Below are positions 1 through 21,591 of a stretch of DNA of 21,591 nt, one piece after another. Position numbers and translations under genes: made by a program. The stretch lies in the NCBI GenBank assembly GCA_977017575.1, contig CDRNVI010000195.1, forward strand, positions 1 through 21,591, read 5' to 3'. Source of the stretch: Paramoeba atlantica (lineage: Eukaryota > Protista > Discosea). How positions within the stretch are numbered: the first letter of the stretch is position 1; the number at the start of each line of letters is the position of its first letter. Under the pieces are notes generated by a model. It was not told where the DNA came from. It did not search any database and saw nothing but the letters and a program-made list of their open reading frames with translations.

Positions 1-3823
<3,823 letters not shown>

Positions 3824-3954
3824 AAAAGAGGGGGGAGAGAAACGGAGGAGAAGAATCATAAATTTTTTTGAAATAATAATTTGCTTTTTTGTTTTTGTTT
3901 TTTCTCTCTCTCTGGTTTGATTTTTGTTTTGTTTTGTTTCAAGCTCAAAGTTTT

Positions 3955-5830
3955 TTACTTTCTCAAAATTTGAGGAATCCAGTCTTCCCAGAAATAATGA
4001 GAGGTTATTTGTGTTTTTGAATGACTTGAAATTCGCTCCCTTATCTTCAAATTCTCAGACTTTTCTCTTTCTCTCTTCTCTCTTCTCCCTCCTCTCCTTC
4101 TCACAATATTCTTGACCATAAACTCCTTAATCTCTGATTCAGAAGTTTTCGGATTCTCGAACAAACGAACCTCCATCAATTGAGATCCACTCCTCAAACA
4201 AGACAAGAAAAGAAAATGTCCTGCATATGAGATCCAAATTGGAGGGCGTGGGTGATAGGGGTTGACACGTTGTGGTGATCCACTGATTTCTACATCTTGA
4301 CTTCTGTATGTGTGGTCTTTTATCCGGTGGAATATCCAGTCGTTGAATGGTCGCCATGATAGAATGAGCTATTTTATTTTATTGGAAAAGAGTCAATTAC
4401 TGAATTTTTGAAAGAGATAAATTTTTTAAAAGCGAAAGAGGTGGAAAAAACAAAATAGAAATGAAACCTTTGCAAGAGAGTTTCTCCAAAGCAGCAGAGG
4501 AGTTAAAATGGGAATTGGTGTATCTGACAAAAAATCCCTCTAATATTATAAAATCATGAATAAAAAAAGAGAGAGAAAAAGAAAATTCTTCTTTTTCAAA
4601 AAAAAAAACCTCTTCAAGACCACGAAGGAGTTCGAGAAGGGTCTGGTGATTATTATAATGATTCTCATTCAACAATTTAAACAATTGTGGCTCAATCCCC
4701 TTTCGATAATGTTGCGCCAAGAACCCAAGTTTTTGACTCATTTGATGTAAATATTTTGTGGCAGTTGTACCTTCTGATCCAACAATAATAACTCCCATTC
4801 TACTTGAACTGTCTTCAGTAAAATGTTGAGACATCACTCTCTCCCATGATCCTTTCACCCATGGACAGACTTCGAAAGGGAGATGAGAGAAAGAGGAACA
4901 AAAGGGGAGTTTGAGTTCTGTTTTGCCACTGGATTTACCTCCTCGAACTATACACCAATCTCTTTTCTCTTCTTGAACAGAAAAGAGAGAATTTTCGGGA
5001 AAGAGACAGAGTATTAAACTTCGCATTACAGCGCTAACCTGTGGAAAGGAGAGGAGGGGAGAGAATAGCAACAACAAAAATGTGAATTTTTCTTTTTAAG
5101 TTCTTGATGAGAGAATCAAAGAGAGAAAAGAAAAGAAAAATGAGAGAATATAAAAAAAGAGAACCTGCCAAGCCATATAAGAGAGAGTCTTATTATTGAT
5201 AATTGGTTCAAAACCCACCAATAGACGAGAGGCAGCAAGTTCTCTTCTCCATAAATCAACATTATCACTTCTTTCTTCTTGTAAAAGAATTACTCTTGCA
5301 TTTGGATTAAACCAAAGAAAGAAAGGAGCCAATGTGGATGCTAGTGGACCCACCAAAATATCATAAGAGAAGAAAGAAGAGAGAAGAGAGGGGAGCTCTT
5401 GAATAAAGAGGGTTTCGTATTCAGTTGGGGAAAAGATTTTGTATTTCCCCTTTTTGATTCGAGTTCGATTGTATAAAAAGAGATGAACAAGTTTTTCTAT
5501 TGTTGGATTTGGGATGGAAATAGAAGAAGAAGAAGGAGATTGGGATGAAGAAGATTGAGGAGAATGAGATGAAGAAGACGAACGAACAGAGCGAGAAGGA
5601 TCAAGATCAAGAATTGAATAATGAAGAGAAAGCTTCTCTCTCAAACCCTTCGGAAGATCAGGAACAAGATATACAATTGGTTGGTTCTTTGAAATATTTC
5701 TTTTGAAATGAAAAGAAGAAAATGTCTCTTTCCATGAATTTTGAATGAGCGCACATTTTCTAGTCTCTGCAATTCCAAGAGCGATTGGGGAGAGAGAGAG
5801 AAGGAGAAGAAGAGAGAAGAAAATTGCCAT
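3955..5830 (-). CDS. Sulfotransferase-like (P-loop fold) protein, ~526 aa, with N-terminal signal peptide or anchor and probably two tandem domains
   Basis: Exons 5830-5165, 5038-4610, 4539-4468 and 4368-3955 are all GT-AG, phase 0 and multiples of 3 (1581 nt including TAA). The N-terminus MAIFFSLLLLLSLSPIALG is hydrophobic. The C-terminal domain has VIIVGSEGTTATKYLHQMSQKLGF (PAPS-loop-like), then DFLSDTPIPILTPLLLWRNSLAKLILSWRPFNDWIFHR and QLMEVRLFE, resembling the Sulfotransfer_4 pattern (D-x-P...P-x-AKxILxxR...W). The N-terminal half has a similar block, YDILVGPLASTLAPFFLWFNPNARVILLQEE..DLW. The gene model is solid; the family call is by motif recognition only. Confidence 0.78.
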
Positions 5831-6339
5831 TTCCCTTTTGTTCTTTGCTCTTTTCAAATCAATAGAAATTGAAAGAAAAATGAAAAGAGACAGAGAAGCC
5901 CCACTGGAGAGAAAAGAGAGAAAAAACAACATTTTTTTAGCTCCGTATTTTTAGACTTCTCGTTTCTCTTTTTTCTCCTTTCTCGCTGGGTTTCCCTCTT
6001 TCTTTCTCCAAGATTGTGGTTCAACACGGTTTCTCTTCCATTTCCTCAATCTAAAAACTTGCTCTTTTTCTTTTTTTCTCTCTCCGATTTCTTTTCATTT
6101 TTTCCTCTTTCCTCTTCTTTTCTCTTTTGAACCAAAGAACAACAAGAGGAAAACAAACTCCTCAATCCAAATATTCTCTCTCTTTTTCCTAATTCTAATT
6201 TATTCAGAAAAAACAAAGGAAGAGAAAAAAGGAAAGAAGAAAGGGATATGATTGTATCTCCAAAAGCTACATCCCACACTTTAGGTTGTGAGAAAATATA
6301 TATAACAATAATATCCATCTCTCCAAAACCAAATTAAAA

Positions 6340-7650
6340 ATGACTGACTCATCTGTCGAAAAAGATCCAAAAATGCAAACGACCCCAATAAACATGGCGA
6401 CGCCGAAGATTCAAACTCGAAGACTGGGAAGCAAGACGCGGAACTCTTGAAAGATCTCTCTCCCATCTTTACCTTTGAGGACACCTTTGATGGCACGGAC
6501 CTGACTGATCAAACCTTCTCGATTCAACAAGACACTGATGGTGGCTGGCACCTTCTACCCTTTGAAATCCCCTCATCAAGTTCCTCATCAAGCTCCTTGT
6601 CAAGCTCCTCCTCAGACTCCTCTTCAAGCTCTCCCTCAGAGCCTTTGGACCTTGAAAATTCCATCAAGAACGCTATCAAGAAGCTCAACAAGACACCGAA
6701 AGACCTTCAGAGAGATCGAAAGCGCTGGCACAAATACCTCTTGGCAATCTACCAAAATTGGCAAATAAAGAAGTGGCCCAACAACTCTGAGGCTACTGAC
6801 CTCCTGGTGACCAAAATGAATGTCGGTGATATGTTCTCTGAAACAATTTTCGAATCGATCCAACATCTCTCTGACTTGAACTTAAGTCGAGCCTTCAATA
6901 CACCCCTTCGCAGTGAAGCAACAACTGTTACTTACTCTTTCAACACCAGCCACAATCTCACAGAACATCTTGTGCAATTTATGAACCTGGCAAGAAAAGA
7001 AAAGGGGAACCATGTGGATATCGAGACAGACACTGAGCTCCGAAACCTCTTCATCCAAAAGACAAAAACTTCTCCATTTGGGGATGCATTTCGCTTGATC
7101 CAAGACCAAAACCCAAACTCTAAAATTGCTTCTCTTGTTTCCTGGGCTGAATCATCGAATCAGTACCCTGTGATTGATAAACAACCATCTGGACCAAAGC
7201 TCCAGAGACTAAATCTGCAAGGAAAAGAAGATCAAGAAGCGTGCCCACACAAAACTTTGCCTTGGGTGTGGAAGAAATGATCATCCCACATTCAAATGCC
7301 CAAGAGTCACTGCAATGATTCATGAGCAAAACTACTATCACTCATACAGCCCAAATGACAAAGCAAAAGATCTGTGTCCACTCCATGGATACAATCTCAC
7401 TCACACTGATGAAGAATGCAAAACCTTGAACTCAATCTTCCCCTCCCACCAAGTGTGGTTGATATGACATACTGAAGGAAGATGCAGAAATGAAACAGCT
7501 CGATGGAGAGATGAGAGCCTTCATGGCACAATTCAAGAAATCTCCACCTAAAAGGAGGAAAATAAATCTGATGAAAATTATTCAAAGCCTGAATTTATTA
7601 AAAGAAAACCTGAGATAGCAGCAAATTCTCCTCCTTGTAACCAAAGTTAA
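6340..7650 (+). pseudogene. Frameshifted retroelement Gag/ORF1-like sequence with zinc knuckles
   Basis: The ATG at 6340 joins ORF 6447..7280 through a frameshift at the A-run near 6369-6373. A second shift near 7220-7250 leads to CLGCGRNDHPTFKC (CX2CX4HX4C, 7258-7299), then CPLHGYNLTHTDEEC (7375-7419) and a degraded third knuckle (KCG*Y..HTEGRC, ~7451-7487). The region has no introns and higher GC than its flanks. No protease or RT follows. Confidence 0.75.
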
Positions 7651-8351
7651 TGTTTTATGGCTGGTAGTACATTCTCTGATCTCAAGAACCTCTTTTTGTG
7701 TGCACAAGCAATGTGTGCTACTCTGAAAACACTTGGCTCTCTGCTCTATTTGTTTGATCTGACTCTTGATCTTCTCCAAGTCAATTCCCAATGTCTTTCA
7801 AGTCAACCCTTGGTCTCCTCCAAGTCAACCTTCTGTGAATCTAAATAAAAAACACCATTGATGATGTCATCAGAAAGTTTCTTGCTTTTTTGTGAGACTT
7901 CTGAGGACTGCTCTTCAGTTGTCCATTTAACATATTTCTGACACACCTTCTTTAGTTTGGACCAAAGTAAATGTGTTCATTGACAATGCTGGTTTTGATT
8001 TTTGGAACTCATGCTCACTTTTGATACCAAGATTGAACATTTGTTTTTTGAATTGAAACAACAACAGTGCCTTGTTTTTGTGAACAAACATTCTGGTGAG
8101 GTTTTTTCCTGGAGGTGCAATGGAGAAATCGATGACTCCTTGATAAAGACATCTATGCCTTTTTGATTTACTAAATAAAGGAGAATGAGTGCTGATGTGG
8201 GGCCACCAAATTCTGAAACAGTCCAATGTTCACTTTTCAAATTCTCAAATTGCACAACAACATTTTGATTGCTTTTATTATTCACTGTAAAAACTATCAT
8301 TTTACAGAGGCCAAGTTTCCTCACAACAACTGATTTTCTACTTTCAATCAT
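7640..8351 (-). pseudogene. Degraded intronless ORF of unknown function, convergent with the Gag-like ORF
   Basis: ORF 7977..8351 continues in frame past a TGA as THLLWSKLKKVCQKYVKWTTEEQSSEVSQKSKKLSDDIINGVFYLDSQKVDLEETKG. The inverted copy at 8559-8762 keeps the same frame, including a 3-nt indel. No family recognised. Confidence 0.4.
7763..7969. repeat. Left arm of a ~205-bp inverted repeat (pairs with 8559-8762)
   Basis: Manual alignment to the reverse complement of 8559-8762 shows about 20 substitutions plus a 3-nt indel (~90% identity). The spacer is 589 bp. Confidence 0.93.
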
Positions 8352-8558
8352 TTATCTTCTTTTTGAGTTGCCTATTTTTCCACCAATTGGTTTTTTGAGC
8401 AAGTGACTTTTCTTTTCTTTTTAACTTTGAGCACCAGTTTTCCCATTGGGTTTTTCTACTGCTCTGAGCCCATTGTATTGTATTCTTTGATTTCATCTAG
8501 TTGCTCAACTGAATTCAAAGAACCTCTGAGTCAGTCCAACACTCACATTTGACATGTC

Positions 8559-8762
8559 TACTTTGGTACAGACTAAAGAAGGTATGTCAGAAATATGTTG
8601 AATGGACAACTGAAGAGCAATCCTCAGAAGTCTTACGAAAAAGCAAGAAACTTCTTAATAACATCATCAATGGTGTTTTTTATTTAGATTCTTAGAAGGT
8701 CAACTTGGAGGAGACTAAGGGTTGACTTGAAGATTGGAAATTGATTTGAAGAAGATTAAGAG
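8559..8762. repeat. Right arm of the ~205-bp inverted repeat (pairs with 7763-7969)
   Basis: For example catcatcaatggtgttttttatttagattc here is the exact reverse complement of gaatctaaataaaaaacaccattgatgatg at ~7837-7866. Confidence 0.93.
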
Positions 8763-8875
8763 GGTATAGGCAGCAAAGTTGATAGTTGTTGTTGTTCAAA
8801 AGTTGCTTCAACTTTTCATCAACCCTTATCCTTTTAAAACAACACAAAAACAACACAATTCTTTTTATCAAAAAG

Positions 8876-8991
8876 AAAAAACTTTTTTTGAAACTTTGAT
8901 GACTAGATAATAAGAGTATTTTGAAGTGTTGAAAAAAACTTTTTTTGAGACTTTGATGACTAATAATAAGAGTTGTTTTAGAGTCATCAAA
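8876..8991. repeat. Two ~42-bp direct repeats plus an inverted copy of their TTTGATGACT core
   Basis: aaaaaactttttttga(a/g)actttgatgacta..taataagagt occurs at 8876-8917 and 8933-8973; agtcatcaaa occurs at 8982-8991. Confidence 0.8.
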
Positions 8992-9325
8992 AAAAAGAAA
9001 ATTGATTTTTAATTCATTCCAAAATTTTTTTTTTTATTTTTTCTGCTGCTTTCTCTTCTTCTTTTTTCCCTGCCACTTCTAATCTCAGGGGGAAGACAAT
9101 CAGCTTTTCAATTTCTCTCTTTCTTTTATTTTACCTCTAAAAAAAATGGATGAGACTCTTTTTTGTCTGTTGGGAATTTTAACCATTGGAGTTGGGATCA
9201 ACAGCTCTTTTTTTCAACACTTTTCAATTTCCAATTTAATTTTTCAAGAAAAAACAAAAAAATTTGTATTTTTGTTTTGGAGTTTTTTTAATTCCAACTC
9301 ATGAATATATTTTGTAGAGCTATAG

Positions 9326-11583
9326 ATGTCTTTAATTACATCAATCAAGAAAGGAGACTATGTTAAAATCTCCAACTGTGAGGATTATGGATATGTTCAG
9401 GATGCTGCCTACTTCCAGAATGAATACCATCTCACTCTTATCTGGGCAGAAATAGGAAGAAGAAAAGATGTATCATTTGTTGATATTTCTTTTGTTTCTT
9501 GTTTTGAACCAGTGCATGATCAAGGTATGCTTTGCCCAGAGTGCAAAATCCTAATGCAACAAATGGTTTGCTTTTTTTTTCTTTGATAATTTTAAAGTTT
9601 TCTTAAACTAAACTTCTTTTGAATAGATTAACAAAACAACAAGTGAAATATTTTTGATATGTCCATCATATCACTTGTGATTTGCTCTAAAATTTGATTG
9701 AACTATTTGCTTTCAGACTTCACAAAAACCTACACTTCAATCAAGCTTGGTGTTGATGATTGTGATGATACTTGGAACTGGGTACAAAGTTGGTGATCAA
9801 ACTCAACAGAGGTGGCCATACCAAAATGGGCTCAATTATTGATCCCTGAAGAGTACCATTCTCAAAAGTTTACATCAGTTATTTCATTGCTCAACTGGGT
9901 GATCAAGAAGTTGTCATCAGAAAGATGAAGGCAGGTGCCCTTGGAAAAAGTTCTTGGTATTTGATTCTCAAGCTTTTTTGAAAGGAACTCCTCCTCCCCA
10001 AGATGCAATTTGTACAGTTTATCAAGAGTATGATGGAGAGGGAAATCTTTCTTCAAAACCTGCTAACCATGCTCTCTAGAACCCAGGGGAACATAAAAAA
10101 CCTCAAGCAGTGTTAGCAATGAGAAAGGATTGGATTGAACACCTTGAAAAATCATAAAGTATCACCTTAAGTGAGACAATTCTAAGTTTTCAAGAAAAAC
10201 TAGTTGAGAGTGATCTCTCTCCATTAACAAAAGTGAATCTCATTTAACAAAATTCAAAGATGGGAAATACTTTGAAATATCAGAAACAAAAGGTTTTTTT
10301 TTCTTTTTTTTTCTTTTTTTCTTTTTTTTTTTTTCTTTTTTTTTTTCTTTTTTTTTTGTGAATCAATTTATATGGATTGATTGAATATTCTTCCAACAAT
10401 TGTTTCAAGAATCACAAATTTTTGATGTTGAGAAAATGGTTTTATATCCTTATACAGGAGAGGTCTCATTCAAATTTGGGTTTGAAGATTATTCCTTTGT
10501 CTTCATTGAACTCAGTTCAAAGATTCTAATTGCCAATTATGTAAAACCAAATATGAAAGAATTTTTCATCGATGGTGTTTTTAAATTATCCCCCTCTTTA
10601 CAACTGATAATTCTTGGTGTTCTCCTAAGAGGTTTGTTATCTTCCATTTGAAAAAAAAAATTTAATTTATTTTTATTTTTTTAATAATTCTTTTTCATGT
10701 TAGAGGATACAAAAGATAAAATACATGGAACAAATTTTTATCCTCTATCTTGTTTATTAATAAATCGAAAAACTGAATTTACCTATCTCCAGTGGTTTGC
10801 TGACCTCAAATATATTGGGTTGGAATTGAATGATTGTTCTATTTTAACTGATATGGAGTTTGGTATTAGAAATACAGGTTGATTATTTGAATAACAATTA
10901 TTTTCTTTTTTTACTTTTATTGATTTATTTTGTTTTAATAGGAAAAGTAATGTAGGAGGAGTTTGAATGGAAGTTATGTTACTTCCATGTGATCATGAAT
11001 GCTAAGGACAAGTTAAAAGCCTTTGAAGTTCTGAAAAAAATTTATTTTTTTTATCTTGGGGTATTGAAAGAAATGAAAGAACAAAAAGATGAGAAACAAA
11101 CAGAAAATGTATGGAAAAATTTTCAAATTGCTATTACTTATTCAAAAGAAAAGCTTTGGTTTGGATTTTGATTTATTTTATTTTTTTTTTTTTCTTTTGA
11201 AAAATGAAACAAGTGTATAAAGTAAAATTTATATTTTATTTTTTGTTTTTAGGCTTGAATATATGGAGAAATGGATAATTCTTCATTTGTCATAATAGAT
11301 TGGAGGAAAAATAAATAATTTGATTGAGAGATTCAATTGATACCTGAAAGAAACTCTTTTTTGAGGTCAAACATACTCCAATGCTACAACAATTGTTGAC
11401 ATCTTTAGTTGATATTTTTCAATTTTAGAAACTGTTCTGGTGCCCTATACATTGCAAAAAACTAATAAATTTTTTCAAAAGATTTACAAATCAAATCAAT
11501 TAAGGTGATAATTCTATCTGAAAGAAACGAAAAACATCAAAGCATAAGGTGTGCTAAAAAAGAAATCTTTTGTTTTTCTTTGA
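9326..11583 (+). mobile_element. Mutator/MULE-family DDE transposase pseudogene with spliceosomal introns
   Basis: Motifs lie in canonical order: EFFIDGVFKLSPSLQL (D at 10571), YPLSCLLINRKTEFTYLQWF, ILTDMEFGIRN (D at 10850), KLCYFH (CxxH, 10977-10988) and INNLIERFN (E at 11326). GT-AG introns at 10293-10409, 10632-10703, 10878-10941 and ~11159-11252 join these in phase; another starts at 9566. There are many in-frame stops. The exon structure of 9326-10290 is uncertain and no TIRs were found. Confidence 0.88.
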
Positions 11584-12605
11584 TTTTCTCAATTCTTTCT
11601 TTTGATTGTATGTGGAAAAGTGAAATGATTGATTCGGTGGTGTTGTTTTTAATAGTTTGTGAATAAAAAAAAAAGAAAAGAATAACAAACTAAAACATTC
11701 ACTTGAAATATGAATAAAAAAGTTCATTGGTAAATTAAACAATCTATCATATATCTTTCCAAACCTTTCAACTCTTCTTTTCTTTCAATTTCTTTCTTTT
11801 CTCTTTCTGTTTTTCTATTTTTTTCTCACTCGCTGCTTTCTTTTCCAAAAAAAAAAAAAAAATCCAATTCCCAATCAAATGTTGCCACATCAGCCATTTT
11901 CTTTTTCTTTTTTTGGTTTTTTTTTTAGTTTTTTGTTTTGAACAGTTTTTTTTTTTCTTTTTTGTTTGTGAGAAAGAAAGAAAAAAAGAAAAAGAAAGAG
12001 AAAGAGAAAGATTCAACAAAAAAGAGAAAAAAACAAAAAAAAATAAAGAAAAAGGATTGTATGACCAAAATTAATTGAAAAGATCCAAATGCAAACCAAA
12101 AATAAGATTGAAGAAGAAAAAAAAAAAAAGAATTGAATTTGTATTGGTCCTATTTTGATGGAAGCTTGAACAACTAAGAAAAAATAAGAATATTTGAATT
12201 CTTTTTCACCTCTTTGCCAAATTTCAAGAAAAAAAATTGCATTCAAAATAAAAATCAGTTTTTTGGCAAAAAAGTTTTTCTTTTTTGTTTTTTGTTTTTG
12301 TTTGATTTTTGTGTTTGGTTTTTGTTTTTTGAAAGATGAGAAAAATAGACTTTTAGAAATTAAGAAATTTTTGGTTTTTTCAATGTATCACTTTTATATT
12401 AAGAAAGAGAAATGAAAAACCAATCTATTTTTCTCAAAGTGAGAAAGATAAAAGAATTCACAAGGTTTATCTAATGATCCAATTCTTTGAGATTTTCTTT
12501 CTTTTCTTTTTTCCTCTTCTTTTTCTTGTTTCTTTTTTTCTTTTTCTTTTTTTCTTTTTTGTTTCTTTTTTCTTCTTTTTCTTTCATCTCTTTTTCTTTT
12601 TTACT
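11443..12605 (+). repeat. Segmental duplication copy 1 (MULE C-terminal exon plus 3' flank)
   Basis: Colinear with 19684-20847, from ccctatacattgcaaaaaa to tttttact (1163 versus 1164 bp). Confidence 0.95.
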
Positions 12606-13054
12606 TTTTTTCACACATTTTTTTTTTTTTTTCTTTTTTTTTTTTTCTTTTTTTTTTTCTTTTTCTCTTTTTTCTTTTTTTCTTTTTTTTTCTTCTCTTT
12701 TTCTTTTTCTTTTTTGAAAAAATTTAGAAAAATGAAAAATTAATTCTTTTTATTCTTAGAATGAACAATAAAAAAAATCAAAAGGAATTCATTTTCTTTT
12801 GTATTGAGTGGAAACAGGATTTCTTTTTTTTCAATGGTTTTTTGATTTCTTTTTTGATTTCTTTTTTTCTTTTTCTCTCATTTTCTTTTTTTTTTTTCTT
12901 TTTATTTTTTTTTATTTCTTTTTTATTTCAAGATTTTGAAAGCTTAAAAATATGAAAGTTTGTTTTTTGTTGTTTCTTTTGAGTTTTAATCTTTTTGTTG
13001 ATATTTGGAATTTTTTTTGTTTTATTTTTTTTTATTTTAATTGTTTTTTTTTTT

Positions 13055-15178
13055 AGAAATTGTTCTTTATCATTGAAAATGACATCGTCTTATTTCCTGT
13101 GATTTATTGTATCCAAAGAATCCTATTTTTCTCTCAGATAAAGCACAATGTGATGTGATGGGTTAGAGGTTCAGTTTCTTTTTTCTAACATTTTTTTAAA
13201 CAATATTTAAATAATTAAAGTTTTAATGTTTTTTCCTTCAGAAATTGTTCTTTATCATTGAAAATTACATCGTCTTATTCCTTGTGATTTACTGTATTCA
13301 AAGAAATCTATTTTTCTCTCAAATAAAACACAATGATGTGATGTGAGGGGTTCAGTTTTTTTTTTCTAATATTTTTCTAAACAATTTAAATAATTTTATT
13401 TTATTATTTTTTCCTTCAGAAATTGTTCTTTATCATTGAAAATAATATCATCTTATTCCTTGTGATTTATTATATTCAAAGAAGCCTATTTTTCTCAGAT
13501 AAAGCACCTGATATGATATGAGAGGTTCAGTTTTTTTTTTTTTGATATTTTTTTAAATAATAACTAATTACTTTTTTTTATTGTTTTTTCCTTCAGAAAC
13601 TATTCTTTATCATTGAAAATACTATTGTCTTATTCCTTGTGATTTACTGTATCCAAAGAATCCTATTTTTCTCAAATAAAATACAATGATGTGATGTGAG
13701 GTTCAGTTTCTTTTTTTTGATATTTTTTTAAATAATAACTAATTACTTTTTTTTATTGTTTTTTCCTTTAGAAACTGTTCTTTATCATTGAAAATCACAT
13801 TGTCTTATTTCCTATGATTTACTCTCTCCAAAGAAGCTTATTTTTCTCAGATAAGCACCTGATGTGATGTGAGGGGTTCAGTTTCTTTTTTTTAATATTT
13901 TTTTAAATAGTAATTAATTACTTTTTTTTATTGTTTTTTTCTTTAGAGAGTATTTTTTATCATTGAAAATTACATCATCTTATTCTTTGTGATTTATTGT
14001 ATCCAAAGAATTCTATTTTTCTTTCAAATAAAATACAATGATGTGATGTTGGGTTGGCGCCCGTAATTTAGTCGTAAATTCGACTATGTCCAACCCCGGA
14101 GGGGCGAGTTCAAATCCTAGTTTTTCGATATTATAGAAAATTTTTCTGGTGCTGTAGAGTGATTTGATTGGAGTGAGGAGCTTTTGAAGAAGTGTGAAAA
14201 TCAGAACAGGTTACATCTCAGCCCTGTCTGCTAAAAAGTTGAGGGTAAATTCCCTTGGAAGGAACTTTGGATTATTTTCCCTTCTGATGTGCATCCTCCA
14301 GCCTGAACTTGCAGAAGTTCTAAAGTTCAGCATAAAGACCGACTGAACTAAGCTGAAGTTTAAAACTTCACCTCTCGTTAGAGGTTAAAAACAAACATAA
14401 TTTAATGTAATTCAAATGGCTTAGATTAAGAACTACTAATTGAATAAAGTCTGCCTCAAAAAGAAAAAAAAACAATGATGTGATGTGAGTGATTTAGTTT
14501 CTTTTTTCTGATATTTTTTTAAACAATATTTAAATAATTAAAGTTTTAATGTTTTTTTCTTTTAGAGAATGTTCTTTATCATTGAAAATAACATTGTCTT
14601 ATTCCTTGTGATTTATTGTATCTAAAGAAGTTTATTTTTCTCTCAGATAAGCATTTGATGTGATGTGAAGGGTTCAATTTTTTTTTTTCCAATATTTTTT
14701 TAAACAATAACTAATTATTTTTTTTTATTATTTTTTCCTTCAGAGAATGTTCTTTATCATTGAAAATTACATTGTCTTATTCCTTGTGATTTATTGTATT
14801 CAAAGAATTCTATTTTTCTCAAATAAAGCACCTAATGTGATATGAGAAGTTTAGTTTCTTTTTTCTGATATTTTTTTAAACAATAACTAATTACTTTTTT
14901 TTATTGTTTTTTCCTTCAGAAATTATTCTTTATTATTGAAAATGATATTGTCTTATTCTTTGTGATTTACTGTATCCAAAGAAGCTTATTTTTCTCAGAT
15001 AAAGTACTTGATGTGATATGAGGTTCAGTTTTTTTTTTTCAATATTTTTTTAAACAATAACTAATTACTTTTTTTTATTATTTTTTCCTTCAGAAACTGT
15101 TCTTTATCATTAAAAATCACATTGTCTTATTTCCTATGATTTACTCTCTCTAAAGAAGCCTATTTTTCTCAAATAAAA
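13055..15178. repeat. Subtelomeric satellite, ~175-185-bp monomer, 10 units (last one truncated)
   Basis: Units begin aga(a/g)a.tgttctttatcattgaaaat at ~13055, 13240, 13418, 13595, 13770, 13945, 14564, 14742, 14918 and 15092. Unit 6 is interrupted by the SINE. Confidence 0.95.
14050..14471 (+). mobile_element. SINE-like retroposon, 422 bp
   Basis: It is flanked by a perfect 15-bp target-site duplication, acaatgatgtgatgt (14035-14049 and 14472-14486). A B-box-like GAGTTCAAATCC lies at 14106-14117, and AATAAA precedes an A-rich tail (aaaaagaaaaaaaa). It has no ORF and keeps its CpGs, unlike the surrounding satellite. The A box is weak. Confidence 0.88.
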
Positions 15179-15599
15179 TTAGGGTTTAGGGCCTAATTAC
15201 TTCGTTTTGAACTACTTTTTTTCACAATTCAGAAAATCGAGACTGGTAGAAAGATGCGCCTCATTTTTGTCTTCCTAATGGCATATTTTTTTTTAAAATC
15301 CGAATATGTCACAAAAAGTTATAGACAGTTTACGAAGAGGTCTTATGTATGAAATTCACATATAATGATAGGACTTTAAAGTGGCACCCTACATATTGAG
15401 GAAACAAGTGAGCTGGGACTAATTTTTTTTGATAACATAATAAAAAAAACTATTTTCTAAAACTTGGACCAGCCAGATTTTTGATTTTGTCTCATAGAAT
15501 AAAAATAATTGAGAAAACATTTATATGATTTTTACATACAAACATATAATTTTAGTTTCCTCCCTACATTATCAGGTCATATATAAAATTTTTCATGGT

Positions 15600-16070
15600 T
15601 TTCCTTAAACATAGATTAATTTCATGTTTTTACACTACTCTATTATTTTTATTTTTCATTTTTTAATTTTGAGAGATTTTTATAGAGTCTAAAAATATGA
15701 GTATTTTTTCTATGTATTTTACATATAAAAAAACATCAATGAATTGGTACCTACATAATAGGGAAATATATAAAATTTTTCAAAGTTTTCTTTAAACATA
15801 GATTAATTTCATGTTTTTACACTACTTTATTATTTTTATTTTTCATTTTTTAATATTGAGAGATTTTTACAGCATCCTTTTATAAACATACTTTTGGAAC
15901 TTTTGGCTCTGTTTCTCTATTATAACAAATAATATTATTGCTCCCTACATAAAAATAAAATAGATAAATCTCAAATTGATTTTCTTTATTTTAAGATTCA
16001 TTTAATGTTTTTACACTACTCTATTACTTTTATTTTTCATTTTTTGATATTGAGAGATTTTTATAGACCT
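15600..16070. repeat. Three ~190-200-bp internal repeats in the module (mirrored at ~18545-19015)
   Basis: atgtttttacactact.tatta.ttttatttttcatttttt.at.ttgagagatttt recurs at ~15619, ~15807 and ~16006. Confidence 0.85.
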
Positions 16071-16644
16071 TTTATGTAAGCATACTTTTGAGAAAATACT
16101 TTTTGTAATGTGTTAATAAAATCATGTTAGAAATCAAAAAATTGATTTAAGATTGATAATATGTTTAAAAAAACCTTTATTGAATAGGATTTATTTTCTA
16201 TCATTCATTTTTCATCATTTGAAGCTTTTTAATTGATGTGAAAAAATTGACTAAATAAGGAAATTTACATATTTAAAAGTACTCTATCTTTCTATGAGGA
16301 TGGATTCAGGAAGAAAAAATTAAAATTTGAAGAGAAGCCAACATGTTCTTGAATTGGGTCATATAAATATTTTTTCAATTCCTTCATTTGATAGAGATAA
16401 ATGATCAACAAGTAGGGTAAATGGGTATATTTTTTGACTTAGTGAATTTTTTTTTGATTTTTTGGAGTGAAATTTTGTCTCTCCAATTTTATTGAAAATT
16501 TGATAGGATGGATAAAATACAAAGGGGAATCAGCACATATGATTTTCATTTTGAACAAACATCACATCACTGAGATATAGAGGGTTGTTGAATTTTTCAA
16601 CTTTGTAATATAAAAACATTGTTTTTTCTAAGTATTTAACAAAT

Positions 16645-16710
16645 AGCTTGATGGCTTAGTGGTAAAAACCTTCTTTTTGATGAAAGTTGTGAGTTCAATT
16701 CTCTCAAAAG
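16645..16710 (+). pseudogene. Degenerate tRNA-like (Pol III type-2 promoter) relic, copy 1
   Basis: A box TGGCTTAGTGG (16652-16662) and B box GAGTTCAATTC (16691-16701) lie at tRNA-like spacing, followed by a long T-run. The stems do not fold into a full cloverleaf, so no anticodon is assigned. Confidence 0.55.
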
Positions 16711-16899
16711 TTCTTTTTTTTTCTTTTTTTTTTCTTTCCTTCTTGTTCAAGAAATCATTCTTTTACTCTTTGTTTGAGTTTTTTTTATTTGTAAAGATTC
16801 ATATTTTTTTTGTTTCATTGAAATTGAAGTCTCTCCCTCTGAGAAACATGATAGAAAAATGAATTTTTTTTTTTAAAATTCTTTGAAAATGAAGAATAT

Positions 16900-18123
16900 C
16901 TCAGAGGATTGTTAGTGAAATAAGTTGATATTTTGATTTTAAATAGTTTATATATTGTAGATATATGTATTTTTTATTCCATCAAAATCTAAAGTCATTT
17001 GACTGAAATCGACAATTTTTTCAATGATAGAGTATTGAAAAAAAATAATAAAAAATAAAAAATCCCTATCATTGAGAGGTAAAATGATATTTTTGAAAAA
17101 TAAAATATAATAATAAAAGATAAAGCTTAGTTTTGTGAATAAAATGAGGCTATTTTGAATAAAATTGAAGAAGGTGACATTGAGATATTCAAGAAATACA
17201 ATTTTTGTTTGAATGGACTTAGAAAATTTTTAAAAAAAATCAACAAAATATGGAGATTGATAATAACTCAGAGGAAAGATAGTAAAATAAGCTATAAAGT
17301 TGATAGAATATAGTTGACTAAATATAAATATGTGTATTTTTTATTTCATCAAAATCTAAGTTGGTATGACTGACAATGATAGAGTATTTAATGATAAAGC
17401 CAATGTAAAAATCATAGAAAAATGAAAAGCACCTATCATTGAAAGATAAAATGAGATTATTGAAAAAAGAAACTATAAAATAAAGATAAAACTTAGTTTT
17501 GTGAATAAAATAAGGCTATTTTGAATAAAATTGAAAAACTTAACACTGAGATATTCAAGTAATACAATTTTTGTTTAAAAGGACTTAAAAAATTTTTGAA
17601 AAAAATCAACAAAATATGAAGATGATCAATAACTCAGAGGAAAGATATTGAAATAAGCTATAAAGTTGATAAAATATAGTCAACTAAATATAGATATATG
17701 TATTTTTTGTCACATCAAAATCTGAGTTGGTATGACTGACAATGATAGAGTATTCAATGATAAAGCTTATATAAAAATTATAGAAAAAAGAAAAGCACCT
17801 ATTATTGAAAGATAAAATAAGATTATTGAAAAACAAAACTAGATGAGAAAGATAAAGCTTTGTTTTGTGAATAAAATGAGGCTATTGTGAATAAAATTGA
17901 AGAAGGTGACACTGAAATATTCAAGAAATACAATTTTTGTTTAAATGGACTTAAAAAATTTTCAAAAAAAATCAACAAAATATGAAGATGATCAATAACT
18001 TAGAAGAAAGATAGTAAAATAAGCTATAAAGCTAATAGAATATAGTCAACTAAATGTAGATATATGTATTTTTTATTATATCAAAATTTGAGTTGGTATG
18101 ACTAAGAATAATAGAGTATTTAA
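16900..18123. repeat. Second satellite, ~366-bp unit, ~3.3 copies
   Basis: The marker ctcagagga (cttagaaga in the last copy) occurs at 16900, 17267, 17633 and 17999. The array is cut at 18123 by the second module. Confidence 0.92.
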
Positions 18124-19687
18124 TTAGGGTTTAGGGTCTAATTACTTTGTTTTGAATCACTTTTTTTCACAATTCGGAAAATCAAGACTGGTAGAAAGAT
18201 GCGCCTCATTTTTGTCTTCCTAATGGCATATTTTTTTTTAAAATCCGAATATGTCACAAAAAGTTATAGGCAGTTTACGAAGAGGTCTTATGTATGAAAT
18301 TCACATATAATGATAGGACTTTAAAGTGGCACTCTACATATTGAGGAAACAAGTGAGCTGGGACTCATTTTTTTTGATAACATAATAAAAAAAACTATTT
18401 TCTAAAACTTGGACCAGCCAGATTTTTGATTTTGTCTCATAGAACAAAAATAATTGAGAAAACATTTATATGATTTTTACATACAAACATATAATTTTAG
18501 TCTCCTCCCTACATTATCAGGTCATATATAAAATTTTTCATAGTTTTCCTTAAACATAGATTAATTTCATGTTTTTACACTACTCTATTACTTTCATTTC
18601 TCATTTTTTCATTTTGAGAGATTTTTATAGAGTCTAAAAATATGAGTATTTTTTCTATGTATTTTACATATAAAAAAACATCAATGAATTGGTACCTACA
18701 TAAGAGGGGAATATATAAAATTTTTCAAAGTTTTCTTTAAACATAGATTAACTTCATGTTTTTACACTACCTTATTATTTTTATTTTTCATTTTTTAATA
18801 TTGAGAGATTTTTACAGCATCCTTTTGTAAACATACTTTTGGGACTTTTGGCTCTGTTTCCCTATTATAACAAATAATATTATTGCTCCCTACATAAAAA
18901 CAAAATAAATAAATCTCAAATTGATTTTCTTTATTTTAAGATTCATTTGATGTTTTTACACTACTCTATTACTTTTATTTTTCATTTTTTGATATGGAGA
19001 GATTTTTATAGACCTTTTATGTAAGCATACTTTTGAGAAAATACTTTTTGTAATGTGTTAATAAAATCATGTCAGAAATCAAAAAATTGATTTAAGGTTA
19101 ATAATATGTTTAAAAAAACCTTTATTGAATAGGATTTATCTTCTATCATTCATTTTTCATCATTTGGAGCTTTTTAATTGATGCGAAAAAATTGACTAAA
19201 TAAGGAAATTTACATATTTGAAAGTACTCTATCTTTCTATGAGGATGGATTCAGGAAGAAAAAATTAAAATTTGAAGAGAAGTTAACATGTTTTTGAATT
19301 GGATTATATAAATATTTTTTCAATTCCTTCATTTGATAGAGATAAATGATCAACAAGTAGGGTAAATGGGTATATTTTTTGACTTAGTGAAAATTTTTTT
19401 TGATTTTTTGGAGTGAAATTTTGTCTCTCCAATTTTATTGAAAATTTGATAGGATGGATAAAATACAAAGGGAAATCAGCACATATGATTTTCATTTTGA
19501 ACAAACATCACATCACTGAGATATAGAGAGTTGTTGAATTTTTCAACTTTGTAATATAAAAACATTGTTTTTTCTAAGTATTTAACAAATAACCTGATGG
19601 TTTAGTGGTAAAAACTTTCTTTTTGATGAAAGTTATGAGTTCAATTTTCTCAAAAGTTCTTTTTTTTTTTTTTTTTTTTCTTTCCCT
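18124..19687. repeat. 1.56-kb non-coding module, copy 2, starting with TTAGGGTTTAGGG
   Basis: The telomeric tract is at 18124-18136, followed by tctaattac. It differs from copy 1 mostly by transitions. Confidence 0.93.
19591..19655 (+). pseudogene. Degenerate tRNA-like relic, copy 2
   Basis: TGGTTTAGTGG (19598-19608) and GAGTTCAATTTTC (from 19637), followed by a T-run. Confidence 0.5.
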
Positions 19688-20847
19688 ATACATTGCAAAA
19701 AATTAACGAATTTTTTCAAAAGATTTATGAATCGAATCGATTAAGGTAATGATTCTATCCAAAAAAAATGAAAAACGTCAAAGCATAAGGTGTGCTAAAA
19801 AAGAAACCTTTTGTTTTTCTTTGATTTTCTCAATTCTTTCTTTTGATTGTGTGTGGAAAAGTGAAATGATTAATCTGGTGGTGTTGTTTTTAATAGTTTG
19901 TGAATAAAGAAAAAAAAAAAGAATAATAAACTAAAACATTCACTTGAAATATGGAATAAAAAAGTTCATTGGTAAATCAAACAATCTATTATGTATCTTT
20001 CCAAACTTTTCAACTCTTCTTTTCTTTCAATTTCTTTCTTTTTTCTTTCTGTTTTTCTGTTTTTTTTTCACCCACTGCTTTTTTTTCCGAAAAAGAAAAA
20101 AAAAATCCAATTCCCAATCAAATGTTGCCACATCATCCATTTTCTTTTTCTTTTTTTGGTTTTTTTTTAGTTTTTTGTTTTGAACAGTTTTTTTTTTTCT
20201 TTTTTGTTTGTGAGAAAGAAAGAAAAAAAGAAAAAAAAAGAAAAAGAGAAAGATTCAACAAAAAAGAGAAAAAAACAAAAAAAAACAAAGAAAAAGGATT
20301 GTATGACCAAAATTGATTGAAAAAATCCAAATACAAACCAAAAATAAGATTAAAGAAAAAAAAAAGAAAAAAAATTGAATTTGTATTGGTCCTATCTTGA
20401 TGGAAGCTTGAACAACTAAGAAAAAACAAGAACATTTGAATTCTTTTTCACCTCCTTGCCAAATTTTAAGAAAAAAAATCATACCCAAAATAAAAATCGG
20501 TTTTTCAGCAAAAAAGTTTTTCTTTTTTGTTTTTTGTTTTTGTTTGATTTTTGTGTTTGGTTTTTGTTTTTTGAAAGATGAAAAAAATAGACTTTTAGAA
20601 ATCAAGAGATTTTTGGTTTTTTTAATGTATTACTTTTATATTAAGAAAGAAAAATGAAAAACCAATCTATTTTTCTCAAAGTGAGAAAGATAAGAGAATT
20701 CACAAGGTTTATCCAGTGATCCAATTCTTTGAGGTTTTCTTTTTTTTCTTTTTTCCTCTTCTTTTTTTTGTTTCTTTTTTTCTTTTTTTCTTTTTCTTTT
20801 TCGTTTCTTTTTTCTTCTTTTTCCTTCATCTCTTTTTCTTTTTTACT
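19684..20847 (+). repeat. Segmental duplication copy 2 (MULE 3' end), truncated by the telomeric array
   Basis: Matches 11443-12605; homology stops at ...tttttact, directly before aattaggggtttaggg. Confidence 0.95.
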
Positions 20848-20849
20848 AA

Positions 20850-21324
20850 TTAGGGGTTTAGGGTTTAGGGTTTAGGGTTTAGGGTTTAGGGTTTAGGGTT
20901 TAGGGTTTAGGGTTTAGGGTTTAGGGTTTAGGGTTTAGGGTTTAGGGTTTAGGGTTTAGGGTTTAGGGTTTAGGGTTTAGGGTTTAGGGTTTAGGGTTTA
21001 GGGTTTAGGGTTTAGGGTTTAGGGTTTAGGGTTTAGGGTTTAGGGTTTAGGGTTTAGGGTTTAGGGTTTAGGGTTTAGGGTTTAGGGTTTAGGGTTTAGG
21101 GTTTAGGGTTTAGGGTTTAGGGTTTAGGGTTTAGGGTTTAGGGTTTAGGGTTTAGGGTTTAGGGTTTAGGGTTTAGGGTTTAGGGTTTAGGGTTTAGGGT
21201 TTAGGGTTTAGGGTTTAGGGTTTAGGGTTTAGGGTTTAGGGTTTAGGGTTTAGGGTTTAGGGTTTAGGGTTTAGGGTTTAGGGTTTAGGGTTTAGGGTTT
21301 AGGGTTTAGGGTTTAGGGTTTAGG
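20850..21324 (+). repeat. Plant-type telomeric repeat array (TTTAGGG)n, internal in this window
   Basis: One variant TTAGGGG (20850-20856), 66 perfect TTTAGGG units (20857-21318, 462 bp) and a partial TTTAGG (21319-21324). The G-rich strand is on +, as expected for a right-hand chromosome end. Confidence 0.99.
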
Positions 21325-21591
21325 ATGCAAATCTCCAAGAACTGCGAAACCGTTTGAGGCAGGGATCTCTGAAAAAGGATAAATCACTTTTTCCTTCCCA
21401 GAAACACCAGTGGGGACACTCTTATTACAGTCATTTTCCTTTGTTTTTTCCTCTTCATCTTTCCCTTCTTCTATCTCCTCTTTCCCTTTCTCCTCTTCCC
21501 TACTTTTCTTTTTCTTCTTCTTTGCTGGCTTCTTGGTTACAGGTAATGGTTTGGTCCCAGTAGGAGTTGGTTCCTTCTCCTCAACTGTCTC
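21313..21591 (-). CDS. 5'-partial open reading frame running into the telomeric array; possible retroelement ORF1/Gag-like fragment or host exon
   Basis: 92 codons without a stop from the window edge: ETVEEKEPTPTGTKPLPVTKKPAKKKKKKSREEEKGKEEIEEGKDEEEKTKENDCNKSVPTGVSGKEKVIYPFSEIPASNGFAVLGDLHPKP*. The stop codon comes from the telomeric repeat itself. It is missing from the ORF track because it has no early start codon. Confidence 0.5.
   Translation of the reverse strand, partial: ETVEEKEPTPTGTKPLPVTKKPAKKKKKKSREEEKGKEEIEEGKDEEEKTKENDCNKSVPTGVSGKEKVIYPFSEIPASNGFAVLGDLHPKP

Follow-up and report, generated by a model that had tools for sequence, protein, structure and literature searches.

The window, i.e., the whole 21,591-nt stretch of DNA analyzed here, begins with about 11 kb of continuous single-copy DNA, and the last 8 kb of the contig consists of stacked DNA blocks, several of which are joined via one common short telomere-like sequence. 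The features on which the analysis is based are as follows (J1 to J4 denote junctions at which a broken sequence passes into this telomere-like sequence).

11443 to 12605, plus strand: proximal look-alike and probable source of the block at 19686-20847 (global alignment), situated immediately downstream of a decayed MULE-like transposase remnant
13035 to 15176, no strand assigned: 176-bp satellite, interrupted by a SINE and cut at J1 (TRF rows 13035-14049 and 14476-15177; family D7)
14051 to 14472, plus strand: tRNA-derived, poly(A)-tailed 422-bp SINE within this satellite, with 94-96% matches on contigs L002, L003, L004, L005, L006, and L008
15177 to 15191, plus strand: seed 1, AATTAGGGTTTAGGG, G-strand, the first 15 nt of module copy 1
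15177 to 16739, plus strand: module copy 1, 1563 nt, non-coding, with three internal repeats of ~190 bp (families D8, D11, D13) and a T-rich end, ...CTTTCC
16645 to 16713, plus strand: degenerate tRNA-like remnant near the distal module end, followed by a T run (Rfam tRNA, 19.6 bits, E 2.5, below gathering)
16740 to 18121, no strand assigned: 218-bp linker and 366-bp satellite (3.2 units, 16958-18121; TRF 16958-18124; families D9, D10), cut at J2
18122 to 18136, plus strand: seed 2, AATTAGGGTTTAGGG, heading module copy 2
18122 to 19685, plus strand: module copy 2, 97% identical to copy 1
19686 to 20847, plus strand: copy of 11443-12605 that overlaps the module end by 2 nt (CC) and is cut at ...ACT
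20848 to 21324, plus strand: telomere tract, AATTAGGGG followed by 67 perfect TTTAGGG units (TRF, 100% matches)
21325 to 21591, minus strand: L1-like LINE fragment, multi-copy, from the region just upstream of the endonuclease domain (28 protein homologues)

At J1, the 176-bp satellite reads ...CAAATAAA and the expected next base is G; instead, AATTAGGGTTTAGGG follows. Similarly, at J2 the 366-bp satellite reads ...TATTTAAT with GATAAAG expected, and the identical 15-mer stands in its place. J3 is located on an independent contig (L002), where the 15-nt start of the module directly follows a LINE that breaks off within its RT domain, while at J4 the block 19686-20847 is cut at ...TTTACT, a position from which its source continues as TTTTTTCAC, and passes into the long telomere tract. 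The first bases are AATT at all four seed junctions, with overlaps with the broken partner of 1, 3, 4, and 0 nt. The partner at J4 supplies none of AATTAGGG, yet the long telomere begins with AATTAGGG, and this shared start ties the 15-mer of the module to de novo telomere addition. The sequence AATTAGGG is present three times in the whole window, every time at one of these junctions (J1, J2, J4), the chance expectation of a 14-mer telomere pattern in the window being 0.02; two further entries into the module at exactly the same base would be expected by chance in about 1 in 1500 cases each. In all telomeric tracts of the window the G-strand lies on the plus strand, and the DNA beyond the last tract (21325-21591) is non-telomeric. 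The original prediction that three different sequences are cut mid-unit, continue as G-strand telomeric repeat, and are followed by more non-telomeric DNA was thus borne out at every position it named. Two of its details were corrected: the satellite described as 180-bp has a period of 176 bp (TRF period 175-176), and the first two tracts, said to be of equal length, are indeed identical but comprise 15 nt including AATT, not 13.

The homology of module copies 1 and 2 runs precisely from AATT to ...CTTTCC (16739 and 19685, respectively), with 97% identity over the aligned 1563 nt, and both window copies have the same polarity. The third copy (L002 12565-14023) shares the 15-nt start, here next to yet another broken and unrelated sequence, which supports the earlier view that the tract acts as part of the module; its homology stops at module position 1460 (versus 1563), giving a different distal end. 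The proximal partners of the module start are therefore three independent sequences, i.e., the 176-bp satellite, the 366-bp satellite, and a LINE, and no copy without the telomere tract was seen among the three. Read on the minus strand, every copy (3/3) ends ...CCCTAAACCCTAATT, a short reverse-complement telomeric repeat at the 3' end. The distal module ends join non-telomeric DNA directly, with no telomeric repeats on that side, and the proximal side carries no repeats beyond the module's own 15-mer. Copy 2 differs from the L002 copy at 24 sites and from copy 1 at 42 sites, a separate comparison of the two window copies giving 49; since about 90% of the changes between copies are transitions, clock-like dating of the copies is unsafe.

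The longest ORF of the module has 67 aa, the module ORFs were not called by gene callers, and homology search with a 66-aa module ORF yielded no protein homologue; exact look-ups of 14 short ORFs gave a host gene at 5099-5932 as the sole match. No hammerhead or other ribozyme was detected with Rfam between 13000 and 20000 (both strands, E up to 5), and ARAGORN found no tRNA at the degenerate remnant. Inspection of the sequence led us to reject Helitron ends, TIR, and TSD for the module, the flanks on the two sides of each of the three copies being unrelated. A terminal 7-bp hairpin (AATTAGG/CCTAATT) was weak and without compensating changes, and a relationship of the module to either satellite or to the proximal 13 kb was discarded after comparison. 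Ten further contigs (158 kb, TE-rich) reached via the LINE-fragment proteins contained one module copy (that on L002) and none on the other nine; telomere tracts were absent from all ten, and their gene tables listed no PLE. A scan of JGI metagenomes with a conserved 41-nt module word gave no match.

The block 19686-20847 differs from 11443-12605 by about 6% substitutions (94% identity), 65 of 66 being transitions; positions 20017-20067 were masked in searches and scripted comparisons. The segment 11443-12605 was not found in the 158 kb of other TE-rich loci. An earlier description of the block as a MULE duplicate was right about the duplication, while the MULE label refers to a decayed transposase-like frame upstream (10385-11168) only, without confirmation by Pfam. 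The terminal LINE fragment breaks off at ...GATTTGCAT(C), a point at which intact copies proceed with AAATAGAA; the 1-nt overlap of the fragment with the telomere is uninformative. Homologues of the fragment lie in LINE contexts carrying Exo_endo_phos, RVT_1, zf-RVT, and RNase H. Copies of this family are 92-96% alike and reside with TSDs in non-telomeric DNA, and the SINE shows TSDs as well; the LINE 3' ends read ...GAACCTT(A)n in 8/8 cases. The family is the sole abundant RT-bearing one near the module. However, since it ends in plain poly(A) (n = 8, with TSDs), we rejected it as the module's autonomous partner, and a search for a partner sharing the telomeric end, as had been suggested, yielded none in the loci compared. 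The possibility that the distal part is a TERRA-like retro-copy inside a LINE was also discarded, because no second LINE fragment occurs in the window, whose proximal 11 kb is uninterrupted and single-copy.

Taken together, we propose, on the basis of sequence comparison and at roughly even confidence, that one chromosome end was repeatedly broken and repaired by telomere seeding combined with break-induced, template-switching copying. The breaks would have hit repeats or sequence of low complexity, namely the two satellites (176 and 366 bp), a T-rich stretch, and, on L002, the LINE. The bare 3' end would gain a telomere seed always starting AATTAGGG, its AATT overlapping the end by 0-4 nt, which telomerase might make, e.g., if it takes up a default position on the RNA bases lying 3' to its template. 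A seed of about one pass (15 nt, AATTAGGGTTTAGGG) would then pair with its identical internal counterpart at the head of a subtelomeric module already present and prime break-induced DNA synthesis; this synthesis would copy the module, drop off in its terminal T-rich run, and restart via the 2-nt overlap on the nearby 11443-12605, while a seed extended further by telomerase would yield the 470-bp telomere. From these comparisons we infer that the copying was DNA-templated and that the events took place in this order. Sequences similar to the two most distal blocks are found further inward in the window, at 3 kb (module copy 1) and 8 kb (11443-12605), and break-induced replication with template switching gains from this, since local donors are predicted by template switching and not by random RNA capture. 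The switch itself sits in a T-rich run. The absence of coding capacity, ribozyme, TIR, and TSD from the module also speaks for this reading. Break-induced replication with template switching had been named earlier as the main alternative; the nearby look-alikes and the CC overlap strengthen it, whereas the invariant tract length (15 nt, 3/3) weighs against it. Furthermore, 13-15 nt is short for homology-driven invasion, and since yeast-type seed-guided replication gives variable internal tracts, an extra assumption is needed, either a single-pass seed or flap trimming. Copy 2 is also nearer to the L002 copy than to copy 1 in cis, which is explicable only if copy 1 mutated faster, and the AATT default start draws its support from one long telomere.

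The fixed start can also be read as the physical end of a template. The module would then derive, as cDNA, from a minus-strand RNA that is non-coding, has a fixed 3' end, ...CCCUAAACCCUAAUU, and is copied onto bare broken ends by LINE ORF2p, a putative Penelope-like RT, or telomerase, with 0-4 nt pairing to the last bases of the RNA; since this RNA ends in a telomere seed, the module would bring its own. We regard this explanation as unlikely, although several observations agree with it. A start that stays invariant next to three partners of unrelated sequence, with overlaps of 0-4 nt, is what priming at a template end would give, incomplete copying would produce variable distal ends (that of the L002 copy resembles a 5' truncation), and the greater likeness of copy 2 to the L002 copy would be expected from a common master. 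In addition, a G-strand seed followed by the module has the polarity of telomere- or end-primed reverse transcription, an arrangement described for EN-deficient Penelope-like elements (PMC8557442), and the LINE family, with its similar copies and TSDs, provides an active source of RT. The antisense LINE beyond the 470-bp telomere has the polarity of telomere-primed LINE cDNA and would mark another instance, in the same organism, of an end extended by RT priming. In a rarer version, the 15-mer and the module would together be read-through cDNA of a telomerase-RNA-like template. Nevertheless, the module has no hammerhead ribozyme, ORF, or partner element sharing its end, and no more than one extra copy was present in the 158 kb of TE-rich DNA; it appears as decayed AT-rich DNA with an antisense tRNA remnant and no obvious transcription unit. 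Moreover, the block after copy 2 stems from a site 8 kb distant in cis, an origin not predicted by RNA capture, and the identical AATT start on the 470-bp telomere requires a second assumption. The earlier idea of a non-autonomous telomere-targeting element or mobile end-cap is supported in part. The fixed start, the variable distal end, the constant polarity of the window pair, and the lack of TIR and TSD fit it, and a new telomere-seeking mobile element is possible, but the tract end, distal ends, and polarity are predicted equally by seed-guided break-induced replication with template switching. Its retroelement component is not supported, as there is no ORF above 67 aa, protein homologue, or ribozyme, and "telomere-targeting" does not describe a module whose 15-mer joins non-telomeric DNA directly.

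An origin of the stack, or at least of its LINE tail, from chimeric or mis-joined noisy long reads seems very improbable, and an artefact producing J1, J2, and J4 together more improbable still. The contig of a second, independent assembly of the same organism ends at window position 11362, which leaves the distal 10 kb without a second witness; the long-read data are noisy, with homopolymer indels between the two assemblies, and merely 267 bp of a multi-copy repeat lies beyond a perfect 470-bp telomere before the window ends. On the other hand, a junction of seed and module is also found on L002, an independent contig, where the partner is another one, and the 49 differing sites indicate that the window copies are not one collapsed copy. 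For the telomere-LINE junction taken alone, the chance of an artefact comes close to even, although its breakpoint lies 2-3 nt from the site of a SINE insertion in another LINE copy, which a random chimera would not lead one to expect. The terminal 267 bp of antisense LINE behind a perfect telomere may represent either a later fusion, an RT-primed addition, or a chimeric contig-end read. As for an ordinary insertion of a DNA transposon, Helitron, or SINE-like retroposon that starts by chance with a telomere-like 15-mer, the defined start in three copies, a minus strand ending in CTAA then T (resembling a Helitron 3' end), and the T-rich tail behind a tRNA-like piece would fit. However, the other end starts GGAAAG, not TC, and together with the unrelated flanks and the missing TSD and TIR this means that no copy resembles an insertion into continuous DNA; we give this explanation hardly any credence.

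Yeast X-Y' subtelomeres carry internal TG1-3 tracts between Y' units, which encode a helicase, are amplified by BIR in telomerase-deficient survivors, and are thought to start spreading when a short telomere pairs with an internal tract. Here too, the subtelomeric unit begins on its proximal side with a short G-strand tract that lies internally and follows an unrelated sequence that has been truncated (J1, J2, J3); units are stacked head to tail endward, and nearby chromosomal donors and CC microhomology accompany the switch. In contrast to yeast, the tract is far shorter, has a non-telomeric AATT start, and shows none of the length variation between events expected of Y'-like spread; the unit is non-coding, and its proximal partners are broken unrelated sequences, not X elements. 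In ciliate developmental healing, the telomerases of Tetrahymena and Euplotes use default template positioning and a fixed starting register. The tracts described here likewise share their first letters irrespective of the end that was broken and show minimal or no complementarity to it, but the start contains four non-repeat bases (AATT), and three of the four junctions lead into the module. In human subtelomeric duplicon patchworks, interstitial (TTAGGG)n is present at some block boundaries. Blocks of mixed origin at chromosome ends, G-strand tracts at some boundaries, and end-joining-type overlaps elsewhere are common to both, whereas the present scale is a few kb and one boundary sequence was re-used three times.

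Among retroelements, SART/TRAS, MoTeR, and HeT-A/TART insert into or onto telomere arrays, have the element 3' tail at the junction, and include an RT-encoding member; the module has neither distal telomere repeats nor a coding member, and the LINE is poly(A)-tailed. TPRT-type insertion of a SINE or LINE is likewise at odds with the unrelated flanks at 3/3 module copies and the lack of a TSD, whereas TSDs do accompany LINE and SINE copies in this genome. Morrish et al. (2002, 2007) reportedly observed endonuclease-independent LINE-1 retrotransposition at breaks and dysfunctional telomeres. The end of the contig resembles such events in that a G-strand telomere is followed by an antisense LINE lacking its 3' part, with no TSD, but it was seen once, with 267 bp visible and a 1-nt overlap. 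The EN-deficient Athena/Coprina PLEs have reverse-complement telomeric repeats at their 3' end with an adjoining hammerhead motif (Gladyshev and Arkhipova 2007 via PMC8557442), and EN-deficient PLEs are attached to telomeric G-overhangs, with repeats re-added on the distal, 5'-truncated side. The module shares with them the location at a chromosome end and a reverse-complement telomeric repeat at its presumed 3' end facing the centromere. Unlike them, it lacks an RT ORF, a hammerhead ribozyme, and any autonomous relative that we could find, and it is joined to non-telomeric broken DNA, with no distal telomeric repeats added.

If breakage, seeding, and template-switching copying are the correct explanation, the contig is a base-resolution record of one chromosome end rebuilt several times in an AT-rich protist with TTTAGGG telomeres. 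In that case, de novo telomeres in this organism would always start AATTAGGG, and its telomerase RNA would read CCCUAAACCCUAAUU around the template; either result would show how telomerase engages non-telomeric ends outside ciliates. The land-plant telomerase RNA paper gives no template flank that bears on the AATT start (PMC6765143). If, instead, the module is RNA-templated, it would represent a unit with neither coding capacity nor ribozyme that supplies a telomere seed itself and mends broken ends through reverse transcription; this would matter for the long-standing question of how end maintenance is divided between telomerase and retroelements. As for the host, the best named relatives of the neighboring thiolase-RPE65 gene come from marine protist transcriptomes, and the G+C content of P. 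pemaquidensis (43.3%) is higher than that of the window (PMC5601477).

The window consists of AT-rich eukaryotic DNA (G+C 20-40%), its telomeric G-strand repeats (TTTAGGG) are all on the + strand, and the chance expectation for a 14-mer telomere pattern in it is 0.02 occurrences. Four DNA runs of a single study contain 40-48% of the sampled words, and the assembly may derive from them. From the 176-bp satellite onwards, the chromosome end is laid out as follows.

Segments of the chromosome end (window positions)
13035-15176: 176-bp satellite, with a 422-bp SINE at 14051-14472
15177-16739: AATTAGGGTTTAGGG and module copy 1, after the 176-bp satellite
16740-18121: 218-bp linker and 366-bp satellite, after module copy 1
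18122-19685: the same 15-mer as in copy 1 and module copy 2, after the 366-bp satellite
19686-20847: copy of 11443-12605, after module copy 2
20848-21324: AATTAGGGG and 67 perfect TTTAGGG units, after the copy of 11443-12605
From there to the window end: 267 bp of non-telomeric DNA, after the telomere tract

The original prediction had described segments that are cut mid-unit and continue as telomeric tract. Earlier units of the 176-bp satellite give G after ATAAA and those of the 366-bp satellite give GATAAAG after TTTAAT; since both switch to the 15-mer where earlier units read on differently, this observation was confirmed, and it holds as well for the break before the long telomere. More non-telomeric DNA was likewise found beyond each tract, namely the two modules and the 267 bp after the 67-unit telomere. 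At position 20848 the source reads ACT followed by TTTTTT, whereas the copy reads ACT followed by AATTAGGGG; therefore, AATT belongs to the added DNA, whether a module or a 470-bp telomere comes after it. Elsewhere in the window, the sequence AATTAGGG is absent.

A third module copy was retrieved from an independent ENA long-read assembly of the same organism. For the final 89 minus-strand codons of the window, 28 homologues turned up in it, and their contexts revealed an L1-like LINE of about 6.6 kb with endonuclease, RT, zf-RVT, and RNase H domains. Among the contigs bearing these homologues, locus L002 carries the module at 12565-14023 (96% identity), starting with AATTAGAGTTTAGGG immediately behind a LINE cut inside its RT domain: intact LINEs read CCTGACCAATT and then TCAACC, whereas L002 reads CCTGACCAATT and then AGAGTTTAGGGCC. 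No further module copy or telomere tract was present on nine more contigs (158 kb in total, including L002 and L001, the locus that reaches left of the window), so that copy number, orientation, and tract-length statistics are based on three copies. The same assembly contains the host ORF 5099-5932, and its contig ctg3235l matches window 1-11362 at 99.84%, with differences that are almost all homopolymer indels and denser near the contig end; as it stops about 80 bp short of the 11443 boundary, it cannot corroborate the distal 10 kb.

Junctions of the AATT-headed seed
15177: partner 176-bp satellite, overlap with AATT 1 nt
18122: partner 366-bp satellite, overlap with AATT 3 nt
L002: partner LINE, inside RT, overlap with AATT 4 nt
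20848: partner copy of 11443-12605, leading to the long telomere, overlap with AATT 0 nt

The probability that a 1.5-kb unit is entered at the same given base in two further events is about 1 in 1500 for each. Chance cannot account for a module start that is constant behind three unrelated broken partners, which implicates the telomere-like 15-mer in the mechanism. This invariant AATT-headed 15-nt seed, re-used at least three times, is the one unusual trait of the locus.

The described sharing of a 1.56-kb module after the first two tracts stood, as a match of 97% identity from AATT on, with the tract being 15 nt including AATT. Homology between copies 1 and 2 begins exactly at AATT and ends at ...CTTTCC, with 49 of 1563 sites differing, 44 of them by transitions. 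The predicted variable distal end was also found: in L002 homology is lost at module position 1460, not at ...CTTTCC, and G+C-richer unrelated sequence follows for 200 bp to the contig end. This replacement (L002 14024-14227) is unique among the fetched loci and opens with a small palindrome, TTTCCAATTAGGAAA, with AATTAGG again inside. As there are only two window copies and one event is enough for their common ...CTTTCC, that end does not argue for a discrete unit. The DNA flanking the module on its two sides is unrelated in every copy, and thus no copy is a simple insertion; TIRs are absent from the module. Its ORFs do not exceed 67 aa, and exact and homology look-ups of the module ORFs were both blank. 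Rfam returned no ribozyme at E up to 5, the sole match being a tRNA-like remnant below threshold at 16645-16713, with a T run behind it. Three internal repeats of about 190 bp are present, and neither of the two satellites nor the window's proximal 13 kb is related to the module. Its first 22 nt (15177-15198, 18122-18143, and L002 12565-12586) form a small palindrome, AATTAGG, an 8-nt loop, and CCTAATT, in which the piece after the seed resembles the reverse complement of the seed start. As a hairpin it is weak (7 bp, -4.5 kcal/mol), and single changes weaken it further, to a G-U pair in L002 and by one lost pair in copy 2, with no compensating changes in either.

Break-induced replication with template switching, originally named as the main alternative to a mobile element, is now favoured, at about an even chance. 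A chromosome break would gain a seed, which would pair with the identical internal seed heading an existing module and prime break-induced synthesis, with the template switching by microhomology. Counted for this are the same AATT start on the true long telomere, look-alikes of both distal blocks within the window, 3 and 8 kb to the proximal side, the fact that 11443-12605 is not a common repeat, the passage from module end to the 11443 copy through a 2-nt (CC) overlap within a T-rich run, and the absence of ribozyme, ORF, and partner element. The constant tract, exactly 15 nt in all three copies as predicted, is harder to accommodate, since seed-guided copying is expected to vary unless there was a single template pass or 3' flap trimming. 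It would suit better a minus-strand RNA ending ...CCCUAAACCCUAAUU that a reverse transcriptase copied onto bare 3' ends, as would the different distal end of the third copy, which resembles 5' truncation, and the closeness of copy 2 to L002 (24 differences) rather than to copy 1 (42). The changes private to one copy (34 in copy 1, 8 in copy 2, and 16 in L002) are about 90% transitions; rates may therefore be uneven, and copy distances are unsafe for dating. In EN-deficient Penelope-like elements, reverse-complement telomeric repeats stand next to a hammerhead ribozyme (PMC8557442), an arrangement like that of the RNA-based explanation. The module lacks three of the four defining Athena/Coprina features, nor does it show those of telomere-specific non-LTR elements. 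The anticipated autonomous partner with the same end did not emerge in the 158 kb of contigs covered, the nearby LINE family having plain poly(A) ends with TSDs. We consider RNA copying unlikely, at about half the weight of break-induced replication. The locus is accordingly filed as a subtelomeric patchwork of a known kind, built by healing and template switching; in mechanism it resembles healed, re-extended subtelomeres in general and most closely yeast Y', likewise a subtelomeric unit headed by an internal tract.

Behind the telomere, the window closes with 267 bp of antisense LINE that stem from the stretch immediately upstream of the endonuclease domain; the break falls at ...GATTTGCAT(C), a point from which intact copies go on AAATAGAA. 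A healed LINE end would not have this polarity, which fits either extension of a telomere 3' end on LINE RNA or the joining of the telomere to a broken LINE. As the perfect 67-unit tract is followed by no more than 267 bp and the underlying data are noisy long reads, a chimeric read has to be taken seriously, and we rate an artefact at this junction as even or slightly less likely than that. Against a random chimera, the cut (window 21324-21333) falls 2-3 nt from a SINE site with a 16-nt TSD in another LINE copy (L004 10262-10277), a near-coincidence that may mean that the LINE sequence is preferentially nicked here.

The LINE family is young, with copies 88-96% alike (L004 8242-15357 and L003 5290-13281; also L005, L006, L007, and L002) and poly(A) tails and TSDs, e.g., of 21 nt in L006. 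The SINE family is tRNA-derived, 422 bp long with a poly(A) tail, and its copies (window 14051-14472; L002 6166-6587 and 11583-12004; L004 5269-5690 and 10279-10699; also L003, L005, L006, and L008) are 93-96% alike and sit in the 176-bp satellite and, repeatedly, in LINE copies.

The window opens (1-735) with a 735-bp array of purines only, built on AGAAAGAGA (periods 9, 24, and 33), and its pyrimidine counterpart, at 12493-12715 and 20735-20844, adjoins two break points. Between the duplicates (11443-12605 versus 19686-20847, and the module copies), 90-98% of differences are transitions, in both directions and mostly outside CpG, a bias that fits a putative methylation-driven or repeat-induced C-to-T decay of this genome's repeats. 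In the gene-bearing part of the window, a 196-nt inverted repeat (7797-7992 and 8536-8731; 87% complementary, 543-nt spacer) forms a foldback or MITE-like structure. Left of the window, L001 12779-15737 holds adjacent thiolase and RPE65/carotenoid-oxygenase ORFs on the same strand; among their named relatives, the best are fused thiolase-RPE65 proteins in marine protist transcriptomes, with 60% identity across 40% of the query.

Follow-up and report, generated by a model that had tools for sequence, protein, structure and literature searches.

Judged by its sequence, the contig analyzed here closes with a telomere that appears to be genuine and terminal and to stand on a subtelomere of the usual kind, and distal to this telomere lies a 267-bp piece of an old LINE retrotransposon that continues to the last base of the contig. 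The most probable explanation, to which we assign a probability of roughly 60%, is that the LINE piece is a chimeric tail produced during sequencing or assembly and kept at a true chromosome end. The window is the entire contig C195 (21,591 bp), from an assembly of 45.7 Mb in 248 contigs, and therefore no sequence exists farther to the right. The features that bear on the join are these:

15178-15191, plus strand: ATTAGGGTTTAGGG, a short telomere remnant away from the terminus, opening a 1.09-kb subtelomeric block (pattern search)
18123-18136, plus strand: second copy of the telomere remnant and subtelomeric block (pattern search, repeat comparison and BLAST)
19684-20853, plus strand: array-proximal subtelomeric block (repeat families D7, D9 and D10; BLAST to L037 and L047)
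20854-21324, plus strand: telomere array, (TTTAGGG)x67.3 (TRF, 100% matches; sequence read directly)
21324-21325, no strand: junction between the array and the LINE fragment (alignment with nine other copies; the BLAST match begins with the array's final G)
21325-21591, minus strand: internal LINE fragment, 267 bp (90-95% identity to at least 17 copies; mapped on the full copy in C142)

The telomere and the subtelomere behind it

A preliminary description of this DNA, made from the letters alone, had reported a perfect telomere array ending TTTAGG|ATGC. Both TRF (7-bp unit, 67.3 copies, 471 bp, 100% matches) and direct reading of the last bases agree with that report. Since the G-strand is on the plus strand, the terminus points rightward, the left-hand 20.8 kb are chromosome-internal and the 267 bp are distal to the array. 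Eleven fetched contig ends terminate in the TTTAGGG repeat with the G-strand outward, in arrays of 558-1191 bp. The C195 array consists of the species' own repeat, has its G-strand outward, is of typical length and stands on a subtelomere common to other ends.

This subtelomere is a mosaic. One of its blocks, at 15177-16268, is repeated at 18122-19213 and in C218, C202 and C151 abuts the terminal array directly; the block next to the array duplicates window positions 11443-12715 and is common to C197 and C200, which shows the left side to be, in all appearance, ordinary subtelomere. Both internal telomere remnants (at 15178 and 18123) share the orientation of the array.

Two further observations concern the ends of the contig. 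The first repeat beside the subtelomere is a variant, ATTAGGG, at many chromosome ends ('...attaggg', followed by TTTAGGG units), as at window:20846-20856 and at the array-proximal boundaries in L036, L039, L040, L043, L047 and L055, and the internal remnants at 15178 and 18123 likewise start with ATTAGGG. At its left end (window:1-735) the contig carries a degenerate array made up of purines only, AGAAAGAGA-like, with 67-74% matches by TRF, such that the purine-only tract and the TTTAGGG telomere occupy opposite ends of C195.

A decayed piece of an ordinary LINE

The identity of the distal 267 bp is established by comparison with the rest of the assembly, where all of the at least 17 other matches are contig-internal and the best match to C195 is at 95%. 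The family to which they belong is represented by three full copies, delimited by alignment:

C184:~69600-76170 (L033): LINE, full copy
C165:~26280-32160 (L034): LINE, full copy
C142:33596-40185 (L035): LINE, full copy

These copies are 97.6-97.8% identical to one another over 5.9-6.6 kb. In the 6.59-kb copy in C142, ORF1 has 685 codons, without a match to any Pfam family, and is overlapped by an ORF2 of 1440 aa in which Pfam places, in order, Exo_endo_phos (2.8e-08), RVT_1 (1.5e-25), zf-RVT and RVT_3/RNase_H (3e-14). An open ORF1 of 685 codons persists in the C142 and C165 copies, and all three copies have an open ORF2, of 1231-1440 codons. The family's normal mode of insertion can be read from the C184 and C142 copies, which have an A10-14 tail and direct target-site duplications of 16-17 bp; the family's target sites are A-rich and non-telomeric. 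We take the family to be an L1-type LINE of the ordinary, endonuclease-dependent sort, with a predicted C-terminal RNase H, poly(A)-tailed and flanked by target-site duplications. It shares with plant-type L1 elements the domain order of ORF2 (APE, RT, zf-RVT, RNase H) as well as the poly(A) and the 16-17-bp duplications, a likeness judged from domain order and not from an RT tree, and it differs from them in the 685-codon ORF1 that lacks a Pfam match. The family may have been recently active. In its older copies, C-to-T and CpG decay is heavy. One copy is truncated within its endonuclease domain by a 1.1-kb palindromic (inverted-repeat) sequence (L016, reverse-complemented, 8842-9935; C199:~50065-51158) that recurs elsewhere on C199 and is also seen at L015:1680-2218.

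Placed on the C142 copy, the C195 fragment corresponds to element positions ~1784-2051 of 6590, or ORF1 codons ~565-654 of 685. It extends to the contig end without the last ~31 codons of ORF1, ORF2, the 3' UTR or poly(A). The stop-free minus-strand frame that had been described as reading into the C-strand is indeed present (21591 to 21325, entering the C-strand as ...SNGFAVLGDLH-PKP*, with stops in the other two frames), and its translation contains both the SNGFAVL and the KKPAKKKKKK that had been singled out. It is not, though, the intact ORF that it had been called, for its 89 codons come from the interior of an ORF1 of 685 codons and include neither a start nor a stop codon of their own. 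The earlier guess that a non-LTR ORF1 was involved has held up well, since the fragment sits in ORF1 directly upstream of the overlapping APE-RT-RNase H ORF2; the assignment follows from this position in the full element and not from the S-N-x-F motif. The search for a reverse transcriptase and endonuclease that had been proposed as a check finds both an AP endonuclease and an RT in ORF2 of the full copies, C195 itself ending at 21591.

To place the fragment in time we used a consensus built from 11 other copies over the same 267 bp. The fragment differs from it at 11 of 267 positions (~4%), and the other copies range from 6 to 16 differences. Most of the fragment's differences are C-to-T or G-to-A, many of them at CpG sites. 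It had been described as CpG-retaining, which is contradicted by its 2 CpGs (observed/expected 0.18) against 7-8 over the same 267 bp in the best-preserved copies. We searched the whole assembly for the fragment's private variants with an exact 27-mer, allowing up to two mismatches, and obtained C195 alone, plus one copy at two mismatches. With this divergence, 2 CpGs and a best match of 95%, the fragment has neither near-identity to a source nor an age below that of the resident copies, and it is a piece of an old LINE copy, as decayed as its relatives.

Two candidate origins are ruled out by these data. A young, CpG-retaining copy is incompatible with 11 differences in 267 bp and 2 CpGs where up to 8 occur in other copies. 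Capture of the mRNA of a single-copy host gene, which had been offered together with recent retrotransposition as the source of the tail, fails because the segment lies inside a LINE and occurs in at least 17 further copies. Recent retrotransposition is itself at odds with the ~4% divergence from consensus and its C-to-T and CpG decay, and with the absence of poly(A) and the 3' end. Outside CpG sites the fragment has 3 private changes in 247 columns and the 471-bp array has none (P ~0.04 under equal rates). A decayed fragment beside a flawless array implies either that the join is younger than the fragment's decay or that telomerase keeps the array perfect.

The junction

The array and the LINE sequence overlap by 1 nt (G), and filler, poly(A) and target-site duplication are all absent. 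After ...TTTAGG, C195 reads ATGCAAATC... up to the contig end. It had been asked whether other copies continue past this point: all nine other fetched copies do so, running through it as ...ctatttg|ATGCAAATC, which is conserved, non-telomeric element sequence. Flanks of 1.5 kb were fetched for ten loci containing the segment (C195 and the nine others), and telomere repeats within 1.5 kb were found at C195 only and at none of the nine. Overall, 1 of at least 18 copies touches a telomere, and this one does so via an internal position.

That a LINE adjoins telomere repeats at all could in principle reflect an ordinary endonuclease-dependent insertion into the array, or a family targeted to telomeres. 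A canonical target-primed product would be joined through its poly(A), whereas the C195 junction falls at internal position ~2051 with the 3'-most 4.5 kb absent, so it is not such a product. Poly(A), 3' end and target-site duplication are missing together at the junction, and a telomere-targeted family is contradicted by the nine telomere-free loci and by target sites that are A-rich and not telomeric. Because of this anatomy we regard both as excluded, their joint probability being close to negligible. Retroelements specialized for telomeres (Drosophila HeT-A/TART, Bombyx SART/TRAS, Chlorella Zepp and the endonuclease-deficient Penelope-like elements) are found at telomeres again and again, where the joint is made by their 3' ends. 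Their orientation relative to the G-strand is the same as that of the C195 fragment, but the C195 family does not share their recurrence at telomeres or their 3' joints.

Healing of a chromosome broken within a LINE was also considered and rejected, for its polarity is wrong: healing would need LINE followed by TTTAGGG, 5' to 3', whereas in C195 the C-strand follows the sense strand of the LINE and the G-strand precedes the antisense strand.

The polarity of the junction does agree with what had been claimed for it, in that the antisense strand prolongs the 3' end of the G-strand as would a cDNA extended from there; a random join would have this antisense polarity 50% of the time. It raises the question of endonuclease-independent, telomere-primed reverse transcription, in which the 3' end of the G-strand would have served as primer for cDNA synthesis on a LINE RNA, starting from an internal site, so that antisense LINE sequence was added past the telomere. 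For human L1, PMC4014453 (citing Morrish et al. 2007) describes an endonuclease-independent pathway in which priming is usually internal on the RNA and telomeres are frequent targets. C195 shares with the L1 events an antisense LINE on the 3' end of the G-strand, an internal start and the lack of poly(A), and differs from them in that the fragment is as mutated as old copies, lacks a known source copy, is visible over just 267 bp and is uncapped, and in that the host is a protist and not a repair-deficient mammalian cell line. Some copies of the C195 family do retain a long open ORF1 and ORF2. Nevertheless, several observations speak against this explanation. The fragment carries ~4% decay including private C-to-T changes, so the template would have to be the transcript of an old, dead copy, and none such is in the assembly. 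In addition, complementarity is just 1 nt, the known insertions of the family are all canonical, the addition is uncapped and the comparable tails on other contigs, described below, are not retroelements. We consider such priming improbable, and rate a shade lower still the full scenario of a living protist cell in which a telomere 3' end primed on a LINE transcript internally and was caught before re-capping or loss. If true, a wild organism outside the mammals would have undergone endonuclease-independent retrotransposition onto the tip of one of its chromosomes. A real join would be a natural case of retrotransposon patching or extension of a chromosome end outside Drosophila and engineered mammalian cells, and would bear on the relation between telomerase and retroelements.

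Tails beyond telomeres on other contigs

We scanned the assembly for the stops of G-strand runs of 2.5 repeats, in every one of the seven phases, and fetched 20 sites. The resulting survey of ends comprises 15 arrays, boundary matches on C159, C187, C196, C210 and C214 being set aside. In four contigs only (C195, C202, C197 and C171) did an outward array of terminal size give way to a short tail reaching the contig end. A new telomere cap is absent from all four tails, and all four contigs are 17-29 kb in length, about the size of a read.

The partners on the three sister contigs are instructive. The C202 tail (L036:1-1407) follows 5 nt of filler, is 1,407 bp long, matches at least 15 other contigs at 100% identity and encodes ATP-synt_A (atp6) and NADH dehydrogenase 4L (nad4L); we identify it as mitochondrial DNA. 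The C197 tail (L037:1-2021; 2,021 bp) carries a DUF2924 gene (E = 1.4e-38) and has a CpG observed/expected ratio of 1.03, the host's repeats being CpG-poor; because of this match and ratio we read it as bacterial-type. The 587-bp tail of C171 (L053:2005-2591) has no other copy in the assembly and is unplaced. These three tails are probably chimeras that should be trimmed before any biological reading.

The phase in which arrays stop links C195 to this group. Among 11 clean contig ends (the outermost bases of L038-L043, L049, L050, L052, L054 and L055), seven stop on the G-strand at ...TTTAGG and three at ...TTTAGGG. The commonest phase is also that of the C195 junction (TTTAGG|ATGC) and of the mitochondrial chimera C202 (TTTAGG|CAGCT), and C197 is in the second commonest. 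Since the C195 junction has the commonest phase of natural ends, it was a complete natural end that was joined and not a broken array, in the same way as in the demonstrable chimera C202. As a separate point, the stop of 7 of 11 ends at ...TTTAGG suggests a defined terminal nucleotide, which is probably the 5' end of the C-strand after blunting.

We therefore return to the chimeric tail as the preferred reading; it had been named at the outset among the alternatives, as an artificial join, and is the best supported of them now that other telomere-plus-tail contigs prove to carry mitochondrial and bacterial-type DNA. The starting end would be the real telomere on its ordinary subtelomere. The LINE piece would come from an old resident copy whose true locus is unassembled, and its attachment to the natural, blunt-ended tip of the chromosome would have occurred in a chimeric read or library molecule. 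Since sequence past a chromosome end cannot be contradicted by any other read, the tail would have survived assembly. Consistent with this, C195 stops 267 bp into the LINE although other copies, 5% divergent, were assembled right through; the sister tails of C202 and C197 are foreign; and the family inserts canonically, with telomere-free flanks at its other fetched copies. The outward telomere of normal length followed by a short, unrelated and uncapped tail to the contig end is what C195 shares with chimeric single-read tails in long-read assemblies, from which it differs in that the telomere is joined to nuclear repeat DNA from the organism itself. A literature search on telomere-end chimeras in long-read assemblies returned nothing specific. 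Exact-pattern scans of metagenome and genome contig collections, which may omit records of this genome, gave 0 matches to the junction sequence.

Three observations count against a chimera. First, the source locus is absent: no copy in the assembly exceeds 95% identity and the private variants are unmatched. This objection is weakened by the fact that two of the three other tails are likewise sourceless in the assembly; still, since the source locus is missing, an origin of this particular join in vitro or in silico is something we infer rather than demonstrate. Second, the join is clean, with its 1 nt of overlap as against the 5 nt of filler in C202, and would also fit end-joining or internal cDNA priming in vivo. 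Third, the polarity is as expected for telomere-primed reverse transcription, with the even odds of a chance match given above.

The same facts bear on whether the junction could be real, an intact telomere having been end-joined in vivo to a double-strand break in a resident old LINE copy. On this account the fragment's copy is found nowhere else in the assembly because C195 would be its sole locus, an old LINE beside a flawless array reflects the recent joining of two pre-existing sequences, and the 1 nt of microhomology without filler, the natural end phase at the join and the short telomere remnants already present within the subtelomere are all accommodated. Set against it, the interior telomere tracts that were fetched measure just 14-42 bp, and none of the other inspected sites has a long perfect array inside a contig; the three sister tails are foreign or unplaced, and none is re-capped; and the contig ends after 267 bp though the LINE family assembles well elsewhere. 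We consider an in vivo junction of this kind unlikely, if worth keeping in view, and take an equally tentative view of its possible forms, namely an end fusion, a translocation or the capture of a fragment that would leave a young interstitial telomere, the contig then stopping from low coverage.

For practical purposes, contig ends in this assembly carry probable chimeric tails past true telomeres, and so sequence beyond telomeres here should not be taken for biology without read support. For the organism itself, C195 also establishes which repeat its telomeres use, the phase in which they usually end and how one of its LINE families is built.

Finally, the survey brought up a second kind of association with telomere repeats. 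A repeat of ~3.0 kb without a long ORF and with internal 93-bp tandem repeats is present in at least 12 copies, for example at L019:5247-8279 (C142:40246-43278) and in L044-L047 and L052 (C143:~57090, C144:~52455, C194:~8675, C200:~25815 and the right end of C140). Beyond one of its ends, '...gggcaagagctataa', there invariably come 1-6 ACCCTAA units, after which the flanks differ from copy to copy; this is the polarity of an addition to the end of the G-strand. At the right end of C140 the other end of the repeat directly abuts the terminal telomere array. Candidate identities for the repeat are a subtelomeric block resembling Y' and a non-autonomous retroelement primed from telomeres.
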